DNA of 64,000 nucleotides from the NCBI GenBank assembly GCA_963813155.1, contig CAWEYG010000003.1, forward strand, positions 288,001 to 352,000, in the 5' to 3' direction. This stretch comes from an uncultured Acidobacteriota bacterium (GTDB lineage Bacteria > Acidobacteriota > Thermoanaerobaculia > UBA5066 > DATFVB01). A model generated the notes under the pieces. It ran no database searches. It saw nothing but the letters and a program-made list of their open reading frames with translations, and was not told the DNA's origin. Made by a program: the position numbers and the translations under genes. Of the stretch, positions 1-64,000 are shown piece by piece (positions within the stretch are counted from its first letter, which is position 1; each line of letters opens with the position of its first letter).

Positions 1-233
1 CCGAGCGAAGCCGCCATGATCGCGCAGCCGACCCGCTGGTCGAAATCCCTCTGGACGAAGAACGCCCGGTTGCCGCAGAACCCGCATCGGTCCACGAGGT
101 TCGACGCGAGCTCGGCCGGAGTCGGCTCGAACGTCCACGCTGTCGCGCACTTCTCGCAGACGCCGGAGGAAGCGGCCGGCGTCCCGAGATCGTTCCGGCG
201 GAAACAGGACGGACAGTATCGCCGGATCTTCAC
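1..233 (-). CDS. Zinc-ribbon protein with hydrophobic segment, truncated at window edge
   Basis: Manual translation from GTG 233 (overlaps upstream stop): MKIRRYCPSC...CEKC...CGFCGNRAFFVQRDFDQRVG; three CxxC motifs. Confidence 0.6.
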   Translation of the reverse strand, partial: MKIRRYCPSCFRRNDLGTPAASSGVCEKCATAWTFEPTPAELASNLVDRCGFCGNRAFFVQRDFDQRVGCAIMAASL

Positions 234-982
234 GCCGGAAATCCGGTGAGAACCGTCAGGTAAGCCGAGAGGAGCTCGCCGATCAGGACGAAAATGAGCG
301 CGACGTACAGAAGGCCCGTTGCGGCCTGGTTCGAGCGCATCTTCGAGGTCTGGAAGATGAAGTACGAAAGCGCGAGCGGGCCGACGATTCCCCAGACGAT
401 CCGAAACAGAAAGAACAGCCCCTCGCGATCGACCGAAGTGAGCGCCTCCCAGGCGGCCGCTTTCGGGGGCTTCGCCGCGACGGCCGCGAGAAAGCCCGCG
501 CGCGCGAGGCAGGCGGCGGCATAGGAGACGGCCGCGCGAAACAGCAGCGACAGCGGAAGCGACCGCGACACGAGGTACCAGTGGCCGAGATTCATCGTGA
601 GCAGGACGGTCCCGAAGAGGATCGAGCCGAGCGCCGCGCCGGCCGCGATCCATCCTGCCGCCGCCGGGTCGATCGAACGGGCGAAGGAGGCGAGGATCCA
701 GAACTGGCCGGCCGCGGCGGCGAGAAGCAGGGCCCTCGCGCCGCCCATCCGGCCGATCCGGGCCAACAGCGTGTACAGGGCGAGCAGGGCGATGCAGACG
801 CCGCCGGCGGGACCGATCTCGCGCGGCGAGACGGCCGCGGCGAGAGCCAGCGCGACAAAGGCGATCAAGCCGTGGAGGGCGAAAAACCCCTTGCCGAGCA
901 AGCGCGTCGGGTAGAACGCGAGCAGCAGAGAGATCCCGGCCGACATCTCGACGAGGAAGAGGCCGAGGGAACGAATGACCAT
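230..982 (-). CDS. Multi-pass membrane protein of unknown function
   Basis: 250 aa, many hydrophobic helices, MNLGHWYL motif; last complete gene of the minus-strand operon. Confidence 0.7.
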   Translation of the reverse strand: MVIRSLGLFLVEMSAGISLLLAFYPTRLLGKGFFALHGLIAFVALALAAAVSPREIGPAGGVCIALLALYTLLARIGRMGGARALLLAAAAGQFWILASFARSIDPAAAGWIAAGAALGSILFGTVLLTMNLGHWYLVSRSLPLSLLFRAAVSYAAACLARAGFLAAVAAKPPKAAAWEALTSVDREGLFFLFRIVWGIVGPLALSYFIFQTSKMRSNQAATGLLYVALIFVLIGELLSAYLTVLTGFPA

Positions 983-994
983 CGGTCGCCGCGG

Positions 995-2366
995 TCAGCG
1001 GACCGTTTTCTTCGGGGCCGGGGGCGGGGGCGCTGCGGCCGCGGGGACCTTCTTTTCCGCGGCGACGACCTTTTCGATGTCCGCGCTCGGCACGAGGAGC
1101 GCGGCGGGCCGGCCGGAGACCTCGACGGCGACGCGGCCCGGGGTCTCCGGCCGCACGGCCGCGGAGATCGTTTCCCCCGTGGTCAGGCCGATCTTCCAGC
1201 TCGCGGTTTCGGGCTGGCTCGCGAGGCCGCGGGTCGCGGCTTCGGCGAGGAAGTCCTTCGCGTCCAGAGCGGCGATCGCGGTGAGCACGTCTTCGACGGC
1301 CTGCGCCGGAATCGTCTTCCCGCCTTCTTTCCATTCCGCGCCGTCTTTCCGGACGGACCGGCTCGTCTCCCCGGTCTTGAAGTCGAGCTGGCGAACGGCG
1401 GGCGTCTCGAAGCGGGCGACCTTCGTCTCCCTGTACGCATCCGCCTCCTTCGACAGCTCGTCGGTCAGCGTGGCCTCGATCGCGAAAGCCTGATCGCCGC
1501 AACGGGCGTAGACGGACTTGCCGTCCGAGCGGGTGGCGCCGACTTCGAGCACGACCGGCTTCCGGGAGACCGTCATCGTCACGGTGTAAATCGGGGGCGC
1601 GAGACCGTCGCCGCCGAGGTCGGCCTTCGAAATCTTCAGAAATTCCGTGACGTTCGCGGCGAGGAGGTCCTCGATCAGGCGCGTCACGGGGGCGGAAGCC
1701 GCGAGGTCCGTCTCCGGCCGCGTCATCCACCACGATGTCCTTCCGCTTCTCGAAATCGATCCGGCCCCGCCCGCGGAGGATCGACAGCTGGCCGACGTCG
1801 GCGCTCGAGCCCGAAAAGACCTTCTTGCTCTTGTACTCGTCGACCGGCTTCAACAGGTCCGCGGCGAGGCTCGAGCGGAGGAAAACCGTCCGGTTCTCCC
1901 CTTTCACGCGCGCCGCGACGGTGTCGGTCCCCGGGATCTCCTTTCCGATCGAGAGCGTGTGGATCTCGCCCTTCTTTTTCGGCGCCTTCGAGTCGGCCGA
2001 GGTGATCGTCACGACCGCCCGGGGCGTCACGAGGCCGTAGTCCGGCTCGTTCGCGGCGGCCGGCGCCTCTCCTTCCCGGGGCGGCTTCGCGAGGTCGAAG
2101 ACGAGCGACGAGAGCGATCCGCCGTCGGCCGGGTACGATTCCGGCCGCACCATCTTCCAATCCCCGGGAGGAGTCCTCGAAAACTCGAGACCGGGGCCGT
2201 CCCGCATGATCTCGATCTTCGCGATGTCGCCCTCGGCGACCTGCCACAGCACGTCTCCCCGGTCGAGCCGCTCCTGGGTCGTGGGCATCCGCCTCTCGAG
2301 GACCAGGATGAACACGAGAAGAACGGCGAGAATGCCGGTCAGGAGCCCGAGGCGGCGAAGCGTCAT
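995..2366 (-). CDS. DUF4340-type accessory protein (frameshifted)
   Basis: ATG 2366 with N-terminal TM helix; C-terminal part is ORF 995-1726; typical position after GldG-like gene; indels split the ORF. Confidence 0.6.
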
Positions 2367-2391
2367 TTCCTGCTGTTTCCGCTGCGGGGCA

Positions 2392-3873
2392 CTAGCTGCG
2401 CCTCTTCGTCCAGACCACGATGCCGGCCAGGATCGCGAGCCCGGGAATTCCGAAGAGACAGAGCAGGCCGACTCTCTTGAGCGTCGACGCCGAGATCGTG
2501 AGCGACGTCTGCTCCATCGACTTCGGGGCGATCCCGACGAGCTCCGTGTTGCCGATCAGCCAGTGCGCCGTGTTCAGGAACAGGTTCGCGTTCGAAACGT
2601 TCTGCAGCTCGCCGTTGCAGGCGAAATCGGAATCGCCGAAGACGGCCAGGCGCGCGCCGGCCGCCGGGTCCGGCCCCGCCGTCGCGGCGGACGCCGAGCG
2701 GGAAATGGCGACCGCGAGGGTCACGGGAGCGGCGACGTCGTTGGCGTCCTTCTTGACGGCCGACAGGTTCTGAAGATCGGTCTCGCCCCACCCGTCCGGC
2801 GTGGTCTGGAGAAGGGGCGTCGCGGTGAACCCGGCGTGCGTCGCCGTCCCCGGCTGCACCGAACGGGCGAGCGGAAGGATGACGGCCGTCTTCGCGGAAT
2901 CGAGCGGCGCCACGATTTCATGGGACCCGAAATGGTTCACGTAGACCGTCTCCGCGCCGATGAAGGGAAGCGTGTTCCCCGGGTCGACGACGATGTCGGT
3001 GTCGAGCTTCGCGCCCCAGGCCGCGAGCAGGGTCGAGAGCCCGAGGTCCGCGGGCGGGCCGGCGGGCCGCGGAAGAATCGGGTCGATCAGGAAGAGGACG
3101 TGTCCTCCCCCGGCAAGGTATCGGTCGAGCGCGTCGCGCTCGGGCTGCAGCAGGGCCGTCTGCGGCCCCGCGAGGACGACGAGGTCCGCGTCGGACGGAA
3201 CGACGGCCCTGCCGAGCGAATCCCACGTGGCGGCCGTGTCGTTGTCCTTGCCGAGAAGGTCCTTGACCTCCGAGAGGCCGCGCTCGCCGGAGTCGTCGAT
3301 CGCCTTCTCGCCGTGCCCCGACATGAAGTAGATCTTCGGCGACCGCTGCGAGGTGACCGCCAGAATCGCAGACGTGAAGGCCTGCTCGCCCTTGAAGTTC
3401 TTGAGGCCGCCGGGCTGGCCGGGGCCTCCCGAGAAGTCCATGTCTCCGAGCTGGTCCTCCGTCACGTACTTCTTCTTCGCCCCCGACTTGAACACGATCG
3501 TGTTCTGGCGCACGTTGTATTCGGACACGAGCGCCTGCGCGCGGGCGAGGTTGCGGCGGGGATCCAGGTGCTCGATCCGGATCATCGCCGGCGAGAGCTT
3601 CTTGTACCGCTCGAGCAGCTCGTTGACTTCCGGGTAGGTGCGGGACTCGCGGCTCATGAAGACGGTCACGTCGACGGGAGTTTTGACTTTCGCGACGATC
3701 TTCTTCGTCGTGTCCGAAAGCGAATAGATCTTCGCCCGCGTCCAGTCGCCGCGGGACCAGTGGCGATAGCCGAGGTAGTTGACGAGAACGAAGATCGCCG
3801 CGACGATCGCGACGGATCCGGAGAAGATCCCGGCGCTCGCGGCGCGCCGGCGGCCTCCGAGAGTGGTCTTCAT
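2392..3873 (-). CDS. GldG-family ABC transporter auxiliary component
   Basis: DWTRAKIYSLS, YFMSGHGEK, LAVFGDSDFA, NANLFLN motifs and C-terminal TM; start ATG 3873. Confidence 0.85.
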   Translation of the reverse strand: MKTTLGGRRRAASAGIFSGSVAIVAAIFVLVNYLGYRHWSRGDWTRAKIYSLSDTTKKIVAKVKTPVDVTVFMSRESRTYPEVNELLERYKKLSPAMIRIEHLDPRRNLARAQALVSEYNVRQNTIVFKSGAKKKYVTEDQLGDMDFSGGPGQPGGLKNFKGEQAFTSAILAVTSQRSPKIYFMSGHGEKAIDDSGERGLSEVKDLLGKDNDTAATWDSLGRAVVPSDADLVVLAGPQTALLQPERDALDRYLAGGGHVLFLIDPILPRPAGPPADLGLSTLLAAWGAKLDTDIVVDPGNTLPFIGAETVYVNHFGSHEIVAPLDSAKTAVILPLARSVQPGTATHAGFTATPLLQTTPDGWGETDLQNLSAVKKDANDVAAPVTLAVAISRSASAATAGPDPAAGARLAVFGDSDFACNGELQNVSNANLFLNTAHWLIGNTELVGIAPKSMEQTSLTISASTLKRVGLLCLFGIPGLAILAGIVVWTKRRS

Positions 3874-4607
3874 TGTCCTTTTTTCACCTCGAGAGTCGCC
3901 TGCGCCAGAAACAGGAATCCCGCGGCGGCGGAGACGTAGTACACGACGTGCCGGGTGTCGACGACCCCGCGCGCGAACTCCTCCATGTGGTCCCAGATCG
4001 TGACGTAGCTCAGGAAATCGCGCCACGACGGCTCGTTCGCGAGCGACTGGAGCAGCCCCGCGGAGAACACGATCAGGATCATCACGAACCCGAGGATCGC
4101 GGCGATGATCTGGTTCTTGGACAGGCTCGACGCGAACGTGCCGATCGCGAGGAAGTAGGCCCCGAGCAGGAGCACCGCGAGGAGGCTCGACGCGACGATT
4201 CGCAGGTCGATCGTCGCGAACTTCTCGAGGATGAGGGCGTAGAGAACGACGGGCGCCCAGAGCACGGCGTAGAACAGAAACGCGGCCGTGAACTTGCCGA
4301 GGATGATCGTTCCCGAGGTGACCGGCGAAGTCAGCAGCGTCTCGATGGAGCCCGATTTCCTCTCTTCGGAGATGAGCCGCATCGTGATCACGGGAATGAA
4401 GAAGATCATGAAGATCCAGAAGAACGTGTTGTTGAACAGGATCCCGAGCGGCTGCATCGAGCGGGCCCCCGGCTGGCTCAGGAATCCGAGGATCGTCGAG
4501 AAGATGAATCCGTTGAGGAACCAGAAGGCGGCCAGGATGATGTACCCGAGCGGCGAGTAGAAATACGCGAGCCACTCGCGCTTCACGATCGCGAAGAACT
4601 TCCTCAT
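3870..4607 (-). CDS. ABC-2 permease (GldF-like)
   Basis: KREWLAYFYSPLGY and TMRLISEERKSGSIETLLTSP motifs. Confidence 0.9.
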   Translation of the reverse strand: MRKFFAIVKREWLAYFYSPLGYIILAAFWFLNGFIFSTILGFLSQPGARSMQPLGILFNNTFFWIFMIFFIPVITMRLISEERKSGSIETLLTSPVTSGTIILGKFTAAFLFYAVLWAPVVLYALILEKFATIDLRIVASSLLAVLLLGAYFLAIGTFASSLSKNQIIAAILGFVMILIVFSAGLLQSLANEPSWRDFLSYVTIWDHMEEFARGVVDTRHVVYYVSAAAGFLFLAQATLEVKKGQ

Positions 4608-5572
4608 GAAGCGGCCTCCTCCGGCTCGGCCGTCTCCGGCGCCGAGTGGTCCTGCGTCGTCAGGCGCACGAAAACGTCCTCCAGGGTCGCCGTCTCCCCG
4701 GCCAGCTCCCTCAGCGTCCAGCCGCTCGCGACGGCCTTTCGGAACACGTCTTCGCGGCAGTCGACGCCCTCGTCGCACTCGAGGCGGACGCGCGTCTCGC
4801 CGGCCTCGGACGACTGGTGGATTGCCCGGACGCCTTCGAGCGACGAAAGGACCGGCCTCGCGTCCAGCTCGCCCGCGAACGTCGCGCGGACGATCGTTGC
4901 GCCCGCGCCGCGCCGCCGCAGCTCCGCCGGGGTGCCCTGCGCGACGATCTTGCCGCGGTCGATGATGAGCACCTGGTCGCAGATCGCCTCGACCTCGGGA
5001 AGGATGTGGGTGGAGAGCAGAACGGTCCGCTCCTTTCCCAGCTCCTTGATGAGCTCGCGAATCTTGATGATCTGCTTCGGATCGAGGCCGACGGTCGGCT
5101 CGTCGAGGATCAGGATCGGCGGACGATGCACGAGAGCGCCGGCGAGCGCGACCCGCTGCTTGTAGCCCTTCGAGAGCGTGCCCGTGATGCGGTCCGCCAC
5201 GTCGTCGAGCAGGCAGCGATCCACGACGTCGTCGACCCGCGCCTTCCGGTCGGACGACGAGATCCCCTCCAGGTCGGCGCGGTACTTCAGGTATTCGCGG
5301 ACGCGCATCTCGGGATACAGCGCCACGTTCTCGGGCAGATAGCCGATGGAGGCCCGGGCTTTGATCGGATCGCGGACGACGTCGTGCCCGGCGACCTTGA
5401 TTTCTCCCTCGGTCGGCGGGAGAAATCCCGTGAGCACGCGCATCGTCGTCGTCTTCCCCGCGCCGTTGGGCCCGAGGAAACCGACGATCGCGCCCTCCGG
5501 GATCTCGAACGAGATGTCGTCCACGGCCGGCGGGCCGTAATACCTCATCGTGAAATTTCGGACTTCGATCAT
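4604..5572 (-). CDS. ABC transporter ATP-binding protein (GldA-like)
   Basis: Walker A GPNGAGKTT, LSKGYKQR, ILDEPT. Confidence 0.95.
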   Translation of the reverse strand: MIEVRNFTMRYYGPPAVDDISFEIPEGAIVGFLGPNGAGKTTTMRVLTGFLPPTEGEIKVAGHDVVRDPIKARASIGYLPENVALYPEMRVREYLKYRADLEGISSSDRKARVDDVVDRCLLDDVADRITGTLSKGYKQRVALAGALVHRPPILILDEPTVGLDPKQIIKIRELIKELGKERTVLLSTHILPEVEAICDQVLIIDRGKIVAQGTPAELRRRGAGATIVRATFAGELDARPVLSSLEGVRAIHQSSEAGETRVRLECDEGVDCREDVFRKAVASGWTLRELAGETATLEDVFVRLTTQDHSAPETAEPEEAAS

Positions 5573-5716
5573 TTCTCTCCCGGTTAGAGCAACCCCAGTG
5601 CCATGCCGAAGCCCGCGCAGTCTAACGACTTTCCCGCGCGAATCAAAACCTGCCCGGGTCGTTTCGGCGCGAGCGCGCCAAATCCGCCCGCCAGATGAGC
5701 GTGTTATTCTTCGCGC

Positions 5717-6801
5717 ATGTCAGAGAAAAAACCGGCCGCGGCGGCGATCGCGGAGAGACTGAAGACGGCCCGCGCGAAGCTCGCCCAGTCGGGCGCCGAC
5801 ATGCTCTTCGTGACTCCCTCGACGAATCTTTTTTACCTGGCCGGCATCTCCTTTCACCGCAGCGAGCGCCTCACGGCCGTCCTGATTCCGAAGGACGGCG
5901 ACCCGGTTCTCGTCGTCCCGGCGTTCGAAGAGACGCACGCGCGGTCGATGACGCCGATCGAGCGGATCGTGACATGGCAGGAAACAGAGGACGCGTTCGC
6001 GAAAGCGGCTTCGTTTCTCGGAACGTCGAAAGGCACCCTTCTCGTCGAGCCCTCGACGGCGTTCGACGACGTCGAGAAACTGCTCGCCCACGCCTCCGGC
6101 TGGAACGCGAAGTCGGGAGCGAACGCTCTTCGCCGCGATGCGGATGGTCAAGAGCCCGGACGAGCTCGCGGCGATGCGGCGCGCGATCGAGCTGGGCGTC
6201 GGACGTTTCAAGGCCGCCTTCTCGAAGCTGCGCCCGGGCGTCGCCGAGAAAGAGATTTCCGCCGCCTTCGGCGGCGACAACGTCGTCCAGTTCGGGCCCT
6301 CGGCGGCCGTTCCGCACGGAGAGGCGTCGGAGCGAAAGCTCTCGAAGAACGAAGCCGTCCTCATCGACGCCTGGGACAATCCCGGAAGGGTATTTCTACG
6401 ACATCACCCGTTCGACGTTCTATGGAACCCCGACCGACGAGTACCGCAAGGTCTGGGACATCGTCCACGAGGCGCAGGGGGCGGGCATCGAGGCTGCGCG
6501 TCCAGGAGTTCCGTGCTCGCAGGCGGACGCCGCGGCGCGGCGCGTCATCGAAAAGGCGGGCTACGGCGAGTACTTCACGCACCGGCTCGGCCACGGCCTC
6601 GGCATCGACGTCCACGAGCCTCCGTACATGGTCTCCGGCAACGACATCCTGCTCGAGCCGGGAATGACGTTCACGTCCGAGCCGGGGATCTACCTGCCGG
6701 GCAAGTTCGGCGTGCGGATCGAGGACGACGTCGTCGTGACGGAGAAGGGCTCGGAAGTCCTCTCCCCTCGCCCGTCGAAGCTCGAGCCGATCGAGGCGTA
6801 G
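5717..6801 (+). CDS. Xaa-Pro aminopeptidase, M24 family (frameshifted)
   Basis: Creatinase-like N-terminus; [27 protein letters not shown]; frame changes near 6120 and 6380. Confidence 0.9.
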
Positions 6802-6871
6802 ACTCCAACCCCACCCCGACGCTGGACGCGCCACCCCTCCCCGCATTGCAAGGAGGGGAAAACACCGCAAT

Positions 6872-6954
6872 GTCATTCCCGCGAAAGCGGGAATCGCCCG
6901 GCGCGGGCTCGACCTCACCCGGCCTCACGGCCACCCTCTCCATGTGGAGAGGGT
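6872..6954. repeat. REP-like palindromic elements upstream of intI
   Basis: GATTCCC-type hairpin GTCATTCCCGCGAAAGCGGGAATC (6872-6895) and ACCCTCTCCA-tg-TGGAGAGGGT hairpin near 6933-6954. Confidence 0.55.
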
Positions 6955-7126
6955 AAATCGAGCATTCCCTTTAGTCGCGCCGAAGCCTTCCGACTTCGCC
7001 AAAGCGCTTCGTCGCGACGGCGAGTGGCGAAGGCGGATGTCCCCTTTTTCCGTTTCCGCGATGAGCAGGGCGAGGGAGAACCTCGAAATGCAGGAAGGCG
7101 CAAGAAAGGCGTATACTCTACGAGCC

Positions 7127-8120
7127 ATGCCAGCGGCACCGATTCCTCCCCCGGCGCCCGGCCCGCGCCTGCTCGATCGCGTACGGGTTTGCGTACGTGC
7201 CCGCCACTATTCGATCCGCACCGAAGAGGCCTATGTTGGGTGGATCCGCCGATTCATCCTCTTCCACGGCAAGCGGCACCCGAGCGAGATGGGAGAGCCG
7301 GAAATCAACGCGTTTCTCTCGCACCTGGCGACGGCCAACAAGGTTTCGGCCTCGACCCAGACTCAGGCGCTCTCGGCGCTGTTGTTTCTGTACCGGGTGG
7401 TTCTCCTCAAACCCTTTCCCTCGATCGCCGACCTTATCCGCGCGAAGAAACCGAAACGTCTGCCAACCGTTCTCACCCGGGAGGAAGTCAGAGCCGTGCT
7501 TTCGCAGCTCGACGGTGTCCCGAAACTCGTGGCTGCCGTTCTCTATGGTTCGGGGCTTCGGCTTCTCGAAACCTTACGCCTTCGAGTGAAAGACATCGAT
7601 ACCGAAAGAAACCAGATCACCGTCCGTGACGGGAAGGGCCAGAAAGACCGTCTCACGATGCTGTCGGTTTCGGCCCGAGCAGGGCTCATCGAACATCTCG
7701 AGGGCGTTCGCCGCTTGCACCGCGAGGACCTCGGCCGGGGGGTTCGGAGCGGTTTTTCTCCCAGACGCTCTGGCTCGGAAATATCCCGGCTCCCCGAAGG
7801 AATGGGCCTGGCAATGGGTCTTTCCCGCGGATTCTCGTTCCGTTGATCCTCGGTCACAGGCGGTTGCCCGCCACCACGTTCATGAGCGCCTGATTCAGAG
7901 AGCCGTGAAGCAGGCCGTCCGAAAAGCAAAGATCTCGAAACCGGCAGCCTGCCATACTCTCAGACATTCATTCGCGACACACCTTCTGGAGGATGGCTAC
8001 GACATCCGGACCATCCAGGAGTTGCTTGGCCATAAGGACGTTTCAACCACGATGATCTACACCCATGTGCTCAACCGGAGCGGCGGACTGGGGGTGAGAA
8101 GTCCAATGGACAAGCTATGA
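7127..8120 (+). CDS. intI: Integron integrase (tyrosine recombinase), one frameshift near 7740
   Basis: [25 protein letters not shown]-terminal domain, YGSGLR, IntI-specific patch WQWVFPA...DPRS...[28 protein letters not shown]. Confidence 0.97.
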
Positions 8121-8289
8121 GCCCGTGTCGTTTTGACCGGTCGGGTTTTCGATCTTCGGCGACAAATCTCGTCGTGTTGATCGGTTCGTCAGGTGGCGAG
8201 GAAGTCGAGGGTCTAAAATGGGTTGGATGATAAAAGTGCCAGAAATGCAAATCGACTTAGGCGACAGATTTCGACGCGTTTGCCGAATC

Positions 8290-8316
8290 CTTTGGGACGC
8301 CGAATACATGTTCGCC
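8290..8316 (+). other. attI: attI recombination site, crossover G8310|T8311
   Basis: CGCCGAA-TACAT-G|TTCGCC; the sequence after the crossover (GTTCGCCCACCC) complements the end of cassette 1 (GGTGGGGCGAAC); no attC hairpin upstream. Confidence 0.75.
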
Positions 8317-8326
8317 CACCCGAGCA

Positions 8327-8695
8327 ATGTTTAGGTCCATCGTCTTCCTCGGTCTGGTGGGGTTTATTGTCACGCCTGACGCCAGGGCTCTCCCTTCCGA
8401 CAAGATCACGGTTCCCGAACTGCTCGACCGGGTAGAGCCGCAGACGGTTCCACTGCCGAGTCCCCTCATTATTCGAAACCCGGAACTCAGGCTTCAGATA
8501 ACCGTCGACCCGACCGGCAAGGTCGACGACATCAAGGTGTTACGTTCCGTTCAACCTCGAGTTGATCGGGCCTGGGTGGCAGCGGTGAAACAGTGGCGGT
8601 ATAAGCCCGCGATGCGTAATGGGACGGCCATTCAGTACAAAATTAAACTCGTGACATGGGTCCACGCGGAACGATGGCCACGCGAAGCGAAGTAG
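8327..8695 (+). CDS. Cassette 1: secreted TonB C-terminal domain protein
   Basis: Signal peptide; ITVDPTGKVDDIKVLRS...AAVKQWRYKPAMRNG. Confidence 0.8.
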   Translation: MFRSIVFLGLVGFIVTPDARALPSDKITVPELLDRVEPQTVPLPSPLIIRNPELRLQITVDPTGKVDDIKVLRSVQPRVDRAWVAAVKQWRYKPAMRNGTAIQYKIKLVTWVHAERWPREAK

Positions 8696-8705
8696 TGCGG
8701 GGTGG

Positions 8706-8766
8706 GGCGAACATCGGCGTGCAGCGGATGTCGCTTCGCTCCACCGCTGACGCCGGGTCGTTATGC
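8706..8766 (+). repeat. attC: attC1 (61 bp)
   Basis: GGCGAAC...GGCGT(G)CAGCGG/CCGCTGACGCC stem...GTTATGC. Confidence 0.95.
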
Positions 8767-8789
8767 CACCTAATCGGCGACGGGGGCAA

Positions 8790-9097
8790 ATGACGACGCG
8801 GGAGGATAACTTGCTTTCCGGCCGAGGGCGGTGGGCTCTTGGAGCGATCGCGATCTCCCTCGGGCAGGCTGCTTGGCTCTACAACACGGTCAAAACTGCA
8901 AACATTCTCAACGCGGCGCAGATACGGCCCATCTTGCTTCTTGGTCTAGTGGGCTGGTCTGTCGGCCTTGCCATGGGACTCGCGGGAATCCGAGTCGGCT
9001 CTCCGTCGCAAAACTCGTCTCAGCGCTCGGAATCATTGCAAACTTGGCCGGTGTCGCAGTCACGCTGTGGAAAATGGCGACCTGGTGGGTGGCCTAA
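8790..9097 (+). CDS. Cassette 2: small 3-TM membrane protein (frameshift near 9003)
   Basis: Hydrophobic helices in ORF 8763 frame continue in ORF 8831 frame; ends at the TAA inside attC2 R''; alternative start 8763. Confidence 0.6.
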
Positions 9098-9152
9098 CAT
9101 GCGCGTGCAGCGGATGTCGCTTCGCTCCACCGCTGACGCCGGGTCGTTAGGC
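9092..9152 (+). repeat. attC: attC2 (61 bp)
   Basis: GCCTAAC...GTTAGGC, same internal stem as attC1. Confidence 0.95.
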
Positions 9153-9165
9153 CGCCGAGACTGAT

Positions 9166-9569
9166 ATGCCTTTGAGACCAAGGGATCTGGAGGCGCAGGG
9201 AATCCCGATCACGTTCGAACAGCCAGGCGAGGTGACCGTTCGCGTCGGCCCCTGCTCAGGGCAGAGATTAGAGCGCAAGAAGATCCCTTGGACGGCCGTC
9301 GCTACATCTGTGCTGGCACGATCTTCTTGAAGAACGGGTCGAAGCTTCAGGCAAACTTCGAAATCGAGACGCACAGCTTTGATTTCCTCGACCGCGAGAG
9401 CGTTCAGTGCCTCATCGGCGACGCTTGGTACGGAATCGACGAACCCGAGCTGTGGGCGGTACTCGGCATTTCCCAGAAGGATGGCTTGCCAGATTGCTGG
9501 TTGCCGGATGTCCCACTCGATTACCACGTCCCCGGCCCTTACCCGATGAACTGGAAGGGCAAGAAATGA
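9166..9569 (+). CDS. Cassette 3: hypothetical protein (frameshift near 9287)
   Basis: ATG 9166 MPLRPRDLEAQG...KKIP joins ORF 9288-9569 if one C is added to a C-run. Confidence 0.6.
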
Positions 9570-9576
9570 CCCAGCG

Positions 9577-9637
9577 GCCTAACCCGCGCGTGCAGCGGAT
9601 GTCGCTACGCTCCACCGCTGACGCCGAACCGTTCGGC
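9577..9637 (+). repeat. attC: attC3 (61 bp)
   Basis: GCCTAAC...GTTCGGC. Confidence 0.95.
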
Positions 9638-9654
9638 AACGTTAAGGAGCGTCG

Positions 9655-10030
9655 GTGGCTCAAGAAAAGCTGATCGTGCCCGATGATCGGCCACTGACGA
9701 GCGGTGAGCGTGAGTTGATCACGTGGCTGCTCGATCATGGGTCGGCGGAAGCGGCGGCATATCGCGGCCAGCTGTCGCGGGTTCATGTCGTTTCGAGGTG
9801 TGGGTGCGGCTGTCCGACCGTCGATCTCGCACTTGCCGGAAGCATCAAGCGGTCTGGATCGTCGGCGATCCTGGCCGACTTCACCGGCCGTTCACCAGAA
9901 GGCGTCCTAGTCGGCGTCATGCTTACTGGTCGCGAGGGCGAACTCTCGGAGCTTGAGGTTTATTCAAAGGATGGGGCAGGTCGCCACCTTCGGGGGGCTG
10001 CCCGTGCCGGTGGATCTGGAGTCGGCGTGA
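9655..10030 (+). CDS. Cassette 4: hypothetical protein with CxCGCP motif
   Basis: AAGGAG SD before GTG 9655; SRCGCGCPTVDL; true stop inferred at TGA 10028-10030 after an indel near 9975-9995. Confidence 0.65.
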
Positions 10031-10034
10031 CGTT

Positions 10035-10098
10035 GCCGAACATCGGCTTGCAGCGGACTGCGCCCTGCGGGCTTGCCGCTGAAGCCGGGTCGTTCGGT
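10035..10098 (+). repeat. attC: attC4 (64 bp)
   Basis: GCCGAAC...GGCTT(G)CAGCGG/CCGCTGAAGCC...GTTCGGT. Confidence 0.95.
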
Positions 10099-10103
10099 CG
10101 TCG

Positions 10104-10402
10104 ATGAGTCGCGATGACGGTCAGAAGTTCATCGATCGTTATGACGAGAAGCAGAGTCACAACCTCGACCCCGGATATTTCACGGGCGGTCGCCTGGAGC
10201 CGGTCTTCTTGGCGAGGAGGCCGAATAAATGGGGCTGGACGCTGCTCGTGGGCGGGTTCACGGCACTCGGGCGATCGTGTTGAATCGTGCAGATACGACC
10301 TGGTGGGAAAGTGGTCGTCGGCTCGTCGGCGTCGCTAGTCTCATGATCGTTGCGGGCGTCAAAGCGCGCCGGTGGCCGAATCGACGCGGAGGAAAACCGT
10401 GA
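10104..10402 (+). CDS. Cassette 5: small membrane protein (several indels)
   Basis: ATG 10104 MSRDDGQKFIDRYDEKQSHNLDPGYFTGGRL...WGWTLLVGG; later hydrophobic stretch in other frames; end inferred. Confidence 0.45.
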
Positions 10403-10415
10403 GAAGGTCGAGACG

Positions 10416-10476
10416 ACCGAACATCGGCGTGCAGCGGATGTCGCTGCGCGCCACCGCTGACGCCGGGTCGTTAGGG
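10416..10476 (+). repeat. attC: attC5 (61 bp)
   Basis: ACCGAAC...GTTAGGG. Confidence 0.95.
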
Positions 10477-10487
10477 AGACGGTAACC

Positions 10488-10902
10488 GTGAGAAGTTTCG
10501 TGAAGCCGCTTACCACCATTGTTCGTCGCCGTTGTCCTCACTTCCCTTTTCTGGAATTTGGCTTTCCGCCACGTTCCCGGGTCCATGGTGCTGTTTAACA
10601 TCGGCAGACTGGCCATCGCGGCGTGGGCAGGCTGGCGCGTTGTGTCACTCGGCTCGGGAAGTCTTTCCCAAGCCGCCCTATCCGGTGCGATCGTCTTCTT
10701 GATCGACCATGTGTTCTTGAAGGGTGGGTATTTTCTGGGCGAGGCCGTGCTTACTACCGGCGTCGACCGGCATAAGTACCTCCTCGCGTTCGGCGGCGTC
10801 TGCGTGTCCTATCTCATGTTTGTCGCAATCCCGGTCGGCCTCGCGGTTTGCGGAGGCTTAGCGGCCCGGTCGCGCAAGAGGGCAGAAGATGCGCCTGCCT
10901 AA
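10488..10902 (+). CDS. Cassette 6: 4-TM membrane protein
   Basis: ORF 10519-10902 ends at TAA in R''; GTG 10488 start inferred across an indel near 10512. Confidence 0.7.
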
Positions 10903-10957
10903 CATGCGCGTGCAGCGGACTTCGCTACGCTCGCCGCTGACGCGCAAGGCGTTGGGC
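10897..10957 (+). repeat. attC: attC6 (61 bp, divergent variant)
   Basis: GCCTAAC...GTTGGGC; one base shorter in the loop region and one longer before R' than attC1-type. Confidence 0.93.
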
Positions 10958-10986
10958 AGCCAAAGTAAGGGTGGCGTGGAAAACAT

Positions 10987-11343
10987 ATGAAGTTGAGCAC
11001 TTCTAGGCACGTTCTTGTCGGCTCGGCTAGCCTTGTAGCACTCAGCACTGCAGTTCTGCCGTCGGTCACAGGATATGGGACCACGCTTTTCCAAATCGTT
11101 GTGCTTGGCGCCTGGTCGATTGTTGCACACCTATCCTCTGGAGCCTTCGCTGACCAACATCAGGGCCCGGTGTGGTTCGTCACGCTCATCCTTAATGTGG
11201 TGCTCTTTCTGGTCCCAGCATTGGCGGTCTATGTACCGGGACGAAAGCGTTTGCCGATGTTGACAGTGGTCGTTCTACTCTCTTGGCTGAGCTTCTACCT
11301 CGCATCGCTGTTCTTTCTCTCCCCGGCAACGGATGGACCATGA
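10987..11343 (+). CDS. Cassette 7: membrane protein
   Basis: 118 aa, 3-4 hydrophobic helices, fills the cassette. Confidence 0.8.
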   Translation: MKLSTSRHVLVGSASLVALSTAVLPSVTGYGTTLFQIVVLGAWSIVAHLSSGAFADQHQGPVWFVTLILNVVLFLVPALAVYVPGRKRLPMLTVVVLLSWLSFYLASLFFLSPATDGP

Positions 11344-11362
11344 TGGCAAGCGCGGCCGGGCT

Positions 11363-11426
11363 GCCCAACATCGGCTTGCAGCGGACTTCGGCCTGCGGCC
11401 TTGCCGCTGAAGCCGGGTCGTTGGGC
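11363..11426 (+). repeat. attC: attC7 (64 bp)
   Basis: GCCCAAC...GTTGGGC. Confidence 0.95.
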
Positions 11427-11440
11427 GACGAGAAGCGGCG

Positions 11441-11756
11441 ATGACGGCACCTTCCATCTCGCGAGCTGTTGCCAAAGATGCTATCTGGGCTCGCCTCGGG
11501 CAGCTCCGAGTCGAGGTCTTATGACGATCTGCGGGACCTTGCTGATTCTAAGGAGAACCTCCGAGTCGACGGCGTTGACGCGACACTGTGCGTTTTCCGC
11601 GAGGCCCAGAAGGACGGCTCGATTTGGGTTATCGGGCAGCTCGCCACGCCATCACGACCTTTCCTCGTCGTATTCAGCAGCCGACAACTGTTCGCAGAAG
11701 GTCTTGAAGCGCGCTCTGACGGCTCTGTTCGCGTGCTAAGCGTAGAGGGAACTTGA
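11441..11756 (+). CDS. Cassette 8: hypothetical protein (frameshift near 11506)
   Basis: ATG 11441 MTAPSISRAVAKDAIWARLGQL joins ESRSYDDLRDL... of ORF 11469-11756. Confidence 0.55.
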
Positions 11757-11776
11757 TTACTTCACCGCAAGGCGTC

Positions 11777-11840
11777 GCCCAACATCGGCTTGCAGCGGAC
11801 TTCGGCCTGCGGCCTCGCCGCTGAAGCCGGGTCGTTCGCG
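11777..11840 (+). repeat. attC: attC8 (64 bp)
   Basis: GCCCAAC...GTTCGCG. Confidence 0.95.
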
Positions 11841-11846
11841 CCCCGG

Positions 11847-12209
11847 ATGCAGGTCCTGCGCTCGATGGCGACGCCGGGTCTGGTCTTTCTACTTGTGGCT
11901 TCGCTGGCTTGCGTCAGTGATCAGCCATGCAGCACGCAATCGCCGAAGCCCATGAAGGCCGACTTTGAGGTGCCCCAGAACTTCTGGGATAAACATTCCG
12001 AGGGGAGCGTCACGCTTCGGGTCATCGTTGGGACCGATGGACGCATCACTTCGCCGGAGATTCTCCAGAGCAGCGGTCCAGACTATTCTGCGATCGCCCA
12101 GGAAAGCGTCTTGCGGTGGCAGTATCACCCAGTGATCTGCCGCGGTGCTCCCATTTCCTTCTATCTCACGGTGACGGTCAACTTCACAAAGAGTGGCAAG
12201 AGTGGATAG
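11847..12209 (+). CDS. Cassette 9: TonB C-terminal domain putative lipoprotein
   Basis: LVASLAC lipobox-like; EGSVTLRVIVGTDGRI...SVLRWQYHP...TVTVNF. Confidence 0.8.
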   Translation: MQVLRSMATPGLVFLLVASLACVSDQPCSTQSPKPMKADFEVPQNFWDKHSEGSVTLRVIVGTDGRITSPEILQSSGPDYSAIAQESVLRWQYHPVICRGAPISFYLTVTVNFTKSGKSG

Positions 12210-12221
12210 CCGAGAGCGGGT

Positions 12222-12282
12222 CGCGAACACCGGCGTGCAGCGGATGTCGCTGCGCTCCACCGCTGACGCCGAATCGTTCGAC
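12222..12282 (+). repeat. attC: attC9 (61 bp)
   Basis: CGCGAAC...GTTCGAC. Confidence 0.95.
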
Positions 12283-12300
12283 GGTCGAAGGGAGCCTAGG

Positions 12301-12717
12301 TTGGTGAACGCTGTTCTCGCCTTGGCAGCGGCGGCGATGTTCGGCACCTCGATTCTGCTCGCGCAGGGCGCGACGGGAGTGGGCGAGCCTCAGCCAGTCG
12401 AGATTCGTATTCCGGAATACCCGCTCTGGGCACGGAAGGCCCGTGTCCAAGTGACAATCGTCGTACGCGCCTCGATCGGTCCCGACGGCACCGTTAACCG
12501 TGCCCTCACGGTCAAAGACCCCTTTGCTAACCACAAACTCGACGATCTCCTGGAGGAATCGCTGAGTCGGTGGCGATTTCCCGCAGCTTCCGGACAAGCG
12601 GTTCGGGCTTCAGACATTACGTTTCATTTCGTCTTAGGCGACGAGACTCTCGTTAAGTACCTTCCACCAAACGAAGTCTTCATCGAGGCGACGATACCGC
12701 CCTTGGTGACTCGCTAG
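12301..12717 (+). CDS. Cassette 10: secreted TonB C-terminal domain protein
   Basis: Signal peptide; PEYPLWARKARVQ...IGPDGTV...RWRFP; start TTG 12301 or GTG 12304. Confidence 0.8.
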   Translation: MVNAVLALAAAAMFGTSILLAQGATGVGEPQPVEIRIPEYPLWARKARVQVTIVVRASIGPDGTVNRALTVKDPFANHKLDDLLEESLSRWRFPAASGQAVRASDITFHFVLGDETLVKYLPPNEVFIEATIPPLVTR

Positions 12718-12727
12718 CTATGCGACC

Positions 12728-12788
12728 GTCGAACATCGGCGTGCAGCGGATGTCGCTACGCGCCACCGCTGACGCCGGGTCGTTATGC
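12728..12788 (+). repeat. attC: attC10 (61 bp)
   Basis: GTCGAAC...GTTATGC. Confidence 0.95.
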
Positions 12789-12802
12789 GACTCGAGACCG
12801 TC

Positions 12803-13231
12803 GTGAAGGGTCAACAATCGTTGCGCAATACGCTCGTGGTCGTGGGGGCATACTTCCTGGGGGCGCAGGTCGCCGTCCTGCTCTTCTGGCCGATGTCGCT
12901 ACTCATACCAACCTATTCTTCAGGGGAGGCAACCGCGGAGGCGAGGAAGATGGCGGTTATCGACGCCTTCTACCGTGTACCGATATTCATGGGAGCGGTT
13001 CTCGCAGGCGTCGGCGTCGGTGTGTGTCTTCAAAGTGCTCGGCCTCGGGTGTGGATCGTCGTAACCGGCGTGGTCGTCGCCCTCTGTACCCTATCCTCGG
13101 CTGCGTGGAGTCTTTTCCCTCTTGCCCAGGCGGTTCACCACTTCGAGCGCGCCGTGGCTGCTGGCTTGCTCTCATCGCTCGCATGCCTAATGACCCTCCG
13201 AAAGCGAAAGGCCGTGAATGCGACCGCATAA
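12803..13231 (+). CDS. Cassette 11: 4-TM membrane protein
   Basis: ORF 12785-13231 ends at TAA in R''; start ATG 12785 or GTG 12803. Confidence 0.8.
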   Translation: MKGQQSLRNTLVVVGAYFLGAQVAVLLFWPMSLLIPTYSSGEATAEARKMAVIDAFYRVPIFMGAVLAGVGVGVCLQSARPRVWIVVTGVVVALCTLSSAAWSLFPLAQAVHHFERAVAAGLLSSLACLMTLRKRKAVNATA

Positions 13232-13286
13232 CATGCGCGTGCAGCGGATGTCGCTACGCGCCACCGCTGACGCCGAATCGTTACGG
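13226..13286 (+). repeat. attC: attC11 (61 bp)
   Basis: GCATAAC...GTTACGG. Confidence 0.95.
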
Positions 13287-13686
13287 CTTACCGTAACGAT
13301 TCTGCTCCGCGTCTGCGCTCTGGTGGTTGGGTTCCTAGCGGTTGTCTTTTTGCTGATGCCAGTTTACTTTCTGCGCTATGGGGCGGCGCCGATAGGAGAT
13401 GCAATCGCATCAGTAGGCGTTATCCTCTTGTCCCTCCTCTGTATGCGCTGTTTTCGATGGCTGTGGCGGCGCACTCGTTTTTGGACTGATTCACGATCAT
13501 TTAGTGAGGTCGCAGCACTAGCGGCAGCGATCGCTCTTTGGCCAGTCGCGATATATTTTGAGCGCAGAACGGTCGGAGTAGCAATAGATATCGTGCACAT
13601 GGTCGACGTTTCTGCTTATCGTCGGTGCTTACACCCTAGCTCGTCGTTGCTGGCACCAGAAGGCCAATCACAGTGCTGAGCCCTAA
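13281..13686 (+). CDS. Cassette 12: membrane protein with no clear start of its own (frameshift near 13597)
   Basis: First TM (TILLRVCALVVGFLAVVFLL) begins right after the crossover, in frame with attC11 ATGs; last TM is in another frame ending at TAA 13684-13686. Confidence 0.6.
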
Positions 13687-13756
13687 CAACTGCGCCCAGC
13701 GGACTTCGGCCCGCGGCTTCGCCGCGGCCCTCGCCGCTGACGCTCATCCGTTAGGT
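13681..13756 (+). repeat. attC: attC12 (76 bp)
   Basis: CCCTAAC...CAGCGG/CCGCTG stem with longer terminal hairpin...GTTAGGT. Confidence 0.9.
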
Positions 13757-13766
13757 GCCAAGAAGT

Positions 13767-14114
13767 ATGGCATTCGCTGAGATCGAACTTGCTAAGTACC
13801 GGCGCACTCTCGACGCCTGGATCGAGAAGAATCGACCGCCCCCAGAAGTCCGGCCGAAGCTCGATTTCGGGTACCGCATCGCCGGGCAGAGTGTCGAACT
13901 CTTTGAAATTCGCTCGACCTTCGGCCGCCCCGGTGAGAAGCGCGAGAACCCCTTTGCCAAAGCGACGTGGAACAGGAGCCGTGGCGTCTGGCAAGTTTAT
14001 TGGCAGCGGGCGGATCTCAAATGGCATTCTTATCAACCGGTGAAGGCCGTAGGAACGCTGGATAAGTTTCTCCAGACGGTTCGCGAGGACAAATATGCAT
14101 GCTTTTTTGGCTAG
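13767..14114 (+). CDS. Cassette 13: DUF3024-like protein
   Basis: RPPPEVRPKLD, WQVYWQRADLKWHSY, DKYACFFG resemble DUF3024. Confidence 0.8.
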   Translation: MAFAEIELAKYRRTLDAWIEKNRPPPEVRPKLDFGYRIAGQSVELFEIRSTFGRPGEKRENPFAKATWNRSRGVWQVYWQRADLKWHSYQPVKAVGTLDKFLQTVREDKYACFFG

Positions 14115-14126
14115 GCCCGGCGCGGC

Positions 14127-14187
14127 CCCTAACATCGGCGTCCAGCGGATGTCGCTGCGCGCCACCGCTGACGCCGGGTCGTTGGGG
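14127..14187 (+). repeat. attC: attC13 (61 bp)
   Basis: CCCTAAC...GTTGGGG. Confidence 0.95.
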
Positions 14188-14195
14188 AGCCGAAG

Positions 14196-14762
14196 ATGAC
14201 GAATCGGTCGATCGCCGGTCTCGTTTTCAAGGTCTGGGGAATCATTTGGATCGTGTCGGCGGCATCATCGGTCGGCAGCGTAACGGCGCTCCTCATGGCC
14301 TCCTCGCCGCCCGGACCTGAGAATGTGATGATGCACTGGACCAAGATGTCTTACGTTTTCGGTACAGTGTCACTGCTGGCCGCCGGAATCGCTTTGTCGT
14401 GCTTTGCCAGTCGAATATCCCGCAGTCTTTTTCCGACGGAAGAGCCTGTCCACCTTGATTTCAGCGCGGCAGCGCTTCAAGCCGCTTTATTCGCCGTTCT
14501 CGGAATCCATTTTGCGATCCGTGCTCTTCCTGGGGTCGTCTCCATCGTTTACGTGCTTCGCACGAAGCCATCTTGGGACGCGCAGTCAGCCGCGTCGTAC
14601 GCGTGGGACCGCAAGCGCGAAGCGGTTCTCAGCTCCACCGTGGAGCTAATCGCGGGCGTAACGCTATTCTTCTCCAGCAACGCCCTGAGTAGCCTCTGGC
14701 GTCGGTTGCGCCCGCTCTCGGAAACCCCTCAGCCGGCCGATCCTCCCAAAGAGGCCGAATGA
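14196..14762 (+). CDS. Cassette 14: 4-TM membrane protein
   Basis: 188 aa, four hydrophobic helices, fills the cassette. Confidence 0.8.
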   Translation: MTNRSIAGLVFKVWGIIWIVSAASSVGSVTALLMASSPPGPENVMMHWTKMSYVFGTVSLLAAGIALSCFASRISRSLFPTEEPVHLDFSAAALQAALFAVLGIHFAIRALPGVVSIVYVLRTKPSWDAQSAASYAWDRKREAVLSSTVELIAGVTLFFSSNALSSLWRRLRPLSETPQPADPPKEAE

Positions 14763-14772
14763 GATCGCGGCT

Positions 14773-14833
14773 CCCCAACACTGGCGTGCAGCGGATGGCA
14801 CTTCGCTCCATTGCTGACGCCGGGTCGTTAGGC
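14773..14833 (+). repeat. attC: attC14 (61 bp)
   Basis: CCCCAAC...GTTAGGC. Confidence 0.95.
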
Positions 14834-14838
14834 GGCCG

Positions 14839-15243
14839 GTGAAACGCGGAGGTGGAAAGCTGGTGGGCCTGCTTCTCCTGCCCGCCATTGTCCTGATCGC
14901 CGATTTTGTTGTTCGACAGGTTTTTCATCCATACGGCGCCGCCCGAATTACGTTGAACGTTGTCCACGCAGCGGTTGTTGTCTGGGCAGGATTTCGAATG
15001 ACGAGATCCGGATTCAATATGTCGCAAGCCGCATGGGTCGGTGTAGGTCTTCTATTTTTTGATCTGGTCGTCGTCGCAGGGCCATTCTTCGCAATTAGGG
15101 GCCTGGCAGTTCCAGGTGGTTGGAGGTCAGCGCTAGGCGGCGGCGTGGTTGCTTCGGTGTTCGGTGCTCCCTTGGCAGCAGCACTGGCCGCCCTAGGTGG
15201 GCTCGCCGGGCGAAAATGGAGGCCTACCAGTGCGGCCGTCTAA
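14839..15243 (+). CDS. Cassette 15: 4-TM membrane protein, similar to cassette 6
   Basis: 134 aa; WAGFR...MSQAA and LAALGGLAGR echo cassette 6; ends at TAA in R''. Confidence 0.8.
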   Translation: MKRGGGKLVGLLLLPAIVLIADFVVRQVFHPYGAARITLNVVHAAVVVWAGFRMTRSGFNMSQAAWVGVGLLFFDLVVVAGPFFAIRGLAVPGGWRSALGGGVVASVFGAPLAAALAALGGLAGRKWRPTSAAV

Positions 15244-15301
15244 CATTGGCTTGCAGCGGACTTCGGCCTGCGGCCTTGCCGCTGAAGCCGGGTCGTTCGG
15301 C
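15238..15301 (+). repeat. attC: attC15 (64 bp)
   Basis: GTCTAAC...GTTCGGC. Confidence 0.95.
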
Positions 15302-15317
15302 AACCCAATCTCCGTGA

Positions 15318-15624
15318 TCAGCTGCGGCGTCGCCAGTAGCCCGGGCGCCGCCTCGTGTGCGCGACGGCCCAGACGATCAGGTCGTCGCCTCGTCGCTCGA
15401 AATGGAGAACGTACGGGAAGCGGCTCAGCGGCACCTTGCGGAACGTCGTGGTCCTCGACCTTGGTCGGTGTTCCTGGGAGCATTCCGGAGGCAGCCTTAT
15501 CGACGTAGTCGTCGACCTCCGCCTGAAAATCCACACCGAGCCCCGGTCGGGCATTTTCGTAGCGTGTCGCGGCCGCGAGGTACTCGTCGCGAGCAGCCTC
15601 GTGAAATCGAACTCGCGCGCTCAA
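15318..15624 (-). CDS. Cassette 16: RelE/ParE-family toxin (frameshifted)
   Basis: FHEAARDEY...YENARPGLGVDF and RFPYVL...AVAHTRRRPGYW in two frames. Confidence 0.85.
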
Positions 15625-15857
15625 CCGCGCTTCAGGGCTTTCGAAACTTCGGCCTTGACCGTCTTTCCATCGATCAGGAGCGCCTTATCGGCGTCGGACT
15701 CCCGCACCCGGCTCTCGACTTCGGCGTCCCAGGCAGCCTCAACGCCGGCGTCGGGCTCGCCGTCAAGGCTGGCGATCAGCTCAGAAGCCAGTTTCGCGCG
15801 GTCTTCCCTGGGCAACTTCAAGGCTGTGTCGAGCAGGGTTCCCGCGGATGGGCTCAT
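15621..15857 (-). CDS. Cassette 16: addiction module antitoxin
   Basis: ALKLPREDRAKLASELIASLD...AWDAEVESR; directly upstream of and overlapping the toxin. Confidence 0.85.
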   Translation of the reverse strand: MSPSAGTLLDTALKLPREDRAKLASELIASLDGEPDAGVEAAWDAEVESRVRESDADKALLIDGKTVKAEVSKALKRG

Positions 15858-15886
15858 GACCCTCATTCTAACCCGGCGGGCGAGGT

Positions 15887-15962
15887 GCCGAACATCGGCT
15901 TGCAGCGGTCATTCGCTTTCGCCTTGCTTCGGTCGGCTGCCGCTGAAGCCGGATCGTTCGGG
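15887..15962 (+). repeat. attC: attC16 (76 bp)
   Basis: GCCGAAC...GGCTT(G)CAGCGG/CCGCTGAAGCC...GTTCGGG. Confidence 0.92.
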
Positions 15963-16030
15963 CGGTCGGAAACACGCTGATGGTTAAGCGGCGCAACGCA
16001 GCGATCAGCATCGAGCGACCCGGTCGCTGA

Positions 16031-16288
16031 ATGCAGTTCCTTCGCGAGTTGCGGGATCGAATCCGATCGGGCGAGATCACCTGCACCGTTCGCCTGTGGC
16101 AGCGCTCGCATGTGAAGGTCGGGGGGCGGTACTCGCTACCCCCTGGACACGTCGTCGTGACCGGCACTACCGAGATGTCACTGGACGACATCACGCCGTC
16201 TCTTGCGCGGCGATCCGGATTCGTCGGAGTGGTCGATCTCCTCAAGACGGCGAAGCACGGGCCTGGACCGCCGGGTTTTTCTGATTGA
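16031..16288 (+). CDS. ASCH-domain protein (C-terminus possibly frameshifted)
   Basis: IRSGEITCTVRLW, VKVGGRY, ARRSGF motifs. Confidence 0.7.
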   Translation: MQFLRELRDRIRSGEITCTVRLWQRSHVKVGGRYSLPPGHVVVTGTTEMSLDDITPSLARRSGFVGVVDLLKTAKHGPGPPGFSD

Positions 16289-16339
16289 ATTCCTCTATGA
16301 GGCGGCCGGCAAACGGCGGGCGAGCTGGCGGCCTGCCCG

Positions 16340-16736
16340 ATGAGCGCTCGCGGTGTTCGCGTTTCCGACGCCCGGAAGATGCTCCTGAAGCTTGACGGCG
16401 TCGTCGAAGGCACGTCGTACCGGATGCCTTCGTTCCTCGTGAACGGCCGGTTCTTCGCGCGATTCCGCGACGACGATACGGTCCTGGTCCTGCAGCTCAA
16501 GGCGATCGCCGACCGGGACGTTCTGATGGAGATCGATCCGCAGGCGTTCTTTTTCACCGACGCACTACCGGAACTACCCCGCCGTTCTCGTCCGGCTCGC
16601 CGAAGTCCGGCGGTCGCTCTTGGAAGATGTCGTCAAGGAAGCGTGGCGGCACGTGTCGACCCTTCCTCCGGCCCGGCCGCGGCCGAAACCCGCGCGACCC
16701 CGTCCTCGGAAACCGCGAAAGCCGAAGCTGAACTAG
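16340..16736 (+). CDS. MmcQ/YjbR-family protein (frameshift near 16560)
   Basis: EGTSYRMPSFLVNGRFFAR...DPQAFFFTD then HYRNYPAVLVRL in another frame, TAG 16734-16736. Confidence 0.75.
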
Positions 16737-16746
16737 CCGTCGGCGC

Positions 16747-18643
16747 TCATCTGCGCCCGACTTTCGCGGGATCCGGGATGGGCGCGGGCGCGAGGCAGCC
16801 GCCTCTCCTCGTCGCGCAGCCGCCCGTGGCGCGGCCTCCCAGTTCGCCGCGAGCGCCGCCGCATCGAGCGAGCCGAGCCCCGTCGTCTGGTCGTAGCCCG
16901 CGCCGGAGGAATAGCCGGTGACTCCCGGCACGCTGTTGTCGCCCTCGACGACGTCGTGGAAGACCGCCGCGCCTCCGCGCGCGAACTGGTTCGCGCCGAG
17001 CCGGTAGAGGTTCGGGTTGATGTTGCCCTGCCGCTCGCCTGTCTTCTGGACGATCAGCGCCATGATCCCCGCCATCGAAGGCGTCGAGACGGACGTTCCC
17101 TCCGCTCCGGAGAGGCCGGACGAAGAGGCGGACGCGCCCTGGACGATGAGGTACGGAACGCTCCCGGCCGCCGCGAACGAGATGTCCGGCACCTGTCGCC
17201 GGCCGCCGGCGGCGATGCCGGGAACCCCCTGTTGCCAGGACGGCTGCGGAACAGCGTGCTGGTGCCGCCGCCGGTCGACCAGAGGCCCGAACCGCCGGGC
17301 GTCTTTCCGCTCTCGTTCCACGCGGCTTCGGGAATGTAGGACAGCGCGGAGCCGAGCCGCGCGTCGCTGGAGTCGGCCCAGTACCGGCCCGGGTCGCCGT
17401 GGTCGTCGAACTGGGTGCCGCCGACGCAGACGTCGTTCGGGGTCGTGCACAGCCCCGAGACCGCCCTTCCCGAGCCCTCCGAATCGTCGGCGGTGCTGCA
17501 GGCCGACGCGCCGCTGTCCATGGACGCGACGAACACGGTCATTCCCTGGGCCGCGGCCTGGGCCCAAAGGTTCTTGTACAGCGCGCTCGCCGCGGTGCCC
17601 ATCTCGGCCTCGCAGTTTCCGAAGCTGACCGACACGATCGGCGCCAGGTTCTGGTCCACGATGTACTGCGCGGACAGGTCGATACCGTCGGTCGCGGCCG
17701 TCGACCCGGAGACGACGAGTTTCACGGCCGCGTTCGGGGCGATCGCCCCGGACCACTCCACGTCCAGGTCCGCTTCGAACTCTTCGTACCCGCCGAGATT
17801 GCCCGGCGAAGGCCCGTTGCGCACGAGGACGGGATCGTTCGCGGGAAGGCCGAACAGTTTTCGAAAAGCCGAGACGTCCGCGACGGAGATTTCCGTCCGA
17901 CCCGCGATCGCGATCGTCACGCCGGCCGCCGTCACGCCCGCCGCGTGCAGCGGCGCGACGCCGTAGATCGTCGCGAAGTCCTCGGGAGCGAGAGCGCGGT
18001 CGGCAGAACCGCCGCCGTAAGCGAGGCTTCGGGCAGCGGAGGTTCGATGGCTCATCGGCCGCCGCGAGGCGCTTCCGAGCGAGGCAAGGCCGGCGACCAA
18101 TCCGGAGATTTCGCGGGGCATCGTCAGGGAATCCACTCGAACGGGGCGCTCGCCCTCCGCATTCGAGAACGTGTGGATCCTCGTTCCGAAAGCCGACTCC
18201 ACGCGCGAGACGGGCCCCGAGACGTTGATCCACCCGCGTCCCTGGCCGATCTCGTCGATCGTCAGCCCCTTCTGCTCCAGCCAGGCTGCGACTCGCGACT
18301 TCGTCGTCGGTGATCCCGAAGCGGCGGCCGAATTCCGCCGGCGCGAGCCAGCGGTGATACTCGGCGGAGGCGGGGTGCTGCTGGGCCTCCAGGAAACTTT
18401 CCAGTCTCGCATTCGCCTCGGGCGAACGGGTCAGAACGAGGATCATGCGGTCGAGCGGGGCGTCCAGGGCCGCCGGCCCGAGGTCGACGGCATCGACCGG
18501 GACGGCGATCCTCTCCGCGAGACGAACGGAATCCGCCTTCGAAGACGGCGACGCCGCCGCGGAAGAGTCGCGGGCGACGCGCCCGCGGCGCAGGCCGCGA
18601 CGACGCCCAGAACGATTTTCAGCCGAGTCGGCACAGATCTCAT
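16747..18643 (-). CDS. S53 (sedolisin/kumamolisin) peptidase with pro-domain (frameshifted)
   Basis: EADLDVEW, QAAAQGMTVF, PDIS, GTSVSTP, GYDQTTGLGS; pro-domain YHRWLAPAEFG. Confidence 0.88.
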
Positions 18644-18848
18644 CGGATTCCCCCTTTGCACCTCCCGTGAAAGAGCAGGATCGGGGCCCTCGAGAACGGG
18701 ACGTCCGAACGAAGGCCAACTCCCGGCGAAAGCGGCAGATCGCCGTTCGGGAGAAACCGAGAGGTCGGCTCGCTTCCCGCAGCGGGAGCGGAATTCTGGA
18801 AAGGAGACCCGAGCCTCGCTCGAATAGAATCGAACGCGGGAGGAAACG

Positions 18849-19292
18849 ATGCCCAACACGATCCGTCTTCACCGGGTGCTCCGGACCACGCCCGAGAGGG
18901 TCTATCGGGCGTTCCTGGACCCCGACGCGATGGCGAAATGGCTTCCGCCGAACGGATTCACCGGCAAGGTCCACCAGATCGACGCGAAGGTCGGCGGGAC
19001 CTACAAGATGTCGTTCACGAACTTCACGAGCGGCCAGAGCCACTCCTTCGGCGGAAAGTACGTCGAGCTGGTGCCGAATGAGCGCATCCGCTACACGGAC
19101 CAGTTCGACGACCCGAACCTGAAGGGCGAGATGCAGGCGACGATCACGCTGAAGAAGGTGTCGGTCGGGACCGAGCTCCAGATCGTGCAGGAAGGCGTCC
19201 CGGACCTCATCCCCGCCGAGGCCTGCTACCTCGGCTGGCAGGAATCCCTGACGCTGCTGGCGAAGCTCGTCGAGGCCGAGATCCCGGGCTAA
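18849..19292 (+). CDS. SRPBCC/AHA1-family protein
   Basis: PERVYRAFLDPDAMAKWLPP, CYLGWQESL. Confidence 0.9.
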   Translation: MPNTIRLHRVLRTTPERVYRAFLDPDAMAKWLPPNGFTGKVHQIDAKVGGTYKMSFTNFTSGQSHSFGGKYVELVPNERIRYTDQFDDPNLKGEMQATITLKKVSVGTELQIVQEGVPDLIPAEACYLGWQESLTLLAKLVEAEIPG

Positions 19293-19309
19293 AGGGAACC
19301 CGGCCGTTC

Positions 19310-23440
<4,131 letters not shown>

Positions 23441-23448
<8 letters not shown>

Positions 23449-25228
23449 GCGCGGCCGAGCGCCTGCCCTTCGAAGCGACCCGGGACGGGGCCCCCTTCTT
23501 TCGGGCCGGGGGCTTTCCCTCCCCCGCCCCGTCGTAGAACGACGACAGCGCCGACACGATCCCCCGGGCAACGGATTCCCGGTACTTGCGCGTCTGGATG
23601 AGCGCGAGGTCTTCCTCGTTGTTGAGGTTGCAGACTTCCACGAGCGCTCTCGCGGGAACTTCGTTGTAGCGAATCACCGCCGGCACCCACTGGCGGCCGG
23701 AGCGGATGACGCTTTCGCGAATCGGCTGAAACGCGTGGACGGGAAGGTTGTCGTGGCGGAACGCGCCGACGATCTTCTCCGCGAGCCCCCGCGATACTCC
23801 CTCGGCCTCGAGTCTTTCGCGGCGGGAGAACGAAACCCGCGGAGCCTGCCGGTATTCCCGCCGGGCCTCGTAAATCGATCCCGACTTTCCGAAAGAGTCC
23901 TTCAGGAACTTTTCGCCGGGGATGTAGACCATCGCGCCGCGCACCGAGGGGTGGAGAGAGTCCGCGTGGAACGAGAGGAACACGACGTGAGCGGCGTCCC
24001 CGCCGCGCGAAATGACGGACCGGAGGAGCGAGTTCGAGAGGTACCAGCGCAGGTGCACGCCGGGGACGGTGTCGTCGATGGGGTACGGCGGGCTCGTCAT
24101 GACGCGGCCGCCGGAGGAAGCCGAGAGCCGGTCCCTATCCGTCGCGCCGGAAACCGACGGATCCTCGACCGTGACGACGACGCGCGCCCGTGTGTTCTTC
24201 CGCAGGAGCGCCGCCGTGCGCATCGTGATGTCGTAGACGTAGCGCGATTCCGCGACGCCCGACACGAGCGCGCCGGTGTCGCGGCCCCCGTGCCCCGGAT
24301 CGAGGATCACGGTGACGCCCTCGAGGTCCGCGGCCTTGAGGCGATTCACGAACTGCGCCGCCTCGAGCTTCGAGTGCTCGTACGCGATCCGCTTCGGGTC
24401 GTCCGAGGAACGGTAATCCGGCAGGAGATCGTCGACCGGAATCCGGATCTCGTATCCGACCGGTATCGCGTGCACGTTCGCGACGCCGCTTCGCTCGGCG
24501 ATCTTCTGCGCCTCGGCGTTGACCTCTTCGGCGTACACGAGCCCGGTGAACCGGACGACGACCGCCGAATAGAGGGCTTCCCCCTTCTGGAGGCGGTACG
24601 ACGCGTACGGTCCCTTCGCGTCTTTCCCGAACGAAAGAGGAGGCGGCCCCGTCACTTCCTTCGCGACCGCCTCCGCTCGAAAAACGGGCAGCAGGAGGTC
24701 GATCGGGATCTTCAGCTTCTGGCCCTTTTCGGTTTCCAGCGAGGTCACGGCGTTGGCCTTCTTGATCTTTTCGTAGTTCGCGCCGTCCCCGGTGAACCAC
24801 TCCGCGATCCGCCAGAGGCTCTCCGGCTCGCCGGAGAGGCCCGCGACCGTGTGCGTCCAGCCCTCCGACGACGCGCTGTCGCCCGAGAAGAGCGCCTGCA
24901 TGGCGATCTTCTTGTAGTTGCCGGACAGCAGCTCGTAGGGAACGCGGAGAAAGATCGCCTGGTGGAGGACGTCGCTCTCCTTGTTGAGCGACAGGATTCG
25001 CGCCTTCGTCGCCGGATCTTCCGTGAAGCGGCGAACGAAGGCGTTGATGCCTTCTCCCGGCAGCGGTTTGGCGAAGAGGTAGACGAGGTCTCCGCGCGCC
25101 ATGCCGACCTTCAGCTCGTCCGAAATGACGACCGTCTTGGAAAACTCGGGCTCTTCCGCCGCGCCGCCCGCGACCGCGAGCGCGCAGAAGGCCAGAACGA
25201 GGCTAGGCCGCGATCGGAGGAACCGCAT
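23441..25228 (-). CDS. N-acetylmuramoyl-L-alanine amidase with LysM-like segments
   Basis: ILDPGHGGRDTGA, FLSFHADS, LVEVCNLNN. Confidence 0.88.
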
Positions 25229-26651
25229 CCGTGAAACGCGTCTCCCGTTCGTAAGCCGCCGCCGCGGCGAACACCGAATCGTCGCGGCCGCGGTCGGCGA
25301 CGATCTGAAGTCCGAGGGGCAGGCCCGAGGCCGCCGGGCCCGACGGCACCGAGATCGCGGGAAGTCCCGCGAGGGAGGCCGGCGTCGTGAAGATGTCGGA
25401 GAGGTACATGGAAACCGGATCGTCCGCTTTTTCGCCGAACCGGAATGCCGGGCCGGGAACCGTCGGCGTCACGATCACGTCCACCTGGGAAAAGGCCTCT
25501 CGGAAATCCGCGCGCAGCAGGGCGCGAGCGCGCTCCGCCCGGCGGTAGTACTCGTCGGCATATCCCGCGGAGAGAACGAAGGTCCCCAGGAGAATCCTGC
25601 GCTTGACCTCTTCGCCGAATCCGAGCGTCCGCTGTTCCGTGTAGAACTCCTCCACGGTCGGCATCTCCACGCGGGGTCCGTATCGGATCCCGTCGTAGCG
25701 GGCGAGGTTGGAGGACGCTTCGGCATTCGCGACGACGTAGTAGATCGGAATCGCGTACGGCGCGCGCGGGACGGACACTTCCCGAACCGTCGCGCCGAGG
25801 CTCCGCAGGACGTCGACCGCGCGGGAGAAGTTCTTCTCGACCTCGGGGTCGAGCTCGCCGTTCACCGCCTCCTTCAGCACCCCGATCTTCATTCCGCGGA
25901 TCCCCTGCCGGACCGCGCCGACGGGATCGCCGACGGGCTCTCGCAGCGACGTGGAATCGCGCGGGTCGGGCCCGGCCATCGCGGCGTAGATCCTCGCGGC
26001 GTCTTCGACCGAGGTCGCGATCGGCCCGATCTGGTCCAGCGAGGACGCGAACGCGATGAGCCCGTATCTCGATACCCTGCCGTAAGTGGGCTTGTAGCCC
26101 ACGACTCCGCACAGGGCCGCGGGCTGGCGCACCGAGCCGCCCGTGTCCGACCCGAGCGCCACCGGGACCTCCCGGGCCGCGACGGCGGCCGCGCTGCCCC
26201 CGGACGACCCGCCCGGCACCCGCTCGGGATCCCAGGGGTTGCGGGTGAGTTGGAACGCGGAGTTCTCCGTCGAGGAGCCCATCGCGAATTCATCGAGGTT
26301 CGTCTTGCCCGCGATCACCGCACCGGCGGCCTTGAGCCGCTCCACGGCCGTCGCGTCGTAGCCCGGCGAGAAACCGCGGAGAATCTTCGACGCGCAGGTG
26401 GCCGTGTAGCCCGAGACCGCCATGTTGTCCTTCACCGCGACGAGCACCCCGGCGAGCGGAAGATTCTCCCGGGCGCTCGCCCGGCGATCCACCTCCCGGG
26501 CGTCCGCGAGGACGCGGTCCTCCTCGAACGAGAGGAACGCCCGAATGCCCGGTTCTCGTTCCGCCATGCGCGCGAGCGCCTCTCGCGCGAATTCCTCCGC
26601 GGAGTGCCGGCGCGAGGTCACCGCGGCGGCAATCTCGACGATCGAGCTCAC
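25203..26651 (-). CDS. gatA: Glu-tRNA amidotransferase subunit A
   Basis: PGGSSGGS, GSDTGGSVRQPA, SSNLARYDGIRYG, EVKRRILLGT. Confidence 0.97.
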   Translation of the reverse strand: MSSIVEIAAAVTSRRHSAEEFAREALARMAEREPGIRAFLSFEEDRVLADAREVDRRASARENLPLAGVLVAVKDNMAVSGYTATCASKILRGFSPGYDATAVERLKAAGAVIAGKTNLDEFAMGSSTENSAFQLTRNPWDPERVPGGSSGGSAAAVAAREVPVALGSDTGGSVRQPAALCGVVGYKPTYGRVSRYGLIAFASSLDQIGPIATSVEDAARIYAAMAGPDPRDSTSLREPVGDPVGAVRQGIRGMKIGVLKEAVNGELDPEVEKNFSRAVDVLRSLGATVREVSVPRAPYAIPIYYVVANAEASSNLARYDGIRYGPRVEMPTVEEFYTEQRTLGFGEEVKRRILLGTFVLSAGYADEYYRRAERARALLRADFREAFSQVDVIVTPTVPGPAFRFGEKADDPVSMYLSDIFTTPASLAGLPAISVPSGPAASGLPLGLQIVADRGRDDSVFAAAAAYERETRFTDAVPPIAA

Positions 26652-26958
26652 CGGGCCGGGTCCACCACTCGGGGCACGGGGACGAGGCCGTGGACGAGCT
26701 GGCCGGCGTTCGCCTCGAGCTCCTGCGGCCGGTGCCGGCCGTGGGCTCGTCCAGGCGAAGCGTCGTTTCGGAAGGCAGGGACGGTTCGGGCAGCTCGGAA
26801 TCCGGAATTTCCCTCAGTTTCCGCACGTGCTCGACGATCCGCTCCATCTGCTCGCCCCAGCGCCCGAGGCTTCCGGCGTCGATCCGGAGGCGCGCCAGCC
26901 GGGCGACGCGCTGGATGCCTTCGGGGGACAGGAAGACATCTTCGGCGTCGCCTCGCAT
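26648..26958 (-). CDS. gatC: Asp/Glu-tRNA amidotransferase subunit C (frameshifted)
   Basis: IQRVARLARL N-terminus and VPVPRVV-like end; overlaps gatA start. Confidence 0.8.
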
Positions 26959-26995
26959 GGCGCTCATTGTAACCTCTTCGCCGCGGAGGAAGACA

Positions 26996-28197
26996 ATTCC
27001 GGGAACGAAGAAGCTCGAGAAGATCGTTCGCGCGTTCGCGCGCCGGCAGCCCGGGAACCCGGTCTACCTCGTCGGCGGCGCCGTGCGCGACCGGCTGCTG
27101 GGACTCCCCGTGTCCGATTTCGATTTCGCCGTCGCCCGGGGCGAGGCGGACCTCGCGCGCGGGAGCTCGAGGGGGCCGGCTTCGGACGGGCGGTTCGAAT
27201 TTCTCCGGAGTCGTCGCCCGTTTCCGTCTGGCGTCTCGCGGGGCGCGGCTTGACCGCGGACATCGCCCGTTTCGAAAAGGACGGGTCGATCGAGGACGAT
27301 CTCGCGCGGCGCGATTTCACGGCGAACGCGATCGCGCGGGACGTCGTCTCGGGGCGCCTCGTCGATCCTTTCGGCGGCCGGGCGGACATTCGCCGGAAAC
27401 GAATCCGGATGATCGCGCCGGCCAACCTCGACGCCGACCCGATCCGGATCCTTCGCGCCTACCGCCTCGCCGCCGCGCTCGGATGGACGATCGCACCGCG
27501 GACCCGCTCGGCGATTGCGGCGACGATCCGCGACTCTGGCGGCCGAGGCGAAAGAGCGGATTCGCGGCGAGCTCGTGCGGCTCTTCGGCGCGCGGAGAGC
27601 CTCGCGGCCGATCGCCTGGGCCTCCCGCGACGGCGTTCTCGCGGCCTGTCTCGGCCTGCCGGCAGCCTCGCCGGCGGCGATCGCGCGGCTGCTCTCCCCG
27701 TTCGACGCGCCGCGCCTCGAAGAACGGCTGCGATTTCCCTTCCGTCTCGCGACGCTGATCTTTCGTTCCGGCGGCGCCTCGGAAAACGTCGGGGCAGACC
27801 TCGTGAACCGCGGCTTCTCGCGATCCGAGGCCTCCGCCGTCGCCACGGCAGCTCGCTTTCTCGCGGCCGCGTTCTCCGGCGAGATCGGCCCCGCGGGTCC
27901 TCTTCGAGTTTCGCGAACAGTGGAAGGACCTCCGGGTTCTCCTTCGCCTCGCGGCGAGAAACGCGAAAGAAGAGAAGAGGGCGCGCGCGCTCGCGGCTCG
28001 CGCCCGGCGGTGCGATTTCGGACCGGCGCCGGTCGACGGGCGGCGACATCGCCCGCTGGCTCGCGATTCCGCCGGGGCAACGCCTGGGCCGCGCGCTCGG
28101 TCACGCGGCTTTTCTGCATTTCACCGGGGAAGCGCGAACCCGCGCGGAGATCGAGCGGGCCGTGCGGTCGTTTGACGGGGCGCGGGCGGAGGAGTAA
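26996..28197 (+). CDS. tRNA nucleotidyltransferase / poly(A) polymerase family (frameshifted, start uncertain)
   Basis: YLVGGAVRD..DFD, DLARRDFTANA, DPIRILRAYR, ERIRGEL. Confidence 0.85.
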
Positions 28198-28219
28198 TCT
28201 GCCCGGAAGGGAGGGGTGC

Positions 28220-29659
28220 GTGGATCTTTCCGAACTCCTCAAGTTCACCACAAAGAAAGGCGCGTCGGACCTGCACCTGAAGCCGATGCGGCCGCCGCTC
28301 CTGCGATTGAACGGGAAGATGGTCCCTCTCAAGACCGAACCGATGAGCCCGAAGGTCCTGGAAGAGATGCTCCTCCCGATCCTGACGCCCGTTCAGCGCG
28401 AGAGGCTCGGAGCGCGACTTCTCCGTCGACATCGGGTACGGCCTTCAAGGCGTCGCGCGTTTCCGCTGCAACATTTTCACCCAGCGCGGGTCGTACGCGG
28501 CCGCGTTCCGCCGCATTCCCTTCACGCTTCCGACGATCGACGAGCTCGAGCTCCCGGAGGTGCTGAAGTCCTTCGCGCACCTCCCCGGCGGCCTCGTCAT
28601 CGTCACGGGCCCGACCGGCTCGGGAAAATCGACGACGCTCGCCGCGATCATGCGCGAGATCACCGAGAAGCGCCCGGTTCACATCGTGACGATCGAGGAC
28701 CCGATCGAGTATCTCCTCTCCGACGGCCTCGCCGCGGTGTCGCAGCGGGAAGTGGGCACCGACACGCCCTCGTTCCACGAGGCGCTGCGAAACATGATGC
28801 GGCAGGATCCGGACGTCATCATGGTCGGCGAGATGCGCGACTGGGAGACTATGCAGACGGCGATCACCGCGGCGGAGACGGGTCACCTCGTCTTCTCGAC
28901 CCTCCACACGAACAACGCGGCGCAGTCCATCGACCGCCTGATCGACTCCTGTCCGGGTAGCCTCCAGAAACAGGTGCGCGACCAGCTGGCGCTGGTGCTT
29001 CGCGCGATCGTTTCCATGAAGCTCGTCGAGCGCGCGGACGGCAAGGGCCTGACGGCCGTCGTGGAAATCATGATCAACTCGCCGAAGATCGCGAAGCAGG
29101 TCGAGCTCGGCGAGACGAAAGACATCCTGGACGAAATCGAGTCGTCGGTGGGCTACCGGATGCAATCGATGAACCAGTCGCTTCTCGCGCTTCTCGTTCA
29201 CCAGAAGATCTCGTACGAGAAGGCAATGGAGATCTCGACCGACCCCGAGGACCTTTCGCTGAAGCTGCGCAAGCTGTTTCCGCAGATCGAGGAATCTTTC
29301 CGAGGAGGAAAAATGTCGTTCAACGATTTTTCCATCGTCACCGGGCTCATGGATACCCAGAAGCTCTACGACGAGCAGGAAGAGAAGTGGAAGATGCGGG
29401 TCGCCGAATTTCAGGAGGAAGTCGGCCGGCTTCGCCAGGAAGTCGAGGACCAGCGCCGGCTCATGGACGCGAAGACGAAGGGCTACGCGGACCTGGAAGC
29501 CGAGACCTCGCGGCTGCGCGGCGAGGCGGACCGGATCCAGAAGGACGCCGCCAGAAGATCGCGGCGCTCAACGACCGCATCAAGCAGCTCAACGCGCAGC
29601 TCGCCGACGTTGCGGGAGCCCGGAAAGCCACCGCGACCGAAGGGTTTTTCAAGAGGTAG
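28220..29659 (+). CDS. PilT/PilU-family ATPase with C-terminal coiled-coil extension (frameshifted)
   Basis: ASDLHL, GPTGSGKSTT, TIEDPIE, RQDPDVIMVGEMRD, TGHLVFSTLH. Confidence 0.9.
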
Positions 29660-29740
29660 GCGCTCGACGCCCGGTTACCCGCAAGGACAACCAGACCCGC
29701 AGCCTTTCCGGCCGCTATGGAAACGAGCGCCGTGAGTCCG

Positions 29741-31821
29741 TCAAATCGACAGTCCAACGTCGCCTTCGAGCACCGATGTCTTCAGCTGCGGGCGCTCTCC
29801 GCTCTTCCACAGCGCAGCCGTGTGTAAGACCCGATACCGGAGTGGCCCGCCGTCCGGTTTTTCGCTGCGCGTAATGGGGCGCGGGATGCAGACAAACTCG
29901 GTGCGCATCTCATCGGCCGACAATCGGACCTTCGCATAGCCGTGTCCTCCCAGATCGACGAACTCGAGGTGCGGAGCCAGATCCGGGTTGGACAGCGACC
30001 GGGCGCGCTTGCAGGTCGAAGCTCTTGGCATATTCGAGGCACGAACGGACGCCGTGCTTCAGCAGCATGTTGTAAGGTCCAGTCCGGCTTCGCGCCGTCC
30101 CTGCCTGTCGGCGAGGAACAGAGGCTCGCAGCGGAGCGTCCTTCGGAAGATTGTGCTCATAGGCTTCCATGGGGCCGGGGCTGGTGAGTGACGCGCCGAC
30201 GAAGCTCAAGCCGACCGGCTCGAACTTGCCGGGCGGAAGTTCCGCGGTCGCGTATCCGGCCCAGAAGCTGTGGCGATCGCCCGAGACGATGGCGAAGCCG
30301 GTGATCTTCGCGTCGCGCACGAGATCGTAGATCTCGGCGCGCTCTGCGTAGGCCGTGCCGTAGTCAGCGTGGGCCCATGGTTGCGTAACCGTCGTCTTTC
30401 GGCCACGACTCCTTGGTGAGACCCGGCGGCAGGTTCTGCGGGTCGGCGCGCTCATCGAGCGCGCCCTCCGAGTTGCGCCCAGATTTTCCACGTCGCGGTC
30501 GAGCTCTTGAGCTGGTCCTTGAACCACGCCTTCTGCTCCGCGCCGAGAATCGTTTGCGGCGGCGCGTTGCGTTGCGGATTGGGAACATGCGCATCGTTGA
30601 ACGCTGACTTCCGCCGGCGGATTGCCGCCGTTGAAGGCACGCCCGCCGTCGAGAATCTGCATCATCGACTCAGGAGACATGTCCGATGAACTCGTCGCCG
30701 CCGAGCTTCGCGAGAGACGGGATCGCTGAAGCGGGTCGGCGCTCCGATAGCTGTGCTGGTCGGTGATGATCAGGTCGAGGTGCCGGCCGTAGCGGAAGCG
30801 CCCGGTAGCCCTTGAGGCTGTTGATCGCCGTCAGGTTGTTCGGCTCGACCCCCAGGCCATCGCTGTCCCACTTGTCGATCGGGACGTTCTTCACCGCGGG
30901 TGGATCGAAGCTGCTCGAGCGATCCGCTTGGCGGCAGACGCGAGCGGGAGATATTCGAACCAGGCCTGATTCGCCGCGACCTTGACGGTCTGGCCCGGGA
31001 CTCGAACTTCGGCGTCTTGACGATGCTTTGCCAGCCCTGCCACGAGAATTCGTGGTTGTCCCAGATGGCGACGAACGGCCAGCGCGCGCGAGCGTCCTGG
31101 AGGTCGGGGTCGGCGAGATAGCCTTTGTAGACGGCCCGGTAGCCATCGACGGTCAGCGGGATGTGGAAGTTGCCGACCTTTTGGCTGTCTCGTCGGATAA
31201 CCGCGCGACCTCGTAGATCGTGCGGTCGTAGCGCGTCTTCACCTCGTCGGGATACTCGACCACCTCGTAGATGAAATCGCCGAGGTGCAGGACGAAATCG
31301 AGCTGCTCGGCGGCGGGAGCGCGTTCGTCTTCGTAGATCATCCGGCGATAGGCGTTGAGCTTGCCCTCGTTGACATCCTGACAGCTCACGAACGCGAAGT
31401 TCACGGGGCGCGGATCGTTGGGCAACGGCGCCGTGATCGTGCGGCCGACCCGGCTGCCGTTGCCGTCGGCGTCGGTAAACCGATACCAGTAAGTGCGCGC
31501 CGGCTTGAGTCCGCCGATCAGAACGCGCGCGGTCCAGTCCGCGACGCTCGAGACCGGCGCCTGCGCGTGCGCAATGACTCGGCGGAATGCCTCATCCTCG
31601 GCGACCTCGACGGTCAGGAGCTGGCGCGTGCCCTCGGCAAACGGACGCCTCGTCCACAGGATGACGCTGTGCGGATCGGGATCGCCCGAGGCGACCCCTT
31701 GGGGATAGAGATCACGCCGCTCACGCCAGTGGACACGCGAACCTCGAGCCGGCCCGACCCACGCGAGCGAAGCACCCATTGCGGCTGCAGATTTGAGAAA
31801 GGATCGGCGGCTGATCTTCAT
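29741..31821 (-). CDS. phoD: PhoD-family alkaline phosphatase with Tat signal (many frameshifts)
   Basis: SRRSFLK twin-Arg, GVASGDP, HLGDFIYE, IWDNHEF, SGDRHSF. Confidence 0.85.
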
Positions 31822-32798
31822 CGTCTCACTCCGTCCGGGCGAACGCCCGCCAGAACAGGTACGTACTCTACGCTCGTAAGTTGGGGCGTTGCTGTCAGAA
31901 TCCTGCGATGATAGCCTAGCTAATCCTCCGAGATGGCAGTCGTGAAGCTGTGTGGGGCCGAACGGAAGTCACACGTTATTCAGCCCGGGTGAAGGGCGGA
32001 CTCAAGCGCGCTTGGAGCAGACGTGAGACATCGCGAGGGGCTCGGCAGGGCGGCTGACTGGCAGCGCGAACCAATGCTTGTCGGGGTGCTCATATGCGAA
32101 CTCGAGAGCCTTCTTGTGGTCGATGTCGTGGGCGAGCGGCGTATGGCATATGACCGGCCACAGCTCCTCAGATGGAGTAGCGCTTGGTCAGGCGGCGGCA
32201 TGCGGAATGAGCCTCGGAATGCCGGCGTCTACGCGCCAATTTCTGTGGATGAGTACCGCCGCCGAGGTCTTTCCAACCAGGTGCGTCTTGAAGGCCTTCG
32301 AGAATGCGGCGCCATCGTGTTAGCTCGCGAACGCCTCGACACAGCTGGTCTCCAGGAGCGACGAGGCTTTCATGGCCTTCATGCGTACGCAAGAAGGCCT
32401 CGCCGAAGAATGCCTCGAACGAACTTCTTCAGTGGAGTCGAGAAACGCCAGGAGCGCGGCTTGCGTCGGATGTGTCGATGATCAAAGGACCAAGCGGTAT
32501 CCCATGAGCCGCCTTTTCCGAACTTGACCAGCGCGGGACGAGAACTGGAAACGCTGGATGACGATGCATCAAGAGGCTAACGGTGCGGCTTCAGCGTCGA
32601 GACCGCAGGCCGAAGCCCTGGCCCGCTGGCCGGGAGCCTTGGCGGAGGCAGTCACGCCCGAGGAACCAAGTTTCTCAATCTGCTCCTCAGCGATCTCCAG
32701 GGAAGAAAGTAGTTGGATCGTTACGGGAGGCTCTGGCACGCCCGCAGTTCGGCATGTTCCCAGCTGGCGCGAATTGCGCCCGGGGTTGGTGGCTGTCG

Positions 32799-33473
32799 CT
32801 ACCCGCTGGCCGCGGGGAGCCCTGTCCCCTTGAGCAGATCCTTGATGACGAGCGCCGTCTCTTCCTTGCCCGGCACGCAGAGGTTCGGGTCCTTCTCCGT
32901 CCCCGCGGCGATCGCCGCCGCGTAGCCCTCGCAGTCGTAGCCGCACGCGGTGCAGTCGGTCTGCGCCATCGCCGCGTAGAGCTTCGTCTTCAGGTCGCCG
33001 GCCTTGGCCATTTCCATCCGCTTCGGGAGCGGAATCGTTTCGTCGTGGAACGCGGGGGCTTCCGTCTTGACGGCCGGTTTCGCCTTGACCTCGTCCGTTT
33101 TTCCGGTGTTCAGCCAGAACCCGAACGAAAGGCAGCTCGGGCAGATGAACTTGTAGTCCCACTGCATCGGCATGTGCTTCGCCGGCGTGCGGTACACGAC
33201 GAGCGCCTGAAAGTCCTGCGGGCAGGCCGGGTTCTCCAGCTCCTGCGCGTCGGTGACCATCGCCTTGAGGTGCCCCATCGAGAACTGGATCTGCTTCGGC
33301 TTCTGGTTGAACCGATACATCTTCCCTTTCGGGGAAACCATCACGACCTGGGGATTGAACGTCCGTTCGACGTAGAACGCGCGCATCGGCTCGCCCGAAT
33401 CCGGATCGAGCACCGGGTTCTGGCTCCAGAATCCCGCGACGAGGCGGCTCTGATCTTCGAGCGAAAGTTTCAT
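32799..33473 (-). CDS. Protein with C-terminal Fe-S-binding domain
   Basis: CTACGYDCEGYA...CVPG (RnfB-N-terminal-like) plus CPSC. Confidence 0.75.
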   Translation of the reverse strand: MKLSLEDQSRLVAGFWSQNPVLDPDSGEPMRAFYVERTFNPQVVMVSPKGKMYRFNQKPKQIQFSMGHLKAMVTDAQELENPACPQDFQALVVYRTPAKHMPMQWDYKFICPSCLSFGFWLNTGKTDEVKAKPAVKTEAPAFHDETIPLPKRMEMAKAGDLKTKLYAAMAQTDCTACGYDCEGYAAAIAAGTEKDPNLCVPGKEETALVIKDLLKGTGLPAASG

Positions 33474-33495
33474 GCGCCGGGATTTTAGCAAAAGT

Positions 33496-34137
33496 TCAGG
33501 CCGGGCGGACAAAAGGATTTCCGCGCATTTCGCGCCCCACGGTCGTCTCCGCCCCGTGGCCCGGAATCACGCGCAGGGTCTCCGGAAGCGAATAGAGCTT
33601 TCGGCGAATCGAGGCTTCGATCGTCTCGAAGGAGCCTCCCCACAGATCCGTGCGGCCGATCGAATCGCGAAAGAGCGTGTCGCCCGAAAACAGGGCCGGC
33701 TCCGCGCCTTCGAGCAGGAAGCACGTGGACCCGGGCGAGTGGCCGGGCGTGTGCACGGCGCGGATTCGCGATTCTCCGAACTCGAAGGTTTCCCCGTCCG
33801 CGATCCATCGGTTCACGGCGGGAGGAGAGCCAAAGGAGAAACCGAACATTCGGCCTTGCTCCGGCAGCTGCTCGTAGAGGAATCGGTCGTCCGGGTGCAG
33901 GCAGACGGGCGCGCCGGTCGCCTCCTGGACGCCGCCGGCCGCGCCGATGTGGTCGAAATGCGCATGGGTGTGGAGCAGAAAGACGGCGGTCGCGCCCGCT
34001 TGCCGGAGCGCTTCGAGGATCTTCGGGGCCTCGTCGCCCGGGTCGACGACGACGGCCTCGCCCGTGGGCTCGTCGAGGACGATCGAACAGTTGCACGCGA
34101 GGGGCCCGACCGGGATCGTTGCGGCGATGCGCGTCAT
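33496..34137 (-). CDS. MBL-fold metallo-hydrolase
   Basis: THAHFDH, TPGHSPG, GDTLF, PGHG. Confidence 0.93.
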   Translation of the reverse strand: MTRIAATIPVGPLACNCSIVLDEPTGEAVVVDPGDEAPKILEALRQAGATAVFLLHTHAHFDHIGAAGGVQEATGAPVCLHPDDRFLYEQLPEQGRMFGFSFGSPPAVNRWIADGETFEFGESRIRAVHTPGHSPGSTCFLLEGAEPALFSGDTLFRDSIGRTDLWGGSFETIEASIRRKLYSLPETLRVIPGHGAETTVGREMRGNPFVRPA

Positions 34138-34152
34138 CTGCCGGTCGTTTCC

Positions 34153-34572
34153 TTACCGGATGACGGGCACGACGGTTTCCACGTCGTGCCGCTCTTTCCG
34201 CTGCGCATCCGCCCACACCTTTTCGGCCGAGCCGAGGTTGATCTGAACCGCCCACTCGTCGTTGCCCGGGTCGCGCCTTTCGGAGGCGAAGAGCTTGCGC
34301 CGAGACCGCGGGGTGAAGATTTCCCACCGGATGTAGCCGAAATCCGCGACGTCCCCCCGGACGCAGAAGGCGGGGATCCGCTCTCCCGCTTCGATCGGGG
34401 CCTCCCGGACAGTGACGGGGCGAAACCCGTTCGCCTCGAGCCGCGCGAGGAAATCCGCCGTCACGTCCCTGCCGTCGAGAAAGAGGCGGTGCCGGCCGCG
34501 CGCGACGCCCCGGCCGAGGACGAGGTCGTCGAGCGCGTCGTCGAGGGCCCGGTCTCCCGCCGTTTCCTTCAC
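34153..34572 (-). CDS. Hypothetical protein
   Basis: 139 aa ORF with host-like codon use; TAGAAT 6 nt before GTG. Confidence 0.65.
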   Translation of the reverse strand: MKETAGDRALDDALDDLVLGRGVARGRHRLFLDGRDVTADFLARLEANGFRPVTVREAPIEAGERIPAFCVRGDVADFGYIRWEIFTPRSRRKLFASERRDPGNDEWAVQINLGSAEKVWADAQRKERHDVETVVPVIR

Positions 34573-34625
34573 GGGATCATTCTAGCGTCCCGTTCGGGGC
34601 CCGTGCGGTGGGTTAGACTCCCGCC

Positions 34626-35086
34626 GTGAATCCCGCGGACATCGTTCTCCTCCGCTTCCCGCTCGCGCTCTGGGTGGGCGGCGCGGCGTTTTCCGCCGTC
34701 GCCGCGCCGGCGATTTTCCGCGAGATCGCGTCGCGCGACCTCGCGGGGAAGGTCTTCGGCGAAGTCCTCAAGCGGCTCGAAGGGCTCTTCCACGTTCTTT
34801 CGGTCGTCCTCGTCATCGGCGTTTTCTCGGCGGTCGGCCGCGAGGGACGCATCGCGGGCCGGGCCGCGGGAACCGCGATCGGGATCTTTCTCGCGATCGC
34901 GACGAACGTGTACGCGTCGATGGTGCTCCGTCCCCGCATGGCGTACTACCGCGCGCAGGCAGGCTCGTTCGACGATTCGCCCGAAGACGGCCCGTGGAGA
35001 CGGAAGTTCCAGGCCCTTCACCGGAGGTCGACGCGCGTCGCGATGCTGGGGCTCCTCTCCGCGGCCACCGCCCTCTTCTTCGCGCC

Positions 35087-35090
<4 letters not shown>
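34626..35090 (+). CDS. DUF4149-family membrane protein
   Basis: LWVGG..F...AP..F, AGKVFG, FQALHRRS. Confidence 0.8.
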
Positions 35091-36105
<1,015 letters not shown>

Positions 36106-36109
<4 letters not shown>

Positions 36110-37404
36110 GCGGGGTTCGGCGCGTTTTTCTCCTGCTGCCGATTCTGGCCGTTGCGGCCGCCGGAGGCTCCGGATGCAAGGCCAGGGACGCCGCATGGGC
36201 CCGCCCGCTTCGGAACACGACGTTCGAGAGGTCCGAAGCCCGAAGGGAACGCGGCCGATACCTCGCCGAAGGGGTCCTTCAGTGCTTCAACTGTCACTCG
36301 GACCGAGATTCCGCCCGGCCGGGCGCGCCGCCGGTCGAGGAAAAGAAGGGCGCCGGCCATGTCTGGTACGACGAACCCGGCGCCCGCCTCGTTTCGCCGA
36401 ACATCACTCCGGATGCCGAGACGGGAGCCGGCAGGTGGACGGACGACATGCTCGCGCGGGCGATACGCGAAGGGGTGGGCCACGACGGGCGGCCCCTCCA
36501 TCCCCAGATGTGGTACGACGCCTTCGGCTCGTTGTCCGACAGCGACGTCGCGGCCGTCGTCGTCTACCTCCGCTCGATTCCACCGGTGAAGAATCGGCTC
36601 CCGCCGACTCTCCTGAAGGCGGGAAGAGCAGCCATCATCGAAGGGCACCCTCCGACCCCTGACATCCCCGGTGCCGGCCCCTGACGTTTCGACTCCGGTA
36701 AAACGCGGCCGATACCTCACCCAGGTCGCCAATTGCCAGGGATGTCACACGGCCTGGGAAGCGCCCTTGAACCCGGGCCGTTTCGGGGGCGGGAATTTCG
36801 TCGAATCGACGATCGGGGGAAAGAAGCTCGCGAAGTTCAGCCGCAACCTCACTTCGGATTCCACGGGGATTCCCTATTACGACGACGCCCTGTTCATCGA
36901 GGCGATGCGGACGGGCAAGGTTCGCACGCGCGAGCTCTCGCCCCTGATGCCGTGGACCGTATTCCGGAACATGACCGACGACGACCTGAAGGCGGTGCGC
37001 GCCTACTTGAGGAGCCTTCTTCCCGTGCGGCATCTGATCGACCCCGACGAGCCGGAAGGGCTCTGCCCCGTCTGCGGCCAGAAACACGGAGCAGGGAAAC
37101 TCAACGCCGCGAAGGAGAGCCGGGCGATCCGATCGACCCGAAAGCGATCGACGGCTGCGAGGGCGAGTATCGGTTCTCCGACGCGCCACCGATCGTGCTC
37201 GTTCGCGAGAACGGCAGGCTCTTCGCCCGGACAGGCAACCAGAAAGACGAGCTCTTCACGGAAGACAATCGACTCTTCTTCACGAAGACCGCGCCCGACG
37301 TGATTGAATTCGTCCGCGACCGAAGGCGGGCGCGTCACGAAAATCGTCGACCGGGCTTTCGACGACGACGTCGGGATGAAAGTCAGTCCCTCGTCTTCGC
37401 GATG
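36106..37404 (+). CDS. Diheme cytochrome c, putative lipoprotein (frameshifted, end uncertain)
   Basis: CFNCH and CQGCH heme motifs, RGRYL twice, PNITPD..TG.G.W. Confidence 0.8.
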
Positions 37405-37763
37405 AGGTCGATCTCGAGACGCGCTCCCGCGGGAAGCTCCGCGACGGCAACGGTCGAGCGCGCCGGCCGGTGGGAGCCGAAGCGCCGCGCATAGACCTCG
37501 TTCATCTTCGCGAAGTCGGACATCCGCAGGAGGAACACCGTCGTCTTCACGACGTCGGCGAACGTGAGCTTCGCCTCTTCCAGCACCGCCTGGAGGTTGT
37601 CGAAGACGCGCTCCGCCTGGACGTCGATGTCGCCCTCGACGAGCTTCATCGTGGCCGGATCGAGGGGAATCTGGCCGGCCGTGAACAGGAATCCTCCGGA
37701 GTGGACCGCCTGCGAGTAGGGACCGATCGCCTTCGGCGCCCTGTCGGTCGATACGGGTTTCAT
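37383..37763 (-). CDS. ridA: RidA-family enamine/imine deaminase
   Basis: AIGPYSQA, VVKTTVFL, PARSTVAV. Confidence 0.93.
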   Translation of the reverse strand: MKPVSTDRAPKAIGPYSQAVHSGGFLFTAGQIPLDPATMKLVEGDIDVQAERVFDNLQAVLEEAKLTFADVVKTTVFLLRMSDFAKMNEVYARRFGSHRPARSTVAVAELPAGARLEIDLIAKTRD

Positions 37764-38323
37764 GGAGCTCCTTTCGTCTCGTCTTTTGCCTCGTCTTTTA
37801 TTTCTTCAATCGCCGCCACGTAAGGAAGGTTTCGGTGAGCCTCGGCCAGGTCCAGACCGTAGCCGACGACGAACCGGTCTTCGATCTCGAAACCGAGGTA
37901 GTCCACGGGCACCGGCTCCGCGCCCGCGACTCGCTTGCGCAGAAGAGCGCAGACCTTCAGCGACCTCGGGTTGCGCGCGCGCAGGAGCTCGAGGATCTTC
38001 CGAAGGGTTCTTCCGGAATCGACGATGTCTTCCACCACGATCACATCCCGGCCCGCGATGTCCTCCGGCAGGTCGCCGACGAGCCGAACCTCTCCCGAGG
38101 AACGGGTGCTCGACCCGTACGAAGAGACTCGGAGGAAATCCAGCGTGATCGGCGCCCGGATTCTCCGCGCGAGGTCGCACAGAAAGAAGATCGACCCCTT
38201 GAGAACGCCGACGAGAAGGGCGGCCCGGCCGCCGAGATCCCGGTCGATCGCTCCCGCCAGTCGCTCCACGCCCTCGCGAACGGCGCTTTCTTCGAGGATC
38301 ACCTCTGAAATCTGATGACCCAC
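37760..38323 (-). CDS. hpt: Hypoxanthine phosphoribosyltransferase
   Basis: VGVLKGS, VEDIVDSGRTL, FVVGYGLD. Confidence 0.95.
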   Translation of the reverse strand: MGHQISEVILEESAVREGVERLAGAIDRDLGGRAALLVGVLKGSIFFLCDLARRIRAPITLDFLRVSSYGSSTRSSGEVRLVGDLPEDIAGRDVIVVEDIVDSGRTLRKILELLRARNPRSLKVCALLRKRVAGAEPVPVDYLGFEIEDRFVVGYGLDLAEAHRNLPYVAAIEEIKDEAKDETKGAP

Positions 38324-38356
38324 ACCTCGTCCTTGTCCTAAAATGAGCGGGAATTC

Positions 38357-39832
38357 ATGCTCGTATCCGAACTTCAGACTCTGCATGGAGCGTATATCCG
38401 GCTGACGGAGAAATTCAAGGCGCTGTGGACTTTCCACCAGTTCCTCAAAGGAGTTCACAAGAATTTTCTCGCCGATGCTCCGACCTATGAGGTCGATTTC
38501 AATTCTCTCTACGAGCAGCTGCGCAAAGTCTCCGGAGAAATCTCCACCGGATCGACTTCCGTCCGGGACGACATCGACCGCGTCGAGACCGAGCTCGCGC
38601 TCGTCTCTCGCAAGCTCCGGCTCGGAGACAAGGCCGTTTCGCCGTCGCTCGTCCGACGATTCTTCCAGCAGCTTCGCACCGAAGACGAGAAGATCGTCTA
38701 CAACCTCCTCCGCTTCTACTTTTCGCAGCCCGAGATGGACGAGGACCTCGCCGACAAGATCGATTTTCTGGCGACCCTCGCCGCCACCCATCCCGCCGGG
38801 GAGGGCGTCGTTCCCCGGCCCCGGGCCGAGGTCGTCCGGATTTTCGAAGCCGTCGTGTCGCAGTGCTCCTGGCCGGCGACCGGAAACGACGAGGTCAACG
38901 CCCTCGTGGCCGCCATGGACGAGCTCGCCGACAACGTTTCGCGCGCCCGCAATTTCGAGGCCCTGACCTCGGAGAAGCTCGTCGAAAACATCCGAACCAT
39001 GAAGCGCCGCCTCGGCCATGCCCTCGCGAACCCCCAGGTCCTCGCCTCCGTCGCGATCTGCAACGTCAAGACGAAGGACGTCTTCCGGAGGCGTCTCCAG
39101 GAGGAGAGGAACCGGATCCGCGAGGCCGGCGACCGAATCGCGAGCCTCGAGCAGGAGTTCGCCCGCACGGGGCGAAAGGACCTTCCCGATGAATTTCGGC
39201 GGTTCCGCGACAACCACGACGAGTTCCAGAGGCTCGCGGGCGAGTCCAACCTTCGAAGCGAGCACGTTCTCGCCGTGATGCGATCCATCACCGACGTTCT
39301 CGGAAAGTTCGATCTCGGCGAGATTGCCCTGGAGGAGATCGACGACGCGCTCGAGATCCCCGACGCCGGGCCGGACGAGGCCACGGAGCCGCCGGACGGC
39401 CTTCGGCATGCGATCCAGAAGATCCTCGCGGCCGTCGAGATGAGCGACGGTGGCTTCAAGGAGATCGCCAATCTCGGGCTGGAGTCCTGGGAGGTGCGTT
39501 CCGCGAAGGAGGCGATCGCGAACGCCGGGCGGCCGCCGTCCGAGCGGGACGAGCTTCTCCTGGAGGGCGCCGCGCTTCGGGGGAAAGCCGAGGAAGAGGC
39601 CGCCCGGTGGACCCAGAACAAGCGGATGGGCAACCCGCTGGGGGCCCTCCGGACGGAGGCGGAGGAGACGCTCGCTCTGGCCGGAGCGACCGACCACCGG
39701 TTCGCCGACATGATCCGGGACGCGGGGGACGGTTCGATGCCGGAGGAGATGGGCTCTCTCGTCCGCTCGCGCTTCCGGTTGCTTCGCGCCTACTCGACCC
39801 TCTGGCTCCTCAACGACGCCGAGAAGCGATAG
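38357..39832 (+). CDS. Helical hypothetical protein, 491 aa
   Basis: Intact ORF with host-like codon use, charged and helical, no motif recognised. Confidence 0.8.
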   Translation: MLVSELQTLHGAYIRLTEKFKALWTFHQFLKGVHKNFLADAPTYEVDFNSLYEQLRKVSGEISTGSTSVRDDIDRVETELALVSRKLRLGDKAVSPSLVRRFFQQLRTEDEKIVYNLLRFYFSQPEMDEDLADKIDFLATLAATHPAGEGVVPRPRAEVVRIFEAVVSQCSWPATGNDEVNALVAAMDELADNVSRARNFEALTSEKLVENIRTMKRRLGHALANPQVLASVAICNVKTKDVFRRRLQEERNRIREAGDRIASLEQEFARTGRKDLPDEFRRFRDNHDEFQRLAGESNLRSEHVLAVMRSITDVLGKFDLGEIALEEIDDALEIPDAGPDEATEPPDGLRHAIQKILAAVEMSDGGFKEIANLGLESWEVRSAKEAIANAGRPPSERDELLLEGAALRGKAEEEAARWTQNKRMGNPLGALRTEAEETLALAGATDHRFADMIRDAGDGSMPEEMGSLVRSRFRLLRAYSTLWLLNDAEKR

Positions 39833-39853
39833 CATCCCACCAACGAAAAATCC

Positions 39854-41089
39854 ATGAAGAGGATACTGACCGTCTCGTCGGGCAAGGGGGGCGTCGGCAA
39901 AACGACGTTCGCGATCAATTTCGCGCTCGCCCTCTCGAAGGCGGGCCCGACGGTGCTCGTCGACCTCGACACGGGGACCTCGTCGATCCGCAACTCGATC
40001 GACGCGCCCGTGCCGCGCGACCTCTACCATTTCCTCAAAAAAGACGTGCCGCTGCGCGACTGCATCACGACGCTGACGCCAGATCTCGACCCGGAAGGCC
40101 ATTTTCGCGACTTCGGATTCATCGCCGGCCCGAAGCACCTGATCGACGACGTGTCGAACTTCGGAGGGCCCGCGAAGGCGAAATTGATTTCCGCCATCAA
40201 CCAGCTGCCGACGAAATACGTCGTTCTCGACATGAAAGCCGGGCTCGACCCGAATGTCATCGACTTCCTCCCGTATTCGAACTCCGGGATCCTCGTCTTC
40301 ACGCCCCAGTTGCCGTCCGCCACGCTTGCGGCGTCCGACATCGTGAAGGCAATCCTCTTCCGCAAGCTCCGGATCCTTTTTTCCCCGGAGTCGCCCGTTT
40401 ACCGCGATCTCGGGCCCGGATACCCGGAGATGGTGTCCGAGCTGCTCGACTCCGTCGAGGACGTCTACGACGAATCGATTTCGAACATCGACGCGTTTCT
40501 CGTCGACCTCGCCCAGAGCCTCGGGGACAACCCGATCCTCGGCCTCCTTCGGGACACCGTCGAATATTTTCGCGTGTATTACGTCCTGAATATGTTCAAT
40601 GGAGTTCGGGAATCCTATGAAACGGCCGTGGCGCCGTTCGTCGAAAACCTCGTCGACAATGTTTCCTCCCGATTGAACCTGACAAATCTCGGATGGGTGC
40701 TCAAGAGCGACCGCATCCACGACGCGAATTGCCGCCGGCGGCCGATCCTCCTCGCCTCGGACGCCGTCGCCGGGCCGCGCGCGGCATCGGCCGTCGATCG
40801 CGAGGTGAGCGAGCTCGAGAAGCGTTTCCTTCACCTGAAGATCGACAAGCCGCCCCGGTCCGAGCGCCCCGTTCCCCTCCTCGCCGCCGACCCGAAACGC
40901 GCCCTCGCCGACCAGCTCGATTCGCTTCGGGCGATGTACGCGGATCAGAAAGAGTCGGGGGTGAAGGAGAATTTCGCCTACATCACGCAGCGTGCGCTTC
41001 ACCTGATCGAGGGAGTGCGGGCCTCGGAGTTCGGTGAGACGAAGATCTGCCGGCCCGACGAGATCCTTTCCCATTTCTTCCCTCTTTGA
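39854..41089 (+). CDS. MinD/FlhG/ParA-family ATPase with long insertion
   Basis: SGKGGVGKTT deviant Walker A, VLVDLD, VVLDMKAG. Confidence 0.88.
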   Translation: MKRILTVSSGKGGVGKTTFAINFALALSKAGPTVLVDLDTGTSSIRNSIDAPVPRDLYHFLKKDVPLRDCITTLTPDLDPEGHFRDFGFIAGPKHLIDDVSNFGGPAKAKLISAINQLPTKYVVLDMKAGLDPNVIDFLPYSNSGILVFTPQLPSATLAASDIVKAILFRKLRILFSPESPVYRDLGPGYPEMVSELLDSVEDVYDESISNIDAFLVDLAQSLGDNPILGLLRDTVEYFRVYYVLNMFNGVRESYETAVAPFVENLVDNVSSRLNLTNLGWVLKSDRIHDANCRRRPILLASDAVAGPRAASAVDREVSELEKRFLHLKIDKPPRSERPVPLLAADPKRALADQLDSLRAMYADQKESGVKENFAYITQRALHLIEGVRASEFGETKICRPDEILSHFFPL

Positions 41090-41149
41090 CTTCCCCTCCC
41101 ATCGTTGATAAAAACCGCGTTCGGACCGCGCCGCGGAGTCAGGAGCATC

Positions 41150-42700
41150 ATGAGCACTGTGGAAATCGTCAACCCGAAAAAGGTGACGGCGAAGAAGATC
41201 CTGAAAGACCTCACGGGTCCGGAGCTTCGGGACCTCGCGAAGGCGGAAGAGACGACCTCTTCCTACGGATCGCCGATCTACTTCACGACCGTCAAGAACC
41301 GCTCCGCGAAGAACACGTTCGTCGTCGAGAACGGTGTCCGCCTGGGGTCTTCCCAGAAGGGCATGAACCCGGAAAAGGCCCGCGACCTCGTGCGAAAGCT
41401 GCAGGAATCGATCGCCTCCCGGGTGATGATCCAGGTTGACCGCCGGATGGGAATGTCTCCCGAGGCGACCCTCCACTGCCGCCTTTTCGTTCCGGTCGAG
41501 TTCGCGCGCATCGCCTACATGTGGCACAACATGCTGTTCCCGATCGCCTCCTCGGGCGAGCCGGATTTCGTGTCGGTGTACGTCCCCGACTGGCCCGAGC
41601 GGATCATCTTTCTGGATCCGAACGAGGGGTACACGTACATCTGCGGCACGGATTACCCGGGAGAAGCGAAGAAATCGATGCTCCGCCAGGCGATGTACTG
41701 GATGAAGAAACGCGGAGGCCTCGGGCTCCACGCCGGGTCGAAGATCCTCCGCGTCGCCGGCCCGGACGGGCAGCTCCGCGACGTCGGATTTCTGCTGTTC
41801 GGGCTGTCGGGAACCGGAAAGACGACCCTCACGCTCCACGACCACGGCCTGGCTGCGCCCGAGAGGGTGATCATCAAGCAGGACGACGTCGTCCTGCTCG
41901 CGCCGGACGCGCAGGCCTTCGGCACCGAAGACGGCTTCTACATCAAGACCGAGGGTCTCGAACCCACCCAGCGGGTCCTGTGGGATGCCGCGATCTCCCC
42001 GACGGCCTGCTTCGAAAACGTCAAGATCCACGAGAACGGCGACATCGATTTCGTCGACACGACGCTCACTTCCAACGGCCGGGGCGTCGTTCTGCGAAAG
42101 TTCATCCACGGCACGGACGACGGAATCGACCTGCCGAGGGTTCACAAGATCATCTTCATCACGCGCCGAAACGACGTCGTCCCGGTCGTCGCGAAACTCA
42201 CCCCGCAGCAGGGAGCCGCGTTCTTCATGCTCGGAGAATCGATCGAAACGTCCGCGGGCGACCCCACGAAAGCCGGCCAGGCGAAGCGGGAGGTCGGGAC
42301 CAACCCCTTCATCGTCGGCCCCGAGGCCGAGGAGGGAAATCGCATTCTGAAGTTCCTCTCCGAGAACCCCGACATGGAGGCGTACATCCTGAACACCGGC
42401 TCCGTCGGGGCGGCGGACGGAACCGCCGGCGAGAAGATCTCGATTCGCGTTTCGACCGAGATCATGAAGCAAATCGCGAAGGACGGCATTTCCTGGCAGC
42501 CGGACCCCGACTGGGGATATGCCGTGCCCCGGGAGGTCCCCGGCGTCGACCTCTCGAAATACGATCCCCGGGCGCACTATTCGCCGGAGGAGTACGCCTC
42601 CCGCGTCGCGAAGCTCCGGGCCGAGCGCGAAGCCTGGCTCGCCCAGTTTCCCGGGCTCGATCCTTCGATTCCGAACGCCATCCGGCCGGTGCGCGGATAA
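41150..42700 (+). CDS. pckA: Phosphoenolpyruvate carboxykinase (ATP)
   Basis: YPGEAKK, LHAGSK, FGLSGTGKTTL, QDD, ILNTG. Confidence 0.92.
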   Translation: MSTVEIVNPKKVTAKKILKDLTGPELRDLAKAEETTSSYGSPIYFTTVKNRSAKNTFVVENGVRLGSSQKGMNPEKARDLVRKLQESIASRVMIQVDRRMGMSPEATLHCRLFVPVEFARIAYMWHNMLFPIASSGEPDFVSVYVPDWPERIIFLDPNEGYTYICGTDYPGEAKKSMLRQAMYWMKKRGGLGLHAGSKILRVAGPDGQLRDVGFLLFGLSGTGKTTLTLHDHGLAAPERVIIKQDDVVLLAPDAQAFGTEDGFYIKTEGLEPTQRVLWDAAISPTACFENVKIHENGDIDFVDTTLTSNGRGVVLRKFIHGTDDGIDLPRVHKIIFITRRNDVVPVVAKLTPQQGAAFFMLGESIETSAGDPTKAGQAKREVGTNPFIVGPEAEEGNRILKFLSENPDMEAYILNTGSVGAADGTAGEKISIRVSTEIMKQIAKDGISWQPDPDWGYAVPREVPGVDLSKYDPRAHYSPEEYASRVAKLRAEREAWLAQFPGLDPSIPNAIRPVRG

Positions 42701-42705
42701 CGTCC

Positions 42706-43857
42706 GTGGAGAAAACGATCGAGAGCGAACACCGGTTCCACGAAGGGCTCGAGGACGTCGTCGCGGCCGAGTCCGCGATCTGCTACATCGACGGCAAACG
42801 CGGCGTTCTCTCGTACCGCGGGTACGACATTCACGACCTCGCCGAGAATTCCTCGTTCGAGGAGACGTGTTTCCTCCTCTGGGAGGGACGGCTCCCGACG
42901 AAGGCGGAGGTCGCTGCCCTTCGAATTGGCCTCGGGAACGAGCGGGAAGTCTCTCCAGAGATCCTGACGCTGACCCGGGATTTCCTGAAACACGGGATGA
43001 TTCCCATGGACGCGCTGCGCACGGCCGTTTCGGCCCTCTGCGAGACGGACCCCGACGTCGCTTCGAACGACCCGGCGGCGAACCGGCGCAAGGCTCAGCG
43101 CCTTACCGCGAAGATGTCCACGCTCGTCGCGGCCATTCATCGCTTTCGAGAGAACCAGGACCCGGTGAGCCCCAACCCCGGCCGAGGCCATGCCGAGGAC
43201 TTCCTCGCGATGCTCAACGGCAGCGCGCCCTCCGCGGAGATGACCCGCGCTTTCGACATGGCGCTCGTCCTCCACGCCGACCACGAGCTGAACGCTTCGA
43301 CGTTCGCCGCCCGCGTCACCGCCGCGACCCTCTCCGACATGCATTCGGCCGTCGTCTCGGCCATCGGAACGCTCAAGGGCCCCCTCCACGGCGGCGCCAA
43401 CGAGGCCGTAATGGGGATGCTGATCGAAATCGGCGACCTGTCGCGCGTGGACGACTACATCCACCAGTTGCTCGCCGCCCACAAGAAAGTAATGGGGTTC
43501 GGCCACCGGGTCTACACGACCGAAGACCCCCGGGCCACACACCTGCGCCAGATGTCCCAGCACCTCGCCGAGTCGTCCGGGGTCAGCAAGTGGTACGACA
43601 TGTCCCGCCGCATCGAAACGATCATCAATCAGGAAAAGCGCCTGAACTGCAACGTGGACTTCTATTCGGCTTCGACGTACTACATGCTCGGGATTCCGCC
43701 GGACCTCTACACGCCGATCTTCGCGCTGTCGCGCTGCGCCGGGTGGACGGCCCATGTCATGGAACAGCACCAGAGCAACCGGCTGATCCGCCCCCGCGCG
43801 GACTACATCGGCCCGGCGTATCCCCAGAAGTACGTCCCCCTCGACTCCCGGGGATGA
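42706..43857 (+). CDS. Citrate synthase / 2-methylcitrate synthase family
   Basis: HADHELNAST, GPLHGGANE, MGFGHRVY, NVDFYS. Confidence 0.95.
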   Translation: MEKTIESEHRFHEGLEDVVAAESAICYIDGKRGVLSYRGYDIHDLAENSSFEETCFLLWEGRLPTKAEVAALRIGLGNEREVSPEILTLTRDFLKHGMIPMDALRTAVSALCETDPDVASNDPAANRRKAQRLTAKMSTLVAAIHRFRENQDPVSPNPGRGHAEDFLAMLNGSAPSAEMTRAFDMALVLHADHELNASTFAARVTAATLSDMHSAVVSAIGTLKGPLHGGANEAVMGMLIEIGDLSRVDDYIHQLLAAHKKVMGFGHRVYTTEDPRATHLRQMSQHLAESSGVSKWYDMSRRIETIINQEKRLNCNVDFYSASTYYMLGIPPDLYTPIFALSRCAGWTAHVMEQHQSNRLIRPRADYIGPAYPQKYVPLDSRG

Positions 43858-43870
43858 TTCCGGCCCGCGG

Positions 43871-44578
43871 CTACTCGCCCAGGTAGGCTTCCTTCACCTT
43901 CGGATTCGTCGCGATCTCCGCGGAGGGGCCGGAGAGGGTGACGGTCCCCGTCTCGAGGACGTAGGCGCGATGGCTGTGCTTGAGCGCGGCGTTCGCGTTC
44001 TGCTCGACGAGGAGCACGGAAGCGCCTTCCCGATTGATCGTCTCGATCGCTTCGAAAATCGTGTGCACGAGGATCGGCGCCAGGCCCAGCGAAGGCTCGT
44101 CGAGCAACAGCACCTCCGGGTGCGACATCAGGGCGCGACCGATCGCGAGCATCTGCTGCTCTCCCCCGGACAGAGTCCCCGCCCGCTGGCGGATCCGCTC
44201 CTTCAGCCGGGGAAAGACCGCGAGGACGCGGTCGAAATCCGAGGAGATCCGCGACGCGTCGCGGCGGGAGTACGCGCCCAGCTCCAGGTTTTCCCGGACG
44301 GTGAGGTTCGCAAAAATCGCGCGCCCCTCGGGAACGAGGGTCATCCGGTCGCGAACGATCTTGTAGGTCGGCGTCCCGACGATCGAGCGGTCCCGGTAAC
44401 GGATCGCGCCGGAGACCGGCGGAACGAGCCCCATGATCGCCCGCAGCGTCGTGGACTTCCCGGCGCCGTTGGCGCCGATCAAGGTGACGATCTCCCCCTT
44501 TTCGAGGGTCAGGGAGATTCCCCGGACGGCCGACACGGCGCCGTAGCGAACCTGGAGATCTTCCACCTCGAGGATCAT
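43871..44578 (-). CDS. livF: Branched-chain amino acid ABC ATPase
   Basis: GANGAGKST, LSGGEQQMLA, DEPSLGLAP. Confidence 0.93.
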   Translation of the reverse strand: MILEVEDLQVRYGAVSAVRGISLTLEKGEIVTLIGANGAGKSTTLRAIMGLVPPVSGAIRYRDRSIVGTPTYKIVRDRMTLVPEGRAIFANLTVRENLELGAYSRRDASRISSDFDRVLAVFPRLKERIRQRAGTLSGGEQQMLAIGRALMSHPEVLLLDEPSLGLAPILVHTIFEAIETINREGASVLLVEQNANAALKHSHRAYVLETGTVTLSGPSAEIATNPKVKEAYLGE

Positions 44579-45336
44579 GCGCCTCCCAGGTACGCCTCGA
44601 TCGTTCGCGGGTCCCGCTGAACCTCGGCCGGCGTACCGAGGCAGATCGTCGACCCGTAGTCCACGACGTGGACCTTCTCGCAGACCCCCATGACGACCTT
44701 CATGTTGTGCTCGACGAGGAAGATGGCCATCTGGAACTGGTCGCGGAGCCAGCGGATCAGGTCCATCAGCTCGTGCGACTCGTGCGGGTTCATCCCGGCG
44801 GCTGGCTCGTCGAGGCAAAGGAGCCTCGGCCGGGTCGCCATCGCCCGAGCGATCTCGAGGCGCCGCTGGCTTCCGTAGGGCAGGTTCCGCGCCGTCTCGC
44901 CGGCCAGGTGGTCGAGCTTGAAGACCCGAAGGAGCTCGAGGGATTCCCGCTCGATTCGCTCCTCCTCCCGCACGTACATGGGACCCCGCACGATCGACGA
45001 GAGGATCGACGCCTTCTGGCGGCGCGCGAAACCCACCTTGACGTTGTCGATGACCGTCAGGTTCGCGAAGAGCCGGATGTTCTGAAACGTCCGGGCGATG
45101 CCGTCTTCGGTGATCTTCCAGGATTTCTCGCCGTCGATTCGGCGCCCGCCGAAAAGAATCTCTCCGGCGGTTGGCTTGTAGACCCCCGTGATCATGTTGA
45201 AAATCGTCGTCTTGCCGGCGCCGTTCGGCCCAATCAGCCCGTACAACGCTTTCTCCTCGATCGCGAGATCGAAGTCCTTGACGGCCGTCAGGCCTCCGAA
45301 CCGCATCGTCACCGAATGGGCTTCGAGGAGCGCCAT
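44575..45336 (-). CDS. livG: Branched-chain amino acid ABC ATPase
   Basis: GPNGAGKTT, RTFQNIRLF, DEPAAGMN. Confidence 0.93.
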   Translation of the reverse strand: MALLEAHSVTMRFGGLTAVKDFDLAIEEKALYGLIGPNGAGKTTIFNMITGVYKPTAGEILFGGRRIDGEKSWKITEDGIARTFQNIRLFANLTVIDNVKVGFARRQKASILSSIVRGPMYVREEERIERESLELLRVFKLDHLAGETARNLPYGSQRRLEIARAMATRPRLLCLDEPAAGMNPHESHELMDLIRWLRDQFQMAIFLVEHNMKVVMGVCEKVHVVDYGSTICLGTPAEVQRDPRTIEAYLGGA

Positions 45337-45342
45337 CGGCGT

Positions 45343-46353
45343 TTAGGCTCCGGCTCCCGGACGGCTCGGCGGCGCCGCGTCCCGCCGTTTTCGCCCGAAG
45401 AGCTCGCGATGGCCCATCAGGCCCTGCGGGCGAAAGATCATGATGAGGATCAGGAGCAGGGAGAAGACCACCATCCGGTATTGTTCCGCCGCGCGCAGGC
45501 CTTCCGTCAGGCCGATGTACAGCACGGCTCCCACGACCGACCCGGTGATCGACCCCAGCCCGCCGATCACGATCATGATGATGATCTCGATCGACTTCAG
45601 GAACGTGAACGAATTCGTGTGAACGTACATGAGATAGTGGGCGAAGAGGCCGCCGGCGACGCCCGCCATCGCGCTCGAGATCACGAACGAGATCACTTTC
45701 GTGCGCGTCGTGTCGACGCCCATCGCCTCGGCGGCGATCTCGTCCTCCCGCACGGCGAGGAGAGTGCGGCCGAATGAAGAATTGACGAGACGCGACACGA
45801 GCACGATCGAGGCGACCGCGAAGAAATACACCCACCCGAAGCTCGCGTACTTGGGAATGCCGCCGAGCCCGCGGGCCCCCCCGACGGCGTCGATGTTCAG
45901 GATGAAAACCCGGATGATCTCGCCGAACCCCAGCGTCACGATCGCGAGGTAATCGCCCCGCAGCCGGAGCGACGGGACGCCGACGAGAAACCCCGCGATC
46001 GACGCGCACACCGCGCCCACCGCGAGCACGATCAGGAGAACGACAGCCCCCCGGCCGGCGGGCGGCAGGAACGAGAAGGCCTGTTCGATCCGGGCGCCGA
46101 ACGTGACCGAGACGAACGCCGACGTGTACGCGCCGATCGCCATGAAGCCCGCATGCCCGATCGAGAACTGCCCCGTGAATCCGTTGATGAGGTTCAGGGA
46201 CACCGCCAGGATGATGTTGATCCCGGCGAGCGTGAGCACCTGGAGGACGTAGGGCGAAATTCGGGCGGCGGCGACGATCCGGCCGGAGAGCAGCGCGTCG
46301 ACGAACCAGATCGAGACTCCCGCGATCGCGAGCGCGAGAAAGCGTCGCGTCAC
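45343..46353 (-). CDS. livM: Branched-chain amino acid ABC permease
   Basis: GQFSIGHAGF, LRGDYLAIVTLGFGEI. Confidence 0.93.
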   Translation of the reverse strand: MTRRFLALAIAGVSIWFVDALLSGRIVAAARISPYVLQVLTLAGINIILAVSLNLINGFTGQFSIGHAGFMAIGAYTSAFVSVTFGARIEQAFSFLPPAGRGAVVLLIVLAVGAVCASIAGFLVGVPSLRLRGDYLAIVTLGFGEIIRVFILNIDAVGGARGLGGIPKYASFGWVYFFAVASIVLVSRLVNSSFGRTLLAVREDEIAAEAMGVDTTRTKVISFVISSAMAGVAGGLFAHYLMYVHTNSFTFLKSIEIIIMIVIGGLGSITGSVVGAVLYIGLTEGLRAAEQYRMVVFSLLLILIMIFRPQGLMGHRELFGRKRRDAAPPSRPGAGA

Positions 46354-47246
46354 ACTTTTTCCTTTTCCACCCGTCCAAGGATTCCCTGGGGCCGGAAAAG
46401 GAGGATCGCGATCAGGATCGCGAACGCGATCGCGTCACGGTACGTCGGCGACAGGTAGCCGACCGTGAAGACCTCGGCCATGCCGATGATCAAGCCGCCG
46501 AGCAGAGCGCCAGGGACGTTGCCGATCCCGCCGAGGACGGCCGCGACGAACGCCTTGAGGCCGCTCAGTATCCCCATCAGGGGATCGACCTTGGGAATCG
46601 CCATCGCGACGAGGACTCCCGCCGCGGCCGCGAATGCGGAGCCGAGCGCGAACGTGATCGCGATGATCCGGTCGGTCGACACGCCCATGAGCTTCGCGGC
46701 GTCGAGGTTGAACGAAACGGCGCGCATCGCCTTTCCCGTCTTCGTGGCCTGGATGAAGAAGAGGAGGATCAGCGTGAGAACGAGAGAGACGACGAAGACC
46801 GTCAATTGCTCCGACGTGAGCCGGACGGAGCCCACGTTGAATTCCCGATGGGGCGCGTTGGACGGAAAGAACTTGGGATCCGCGCCGAAGAGAATCTGGC
46901 CCCCGTTTTCGAGCAGGAGCGACACGCCGATCGCCGTGATGAGAGACGTCATCTTGGCGGCCCGGCGCACCGGCCGATAGGCGAAACGCTCGATCACGAT
47001 CCCGAGGACCGCGCACACCGCCATCGAAAGGATCATGATCCCGAGGGCCCTCGGGTACGACGGCGTCTCGCCGCGAAAACGCGACGACGCGTAGTACCCG
47101 ACATACGCGCCGACCATGTAGACGTCCCCGTGCGCGAAGTTGATCAGGCGAAGAATGCCGTACACCATGGTGTAACCGAGGGCGATCAGCGCATAGATCG
47201 ACCCCAGCGACAACCCGTTGACGAGTTGCTGGAAGAACGTGCTCAC
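46350..47246 (-). CDS. livH: Branched-chain amino acid ABC permease
   Basis: YALIALGYTMVYG, INFAHGD, KAFVAAVLGGIG. Confidence 0.93.
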   Translation of the reverse strand: MSTFFQQLVNGLSLGSIYALIALGYTMVYGILRLINFAHGDVYMVGAYVGYYASSRFRGETPSYPRALGIMILSMAVCAVLGIVIERFAYRPVRRAAKMTSLITAIGVSLLLENGGQILFGADPKFFPSNAPHREFNVGSVRLTSEQLTVFVVSLVLTLILLFFIQATKTGKAMRAVSFNLDAAKLMGVSTDRIIAITFALGSAFAAAAGVLVAMAIPKVDPLMGILSGLKAFVAAVLGGIGNVPGALLGGLIIGMAEVFTVGYLSPTYRDAIAFAILIAILLFRPQGILGRVEKEKV

Positions 47247-48385
47247 GCGCCGGGTTCGATCCGTTCCTGGAAGACTTTCTTACCGTCCTGGACCTTCAGG
47301 ATGACGACCGGCTTCACGGCGTTGCGTTCCGCGTCGATCGTGATCGAGCCCGTGACGCCGGCGAAACCCTTCGTCGCGACGAGCGCGTCCCGGACTTTGG
47401 AGGGCTCGGCGCTGTTGGCGCGCGTAACGGCGTCAGCGTAAATCCGGGCGGCGTCATAGCCGAGAGCCGCGAGGGCGTCGGGAATGGCGCCGTATTTCGC
47501 CTTGTAGTCGGCGACGAACTTCTGAACCGCCGGGGCCGGGTCGTCCACCGAATAATGGTTCGAGAAGAAACATCCGTTCAGGGCCTTGCCGCCGATTTCC
47601 CAGAGCCGCGGGGAATCCCATCCGTCGCCGCCGGAAAGCGGAACCGTGATTCCGAGGTCGCGCGCCTGGCGAGCGATCGTGCCGACCTCGGTGTAGTAGC
47701 CGGGCACGTAGATGATTTCCGGGTTGGCCGACTTGAGCTGAGTCAACTGCGCGCGAAAATCGGAATCGCCTTCGGAGTACGACTGCTCCGCGACGATTTC
47801 GCCGCCGTACTCCTTGAATTTCTGCATGAAGACGAGACGCAGGCCCACCGAGTAGTCGTTGCGCACGTCGTAGAGAATCGCCGCCTTTTTCAGCTTGAGG
47901 GACTTCGCCGCGAACTTGGCGTCGGCCTCGCCCTGCTGGATGTCGGTGAAGCACACCCGGAAAATGTAGTCTCCGACCTGCGTGACCTTGGGATTCGTCG
48001 ACGAGGGCGTGATCATCGGGATCTTCGCCCCCTGGCAGATCGGGGCCGCGGCCAGCGAGCGCGACGAGGCGACTTCCCCGAGCACGGCCTGAACGCTGTT
48101 CTGATTGATGAGCTTCGTCACCGCCGTGGCGGCCTCTTCGGGTTTGGACTGGTCGTCCTCGACGATCAGCTTGACCTGCTTGCCGAGAAGGCCCCCGGCC
48201 TGGTTGATCTCCGCGAAAGCCATCTCGCTGCCGTTTTTCGTCGACTGGCCGAAGGTGGCGGTGTTGCCCGTCAGCGACCCGTATTCGCCCACCACGATTT
48301 CCTTGGAATTGCCGCCCGGCGCACAGCCCGCGGCGACGAGAGCCGCAACCGCCGCCAGGAGCCCCGTCAGAGTTCGAATTCTCAT
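47243..48385 (-). CDS. Branched-chain amino acid ABC substrate-binding lipoprotein (LivJ/K family)
   Basis: AAGC lipobox, EINQAGGLLG, YIFRVCF, GYDA. Confidence 0.92.
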   Translation of the reverse strand: MRIRTLTGLLAAVAALVAAGCAPGGNSKEIVVGEYGSLTGNTATFGQSTKNGSEMAFAEINQAGGLLGKQVKLIVEDDQSKPEEAATAVTKLINQNSVQAVLGEVASSRSLAAAPICQGAKIPMITPSSTNPKVTQVGDYIFRVCFTDIQQGEADAKFAAKSLKLKKAAILYDVRNDYSVGLRLVFMQKFKEYGGEIVAEQSYSEGDSDFRAQLTQLKSANPEIIYVPGYYTEVGTIARQARDLGITVPLSGGDGWDSPRLWEIGGKALNGCFFSNHYSVDDPAPAVQKFVADYKAKYGAIPDALAALGYDAARIYADAVTRANSAEPSKVRDALVATKGFAGVTGSITIDAERNAVKPVVILKVQDGKKVFQERIEPGA

Positions 48386-48474
48386 GGTTTCCGATCCTCC
48401 TCAAACTGGTTTATGCAAAAACGGGCTATTATTTCTTCGGTCTCCGGAAAAGTCAAAAAGCTAGAATCGAGAGG

Positions 48475-49812
48475 TTGATGAATCAGGGGCTTCCGATCGT
48501 CCGGCCGCGCAGCGCCCATCCGATTTCGCGGGACGCGATCGACCCCGACGCGTTGAAGGTGCTCTACCGCCTGAAGAGCAGCGGATACCGGGCCTATCTC
48601 GTCGGGGGAAGCGTTCGAGACCTCATGCTGGGCCGATCCCCGAAGGATTTCGACATCGGCACGGATGCCCGCCCCGAAGACGTCCGGTCGCTCTTCCGCA
48701 ACAGCCGCCTCATCGGGCGCCGCTTTCGTCTCGCCCACATCCTGTTCCGGGGAGGGAAGATCATCGAAGTCGCGACGTTTCGCGGGCGCCCGGCGCCGGC
48801 GGAGGACCCCGAAGCCGACCTTCTCGTGACCTCCGACAACACCTACGGAACGCCCGAGGAAGACGCCGAGAGGCGCGACTTCACGGTCAACGGCCTGTTC
48901 TACGACATCGCCGATTTCTCCGTCATCGACTACGTCGGCGGCCTGGCCGACCTGGAGGCCGGCCTGATCCGGGCGATCGGAGACCCGGACGTTCGGTTCC
49001 GGGAGGATCCCGTTCGCATGCTCCGCGCGGCGGAGTTCGCGAGCCGCCTCTCGTTTGCGATCACGCCGCTGGATTACGAGGCGATTCTTCGCCACCGGAA
49101 GGACCTCGTCCGTTCCGCCACCCCGCGGGTCACCGAGGAGCTGACGGGAATGCTCCGCGGCGGCCATGCGCTGCCGACGTTCCTCCTGTTGCGCGAGATG
49201 GGCCTGCTCGACGTCATCCTGCCCGACCTCTCCGCGGAGCTCCGGCGGATCGACCCCGAACACCCCGGCGGAACCGGCCACTATTTCTGGACGCTCCTCG
49301 AGGTTCTCGACGCCGAGAGGCGCCACGGGCGATCGTTCGACGACGCCGTCTATTTCTCGCTGCTCGCCCTGCCGTTGCTTCGGGCCGAGCTGCGGCGCGC
49401 CCGTCCCGCGGGCCCCGCGGAGCCGGGACTCGTCATCGCGAAAGCCAACGAAGTGGTCGAGCCCCTCGCGGCCAGCCTCGCGGCGCCGAACGCCCTCGTC
49501 CACGCGGTCAAGTCCATCCTGTTCGCCCAGACGAAGCTCGAGCAGAGGCCCGAATGGAAGGCGTCCACCCGGAGATTCCTGTTTCACCCCGATTTCCTTC
49601 CCGCGCTCGACCTCTTCGACCTGCGCTCCATGGCTCGAGGGCGCGATGTCACCCCGGTGCGGGAATGGCGCAATCTTCACCAGCGCGTGCACGAGGCCGG
49701 GCACACATTTTCCGCGCCTACCGCTCCCGCGGCGCCCGCGGCGCCCGCCGCCGAAGGCCATCCGCCCCGGGCGCGCCGCGGTCGAAGACGAAAACGCCGC
49801 CCTCCCGTCTGA
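48475..49812 (+). CDS. pcnB: Poly(A) polymerase
   Basis: LVGGSVRD..PKDFD, LIGRRFRLAHI (PAP-specific signature), RRDFTVN, EDPVRMLR. Confidence 0.92.
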   Translation: MMNQGLPIVRPRSAHPISRDAIDPDALKVLYRLKSSGYRAYLVGGSVRDLMLGRSPKDFDIGTDARPEDVRSLFRNSRLIGRRFRLAHILFRGGKIIEVATFRGRPAPAEDPEADLLVTSDNTYGTPEEDAERRDFTVNGLFYDIADFSVIDYVGGLADLEAGLIRAIGDPDVRFREDPVRMLRAAEFASRLSFAITPLDYEAILRHRKDLVRSATPRVTEELTGMLRGGHALPTFLLLREMGLLDVILPDLSAELRRIDPEHPGGTGHYFWTLLEVLDAERRHGRSFDDAVYFSLLALPLLRAELRRARPAGPAEPGLVIAKANEVVEPLAASLAAPNALVHAVKSILFAQTKLEQRPEWKASTRRFLFHPDFLPALDLFDLRSMARGRDVTPVREWRNLHQRVHEAGHTFSAPTAPAAPAAPAAEGHPPRARRGRRRKRRPPV

Positions 49813-49871
49813 AATGGATTGATTCCCCCTTACCGATCGTCTATAAGGCGATTGATTCACGAGGAGTGCAA

Positions 49872-50426
49872 ATGTTTGTCGCCAAAAAAGTTTTCCTGAC
49901 GAAGGGTGTGGGCCGCCATCGGGAGAAGCTCACTTCTTTCGAAATGGCGCTCCGGGACGCGGGGATCGCCGACCAGAATCTCGTTCGGGTGTCGTCGATC
50001 TTCCCTCCCCACTGCAAGATCGTTTCCCGGAAGGAGGGGTCGAAGAAGCTGAAGTCCGGCGCCGTGACGTTCGTCGTGATGAGCGAGAACGCCACGAACG
50101 AGCCGCACCGGCTCATCGCCGCGTCGGTCGGCGTCGCGATCCCGAAGAACTCGGACACCTACGGCTATCTCTCCGAGCACCATTCCTACGGGCAGACGGA
50201 AAAGGTCGCCGGCGACTACGCCGAAGATCTCGCGGCCGGCATGCTCGCAACGACGCTCGGCGTCGAGCTCGACTACGACAAGTCGTACGACGAGCGGAAG
50301 GAACAGTGGAAGATCTCCGGCCAGATCGTCCGAACGATGAATATTTCCCAGACCGCCGTGGGCGACAAGAAGGGTCTCTGGACGACCGTCATCTCGGCCT
50401 GCATCCTGCTCGCGCCGGAAAACTAG
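49872..50426 (+). CDS. Pyruvoyl-dependent arginine decarboxylase
   Basis: SFEMALRDAGI, NLVRVSSIFPP (Ser-Ser cleavage site), GYLSEHH. Confidence 0.9.
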   Translation: MFVAKKVFLTKGVGRHREKLTSFEMALRDAGIADQNLVRVSSIFPPHCKIVSRKEGSKKLKSGAVTFVVMSENATNEPHRLIAASVGVAIPKNSDTYGYLSEHHSYGQTEKVAGDYAEDLAAGMLATTLGVELDYDKSYDERKEQWKISGQIVRTMNISQTAVGDKKGLWTTVISACILLAPEN

Positions 50427-50701
50427 TGTCCCGAACCGGAAATAGCTGTAGCGTCGTTCGGAGCGCCGTCGGGTCGGATGCGAGGCGACGCGACGCAGGC
50501 GATGCCGAAGCATCGTCGAGGAGCGGGAACGAAGCAGACGGCCCGACGCCGCCCGAACCCTTCGGGCGCCAGCGCATTGCGGGCGATCTCGGCGTTGCGG
50601 CTCGGGTCCGATCGCTACGGCATCTGTCCCCTCGCCGCGCCTTGACCTCGCCCGCAAGCCGCCGGCGCGACGCTCGAGTTATTTCCGGTTCGGGACACTA
50701 G
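50423..50701. mobile_element. MITE-like element, 279 bp
   Basis: Perfect 22-bp inverted ends CTAGTGTCCCGAACCGGAAATA (50423-50444) and TATTTCCGGTTCGGGACACTAG (50680-50701); no transposase. Confidence 0.85.
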
Positions 50702-50713
50702 GAACGCGCCCCG

Positions 50714-51628
50714 GTGCCGTCCATACCGCAGAATTTCCTCGGCATCCCCGGGGAAGAAAACGGGCCGGAAAAGGCGCGCGTCCTCGTCTTCCCGGTCCCG
50801 TACGAGCGCACCGTTTCCTACGGCACCGGAACGCGGAACGGCCCGTCGGCGATTCTCGAGGCGTCGCGGTTCGTCGAGCTGTACGACGACGAGCTCGACG
50901 CCAACCCCCATGAGGCCGGCATCCACACGCTCGAGCCGTGGATCCCTCACGACCCCGAGCCCGACGCGATGGTCGGGGAGCTGGAGGAGAGAGCCGCGGA
51001 GCTTCTGGAGGCCGGCAAGCTGCTCTTCCTGCTCGGGGGCGAGCACTCGATCTCGCCGCCCGTGATCCGGGCGCACGCGAAGAAATACCCCGGCCTCTCG
51101 ATCCTGCACTTCGACGCCCACGGCGACCTCCGAGACGAATACGAGGGGTCGCGCAATTCCCACGCCTGCGCGGCCAGACGGTTCGTCGACTGCGGGCCTT
51201 CGGTTCACGTCGGGATTCGGTCGATCTCGCGGGAGGAGGCCGATTTCGTCCTGGAGCGGAAACTCTTCGTCGTCTCGAACCGGGAGATGCACGCGGGCTG
51301 GGACTGGATGGAAGGAGCTCTCGAGCGGCTCACGGCGGACGTGTACGTGACGTTCGACATCGATTTTCTGGACGGATCGCTCGTGCCGGGCACGGGAACG
51401 CCCGAGCCCGGGGGCGGTACCTACGCCCAGGCGCTGGAGATCCTTCGGCGCGTCTCCGCAGCGAAACGGATCGTCGGGGCCGACCTCGTCGAGCACGCGC
51501 CGCTGGCCGGGAACCGCGCGCCGGATTTCCTCGCCGCGAAGCTCGCGTACAAGATGATCAGCTACGCGCTGCTGCCCGAAAAGGCCCGCAACCCCGTGCT
51601 CTCCCCCCGTTTTCGACGCCGTTCCTGA
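50714..51628 (+). CDS. speB: Agmatinase
   Basis: GGEHS, DAHGDLR, TFDIDFLD, PGTGTPEPGG. Confidence 0.93.
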   Translation: MPSIPQNFLGIPGEENGPEKARVLVFPVPYERTVSYGTGTRNGPSAILEASRFVELYDDELDANPHEAGIHTLEPWIPHDPEPDAMVGELEERAAELLEAGKLLFLLGGEHSISPPVIRAHAKKYPGLSILHFDAHGDLRDEYEGSRNSHACAARRFVDCGPSVHVGIRSISREEADFVLERKLFVVSNREMHAGWDWMEGALERLTADVYVTFDIDFLDGSLVPGTGTPEPGGGTYAQALEILRRVSAAKRIVGADLVEHAPLAGNRAPDFLAAKLAYKMISYALLPEKARNPVLSPRFRRRS

Positions 51629-51663
51629 TAAGATTCAGTGCATTAACCCCGAAAGGAGCGCCC

Positions 51664-52845
51664 GTGGCTGCGTTTCCCGGCGTCGATTACCTGGATTTCG
51701 ACTCCCTCCTGACCGAGGAACAAAAGCTCGTCCGCCAGACCGTGCGGGACTTCGTCGACGACCGGGTGATGCCGATCATCGAAGACTGCGCCTACGAGGG
51801 GCGCTTTCCGAAGGAGCTGATCCCGCAGCTGGCGGAGCTCCAGCTGTTCGGATCGACGATCCACGAATACGGGCTTCCCGGCCTCGATTCGGTCGCCTAC
51901 GGCCTCACGATGCAGGAGCTCGAACGCGGTGACTCCGGCCTGCGGTCGTTCGTCTCCGTGCAATCGGGGCTCGTGATGTTCCCGATTTACGCCTACGGGT
52001 CGCAGAAGCACAAAGACCACTGGATCCCCCGGATGGCCGCGGGCACGGCGATCGGCTGTTTCGGGCTGACCGAACCGGACTTCGGCTCGAACCCGTCGGG
52101 AATGCGAACGACCGCGCGTACCGACGGCGATTCCTTCGTCCTGAACGGCGCGAAGGCCTGGATCACGAACGGCTCGATTGCCGACGTCGCCGTCGTCTGG
52201 GCCCGCCTCGACGGCGGCAAGATTCGCGGGTTCCTCGTGGAGAAGGGAACGAAGGGGTTCTCGACCTCGGAGCACCGCGGAAAGATGTCTCTCCGGGCCT
52301 CGGTCACTTCGCAGCTCGCATTCGAAGATTGCCGGATCCCCAAGGACAACATCCTGAACGTCGAGGGGATCAAGGGACCCCTTTCGTGCCTGACCCAGGC
52401 CCGGTACGGGATTGCCTGGGGGGCCATCGGATCCGCGATGGCGACTTATCGGGCCGCGCTCGACTACGCGATGGCCCGAAAGCAATTCCGCGACCGCCCG
52501 ATCGCGGCGCACCAGCTCGTGCAGGAGCGCCTCGCCTGGATGATCACCGAGATCACGAAGGCACAGCTCCTCGCCTGGCAGCTGGCCAAGCTGAAGGACG
52601 CCGGGACCATGAAGCCCGAGCACGTTTCCATGGGCAAGCGAAACAACGTCTGGGTCGCCCGCGAGTGCGCGAAGCTGGCGCGGGAGACGCTCGGCGCGAA
52701 CGGCGTCGTCAACGAATACCCGGTTTTCCGACACCTCGCGAACATCGAATCGGTATACACGTACGAGGGAACTCACGACATCCACACCCTCGTGATCGGC
52801 GAGGCCATCACGGGAATACCGTCGTACAACCCTCCGATGGAGTAA
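51664..52845 (+). CDS. Acyl-CoA dehydrogenase (glutaryl-CoA dehydrogenase-like)
   Basis: ELERGDSGLRS, CFGLTEP, LNGAKAWITN, TYEGTHDIH. Confidence 0.92.
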   Translation: MAAFPGVDYLDFDSLLTEEQKLVRQTVRDFVDDRVMPIIEDCAYEGRFPKELIPQLAELQLFGSTIHEYGLPGLDSVAYGLTMQELERGDSGLRSFVSVQSGLVMFPIYAYGSQKHKDHWIPRMAAGTAIGCFGLTEPDFGSNPSGMRTTARTDGDSFVLNGAKAWITNGSIADVAVVWARLDGGKIRGFLVEKGTKGFSTSEHRGKMSLRASVTSQLAFEDCRIPKDNILNVEGIKGPLSCLTQARYGIAWGAIGSAMATYRAALDYAMARKQFRDRPIAAHQLVQERLAWMITEITKAQLLAWQLAKLKDAGTMKPEHVSMGKRNNVWVARECAKLARETLGANGVVNEYPVFRHLANIESVYTYEGTHDIHTLVIGEAITGIPSYNPPME

Positions 52846-52851
52846 CCCCCG

Positions 52852-53979
52852 GTGGGTATCACCGGAAACCTCAAGACCATGGTGCTGTCGGAGCTCCTCC
52901 AGTGGCTCTCGCTGGGGGTCAAGACGGGGACCCTCCTCGTCGAGGGACGCGGAATCCAGAAGAGGATCTATTTCGGCGATGGCCGGATCACGTCCACGTC
53001 GTCGTCGGATCCCCGCGAATACCTGGGCCAGTTCCTCGTGTCGCACGGGTACATCAGCGAGGAAGAGCTGAAAATGGCGATGCAGGTCCAGGAAGAGTCG
53101 TCGATCCTCCTCGGGAAGATCCTCGTCATGATCAACGCGATCTCCGAGCCCGACCTTCTTCGGCTGATGAAGAAGAAAGCCGAGGAGTCGATCTACGACA
53201 TCTTCCTCTGGCCGGAAGGCGAGTTCGAGTTCGTCGACAACGAGGTGCCCGATCAACAGATGGTCGCCCTGTCGCTCGACGTCACCGGAATCGTCATGGA
53301 AGGCCTTCGTCGTTTCGACGAGTGGAAGCAGATCCGGCAGAGGCTGCCCGTGCTTTCGGTCGTGCCGAAGATCGTGGGCACGTTCTCCCTCGACAACTTC
53401 TCGGACCAGGAGAAACTGGTCGTCCCCTACATCAACGGGGAGCGGTCGATCGAGGAGATTGCGGTGCAGACGCACAACGCGGATTTCGTCGTCGCGCGAA
53501 TCGTCAACGAGGGCCTTCGGGAAGGGACGATCGTCCTCGACCGGAGCCTTCCGCATGCCGAAGAGGTCGAGGAATCCGAGAAGAAGATTTCCGGCGACGT
53601 GGAGCAGTTTCTTCGCCGCGGCCGCTCGATGATGAACCAGGACCCCGAGACGGCCTGGAAGATGTTCAAGGCCGCCTCCGAGCTGGACCCCTCCGACCCC
53701 CGGCCGCGCGAGTCCCTGCGGCAGACGGAAGACCGGCTCGCGGCCTTCCTGAAGGCGGGAGGCGTCGAGCGCCACAAGGTCCCCGTCCTGAACATCCCGA
53801 TCGCCGAAGTGACGAACCTTTCCTTGACGCCGAACGAGGGATTCGTCCTCTCCCGGATCAACGGGACCTGGGACGTGAACTCGATCGCGAAGATCTCGCC
53901 GATTCGGGAGATGGAGGTTCTCCTGATCTTCCGGAAGTTCGTCTCCGAGAAGGTGATCCGCTGGAAGGAGAAGAGCTGA
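52852..53979 (+). CDS. DUF4388-domain protein
   Basis: GNLKTMVLSELLQWL...KTGTL, FLWPEGEFEF, MEGLRRFDEW. Confidence 0.85.
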   Translation: MGITGNLKTMVLSELLQWLSLGVKTGTLLVEGRGIQKRIYFGDGRITSTSSSDPREYLGQFLVSHGYISEEELKMAMQVQEESSILLGKILVMINAISEPDLLRLMKKKAEESIYDIFLWPEGEFEFVDNEVPDQQMVALSLDVTGIVMEGLRRFDEWKQIRQRLPVLSVVPKIVGTFSLDNFSDQEKLVVPYINGERSIEEIAVQTHNADFVVARIVNEGLREGTIVLDRSLPHAEEVEESEKKISGDVEQFLRRGRSMMNQDPETAWKMFKAASELDPSDPRPRESLRQTEDRLAAFLKAGGVERHKVPVLNIPIAEVTNLSLTPNEGFVLSRINGTWDVNSIAKISPIREMEVLLIFRKFVSEKVIRWKEKS

Positions 53980-54595
53980 CCTTTCCCGAAACGGCCGGTT
54001 CGCCCGCAATCCAGTACCGAAGCGGCCAATCCTTCGCCTCTCCCGCATAGTCCACGCCGATCCTCGGAGAGACGGCGATCCGCGATCGGGCGACCGGATC
54101 GAGGCGGATCTCGAATTCGGGCGAATTCAGAAGATCCATCCCGGATTGCGCTTTCGTGATCCCGAGAGCCGCGCAGAGCTTTCCCGGCCCCGACAGGAGA
54201 CGAGGGTCCGCCTCGGGGTGACGCGCCGCACGCAGGAGAACGGCCTGCGGAACTCCCGACCCGCGGGTGACCACGTTCGCGCAGAAATGGAGGCCGTAAA
54301 CCTGAAAGACGTAGAGCAGGCCGCCGTCTCCGTACATCGGCTCGACGCGCTCCGTGCGCCGGCCGCCGAAGGAATGCGCGGCCGCGTCGCGCTCTCCCAG
54401 ATAAGCCTCGACCTCGACGATCCGCGCGCCATGGACCCTCTCGCCGGATGACCGCAGAAGCCAGGCGCCGAGCAGGTCCTTTGCGACGGTTCGGGTGTCG
54501 CGCCGGAAGAAACTCCGGGTCTCGACCCGCGGAGGCAGGCGCGCCGGATCGAGGAGCAGGGCCGGGAGCGGGGTTTCGTTATGCCGGGATGGCAA
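53858..54595 (-). CDS. mpg: 3-methyladenine DNA glycosylase (MPG/AAG family)
   Basis: IVEVEAYLG..D.AAHS, GPGKLC, PRIGV; boundaries uncertain. Confidence 0.9.
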   Translation of the reverse strand: MPSRHNETPLPALLLDPARLPPRVETRSFFRRDTRTVAKDLLGAWLLRSSGERVHGARIVEVEAYLGERDAAAHSFGGRRTERVEPMYGDGGLLYVFQVYGLHFCANVVTRGSGVPQAVLLRAARHPEADPRLLSGPGKLCAALGITKAQSGMDLLNSPEFEIRLDPVARSRIAVSPRIGVDYAGEAKDWPLRYWIAGEPAVSGKVSSSPSSGSPSRRRTSGRSGEPPSPESARSSRSSSRPRSR

Positions 54596-55820
54596 TTTCG
54601 GCGCTCAGGCGGCGCTCCGGGACGGGCGCCCATCCCCGCCGAAGGATGAGGAGCGTCTGGTCGTCCTCCACGGGCCCTCCCTGCGTGAACTTGCGGACCT
54701 CCGCGAGGATCGCCGCGAGGATCTCCTCCGCGGACTTCTCGTGGACGGAAGCCACGACGCGCTTCAAGCGCTCGAGGCCGAACTCGACGTCCTTCCTGTC
54801 GTGAGCCTCGACGATTCCGTCGGTGTAAAGGACGAGGACGTCGCCCGGGTCGACCGTCACGAACCCCCTGCTGTACGTCGCCTCCTTCGAAGGTCCCAGG
54901 ACCATCCCGGTCTGCCGCAGAAGCACCGCTTCCGAAGCCTTCCAGAGGATCGGCGGGTTGTGGCCCGCATTGACGTAAATGAAGTTCCCCGATTGCTCCA
55001 GCTCTCCGTAGAACAGCGAAACGAACTTCGAGGTCATCCGTGATTCGTGGATGATGCGGTTCAGCCGTTCCACGGTCTTCACGATCTTGAAATCGCGCGA
55101 AACGCCCATCCGAAGCCCGGTATAAACGTCGCGCACCTGGAGGGCCGCCGGCAGTCCGTGGCCCGACGCGTCGGCGATCGCAACCCCGATGATCTGGTCG
55201 GAGACCGGAATGATGTCGTAAAAATCCCCGCCGACCACCTCGGAGGGGCACGACCTTCCCGCGATCTCGAAGTTTCCGAACCGGGGAAGCCGCTTCGGGA
55301 GGATCGACGTCTGAATCTGCCTCGCCTCCTGCAGCAGCGTGGCGAAGCGCTCCTGCCGGATTTTCTGGTCGACCGCGTGCCGCAGGATCCCGAGGGAGAT
55401 CAGGAGGTCCTCGTCGTTGGCGCCGGGATCGACGGAGAAGGAAAGAATGAACTGCTCCTCCCCCACCGCGATCGCGGCGAAGCGGTCCGCGCCGATCTTC
55501 TCTTCGAACTCGCGGTCGACGCCGGGCGCGTTCAAGTCGAGAACGACGACTCCGCCGTCGAGTACCTGCTCGATCGGAGGGTAGTCGATCGGCACGGAGA
55601 GTCCCGGCGAAACCGGCTTGACGTCGCCGAACGTCCGCGTGATCTCGTAGGCGTTGTCGCGCCGCTCGTAGAGGCGCCCGCCCCGGACGCCGAGGTCGTC
55701 GCGAAAGTTGTCGATCACGGCACCCGCCGCCGACACGACCGTCGACGCGACGTCCGAGGACTTCTCGATCGTCTCGATGGCCCGTTCGACTTTGCGGAAG
55801 AGTGACTTTTTCGAATCCAA
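54579..55820 (-). CDS. PP2C/SpoIIE-family phosphatase with GAF-like N-terminus
   Basis: VGGDFYD, ADASGHG, NAGHNPP, YTDGIVE, DDQT. Confidence 0.92.
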   Translation of the reverse strand: MDSKKSLFRKVERAIETIEKSSDVASTVVSAAGAVIDNFRDDLGVRGGRLYERRDNAYEITRTFGDVKPVSPGLSVPIDYPPIEQVLDGGVVVLDLNAPGVDREFEEKIGADRFAAIAVGEEQFILSFSVDPGANDEDLLISLGILRHAVDQKIRQERFATLLQEARQIQTSILPKRLPRFGNFEIAGRSCPSEVVGGDFYDIIPVSDQIIGVAIADASGHGLPAALQVRDVYTGLRMGVSRDFKIVKTVERLNRIIHESRMTSKFVSLFYGELEQSGNFIYVNAGHNPPILWKASEAVLLRQTGMVLGPSKEATYSRGFVTVDPGDVLVLYTDGIVEAHDRKDVEFGLERLKRVVASVHEKSAEEILAAILAEVRKFTQGGPVEDDQTLLILRRGWAPVPERRLSAEIAIPA

Positions 55821-55842
55821 GATAGTGGATTCTATGGAGAAA

Positions 55843-57330
55843 TCATCCTTTCGCCAAGAGCGCGCGCAGAACGCGGTCCTCGAAGGCGTGGCCCGTGCCG
55901 TCGTTGACCTTCCGGCCGTTCAGGACGATGGCGAAAACGTAGTTCTTGCCGGATGCCGCCGTCGCGTAGCCGGCGAGAGAGTTGACGTGGTCGAGGCTGC
56001 CGGTCTTCGCGAAGACGCGGCCCCGGACCGAACGGTCCCGGAAGCGATGGCGGAGCGTTCCGTCTCCCCCGCCGGACACCGCGAGCGTGGAGACCCAGTC
56101 CTCCGCGATCGAAGAAACCGCCATCTTGCGGAGGAAGGCGACGATGTCGATCGCCGCGACGTGGTTCGCGGGGTTCAGGCCGCTGCCGTCGTGCAGATCG
56201 TAGCGGCCGGGGTTCAAGCCGAGGGAGCCGACGAAGTCCTTCTCGAGCCGCACGGCTTCGGCCCAGGAGCCCTCTTTCCCTTTTTCGGCCGCCAGCGTCT
56301 TGAAGATCTGCTCGGCGTAGAAGCTCTGGCTGCGCTTGTTGGCCACCGCGATCGACGGAAGGAGGTCCGACGTGGTCGTGGCCACGACCGCCCAGCTCGC
56401 GTCGGGTTTCGCCGCCGATTCGGTCACTTTGCCGTCGATCGCGATCCCGTGCTGCGCGAGGCGTTCCTTCAGGACCGTGCCGAAATACCGCGGCGGATCG
56501 TCGATCGCGATCACGGTGGACCAGCCCGAACGATGGAACGGAACGGTGCCGGCGACGCGCACGACCTGGCTTCCGAAGTTCCGGGCGACGGCGAGCCGCG
56601 CCGGGCGGCGCGCGGAAACGGTCGTCGCCGACGACACGGCCTGGAGGAAATTCGTCGGCGGCTCGAATCGGACCGAGGCCGGCGCGCCCGGGCGCGCTCC
56701 GGGCAGGACTGACACCGAGATGCAGTTGTCGTTGAACGAGAGCGCCGAGATGGGCGCCTGGTACCAGCGGGCCTCCTGCCCGGCCGGCCAGCCCGGATTC
56801 CGGTACGCCGAGTCGAAAAACGACGCGTTTAAAATCAGATCCCCGGACACGCGGCTGACTCCGGCCAGACGCAGGCCGTCCGCCCATCGGTCGAAGATCG
56901 CCTCGATGTCGTTCTCGTAGAAGCGACCCGACAGGTTGGGGTCCCCGCCGCCGAGGACGAGGAGCGAACCCGAAAGGAGCCCGTTCGCGATCGTGCCGTT
57001 GCGATACAGCGTCGTCTTGAACCGGTAGTCGCGGCCGAGTCCGGCAAGCGCGGCGGCGGTCGAGAAGATCTTGGAGACGGAGGCGATCGTGAGCGCTCCG
57101 TCGGGGTTCACCGCGAATACCGGAGCCCCGTCCCCCGCCTCCTCGGCGACGACGATGGACACGCCGGCCGGGGACGCCGGGGGACGAAGCGCCGCGCGCG
57201 CGAGCGCCACGCGAAGCTCGGACGCCCCGTCGGACGGTTTTGCCTCGGCTCCGGACGGAACCGCGAGCGGTCCGGCGAGCGCAACGGCGAGGATCGAAAC
57301 GAGGCATTTCTTTTCCAACCCGCTGGCCAT
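55843..57330 (-). CDS. dacB: D-Ala-D-Ala carboxypeptidase/endopeptidase (PBP4, S13)
   Basis: ASVSK, GGGDP, DGSGL, AKTGSL. Confidence 0.92.
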   Translation of the reverse strand: MASGLEKKCLVSILAVALAGPLAVPSGAEAKPSDGASELRVALARAALRPPASPAGVSIVVAEEAGDGAPVFAVNPDGALTIASVSKIFSTAAALAGLGRDYRFKTTLYRNGTIANGLLSGSLLVLGGGDPNLSGRFYENDIEAIFDRWADGLRLAGVSRVSGDLILNASFFDSAYRNPGWPAGQEARWYQAPISALSFNDNCISVSVLPGARPGAPASVRFEPPTNFLQAVSSATTVSARRPARLAVARNFGSQVVRVAGTVPFHRSGWSTVIAIDDPPRYFGTVLKERLAQHGIAIDGKVTESAAKPDASWAVVATTTSDLLPSIAVANKRSQSFYAEQIFKTLAAEKGKEGSWAEAVRLEKDFVGSLGLNPGRYDLHDGSGLNPANHVAAIDIVAFLRKMAVSSIAEDWVSTLAVSGGGDGTLRHRFRDRSVRGRVFAKTGSLDHVNSLAGYATAASGKNYVFAIVLNGRKVNDGTGHAFEDRVLRALLAKG

Positions 57331-57353
57331 CAAGGGATTATAAAATAGAAATC

Positions 57354-59762
57354 TTGATTTTCGACGAAACAACTCGCGTCTTTGAAATATCGGTCCGCGA
57401 ACTGGTGGAAGAAGACGAGAGCTTTCACCGCGTTGGCTTCGAGCGGAGCCGAAGCTGGCGGCGGCTCGCGCTCGGCGGCGAAGCTCATCGTCGAACGCTC
57501 GCATCCCGGATCGACGCCTTCCCGGGCTACCGCGGGGAGGTCTGGGTCTCCGGAGAATTCCAGACTCCGCGCTACCGCGCGATCGTCAGCGGCCGCGCCG
57601 ACGGAATCGTCGAGGGAGAAGAGGGCTCCTGGCTGATCGAGGAATACAAGACCTGCCCCTTCACCGCCGGCGGGATACCCTTCTTCCCTCCGGAGCGGGA
57701 AGCCCGGGCGCGCCGGCAGCTCCTCGTTTACGCAGCGCTCTGGGAGAAAGCGGGCCGCGGACGCGTTCGGACCGCCCTGGTCCTCGTCGACGCCGCGGGG
57801 CGCTTCGAGGAAGCGCGAACGGTCGCCTTCCGCGCGGCGGAAGTCGAAGCGGAAATCGCAGCGACCCTCGAATCGAAGTTCGACCGGCTCGAAAGACTGC
57901 GCGAAGAAAAGCGCGCGAAAGCGGAAGCCGCCGGGACGATCCGCTTCCCGTTCGCCGAGCGACGGCCGATCCAGCGGGAGATGATGGAGGCGATCGACCA
58001 CGCCGCCGCCGAGGGACGGCACCTTCTTCTCCAGAGCCCCACCGGGACCGGAAAGACGGCCGCGGCGCTGCATTCCGCGCTTTCCCAGGCGATGCGCCAG
58101 GGCAAGCGACTTGCTTTCCTGACCGCAAAGACGCTTCAACAGACCCTCGCGGTCGAAACGCTTCGAAAAATCAACGACGGCCAGTTCCGCGTTCTCTGGA
58201 TGCGCGCGAAGGAACGGATGTGCGCGAACGACAGGATTTTCTGCGACGAGGACCATTGCCGCTTCGCCCGCGACTATCCCGTGAAGATGGCTCGATCGGG
58301 GCTCGCCGACCGGCTCCTCGCGACACATCCCGTTCTCGACCCCGACTCGGTCTTCGCGAACGCGCGAGCCGAAGAGGTCTGTCCGTTCGAAGTGCAGATC
58401 GAGCTCGCGCCCCGCGCGGACGTCTTCGTCGGCGACTACAACTACGTCTTCGAGCCGGTGACGGCCCTTCGAGCCTTCGGGCCCGACGAACTGCGAAATT
58501 GCATTCTCGTCGTCGACGAGGCCCACAACCTGCCCGACCGGGCCCGAAAGATCTATTCGCCCTCGATCGACGAGGGCGACGTCGCGCTCATCGAGAATCT
58601 CGCGGCGCTCTCGGTCGGAGACGTCTGGGCCCGGCTCGGCCGCGTCCTCGCGGAGCTCCGCCAGTTCCTTCGTTCCGCGGGCGGGGAGCTGGCGGAGGAA
58701 ACCGGCGCAATCGGCGAGACCGCCTTCTCGGAGGACGATTTCGGCGACTTCCTCGCGCGGTGGGACGAGGCCATGGTGGGGTATTTCGAGTGGAAGCGCG
58801 ACACAAACGACGCCTCGGAGGACGACCCGGTGATCGGCCTTCATTTTTCCGTCGTCCGTTTCGGGGTCGTGCTCCGTTTCGCCGCGGGCAAGCCCGACTT
58901 CGCGAACGTCGTCGAGCGGACGCCGGGCGGCGTGCGCGCTTCGATGATCTGCCTCGACCCCGCGCGCGCTCTCGCGCCGATCCTCAACGCCGCGTCGTCG
59001 ACGATCCTTCTCTCCGCGACGCTCGAGCCGTTCGAGGTCCTGCGCCGCCTGACCGGCCTCTCCCGGGACCGGACCTCCGAGCTCAGCCTTCCGCCGCCGT
59101 TTCCCCGCGAGAATCGCCGCGTGCTCGTCGTCTCTTCGGTCCGGACGACGTTCACGTCTCGGGAAAAGAATTACGACAAAATCGCGGGCCTTCTCGCACG
59201 CATGGCGGACGCCCACGCCGGCAACAACCTCGCCCTGTTCCCCTCCTACAAGTTCCTGCGCGAGGTCTCCAGCCGCCTCCCGCCGATGCAGGCGCGCCTT
59301 CTGGAGCAGCGGGAGCGCCTGACCGACTTCGAGAAGAGCCAGATCCTCGCGGCGCTCGAATCGCCGCCCGAGGAGGGTCTTCTCTTCCTGGCGGTCGCCG
59401 GCGGGATGTACGCGGAAGGCGTGGACTACCCGGGAGAGAAGCTTTCGGGGGTGTTCATCGTGTCCCCATCCCTCCCCCAGGTTTCGTTCGAGCGTCAGCT
59501 CCTGAAGCGGTATTTCGACGAGCACGACGAGTCGGGTTTCGAGTTCGCGTACATCCAGCCGGGCATGACGCGCGTGATCCAGGCCGCGGGCCGGCTCATC
59601 CGCTCGGAGAGCGACCGGGGCGTCGTCGCGCTGCTGTGCCGGCGTTTCGTGGAAGAGCCGTACCAGCGATACCTCCCGCGCGATTGGTACGACGTGAGCC
59701 CGGAGGAGCTCGTGACGCGAGACCCGGAGGGAGCCGTCCGGGAGTTTTTCGCGAATGGATAG
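57354..59762 (+). CDS. DinG/XPD-family Fe-S helicase with N-terminal PD-(D/E)XK-like domain
   Basis: GRADG..IEEYKT, PTGTGKT, Cys cluster, [13 protein letters not shown]. Confidence 0.9.
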
Positions 59763-60153
59763 GGGGCCCCGCCTCACCGTCGATTCGCTGACGCTCGACC
59801 CGAGCGGCCGCGTCCTGCTCATCCGCCGCGGCCGTCCACCGTTCGAGGGCCGTTGGGCCCTTCCGGGCGGCTTCGTCGAGATCGGCGAAACCGTCGAAGA
59901 GGCGTGCATCCGCGAAACCCGGGAAGAAACCGGCGTCGATGTCGAAATCGATTCGATTCTGGGCGTCTTTTCGCGCCCCGATCGCGATCCCCGGGGACAC
60001 ACGGTTTCGATCGTCTTTCGCTGCCGACTCGTCGGCGGATCGGCCGCCGGAGGCGACGACGCGGCGGAAGCCCGCTGGTTCGGCCTGGAGCAGGCGAAGT
60101 CCCTCCCGCTGGCGTTCGATCACGCCGAAATCGTCGCGCGGCTCGAGTCGTGA
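59755..60153 (+). CDS. NUDIX hydrolase
   Basis: PGGFVEIGE...RETREETG Nudix box, RDPR, LAFDH. Confidence 0.93.
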
Positions 60154-61017
60154 TCGCCTTTCCGGAGTTCGGGGCGACGATTCTTCCGCACCCGGCGCGG
60201 CCCGGGATTTCCGTGGTCGCCGAGTTCGCGCTTCCGACCGGCTCCTTCAAGGACCGCGGCGCGGCCGCGGTCGTCGCGGGCGCGAAGGCATCCGCCGCCC
60301 GACGGGTCACGCTCGACTCTTCCGGCAACGCGGGCCTCGCTGTCGCGGCCGCCGCGGCCCGCGCGGGTCTCTCTTCGGTCATCCGCGTCGCCGCCTCGAT
60401 CTCCCCCGAAAAAGCGGCCCTCCTCCGCGCGACCGGCGCCCGCCTCGAGACGTATCCCACCCGGGCGGAGGCCGCCGCGGCGTGCGTCCGCGACTCGGAG
60501 TCCTACGACGCGAGCCACGTTCGAAACCCCCTTTTCCGCGCGGGCGTCGCGACGCTGGCCCGTGCCTGGATCGCAAACGCCTCGATCCCGGAGGTCGTCT
60601 ACCTGCCGGTCGGCAACGGGTCTCTCCTGCTCGGCCTGTGGGACGGCCTTCTCGCGCTTCGCGAAAGCGGCCGGATCGACGCTCTCCCGCGGCTCGTCGC
60701 CGTGCAGGCCGAGCGGTGCGCGCCGATTTCGCGCCCGGAATCTCCGGGAGACGGCGTGACGATCGCGGACGGCTGCGCGATCCTCCAACCGCCGGCGGCG
60801 GACGAGATCCGGGCGGCCATCGCGGCGAGCGGCGGCGATGCCGTGACGGCGACGGAGGAGGAGATCGAGCGGGCCTGGGTCGGAGCCTGGCGATGCTGGA
60901 TTTCCGATCGAACCGACGTCCGCGCTTGCGTTCGCGGCCCTGGCGCGCTCCGGGAATTCGGCTCCGTCGGCCGTCATCGCGACCGGATCGGGGCTCAAAG
61001 CTCCTCCCCACCGCTAG
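60150..61017 (+). CDS. PLP-dependent threonine synthase-like protein (frameshift near 60895)
   Basis: [26 protein letters not shown] in the shifted frame. Confidence 0.8.
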
Positions 61018-61033
61018 AGTGAACGACGGGAGG

Positions 61034-61207
61034 CTAGGACCCCGTTTTCTCCGGAAAATTCCCCTTCAGCCACGACTTCTTGTTGCGATTCCACTCGTCT
61101 TCGGTTCGTTTCCGATTGATCTCGGCCGCGCGCGCGCGGCGCTCGTCGTCCGCGGCCGGATCGGGCGCGCCGGCGGAACCCGGGTTCTCGCTGTCCGATT
61201 CGCTCAT
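61034..61207 (-). CDS. Small charged protein, 57 aa (not in ORF track)
   Basis: MSESDSENPG...EINRKRTEDEWNRNKKSWLKGNFPEKTGS; TAGAAT 7 nt before ATG. Confidence 0.5.
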   Translation of the reverse strand: MSESDSENPGSAGAPDPAADDERRARAAEINRKRTEDEWNRNKKSWLKGNFPEKTGS

Positions 61208-61217
61208 GGAGGCGATT

Positions 61218-62516
61218 CTACTCGACGAGCGCGGATCGTCGAACCGTGAGGACGGTCGTGCTGACGGCCGCGAGCAGGATGCCGTTGAAGACGAGCACCG
61301 CGGTCACCGACGTCCTCGCGGCGACGGCTCCCGCGATCACGTTTCCGAGAGGGATCGCTCCCCGGAAAGCGAGCATGTAGACCGATCCCACGCGGCCCCG
61401 CATCTCGTCCGGCACGACGGTCTGGACCAGCGACATCAACATGGTGAAAACCATCGACAGCGCGACGCCGCCGCAGAACAGCAGCGCGCAGGAAAGCGTG
61501 AAGTTCCGCGAGAGAGCGAACGCCACGATGATTGCGGCGAAAACGACCTGGGCCGAAACCGCGCGGATGCCCTTGCGCCCGGAATGCGAGAGCCGCGCCG
61601 CCGCGACGGCGCCGAGCACCGCGCCGACTCCGAAGAACGTCAGGAAGCGGCCATAGGCGCGAACGTCTTTCGCGAAGATCGCCTTCGCAAAGACCGGCAG
61701 GAACGTGGTCAACGGAAAAGCGAGAAAGCTCCCCGCGAAAGCGAGGAGAATGAGCGCCGTCAACGCCGGCGTCCGCCGGATGAAAGCCAGGCTCTCGCGG
61801 AGGCTCTGGGCCACCGGCGGATGCTTTCCCGCTTTCCGGACGAAGCGGTTCCCGATCAGCAGCAGGGCCGCGATGACGACGAAGAAGGAAAGCCCGTTGA
61901 GCCCGAAACACACGGGCGCCCCGTACTTCTGGTACGCGGCCGCCGCCAGCACCGGGCCAACGACGCGCGCGAGATTGAACTGAGTCGACTGAAGGGACAC
62001 GGCGTTCGGTACGTCCTCTTTCTCGACGAGAGTGGGGACGAGCGCCTGATAGGCGGGGCCGCCGAAGGATTGGGCGACGCCCGTCAGGAAGGAGAGCAGA
62101 AGGATGTGCCAGATGTGGACCTGGTGGAACCAGACGAGCGCGCCGAGAACGAACGCGTTCGTGAGTTGGACGATCTGGGAGCAGAGCAGGATCTTTCGCC
62201 GGTCATACCGGTCGGCGACGACTCCACCGATCAGGGAAAACAGAATGAACGGCGCGTCGCCGAGAAAGGCGTCCAGACCCAGCCAGAACGCCGAGCGCGT
62301 CATGTCGAAGATCAGCCAGTTCTGCGCCACCTCCTGCATCCAGGTCCCACAGGAGGAGGTGAACGATCCGGACCAGAGCAGGCGGTAATCCCGATACGAA
62401 AAGGCCCGAAACGTTTTTCGCCAGCCCCTCGCGTCCGCGGCCGGACTCTCCGGGATCGACGAGATCCTCGGGGATTCGTCAGCGCCGGGCGAATCGCCGA
62501 TTTCCTTGTCGCCCAT
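61218..62516 (-). CDS. MFS transporter
   Basis: GTWMQ, GGVVADRYDRR, FNLARVVGP, MRGRV. Confidence 0.93.
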   Translation of the reverse strand: MGDKEIGDSPGADESPRISSIPESPAADARGWRKTFRAFSYRDYRLLWSGSFTSSCGTWMQEVAQNWLIFDMTRSAFWLGLDAFLGDAPFILFSLIGGVVADRYDRRKILLCSQIVQLTNAFVLGALVWFHQVHIWHILLLSFLTGVAQSFGGPAYQALVPTLVEKEDVPNAVSLQSTQFNLARVVGPVLAAAAYQKYGAPVCFGLNGLSFFVVIAALLLIGNRFVRKAGKHPPVAQSLRESLAFIRRTPALTALILLAFAGSFLAFPLTTFLPVFAKAIFAKDVRAYGRFLTFFGVGAVLGAVAAARLSHSGRKGIRAVSAQVVFAAIIVAFALSRNFTLSCALLFCGGVALSMVFTMLMSLVQTVVPDEMRGRVGSVYMLAFRGAIPLGNVIAGAVAARTSVTAVLVFNGILLAAVSTTVLTVRRSALVE

Positions 62517-62550
62517 CTTTCGTATAACGTCCTCGCCCGGGAGAATATAC

Positions 62551-64000
62551 GTGAAACACCTTCGACGGTTTCGAATCCTTCTCGGATTTTTCCTCTTCTG
62601 CGGGAGCCTCCAGGCTCAGGCTCCCGACCCGGGCGCGGATCACGGCGCCGCCGCGCTGCACAGCGATCTCCTTCGCCTCCGCACGACCGCGAGCGTTCTG
62701 CAGGTCACCGCGCATCCCGACGACGAAGACGGAGGCCTCCTGACTCTCCTGTCCCGCGGACGCGGCGTCCGAACCGGCCTCGTCTCCCTCACGCGCGGCG
62801 AAGGAGGGCAGAACAAAATCGGCTCGGAGCTCTTCGACGAGCTCGGCCTCACGCGAACCGAGGAGCTGCGCGCTTCCGCCGCTTACTACGGCGTTTCGCT
62901 CTTCTTCACCCGCGCGGTCGACTACGGCTACTCCAAGACGATTTCCGAGGCGCTCGAGAAGTGGCAATTCTCCGAACGCGACGGCGGGCCGGTCGTCGAG
63001 GACCTCGTCCGGGTGATCCGGAGGTTTCGCCCCGAAGTCCTCGTCGCGCGCTTCAGCGGAACTCCGCGCGACAGCCATGCGCACCACCAGGCGTCCGCGG
63101 TCCTCGCGCGGAAGGCCTTTGCGGAGGCGGGGAATCCCTCCGCATTCCCCGAGCTTCTGCGGGAAGGTCTTGCTCCCTGGCAGCCGAAGAAGCTCTACAT
63201 CGGCATCCTCCGGGCCAACGAGGAATGGACGGTTTCCGAGGATGTCGGCGTTTACGACCCCCTCCTCGGGCTCTCCTACTCCCAGCTCGCCTGGGAAGGG
63301 CTCGCCCACCAGCGCACCCAGGGGGTCGGGCAGGTGCGGCCGGATCCCGGGTCGCGAACCGTCTATTACAAGCGCATCGACGGAACACCGCTCGCCGCCG
63401 TGGGGTCCGACGGAAAGATCGAGAATCCTTTCCACGAGGGGCCCGCGAAGCCGGAGAAGGATTTCTTCGACGGCCTCGACGAATCCGTTCCCGGAATCCG
63501 GGGCCGCCTCGCCAGCCTCGCGGGCGACGAGCTCGCCCGCGACCTCGGCGGACTCGAGAACGCCGCGCAGGAAGCCCTGAGGCGGTTCGACGCAACGCAT
63601 CCCGAGGCCTGCGCGGAGCCTCTCGCCCGGGGCCTCCGGCTCGCCCGCGAGATTCGACGGAAGATCGATTCCTCGCCGGCTCCCGCGGCGGCCCGAAGCG
63701 ACGCGGCCTTCCTGCTCGACGAAAAGATCGCCGAATTCCAGGACGCGCTGAACGATTCCCTCTCTCTCGTGCTGCTCGCCCGCGTCGAGCCGGAGAAAGA
63801 CCCGGGCTCCCCTTTTCCCGGTTTCCGCTTCGCGGTCGACACGATGAAAACGGCCGCCGCCGGCGAATCCTTTCCCGTCGCCGTGACGCTCGTCAACCGC
63901 TCTCCCCTCGCCGTGAAGGTCGTCGCGGCGGAGCTCCTCGCGCCGGCGAGATGGAAAGTCGAGCTGTCGGAGGGACCGCCTCCGAAAAGCGTCGATCCGA
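62551..64000 (+). CDS. PIG-L/LmbE-family deacetylase, runs off window
   Basis: Manual translation from GTG 62551: signal peptide, VTAHPDDED, TRGEGGQN, TRAVDYGYSK, HAHH. Confidence 0.88.
   Translation, partial: MKHLRRFRILLGFFLFCGSLQAQAPDPGADHGAAALHSDLLRLRTTASVLQVTAHPDDEDGGLLTLLSRGRGVRTGLVSLTRGEGGQNKIGSELFDELGLTRTEELRASAAYYGVSLFFTRAVDYGYSKTISEALEKWQFSERDGGPVVEDLVRVIRRFRPEVLVARFSGTPRDSHAHHQASAVLARKAFAEAGNPSAFPELLREGLAPWQPKKLYIGILRANEEWTVSEDVGVYDPLLGLSYSQLAWEGLAHQRTQGVGQVRPDPGSRTVYYKRIDGTPLAAVGSDGKIENPFHEGPAKPEKDFFDGLDESVPGIRGRLASLAGDELARDLGGLENAAQEALRRFDATHPEACAEPLARGLRLAREIRRKIDSSPAPAAARSDAAFLLDEKIAEFQDALNDSLSLVLLARVEPEKDPGSPFPGFRFAVDTMKTAAAGESFPVAVTLVNRSPLAVKVVAAELLAPARWKVELSEGPPPKSVDP

Follow-up and report, generated by a model that had tools for sequence, protein, structure and literature searches.

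Probably incidental open reading frames at the attI site of a reverse chromosomal integron, and an open frame through its cassette recombination sites that may couple translation

We read the region between an integron integrase gene and its first cassette, with a probability of about 0.6, as a DNA recombination site carrying incidental open reading frames (ORFs), set within arrays whose sequences suggest translational coupling of the ORF-11 and attC type. The stretch comprises the 3′ end of a frameshifted integrase gene (intI), followed by attI and the first part of cassette 1, and belongs to a window of 64,000 nucleotides (the whole stretch of DNA that was analysed). The conserved object would be the DNA itself, namely integrase-binding boxes ending in a core ..AATACATG|TT, with strand exchange at G8310|T8311. 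In this lineage, the attC consensus leaves a single frame open, with the crossover G as third codon base (xxG|TTx, hereafter frame 0), and the cassettes bear stops in precisely that frame, at or next to the start codons of their own genes. We infer that ribosomes cross the recombination sites in frame 0 and, at the next gene, either terminate or start anew; the attI ATG and, in a family of relatives termed f1, an upstream ATG-initiated ORF may feed frame 0 for the first cassette, and neither would be required for the effect. An earlier sequence-only reading of this DNA, which had proposed a chain of overlapping mini-ORFs starting at intI and an attI that donates a start codon to incoming cassettes, is partly supported as a whole.

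The element is a "reverse" chromosomal integron, with intI co-oriented with 16 cassettes and attI located 3′ of the intI stop. The array (8311..15956, plus strand) is made of cassettes of 378-661 nt each, with every attC on the plus strand, and the 16 attC sites (R''-L''...L'-R', GTTRRRY core) lie between 8706 and 15962. Since an Rfam scan of positions 6000-20000 at gathering thresholds matched no family, the attC model was built in this analysis; with it, co-oriented attC sites were found downstream of intI in 23 of the 29 relatives' loci, the same reverse layout. Cassette 1 (8311..8760, plus strand) carries a gene at 8327-8695 and an attC at 8706-8766. The gene starts at ATG 8327 (ATGTTTAG) and encodes a TonB C-terminal domain protein (Pfam TonB_C, 1.8e-11; NCBIfam tonB_Cterm also matched). 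In the parts of the literature drawn on here, the reverse integrons of Treponema denticola, Chlorobium, Blastopirellula and others, also called "unusual" or inverted-integrase integrons, likewise have intI co-directional with the cassettes and attI after the 3′ end of intI (PMC6557892, PMC4889954); as far as those descriptions go, the present element is set apart by another host lineage and another attI sequence.

The crossover lies at 8310..8311 (G|TT), where attI ends and cassette 1 starts. In 16/16 cassettes the start is the reverse complement of the cassette's own attC R'' (for cassette 1, a start of GTTCGCCCACCC against GTTCGCCCCACCC for the reverse-complemented R''). Moreover, in a soil-metagenome contig an exact match to 8185-8312 is followed by the beginning of cassette 3, a natural attI-cassette 3 joint at the crossover that shows the same attI with another first cassette in another sample. 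Both lines of evidence confirm the earlier placement of strand exchange at G8310|T8311, with this G as the third base of ATG 8308-8310.

The attI site itself spans 8210..8310 (no strand assigned). It holds the boxes GGTCTAA (8210-8216), TTAGGCGAC (8257-8265) and GCCGAATCC (8282-8290) and a core, GCCGAATACATG (8299-8310), that ends at the crossover G; the attI regions of relatives show the repeats (C)GTCTAA / CCGCCTAA and a core ..CTAATACATG|TTAGGC. A pattern scan of metagenomes gave three matches, L151, L152 and L153. L153 is a true relative, with 84% nucleotide identity to window positions 8201-8312 and, midway through the alignment, a run of unbroken identity, while L151 and L152 were rejected as chance matches inside unrelated DNA.

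Every coordinate that the sequence-only reading had given for the mini-ORFs is present in the sequence. The intI stop (TGA 8118-8120) is overlapped by ATG 8117-8119 (ctATGAgc), which opens mini-ORF 1 (8117..8230, plus strand, 37 aa); ATG 8227-8229 in turn overlaps the stop of this ORF (TGA 8228-8230). This second ATG lies in mini-ORF 2 (8218..8334, plus strand, 38 aa), which spans attI in frame xxG|TTx, has in-frame ATGs at 8218, 8227, 8245 and 8308, and ends at TAG 8332-8334. GAGGG (8207-8211), 6 nt before ATG 8218, overlaps the GGTCTAA box; L153 reads GGGGG at the matching place, and the other relatives are not alignable there.

As peptides, the two mini-ORFs are probably incidental open frames in G+C-rich non-coding DNA. 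Neither matched a Pfam family, and a tblastn search with ORF1 against 152 loci returned no match at E<0.4. The only relative of ORF2 among these loci is L153, where identity is 68% for amino acids versus 84% for nucleotides, all five differing codons compared by eye (5/5) alter the residue, and a 1-nt indel puts the equivalents of ATG 8218 and ATG 8227 out of frame. In 34% of 20,000 first-order Markov versions of 8121-8307 an ORF1 of at least 37 aa arose, whereas chaining by way of an ATG was present in 8.8% and the exact ATGA hand-over in 3.7%; the pattern is therefore uncommon, yet not improbable for one singled out post hoc. On the other hand, a frame-0 ATG-ORF of at least 15 codons enters the attI ATG in 4/5 family-f1 loci versus 0.78 expected (P 0.0017), a test that is uncorrected and made on a subset picked after the data had been seen, in which G001 and G004 are kin. 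The ORF2 peptide is not conserved, whereas the openness of its frame seems to recur within family f1.

The claim that a chain starts at intI requires a closer look at that gene. Its N-terminal reading frame (7127..7846, plus strand) has homology to about 7738 and continues beyond it until a stop at 7844-7846, and its C-terminal reading frame covers 7746..8120 (plus strand); they match positions 1-188 (237.9 bits) and 193-315 (207.8 bits), respectively, of the TIGR02249 integron integrase model, and the N-terminal part also matches Pfam Phage_int_SAM_4 and Phage_integrase. A +1 frameshift within the G6 run at 7735-7740 (plus strand) separates the two; the earlier reading does not mention it, and it is either a real mutation or an assembly error. 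Contigs from three soil DNA runs, with small shares of this DNA, gave no coverage of the G6 run. The intI products of four relatives, 276-348 aa long if counted from their first Met, align to the window in frame 2 as far as about 7762 and, starting near 7726, in frame 3; in most relatives the intI open frames are 320-390 aa long, and the C-terminal frame is 66-77% identical to 29 relatives.

One could suppose that a single mRNA carries intI, ORF1, ORF2 and cassette 1 and that ribosomes are handed on by the overlaps (ATGA, ATGA, ATGTTTAG), such that integrase and cassettes would be translationally coupled from intI on. The overlaps do exist, no terminator-like site or hairpin was found to separate cassette 1 from the intI stop, and the segment 8100-8345 folds no more stably than shuffled sequences do (z +0.47). 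A sigma-70 promoter scan of 6800-9200 gave 0 sites, with a consensus that may not be that of the host; any co-transcription with intI would be presumptive. Within family f1, ATG-ORFs tile the space from the intI stop to the crossover in 3/5 loci (window included) versus 1.09 expected (P 0.03), or in 4/5 versus 1.48 expected (P 0.017) when the first gap may be as long as 45 nt, and G005 has again an ATGA hand-over into a frame-0 ORF; however, the f1 loci are kin and this subset, too, was picked after the data had been seen.

Comparison with relatives nevertheless makes such an operon improbable. ATGA at the intI stop occurs in 0/29 relatives and is made in the window by a synonymous Leu codon (CTA), while the -8 ATG in G001 and G004 is a by-product of conserved Asp-Val/Ala codons. 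For intI-ORF1-ORF2 we found neither conserved partners nor a conserved stop-start overlap: ORF1 is without a relative, and ORF2 only tracks the conservation of the attI DNA. The spacers between intI and the crossover measure 18-611 nt with phases 5/7/2, so there is no fixed frame from one to the other. Tiling by ATG-ORFs is seen in 7/23 loci overall versus 3.6 expected, with f3 at 3/9 (2.09 expected), f2 at 1/8 (0.44 expected) and the same-genus genome G002* at 0/1; if any start codon is allowed, with overlaps of at most 16 nt and second-order shuffles, it is seen in 6/14 versus 4.8 expected (P 0.30). Because of this result, a more permissive figure (13/14 versus 7.1 expected, with any start, overlaps up to 60 nt and first-order shuffles) was not used. 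Finally, in the assembly as it stands, ribosomes translating intI would halt at 7844-7846, 271 nt before ATG 8117. Being unconserved, and with intI broken in this assembly, the proposed chain from intI carries less weight than the rest of the earlier reading.

The frame through the attC sites fared better. The earlier reading placed the crossover ATG in the frame in which the attC linkers exit, and we found that frame 0 is indeed the sole frame open through attC in arrays with attI of types A and B. It stays open for at least 75 nt through attC at 227/235 junctions in type A and 159/167 in type B, compared with 47/158 in type C. The statistics for types A and B cover 402 cassettes in 21 arrays (the window and 20 loci), with gene starts assigned by simple rules, without a gene finder.

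We then scored whether the first frame-0 stop falls within -6..+12 of an out-of-frame ATG or GTG that opens at least 60 codons, taking frame 2 as control. The first frame-0 stop lies at the start of the next gene in 103/235 type-A cases versus 40/235 for frame 2 (p 3e-10) and in 63/167 type-B cases versus 26/167 (p 7e-6), with no significant difference in type C (40/158 versus 31/158). This excess persists after protein clustering (229 clusters of 250), at 43/68 versus 14/44 (p 0.002), and an A directly follows the first ATG in 34/64 phase-2 genes versus 26/97 other genes (p 0.0009). The stop excess is equally strong in type-B arrays, whose attI has no ATG. A preference of cassette genes for one phase relative to the crossover is ruled out, as the phases are near-uniform (65/55/63), and we see no selection on phase itself. 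Separately, "linker" ORFs starting near the stop of the upstream gene were counted 54/66 times in type A and 32/40 times in type B; this count is uncontrolled and is not taken as evidence.

These frame statistics bear on the simplest alternative, in which translation plays no part and the ORFs, the attI ATG and the frame-0 pattern are all by-products of recombination-site sequence and composition. The coincidence of frames is indeed partly forced, because the TAG of R' (GTTAG) and the TGA of the L' box (GCTGA) close the other two frames, and uniform cassette phases are what such by-products would give. Yet in type A the excess stops sit 8-50 nt inside the cassette, at the starts of genes (as far as 104 nt in type B), hence outside the recombination site, and the comparison was with genes of another phase, read in the equivalent relative frame. 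Given in addition that the excess survives clustering, is missing from the arrays with a closed frame 0 (type C), and is accompanied by an A after the start codon twice as often in phase-2 genes as in others, we regard a purely compositional origin as very unlikely.

The role of the crossover ATG is harder to judge. According to the earlier proposal, attI donates an in-frame start to any incoming cassette. ATG|TT is invariant in 18/18 loci of attI type A, over two families, even though the attI boxes vary, and in one relative (G004b) the ATG is in frame, with no stop between them, with the 168-codon ORF of the first cassette; none of 23 other resolved relatives has the motif. The two bases before the crossover G are always AT in type A and freely variable in types B and C, and such invariance would not obviously be explained by a pure integrase-binding constraint. 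We considered that the ATG may simply mirror an AACAT motif in the attC R''. This fits family f1, with AACAT in 59/67 sites of four other f1 arrays and in 10/14 in the window, but fails in four type-A arrays of family f3, where the motif occurs 0-1 times per array (2/105 in total) and the ATG is kept; DNA symmetry therefore explains the attI ATG only in part, and we keep it as a partial account. Between the attI sites of G001 and G004a, differences fall 5/5/5 on codon positions 1/2/3 (counted by hand), which speaks for conservation of the DNA.

The crossover-G ATG could, then, be a selected start codon, alone or within an upstream frame-0 ORF, giving each cassette inserted at attI a short coupling ORF or, if the phase agrees, an in-frame start, in analogy with ORF-11 and ORF-18. 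In the window, ATG 8308, in the same frame as 8218, 8227 and 8245, opens an 8-codon ORF (8308..8334, plus strand; ATG|TT CGC CCA ...) to the TAG at 8332 inside cassette 1, the layout of an ORF-11/ORF-18-type coupling ORF, and this stop lies near the first start, its first base 5 nt past the A of ATG 8327. The attI mini-ORF measures 4-32 codons in 15 type-A loci, and in 11/15 its stop overlaps a start codon (ATGA in 6, TGATG in 2, GTG or TTG in 3); the natural cassette-3 junction reads ATG TTA GGC CGC CGA GAC TGA tATG. The persistence of the ATG in arrays without AACAT, the free variation of its positions in types B and C, the f1 ORFs that enter it, the in-frame case of G004b and the precedent of ORF-11/17/18, as described in the part of the source cited (PMC8876359), all point the same way.

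Several findings temper this idea. The ATG is lacking in the 23 other relatives, and type-B arrays show the same stop-start excess without it. ATGA endings at first cassettes (6/15) are no more frequent than in type-A arrays overall (68/235), and in 6/15 type-A loci an in-frame TAA lies two codons upstream, a point that also tells against the earlier reading. Neither is there a conserved Shine-Dalgarno sequence: GGGA lies 10 nt upstream of ATG 8308, whereas relatives have TTAGG/TTGGG there, which resembles an integrase box, or nothing. Selection of this ATG as a start codon is possible, and we lean against it.

Bolder still is the combination of all these elements, in which the frame with the crossover G as third base would be a built-in ribosome path through almost every attC. 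If cassettes place a frame-0 stop on their own start, promoterless cassettes with poor ribosome-binding sites would be translated by hand-over, whatever the neighbour. One attI type would have evolved a start at the crossover base, plugging any new cassette in at once, and the small ORFs of family f1 may bring ribosomes from intI onwards. As a joint proposal (open frame, stops on starts, crossover-base ATG and f1 ORFs from intI), this conduit for ribosomes is tentative and, on the sequence comparisons, rather doubtful.

Coming back to the recombination site with incidental ORFs and coupled arrays, the closest known counterparts are ORF-11, ORF-18 and ORF-17 of the class 1 attI1. The cited account, of which part is drawn on here, presents these as small ATG-initiated attI ORFs that span the crossover, receive their stop from the inserted cassette and are proposed to hand ribosomes on to the first cassette, their peptide sequence being unimportant, all of which resembles our case (PMC8876359). 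ORF-11 is described there as starting well upstream, with GGAG 8 bp before its ATG, and ending at the TAG of GTTAGGC, whereas here the start codon contains the crossover G and the stop lies in the cassette leader or on its start; like ORF-18, the frame passes through the core site as ATG TTx xxx. Compared by description with the attI1 systems, the present integron, known here from sequence, lacks a conserved canonical Shine-Dalgarno sequence and is chromosomal and reverse-oriented.

According to the same account, termination-reinitiation at short ORFs in attC lifts the block caused by the hairpin (Jacquier et al. 2009, in PMC8876359; also in the reference list of PMC11511950), which resembles the translation across sites and re-start at the next gene that we suggest. 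As far as these sources describe them, those were single cases in mobile class 1 arrays, unlike the statistical pattern of the present 402 cassettes in 21 arrays, where one frame is open through 95-97% of attC and a stop lies on the next start. Translation was recently shown to shape the expression of whole arrays, according to the part of PMC11511950 drawn on here.

For a group of reverse integrons, a usable attI consensus with its crossover is now given, when attI is undescribed for most integrons according to the section cited of PMC4889954. Beyond this, our findings bear on the expression of hundreds of promoterless cassettes in chromosomal integrons. If the coupling is true, recombination sites that leave one frame open throughout, with its stops on the next starts, would be a position-independent solution to cassette expression.

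The locus is a reverse integron, an arrangement already described in PMC6557892 and PMC4889954. The gene upstream matches TIGR02249, the model for integron integrases, in two halves (positions 1-188 and 193-315), and 16 attC sites, all on the + strand, follow it between 8706 and 15962. A covariance model made from these 16 sites was run on the loci of 29 relatives, and in 23 of them it located co-oriented attC after intI. When the intI products of four relatives (276-348 aa, counted from the first Met) are aligned to the window, the matching frame changes at the G6 run 7735-7740; thus intI carries a +1 frameshift in this assembly, be it a real mutation or an assembly error. The metagenome contigs matching the locus do not cover the run. 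In most relatives the open frame at intI spans 320-390 aa, while it is short in G008 (179 aa) and G011 (147 aa). In four relatives of family f3 (loci L013, L015, L021 and L026) it extends ~45-60 codons beyond the usual C-terminus and, in the last three, where the crossover was located, ends only 18-54 nt upstream of it.

In all 16 cassettes, the cassette start is the reverse complement of the cassette's own R'' box and flank. For cassette 1 this rule sets the crossover at G8310|T8311 (GTTCGCCCACCC vs GTTCGCCCCACCC). Independent support comes from a soil-run contig that is identical to 8185-8312 and then runs into AGGCCGCCGAGACTGATATGCC, the start of cassette 3, so that the same attI carries another first cassette in another sample. 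The crossover proposed by the sequence-only reading is therefore confirmed, and the direct joining of attI to cassette 3 is evidence from nature that cassettes turn over at this site. In that sample, cassettes 1 and 2 are missing from the first positions.

Crossovers in relatives were placed by the same rule and their sites sorted into three types; counts that take in the unpublished genomes G002 and G008 are also given without them where they differ, and the conclusions are unchanged. Type A, to which the window belongs, reads ..CTAAT(N)ACATG|TTAGGC and comprises 18 loci: 16 genomes of f3 and of the window's own family, f1 (one being G008), and the metagenome contig L153. The predicted conservation of ATG|TT holds within this type, where it is invariant (18/18; 17/17 without unpublished genomes), but not beyond it, as 23 resolved relatives (22 without unpublished genomes) have no ATG at the crossover. 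G002, from the window's genus, and G003 carry AAG instead. Type C (12 genomes of family f2) ends in ..ATACTA/AGGG/ACTG G|TT. Type B (9 genomes of one genus, loci L042-L050) is nearly invariant except for the three bases before the G, which vary across nearly all of the genomes (gct, act, ccc, acg, agc, ggt and others); the positions may be free of constraint, or else the point of exchange, or the way it is resolved, is different in this type. AACAT, the mirror motif, stands after the R'' box in 59/67 attC sites in four further f1 arrays and in 10/14 in the window. It is nearly absent from four type-A arrays of f3 (2/105), so a symmetric integrase recognition sequence explains the attI ATG only partly.

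The closest relative of the window's attI is L153 (780-1028; 84% over window 8201-8312), which has no intI in the 1011 nt available upstream of attI and whose first cassette begins cgATGAcg, on the frame-0 stop (frame 0, xxG|TTx, has the crossover G as third codon base). Within this region, 8257-8296 (cttaggcgacagatttcgacgcgtttgccgaatcc) is identical and unbroken, and likely represents accessory integrase-binding sites or a promoter; our promoter and terminator scans were generic. One genome, G004, holds two reverse integrons (L033 and L034) with near-identical intI ends and attI.

To describe the cassette junctions, we took up to 20 kb downstream of intI from 40 loci, found 698 attC sites by iterated profile and retained 560 non-identical cassettes whose start matched R'' at at least 9/12 positions. 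Through the attC that precedes each junction, frame 0 stays open for at least 75 nt in 227/235 cases of type A and 159/167 of type B, against only 47/158 of type C. The TAG in GTTAG closes frame 1 and, in f1, a TGA in the L' box, lying 13 nt upstream of the G, closes frame 2. It is thus true, as had been noticed, that the attI ATG shares the frame of the attC linkers, but this is largely forced by the stops in attC.

Nothing forces the point at which frame 0 ends. With no gene calling involved, we asked how often the first stop falls -6 to +12 nt from an out-of-frame ATG or GTG opening at least 60 codons, with frame 2 as control. This occurred in 103/235 type-A junctions in frame 0 against 40/235 in frame 2 (p 3e-10) and in 63/167 against 26/167 for type B (p 7e-6), without a significant difference in type C (40/158 against 31/158); because the relatives are kin, these P values overstate the case, as do those below, and family subsets were picked after inspection. 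In single-dominant-ORF cassettes, with gene starts called by simple rules, the first frame-0 stop lies over the start codon of genes one base behind frame 0 in 29/46 (A), 15/24 (B) and 5/20 (C) cases, against 9/25, 7/21 and 7/22 for the control (genes in the other phase, frame 2). When each protein cluster is represented by a single cassette (229 clusters of 250), the counts become 43/68 vs 14/44 (p 0.002), and an A directly follows the first ATG in 34/64 vs 26/97 (p 0.0009). Gene phases are uniform (65/55/63). Phase 1 genes, for which neither in-frame fusion nor ATGA overlap is possible, are somewhat rarer in A and B (46/185 vs ~62 expected); the split in type C is 23/22/20.

Among the window's own cassettes, the frame-0 stop overlaps the main ORF start in numbers 7, 14 and 15, and in cassette 2 an ATG (8790) inside the ORF; in cassette 1 it lies 5 nt after the first base of the start codon. 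The main ORFs of cassettes 2 (8763-9164) and 4 (9655-10107) do not stop before the end of their own attC; they continue in frame 0 for 13-16 nt of the next cassette, which thus provides their stop codon. Such read-through is rare in relatives (type A 5/93, type B 2/63).

The sequence-only reading had further proposed that mini-ORFs lead from intI into the cassettes. Its coordinates agree with the window sequence and the ORF listing: intI ends ..AAG CTA TGA (stop 8118-8120), overlapped by ATG 8117, which opens ORF1 (8117-8230, +, 37 aa). The stop of ORF1, TGA 8228-8230, is overlapped by ATG 8227, in the frame of ORF2 (8218-8334, +, 38 aa), which has further ATGs at 8245 and 8308, GAGGG (8207-8211) 6 nt upstream of ATG 8218, and its stop, TAG 8332-8334, just within the cassette 1 gene (start ATG 8327). 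To gauge chance, 8121-8307 was redrawn 20,000 times from a first-order Markov model between unchanged flanks: ORF1 was at least 37 aa long in 34% of the versions, 8.8% had a hand-over to an ATG-ORF in the frame of the crossover, and 3.7% had one by an exact ATGA. Such a pattern is uncommon, yet by itself no evidence.

Relatives argue against such a chain. None of 29 has ATGA at the intI stop (0/27 without unpublished genomes), the distance from this stop to the crossover varies from 18 to 611 nt, and the phase of intI relative to the ATG frame splits 5/7/2 over 14 loci. By tblastn against 152 loci (910 kb), ORF1 had no match at E<0.4, and ORF2 matched only L153 (68% aa across a stretch 84% identical in DNA), where a 1-nt indel shifts the counterparts of ATG 8218 and 8227 out of frame. 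Six of 15 type-A loci have an in-frame TAA two codons upstream of the attI ATG, and the ATG at -8 that G001 and G004 have in common results from conserved Asp-Val/Ala codons. We also counted loci in which ATG-ORFs tile from the intI stop across the crossover (overlaps of at most 16 nt, gaps of at most 6 nt) against second-order Markov shuffles. Tiling was seen in 7/23 loci (7/21 without unpublished genomes) vs 3.6 expected: 3/9 vs 2.09 in f3 (P 0.23), 1/8 vs 0.44 in f2 (P 0.42), 0/1 vs 0.0 in G002 (P 1.0) and, window locus included, 3/5 vs 1.09 in f1 (P 0.03). A looser version seemed striking, an effect gone under the stricter rules. The f1 result keeps a chain conceivable for the window's own family; since this signal is weak, picked post hoc and drawn from kin, we do not accept a chain starting at intI, which we regard as improbable.

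As for the attI ATG itself (8308-8310), four of five f1 loci (G000, G001, G004a and G005, the exception being G006; 0.78 expected, P 0.0017 uncorrected) have an ATG-ORF, 21-44 codons long and in the crossover frame, that enters it; the f3 count is 1/11 (1.8 expected). Differences between G001 and G004a, counted by hand, fall 5/5/5 on codon positions 1, 2 and 3, and the f1 ORFs are not conserved as peptides; for an ORF-11-like element, the peptide sequence is not expected to matter, according to PMC8876359. Several f3 loci and G006 instead have an ATG-ORF in another frame that ends at the TAG of GTTAGG, which is the ORF-11 arrangement. The mini-ORF opened by the attI ATG has 4-32 codons, and its stop overlaps ATG, GTG or TTG in 11/15 type-A loci; ATGA endings (6/15) are not above those of type-A arrays generally (68/235). 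In the locus G004b, the attI ATG is in frame with the first-cassette ORF (168 codons), whose N-terminus, judged by eye, resembles a lipoprotein signal (..VVLFWLVAC). No ribosome-binding motif upstream of the attI ATG is conserved among relatives. Taken as a whole, we would put the probability that the attI ATG is a used start at about 0.3.

A full-text literature search on coupling in integrons returned as pertinent only class 1 work and one review; in the material covered, neither a start codon that includes the crossover base nor, for chromosomal arrays, a frame-specific excess of stop-start overlaps was described. This excess tracks the openness of frame 0 through attC: it is present in type B, which has no attI ATG, and absent in type C, where that frame is closed, and therefore belongs to the cassette junctions rather than to attI. 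The simplest mechanism would be the one described for class 1 integrons in PMC8876359, in which a ribosome reads a short ORF through the recombination site, then stops or starts again at the next gene. The attI ATG fits such a hand-over, in which it would serve as the ribosome entry point for the first cassette.

Follow-up and report, generated by a model that had tools for sequence, protein, structure and literature searches.

Linker reading frames in one fixed phase across the attI and attC sites of a soil Acidobacteriota integron: a candidate ribosome relay between gene cassettes

Overlapping genes of operons are classically coupled in translation through stop-start overlaps of the ATGA or TGATG type. 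Class 1 integrons carry a short ORF in attI1 that spans the crossover, ORF-11/ORF-18 (Hanau-Bercot 2002, as summarised in the review PMC8876359); the stop codon of ORF-11 comes from the inserted cassette (GTTRRRY or 5' UTR), and the same summary has ORF-11 promoting the first cassette's translation through reinitiation. Section 3.2 of that review also describes a short ORF within attC that acts by termination-reinitiation (Jacquier 2009, Mol Microbiol), whereby the ribosome leaving the preceding cassette restarts in attC, blocks the stem-loop and reinitiates on the next cassette. Working in E. coli with resistance cassettes, Carvalho et al. 2024 (PMC11511950) report that downstream mRNA and expression fall when cassette translation is blocked, that an untranslated 3' UTR ahead of attC gives a 4-fold decrease and that extending translation to attC gives a 2-fold increase. 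This experimental study proposes no linker ORF, and the terms 'short ORF', 'reinitiation' and 'coupling' are absent from the portion of its text consulted.

The integron described here lies in a 64,000 nt window, the whole stretch of DNA that was analysed, from an uncultured soil bacterium of the Acidobacteriota (GCA_963813155.1 CAWEYG010000003.1:288001-352000). It is a chromosomal integron composed of a split intI, an attI and 16 attC sites, and all features given below are on the + strand. The integrase gene (6944..8120), which shares its strand with the cassettes, carries a frameshift at about 7722-7745 that leaves two ORFs (6944-7846 and 7626-8120), so this copy may be inactive. The integron integrase profile TIGR02249 is matched over positions 1-192 at 238 bits and 185-315 of 315 at 212 bits, and Pfam Phage_int_SAM_4 and Phage_integrase are matched as well. 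Frame analysis places a phase-0 linker ORF in attI (8218..8334) with in-frame ATG codons at 8218, 8227, 8245 and 8308. The crossover, G8310|T8311, directly follows the last of these (8308-8310), and the linker stop, TAG 8332, lies 5 nt past the first cassette gene's ATG at 8327. Short-read contigs of run X1 join attI (8309/8312) to 9146/9149, and those of runs X2 and X4 join it to 14181/14184, which places the crossover within GTT 8310-8312. Compared by layout, the ATG at the attI crossover and the cassette-derived stop resemble ORF-11 as outlined in the review. ORF-11, however, is preceded at 8 nt by a GGAG of its own and serves the first position only, whereas here the ATG abuts the crossover without a clear Shine-Dalgarno motif and its phase is carried through every attC.

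The AAC of the R'' box lies at 8710, 9096, 9581, 10039, 10420, 10901, 11367 and 11781 in attC1-8 and at 12226, 12732, 13230, 13685, 14131, 14777, 15242 and 15891 in attC9-16. Frame 0 was defined as the frame reading this AAC as a codon (Asn). From AAC to GTT the sites measure 53 nt (10 sites), 56 nt (4) or 68 nt (2), all 2 mod 3; the AAC-to-TT distance is thus 51, 54 or 66 nt and a codon begins at the first T of G|TT in 16/16 sites, bearing out the initial annotation, which had made the crossover an invariable codon boundary. Its reading of frame 0 as stop-free likewise holds in all 16, and attC6, said there to keep phase through compensating indels, retains 53 nt although its TGA falls in frame 1. 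Frame 1 is also stop-free in 15/16 sites, so openness is not special to frame 0 and proves little alone; a conserved GCTGA closes frame 2 in 15/16. As the window alone offers three length classes, chance has to be judged from related genomes.

All 14 frame-0 entry starts proposed at the outset were found in frame, namely ATG at 9099, 9566, 10904, 11340, 12720, 13233 and 14759, GTG at 8695, 10027, 10399, 12202, 13673 and 15230, and TTG at 14107. The exits proposed with them coincide with the first frame-0 stops, TGA at 8791, 9162, 9671, 10105, 10988, 11442, 12804, 13778, 14197, 14840 and 15978 and TAA at 10483. Linker ORF 1 (8695..8793) crosses attC1 (8710-8762) from a TAGTG entry (8693/8695) to an ATGA exit at 8790, and linker ORF 2 (9099..9164; attC2, 9096-9148) runs from TAAcATG to TGA 9162, 4 nt ahead of ATG 9166. 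Linker ORF 3 (9566..9673; attC3, 9581-9633) enters at ATGA 9566 and stops at TGA 9671, 16 nt into the gene starting at GTG 9655. The GTGA entries of linker ORF 4 (10027..10107; attC4, 10039-10094; entry 10027, ATGA exit 10104) and linker ORF 5 (10399..10485; attC5, 10420-10472; TAA 10483, 5 nt ahead of GTG 10488) presuppose upstream gene stops at 10030, placed across a frameshift, and at 10402, also a deduced position. Linker ORF 6 (10904..10990; attC6, 10901-10953) leads from TAAcATG to ATGA 10987, and linker ORF 7 (11340..11444; attC7, 11367-11422) from ATGA 11340 to ATGA 11441. Linker ORF 10 (12720..12806; attC10, 12732-12784) has a TAGctATG entry and a GTGA exit at 12803. The 68 nt attC12 (13685-13752) is crossed by linker ORF 12 (13673..13780), whose GTG 13673 lies 4 nt ahead of TGA 13677 and whose stop, TGA 13778, lies 11 nt into the DUF3024 gene starting at ATG 13767. 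Linker ORF 13 (14107..14199; attC13, 14131-14183) starts at TTG 14107, 5 nt ahead of TAG 14112, and exits at ATGA 14196; linker ORF 14 (14759..14842; attC14, 14777-14829) links ATGA 14759 to GTGA 14839. Across attC16 (15891-15958, 68 nt), frame 0 (15885..15980) exits at TGATG (15978/15980) into a 16-codon ORF (15980-16030) that directly adjoins the ATG (16031) of an ASCH-like gene.

Frame 0 past attC8, attC9 and attC11 enters the next ORF, as had been claimed for fusions into cassettes 9, 10 and 12. Across attC8 (11781-11836) the frame (11790..12209) fuses into a TonB_C lipoprotein-like gene with its own ATG at 11847. Across attC9 (12226-12278) the frame (12202..12717) runs from GTG 12202, 5 nt ahead of TAG 12207, into a TonB_C gene with its own TTG/GTG at 12301/12304, preceded by AAGGGAG. 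From the TAAcATG entry at attC11 (13230-13282) the frame (13233..13679) continues into a membrane-protein ORF that lacks a convincing start of its own ahead of GTG 13323. Both exceptions named at the outset are real: at attC8 the upstream stop, TGA 11754, is itself in frame 0 and carries no entry start, and at attC15 (15242-15297) frame 0 (15230..15508) has no partner gene and enters an antisense toxin-antitoxin cassette before its stop, TAG 15506.

Several cassette genes are frameshifted in the window assembly, and some gene starts and ends are accordingly deduced ones. Among the exit starts of the initial annotation, a blind longest-ORF caller reproduced 9655, 10987, 14196 and 14839, whereas for 8790, 10104, 10488, 11441, 12803 and 13767 it picked other in-frame or shifted starts. 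Pfam profiles back ATG 13767 (DUF3024, profile positions 3-112 of 112) and ATG 16031 (ASCH). The assumption that 9166..9569 is one ORF is upheld by a short-read contig with an extra T after 9287 that joins it, which supports ATG 9166.

We propose that the start codon of each linker ORF would overlap or shortly precede the upstream cassette gene's stop, usually as ATGA or GTGA, or else lie a few codons upstream of the TAA within the R'' box. The linker would read through the attC hairpin in frame with the Asn codon, cross G|TT at a codon boundary, and end on or near the next gene's start, most often at ATGA, or fuse in frame into that gene; its start half would be the 3' end of one cassette and its stop half the 5' end of the next. 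Ribosomes terminating on the upstream gene would reinitiate on the linker and unwind the attC stem-loop, keeping the inter-cassette RNA covered and terminating beside the downstream start, where the same ribosomes or fresh subunits would then initiate. Linker translation, hairpin melting and reinitiation are what we infer from the sequence grammar, and ribosome hand-over by reinitiation through the linker is its most likely function. A Shine-Dalgarno motif is absent from most cassette genes; the linker starts have none either and would depend wholly on reinitiation. Restart in attC followed by reinitiation would resemble the Jacquier 2009 attC ORF, which as reviewed concerns single attC sites in a class 1 array of clinical origin, whereas the layout here is array-wide. 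As in classical coupling, the stop-start overlaps are of 4 to 5 nt, here at both linker ends; unlike in classical coupling, the middle 'gene' is a recombination site with halves from different mobile units, and the linker is rebuilt at each recombination.

The relay was examined blind in 18 related genomes (592 cassettes, 526 passing ORF criteria, 365 protein clusters; one member counted per protein cluster and group), with other reading frames and the sister family f2 as controls, and its sequence predictions held. The gene start of each cassette in the relatives was set at the first start codon within its longest ORF, which adds noise, as do indel errors carried by the assemblies, the window included. 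In f2, a TGA closes frame 0 and none of the relay features of families f1 and f3 is present. The expected length rule holds in the relatives: 455/479 attC of f1 and f3 are 2 mod 3 (93/100 in f1, 362/379 in f3). Length classes of at least three members obeying it are 50, 53, 56, 59, 62, 68, 89, 107 and 110 nt, and 11/14 attC length classes are 2 mod 3 (binomial P = 7e-4), the exceptions being three minor classes of 52, 63 and 67 nt (13 sites). Frame 0 is open in 96/100 attC of f1 and 369/379 of f3, where other frames also pass through attC without a stop (frame 1 in f1, frame 2 in f3); the mod-3 constraint is relaxed where frame 0 is closed. The sequence grammar and its selection signature are demonstrated by these comparisons, and the grammar may have arisen independently only once or twice in f1 and f3.

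At attI, a phase-0 ATG stands at -3 or -9 from the crossover, and the linker stop is supplied by the cassette, in 14/14 f1/f3 sites examined; in genomes G033 and G037 the attI (n = 2) instead has TAG at -6 and no phase-0 crossover start. With all attC of the window at 2 mod 3 and the attI ATG in the same phase, any cassette order rebuilds a complete linker. Short-read contigs show that the cassettes also occur in other orders through natural rearrangement, so that a given cassette may follow attI or a different attC. attI joins either the cassette at 9147 or the one at 14182, and in each case the frame opened by the attI ATG closes at the TGA that the cassette supplies beside its start. The initial annotation had the linker halves borne by the cassettes, so that any order restores the chain: both halves do lie within the cassettes, phased to the crossover, in the related genomes, and the lengths, the attI ATG and the rearrangements support the sequence part of the second claim.

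Entries follow the same phase. At 73/88 phase-1 gene stops a frame-0 start open as far as attC lies within 6 nt, against 5/19 in f2 (P = 3e-6). For genes ending at the R'' box TAA (TAAC), a frame-0 start is present in the 21 nt upstream in 47/69 cases, against 9/40 in f2, and 33/58 TAAC-type f3 cassettes lack a canonical frame-0 start at attC +3..+24. Gene stops ahead of attC are in phase 0 in 3/209 cassettes of f1 and f3 against 10/85 of f2. The scarcity of phase-0 stops exceeds what the relay strictly requires.

Translation of the linker could instead serve to counter polarity: coverage of the approximately 90 nt inter-cassette RNA would prevent Rho-dependent termination and RNA decay, with downstream genes initiating independently. 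The effects of translation on downstream mRNA reported by Carvalho et al. 2024 point this way, translation reaching attC favouring the next cassette there as it would here and untranslated stretches being costly; so do very long arrays, here of up to 81 attC in 40 kb, and both the in-frame fusions and the stops as far as 25 nt from the start accord equally with coverage and with coupling. Coverage, however, has no need of overlaps of exactly 4 nt at the two linker ends, an arrangement classical for reinitiation, and these are found at offset -1 in 58/88 phase-1 entries and as ATGA (34) and GTGA (13) among 157 f3 exits. As the sole benefit we consider anti-polarity rather unlikely; it and hand-over are not mutually exclusive.

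It is more doubtful still that the junctions merely insulate, with frame 0 open for structural reasons, 5' stops halting stray ribosomes and no selected linker start. The exit signal, the strongest in number and part of the case for the relay, would suit this reading too. The first frame-0 stop falls -5..+4 nt from the called start in 59/74 f3 phase-2 genes (control frame 14/41) and within 25 nt of the start in 39/45 phase-1 genes (5/36 in G033/G037). As anticipated for gene starts relative to frame-0 stops, cassettes with neither fusion nor nearby stop number 15/214 in f1 and f3 (4/57 and 11/157) against 55/103 in f2 (49/87 and 6/16). In f1, tight exit overlap (13/26) is not significantly above the control (8/26; P = 0.26) and significance is reached only in a wider window (24/26 against 13/26); f1 gene-start phases after the crossover number 26, 4 and 27 (17, 0 and 19 for confident ORFs), phase 1 being nearly absent. 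Many TAAC-type cassettes without a start inside attC would also fit insulation. Against it, entry starts bear the mark of positive selection: ATGA, GTGA or TTGA stands at 59/88 phase-1 stops but at 6/50 phase-2 stops of the same genomes (P = 2e-10; genome-wide baseline 41% of 2427 ORFs), and ATG is the commonest overlapping form although A-ending codons are rare. On these counts, stop codon choice is seen to depend on the phase of the stop relative to attC. The attI ATG in 14/14 sites is a further difficulty, and a simpler route to insulation would be a stop inside attC, as in f2.

Very improbable, in our view, is a coupling by structure in which attC goes untranslated, the hairpin base bringing stop and start together so that ribosomes transfer across. 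The attC RNAs do fold as stable hairpins (-38 to -55 kcal/mol over 96-116 nt), and the MFE folds pair 14105-14112, beside TAG 14112, with 14187-14195, beside AUG 14196, and the UGA 11341 region with that of AUG 11441. The fold z-scores are modest, however (-0.65 to -3.6), and such coupling leaves unexplained the 2 mod 3 lengths over nine classes, the stop-free frame 0 and an ATGA-to-AAC distance of 8 to 56 nt in constant phase. Chance and shared descent, by which G+C-rich attC of few families are open in several frames and loose criteria (three start codons, 'on or beside') always find start and stop codons close to densely packed genes, could draw on the open frame 1 and the three length classes of the window, on any TGA after A, G or T making an overlapping 'start' and on NTGA starts at 23-39% even in control frames, but this is hardly credible and largely refuted by the relatives, where same-genome other-frame and sister-family controls differ (P = 1e-6 to 1e-11), the 365 protein clusters are unrelated with tails of differing length and sequence, and the mod-3 rule spans nine length classes.

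The relay reading was offered as an array-wide rule not previously described. The array-wide frame standard does appear to be new, while the idea itself has precedents in the attC short ORF and ORF-11; the literature searched, as far as its text was available, contains for the attC short-ORF case no rule on length mod 3, no sign that both cassette ends are phased to the crossover, no stop codon choice that varies with phase and no link to attI. We think it probable that the junctions of this integron, attI and each attC, are built for translation in one fixed phase, and the frame-0 linker pattern looks like the product of selection for handing ribosomes down the array in any cassette order.

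The region is a chromosomal integron made up of an integrase gene (intI), an attI site and 16 cassettes on the same strand. The intI gene (6944-8120, plus strand) consists of two adjacent ORFs that match positions 1-192 (238 bits) and 185-315 (212 bits) of the TIGR02249 profile, each singly below the cut-off of 265 bits and jointly spanning the profile. These ORFs overlap through a frameshift at 7722-7745, and the split is either an assembly indel, as in the cassettes, or the sign of an inactivated copy. The closest integrases in the genome contigs searched lie in records labelled as Acidobacteriota MAGs, mostly Thermoanaerobaculia. The 16 attC sites, imperfect inverted repeats of the form R''(..AAC)/L''...L'/R'(GTT..) that lie 326-594 nt apart and flank short cassettes, were located by a pattern search and then with a covariance model of 20 pairs derived from those sites, which scored them at 53-83 bits each. 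A scan of 7700-8400 for one type of promoter only revealed no sigma-70-like match that could serve as Pc. Among the cassette products are three TonB_C proteins, which are small and secreted or lipoprotein-like (8327-8695, 11847-12209 and 12301-12717), DUF6984 and DUF3024 proteins, several small membrane proteins of no assigned family, and an antisense toxin-antitoxin pair (15318-15866, minus strand) in which the antitoxin is of the Unstab_antitox family and the toxin, with an ORF that is frameshifted in the window, is ParE-like. TonB_C cassettes similar to these three recur in the arrays of relatives.

The initial annotation had proposed a ribosome relay across the array, in which short linker ORFs lead from the stop of each cassette gene, across attC, to the start of the next, in the frame that reads the R'' AAC as Asn (frame 0). 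The attC sites measure 53 nt (n=10), 56 nt (n=4) or 68 nt (n=2) from AAC to GTT, and as the distance from AAC to TT is thus 51, 54 or 66 nt, the first T past the G|TT crossover begins a codon in 16/16 sites, in agreement with the proposal that the crossover is always a codon boundary. Frame 0 was stop-free in 16/16 sites as claimed; this openness is not peculiar to it, however, since frame 1 was stop-free in 15/16, and frame 2 alone is closed, by a conserved GCTGA. Each proposed entry start and exit stop was found in frame 0 at its position, 14/16 attC sites having a short-ORF start on or next to the stop of the gene before. The two exceptions named in the initial annotation, attC8 with no entry start near the stop and attC15 with its exit into the antisense cassette, were confirmed. 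The antisense toxin-antitoxin cassette is the sole cassette that breaks the relay. Past the last attC, a 16-codon ORF (15980-16030) links the frame-0 stop (TGATG) with the ATG at 16031 of an ASCH-like gene (TGAATG), and the coupled chain thus appears to continue beyond the array end (15980-16288).

Several cassette genes of the window are frameshifted in this assembly, and the gene stops that the initial annotation placed at 10030 and 10402, across indels, are putative. Relative to the window, short-read contigs from soil metagenomes have single-base indels at 9287, 10311-10319, 13612, 15442 and 6927-6933, so that at least some of the cassette frameshifts reflect strain differences or errors of the assembly. 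In one contig a T added after 9287 turns 9166..9569 into one gene, a -1 at 15442, seen in three runs, lies inside the antisense toxin gene, and a -1 at 13612 would shift the stop of that gene onto the TAA in R'' of attC12.

The window alone cannot decide between such a relay and chance, because its attC sites are closely similar copies that fall into three length classes, and because an overlapping 'start' arises wherever a TGA follows A, G or T. Forty relatives were therefore searched, of which 40/40 held a relative of the integrase and 36/40 had matches to the attC model, and arrays from 17 of them were analysed, with attC located by the covariance model; the unpublished genomes G002 and G008 enter the tallies of the 40 only, and no claim is based on them. 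Three integron groups were distinguished, namely f1, the family of the window (4 genomes), f3 (11 genomes) and f2 (G019, G033 and G037). A codon-usage log-odds model from 380 long genome ORFs failed to separate the cassette ORFs, nearly all of which scored negative, and a GC3 frame plot was ambiguous; genes were accordingly called by a blind rule, as the longest same-strand ORF from its first start codon, and the robustness of the calls was checked with a length-ratio filter. Matches to attC without AAC or GTT at the model positions, and attC pairs less than 150 nt or more than 1300 nt apart, were excluded, as were 66/592 cassettes in which the longest ORF was below 50 codons, spanned less than 50% of the cassette length or was exceeded in length by an antisense ORF. 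The remaining 526 cassettes fell into 365 protein clusters, and one was kept per cluster and group. Leaders longer than 70 nt were left out of the start-phase and exit counts, and stops outside -60..-1 out of the entry counts.

Across these arrays frame 0 was open in 96/100 attC sites of f1 and 369/379 of f3, and in only 35/196 of f2, where the TGA of L' falls in frame 0. The lengths of attC were not spread evenly mod 3, being 2 mod 3 in 93/100 sites of f1 and 362/379 of f3. Among length classes with at least three members, those of 50, 53, 56, 59, 62, 68, 89, 107 and 110 nt obey this rule and those of 52, 63 and 67 nt (13 sites) are exceptions; overall 11/14 classes obey it (P = 7e-4). In G033 and G037, classes of 50, 59 and 60 nt coexist with classes of 48, 49 and 58 nt, while the sites of G019 are uniformly 52 nt. 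No single rule that would hold in all families for gene phase relative to the conserved TGA of L' was found. Away from its integrase, the window's own genome has further attC clusters and single sites (C3:142-145 kb, 184-187 kb and 583-588 kb; C1:552640; C2:497429 and 633312); their lengths are not constant mod 3, and as the R boxes of many are decayed (ATC for AAC, GTG for GTT) they were left out as a test of the length rule.

The constraint mod 3 thus accompanies an open frame 0, as translation through attC would produce. One rival is a structural shunt over the base of the hairpin, which is suggested by the modelled folds: the predicted hairpins at 14105-14195 and 11338-11447 extend past R'' and R', and would place the upstream stop opposite the downstream start at the base of the stem. 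Against such a shunt stands the 3-nt step in attC length, for which we see no structural reason.

On the entry side, gene stops 5' of attC were in phase 0, that is in the frame of the R'' AAC, in 3/209 cases in f1 and f3 vs 10/85 in f2. When the gene stopped in phase 1 in f1 and f3, a frame-0 start open to attC lay within 6 nt in 73/88 cases, 58 of these at offset -1, as compared with 5/19 in f2 and, within the same genomes, 9/118 for the corresponding control frame. The contexts of these phase-1 stops were ATGA (34), GTGA (22) and TTGA (3), and the choice of stop codon is, judged from these counts, phase-dependent: [AGT]TGA made up 59/88 phase-1 stops vs 6/50 phase-2 stops (R'' TAA excluded), with a genome baseline of 41% of 2427 ORFs. 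The distance from ATGA to AAC varied from 8 to 56 nt with constant phase, and the spacer sequences are unrelated. Genes that end at the R'' TAA (TAAC type) had a frame-0 start no more than 21 nt upstream in 47/69 cases in f1 and f3 vs 9/40 in f2; 33/58 TAAC-type cassettes of f3, on the contrary, had no canonical start inside attC. An association in the window between an ATG at +3 of attC and TAAC-type stops (3/4 vs 0/12) was discarded as not general (f1 3/10, f3 3/58).

On the exit side, the first frame-0 stop fell within -5..+4 nt of the called start in 59/74 phase-2 genes of f3 vs 14/41 for a control frame (P = 2e-6), and within 25 nt in 35/41 phase-1 genes of f3, the controls giving 9/36 (f3) and 5/36 (G033 and G037). 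The 25-nt range gave 24/26 vs 13/26 in f1, whereas the tight range did not reach significance there (13/26 vs 8/26). The gene-start phases differ between the two families, phase 1 being almost missing from f1 (26, 4 and 27 genes in phases 0, 1 and 2; 17, 0 and 19 among confident ORFs). Taken together, 199/214 cassettes of f1 and f3, with starts called by longest ORF, exit within 25 nt of the next start or by in-frame fusion, which bears out the proposed tie between exit stop and next gene. Cassettes that would leave a frame-0 ribosome to continue in the wrong frame, fusions being counted as compatible, numbered 4/57 in f1 and 11/157 in f3, and 49/87 and 6/16 in f2. Shine-Dalgarno motifs (GGAG, GAGG or AGGA at -18..-5) were few at cassette starts, with 14/49 in f1, 29/156 in f3, 14/83 in G033 and G037, and 3/14 in G019; in f3 no difference in their frequency was seen between genes with tight coupling and the others (9/66 vs 13/54), a result that is neutral for the relay.

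The attI crossover was found as the reverse complement of the R'' extension of the first attC (0-2 mismatches), and in the window it was confirmed by natural recombinant joints. A phase-0 ATG at -3 (ACATG|TT) or -9 was present in 14/14 attI sites examined in f1 and f3, with the stop supplied by the cassette, often as ATGA or TGATG at the cassette's own start, while in the attI sites of G033 and G037 (n=2) a TAG stands at -6 and such a start is absent. One relative, G004, has two integrons with integrases (L016 and L017) and further attC clusters, and both of its attI sites have the common ACATG|TT core. By frame analysis of the window, the ATG at 8308-8310 (plus strand) reads TTC.. to a TAG at 8332, 5 nt past the ATG at 8327; no clear Shine-Dalgarno motif lies upstream of the ATG at 8308, and of the other in-frame ATGs of attI, at 8218, 8227 and 8245, the first has GAGGG 6 nt 5' of it.

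Rearranged cassette orders were present in contigs of four soil-metagenome runs (X1 to X4) from two studies, with joints at GTT that are consistent with recombination at G|TT of attI and attC. In X1, attI is joined to the cassette starting at 9147 (GTT 8310-8312 to GTT 9146-9148), in X2 and X4 to that starting at 14182 (GTT 8310-8312 to GTT 14181-14183), and in X3 the cassette at about 9630-10092 is joined head to tail, which points to a circle or to a tandem copy. Also seen were hybrid attC joints, for example 10058>11395, and several further cassette orders. At both attI joints the frame from the attI ATG closes at the cassette's own TGA adjoining its start, so that on paper the halves of the linker would be rebuilt in a new order, as the initial annotation had predicted.

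In the standard integron model, attC sites are recombination hairpins that merely hinder the expression of distal cassettes, and the expression of promoter-distant cassettes is an open problem. Mechanisms of the kind considered here are already known, attI1 having a coupling ORF and one attC having a short one. A review (PMC8876359) describes ORF-11 and ORF-18 of attI1 and credits Jacquier 2009 with a short ORF in attC that acts through termination-reinitiation. The features of that attC ORF, as relayed by the review, are a start at or beside the preceding stop, a covered stem-loop and an end near the next start, and by sequence all of these recur here; likewise, the window attI ORF and an ORF-11-type coupler both begin in attI, span the crossover and take their stop from the cassette. 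Translation that extends to attC raises downstream mRNA and expression, according to PMC11511950. An array-wide frame relay is absent from the current integron model, and the literature searched, which left most subscription journals outside, yielded no report of an array- or lineage-wide frame standard, a mod-3 rule for attC length, phase-dependent stop-codon choice in cassettes, a crossover ATG in attI or a contrast with a sister family lacking the frame grammar.

The comparison thus shows, at the level of sequence, a phase-locked ORF grammar that bears signatures of selection in attI, in the length of attC and at either end of the cassettes, and this supports the relay interpretation, with translation itself as the inferred step. 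Ribosomes that end the upstream gene would reinitiate on the linker ORF, unfold the attC hairpin, the RNA of which is predicted to fold stably, keep the RNA between cassettes covered, and terminate at the start of the next gene. Rival accounts would see in the same arrangement anti-polarity only, insulation only, or chance. We consider it reasonably probable that at least two integron families of this order follow a reading-frame standard, in which attI supplies a crossover ATG, attC sites are without exception spacers of 3n+2 nt that are open and translated, and a stop in phase 0 overlaps the start at the head of each cassette as a start in phase 0 overlaps the stop at its tail, making cassettes plug-compatible for expression in any order and the whole a selected, array-wide ribosome relay.

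Such a standard in attI, attC and both cassette ends would mean that translation, beside recombination, constrains the length and sequence of attC. If the relay is real, selection for expression shapes recombination sites in both length class and sequence, and it would explain how genes without Shine-Dalgarno motifs are expressed anywhere in arrays of dozens of cassettes. It would also provide simple testable rules, on attC length mod 3, gene-end phase and attI phase, which can be checked across all integrons and could improve the calling of cassette genes and the design of synthetic cassette arrays. The sister family f2, in which the same frame is closed by a stop and the grammar is absent, offers a natural experimental contrast.
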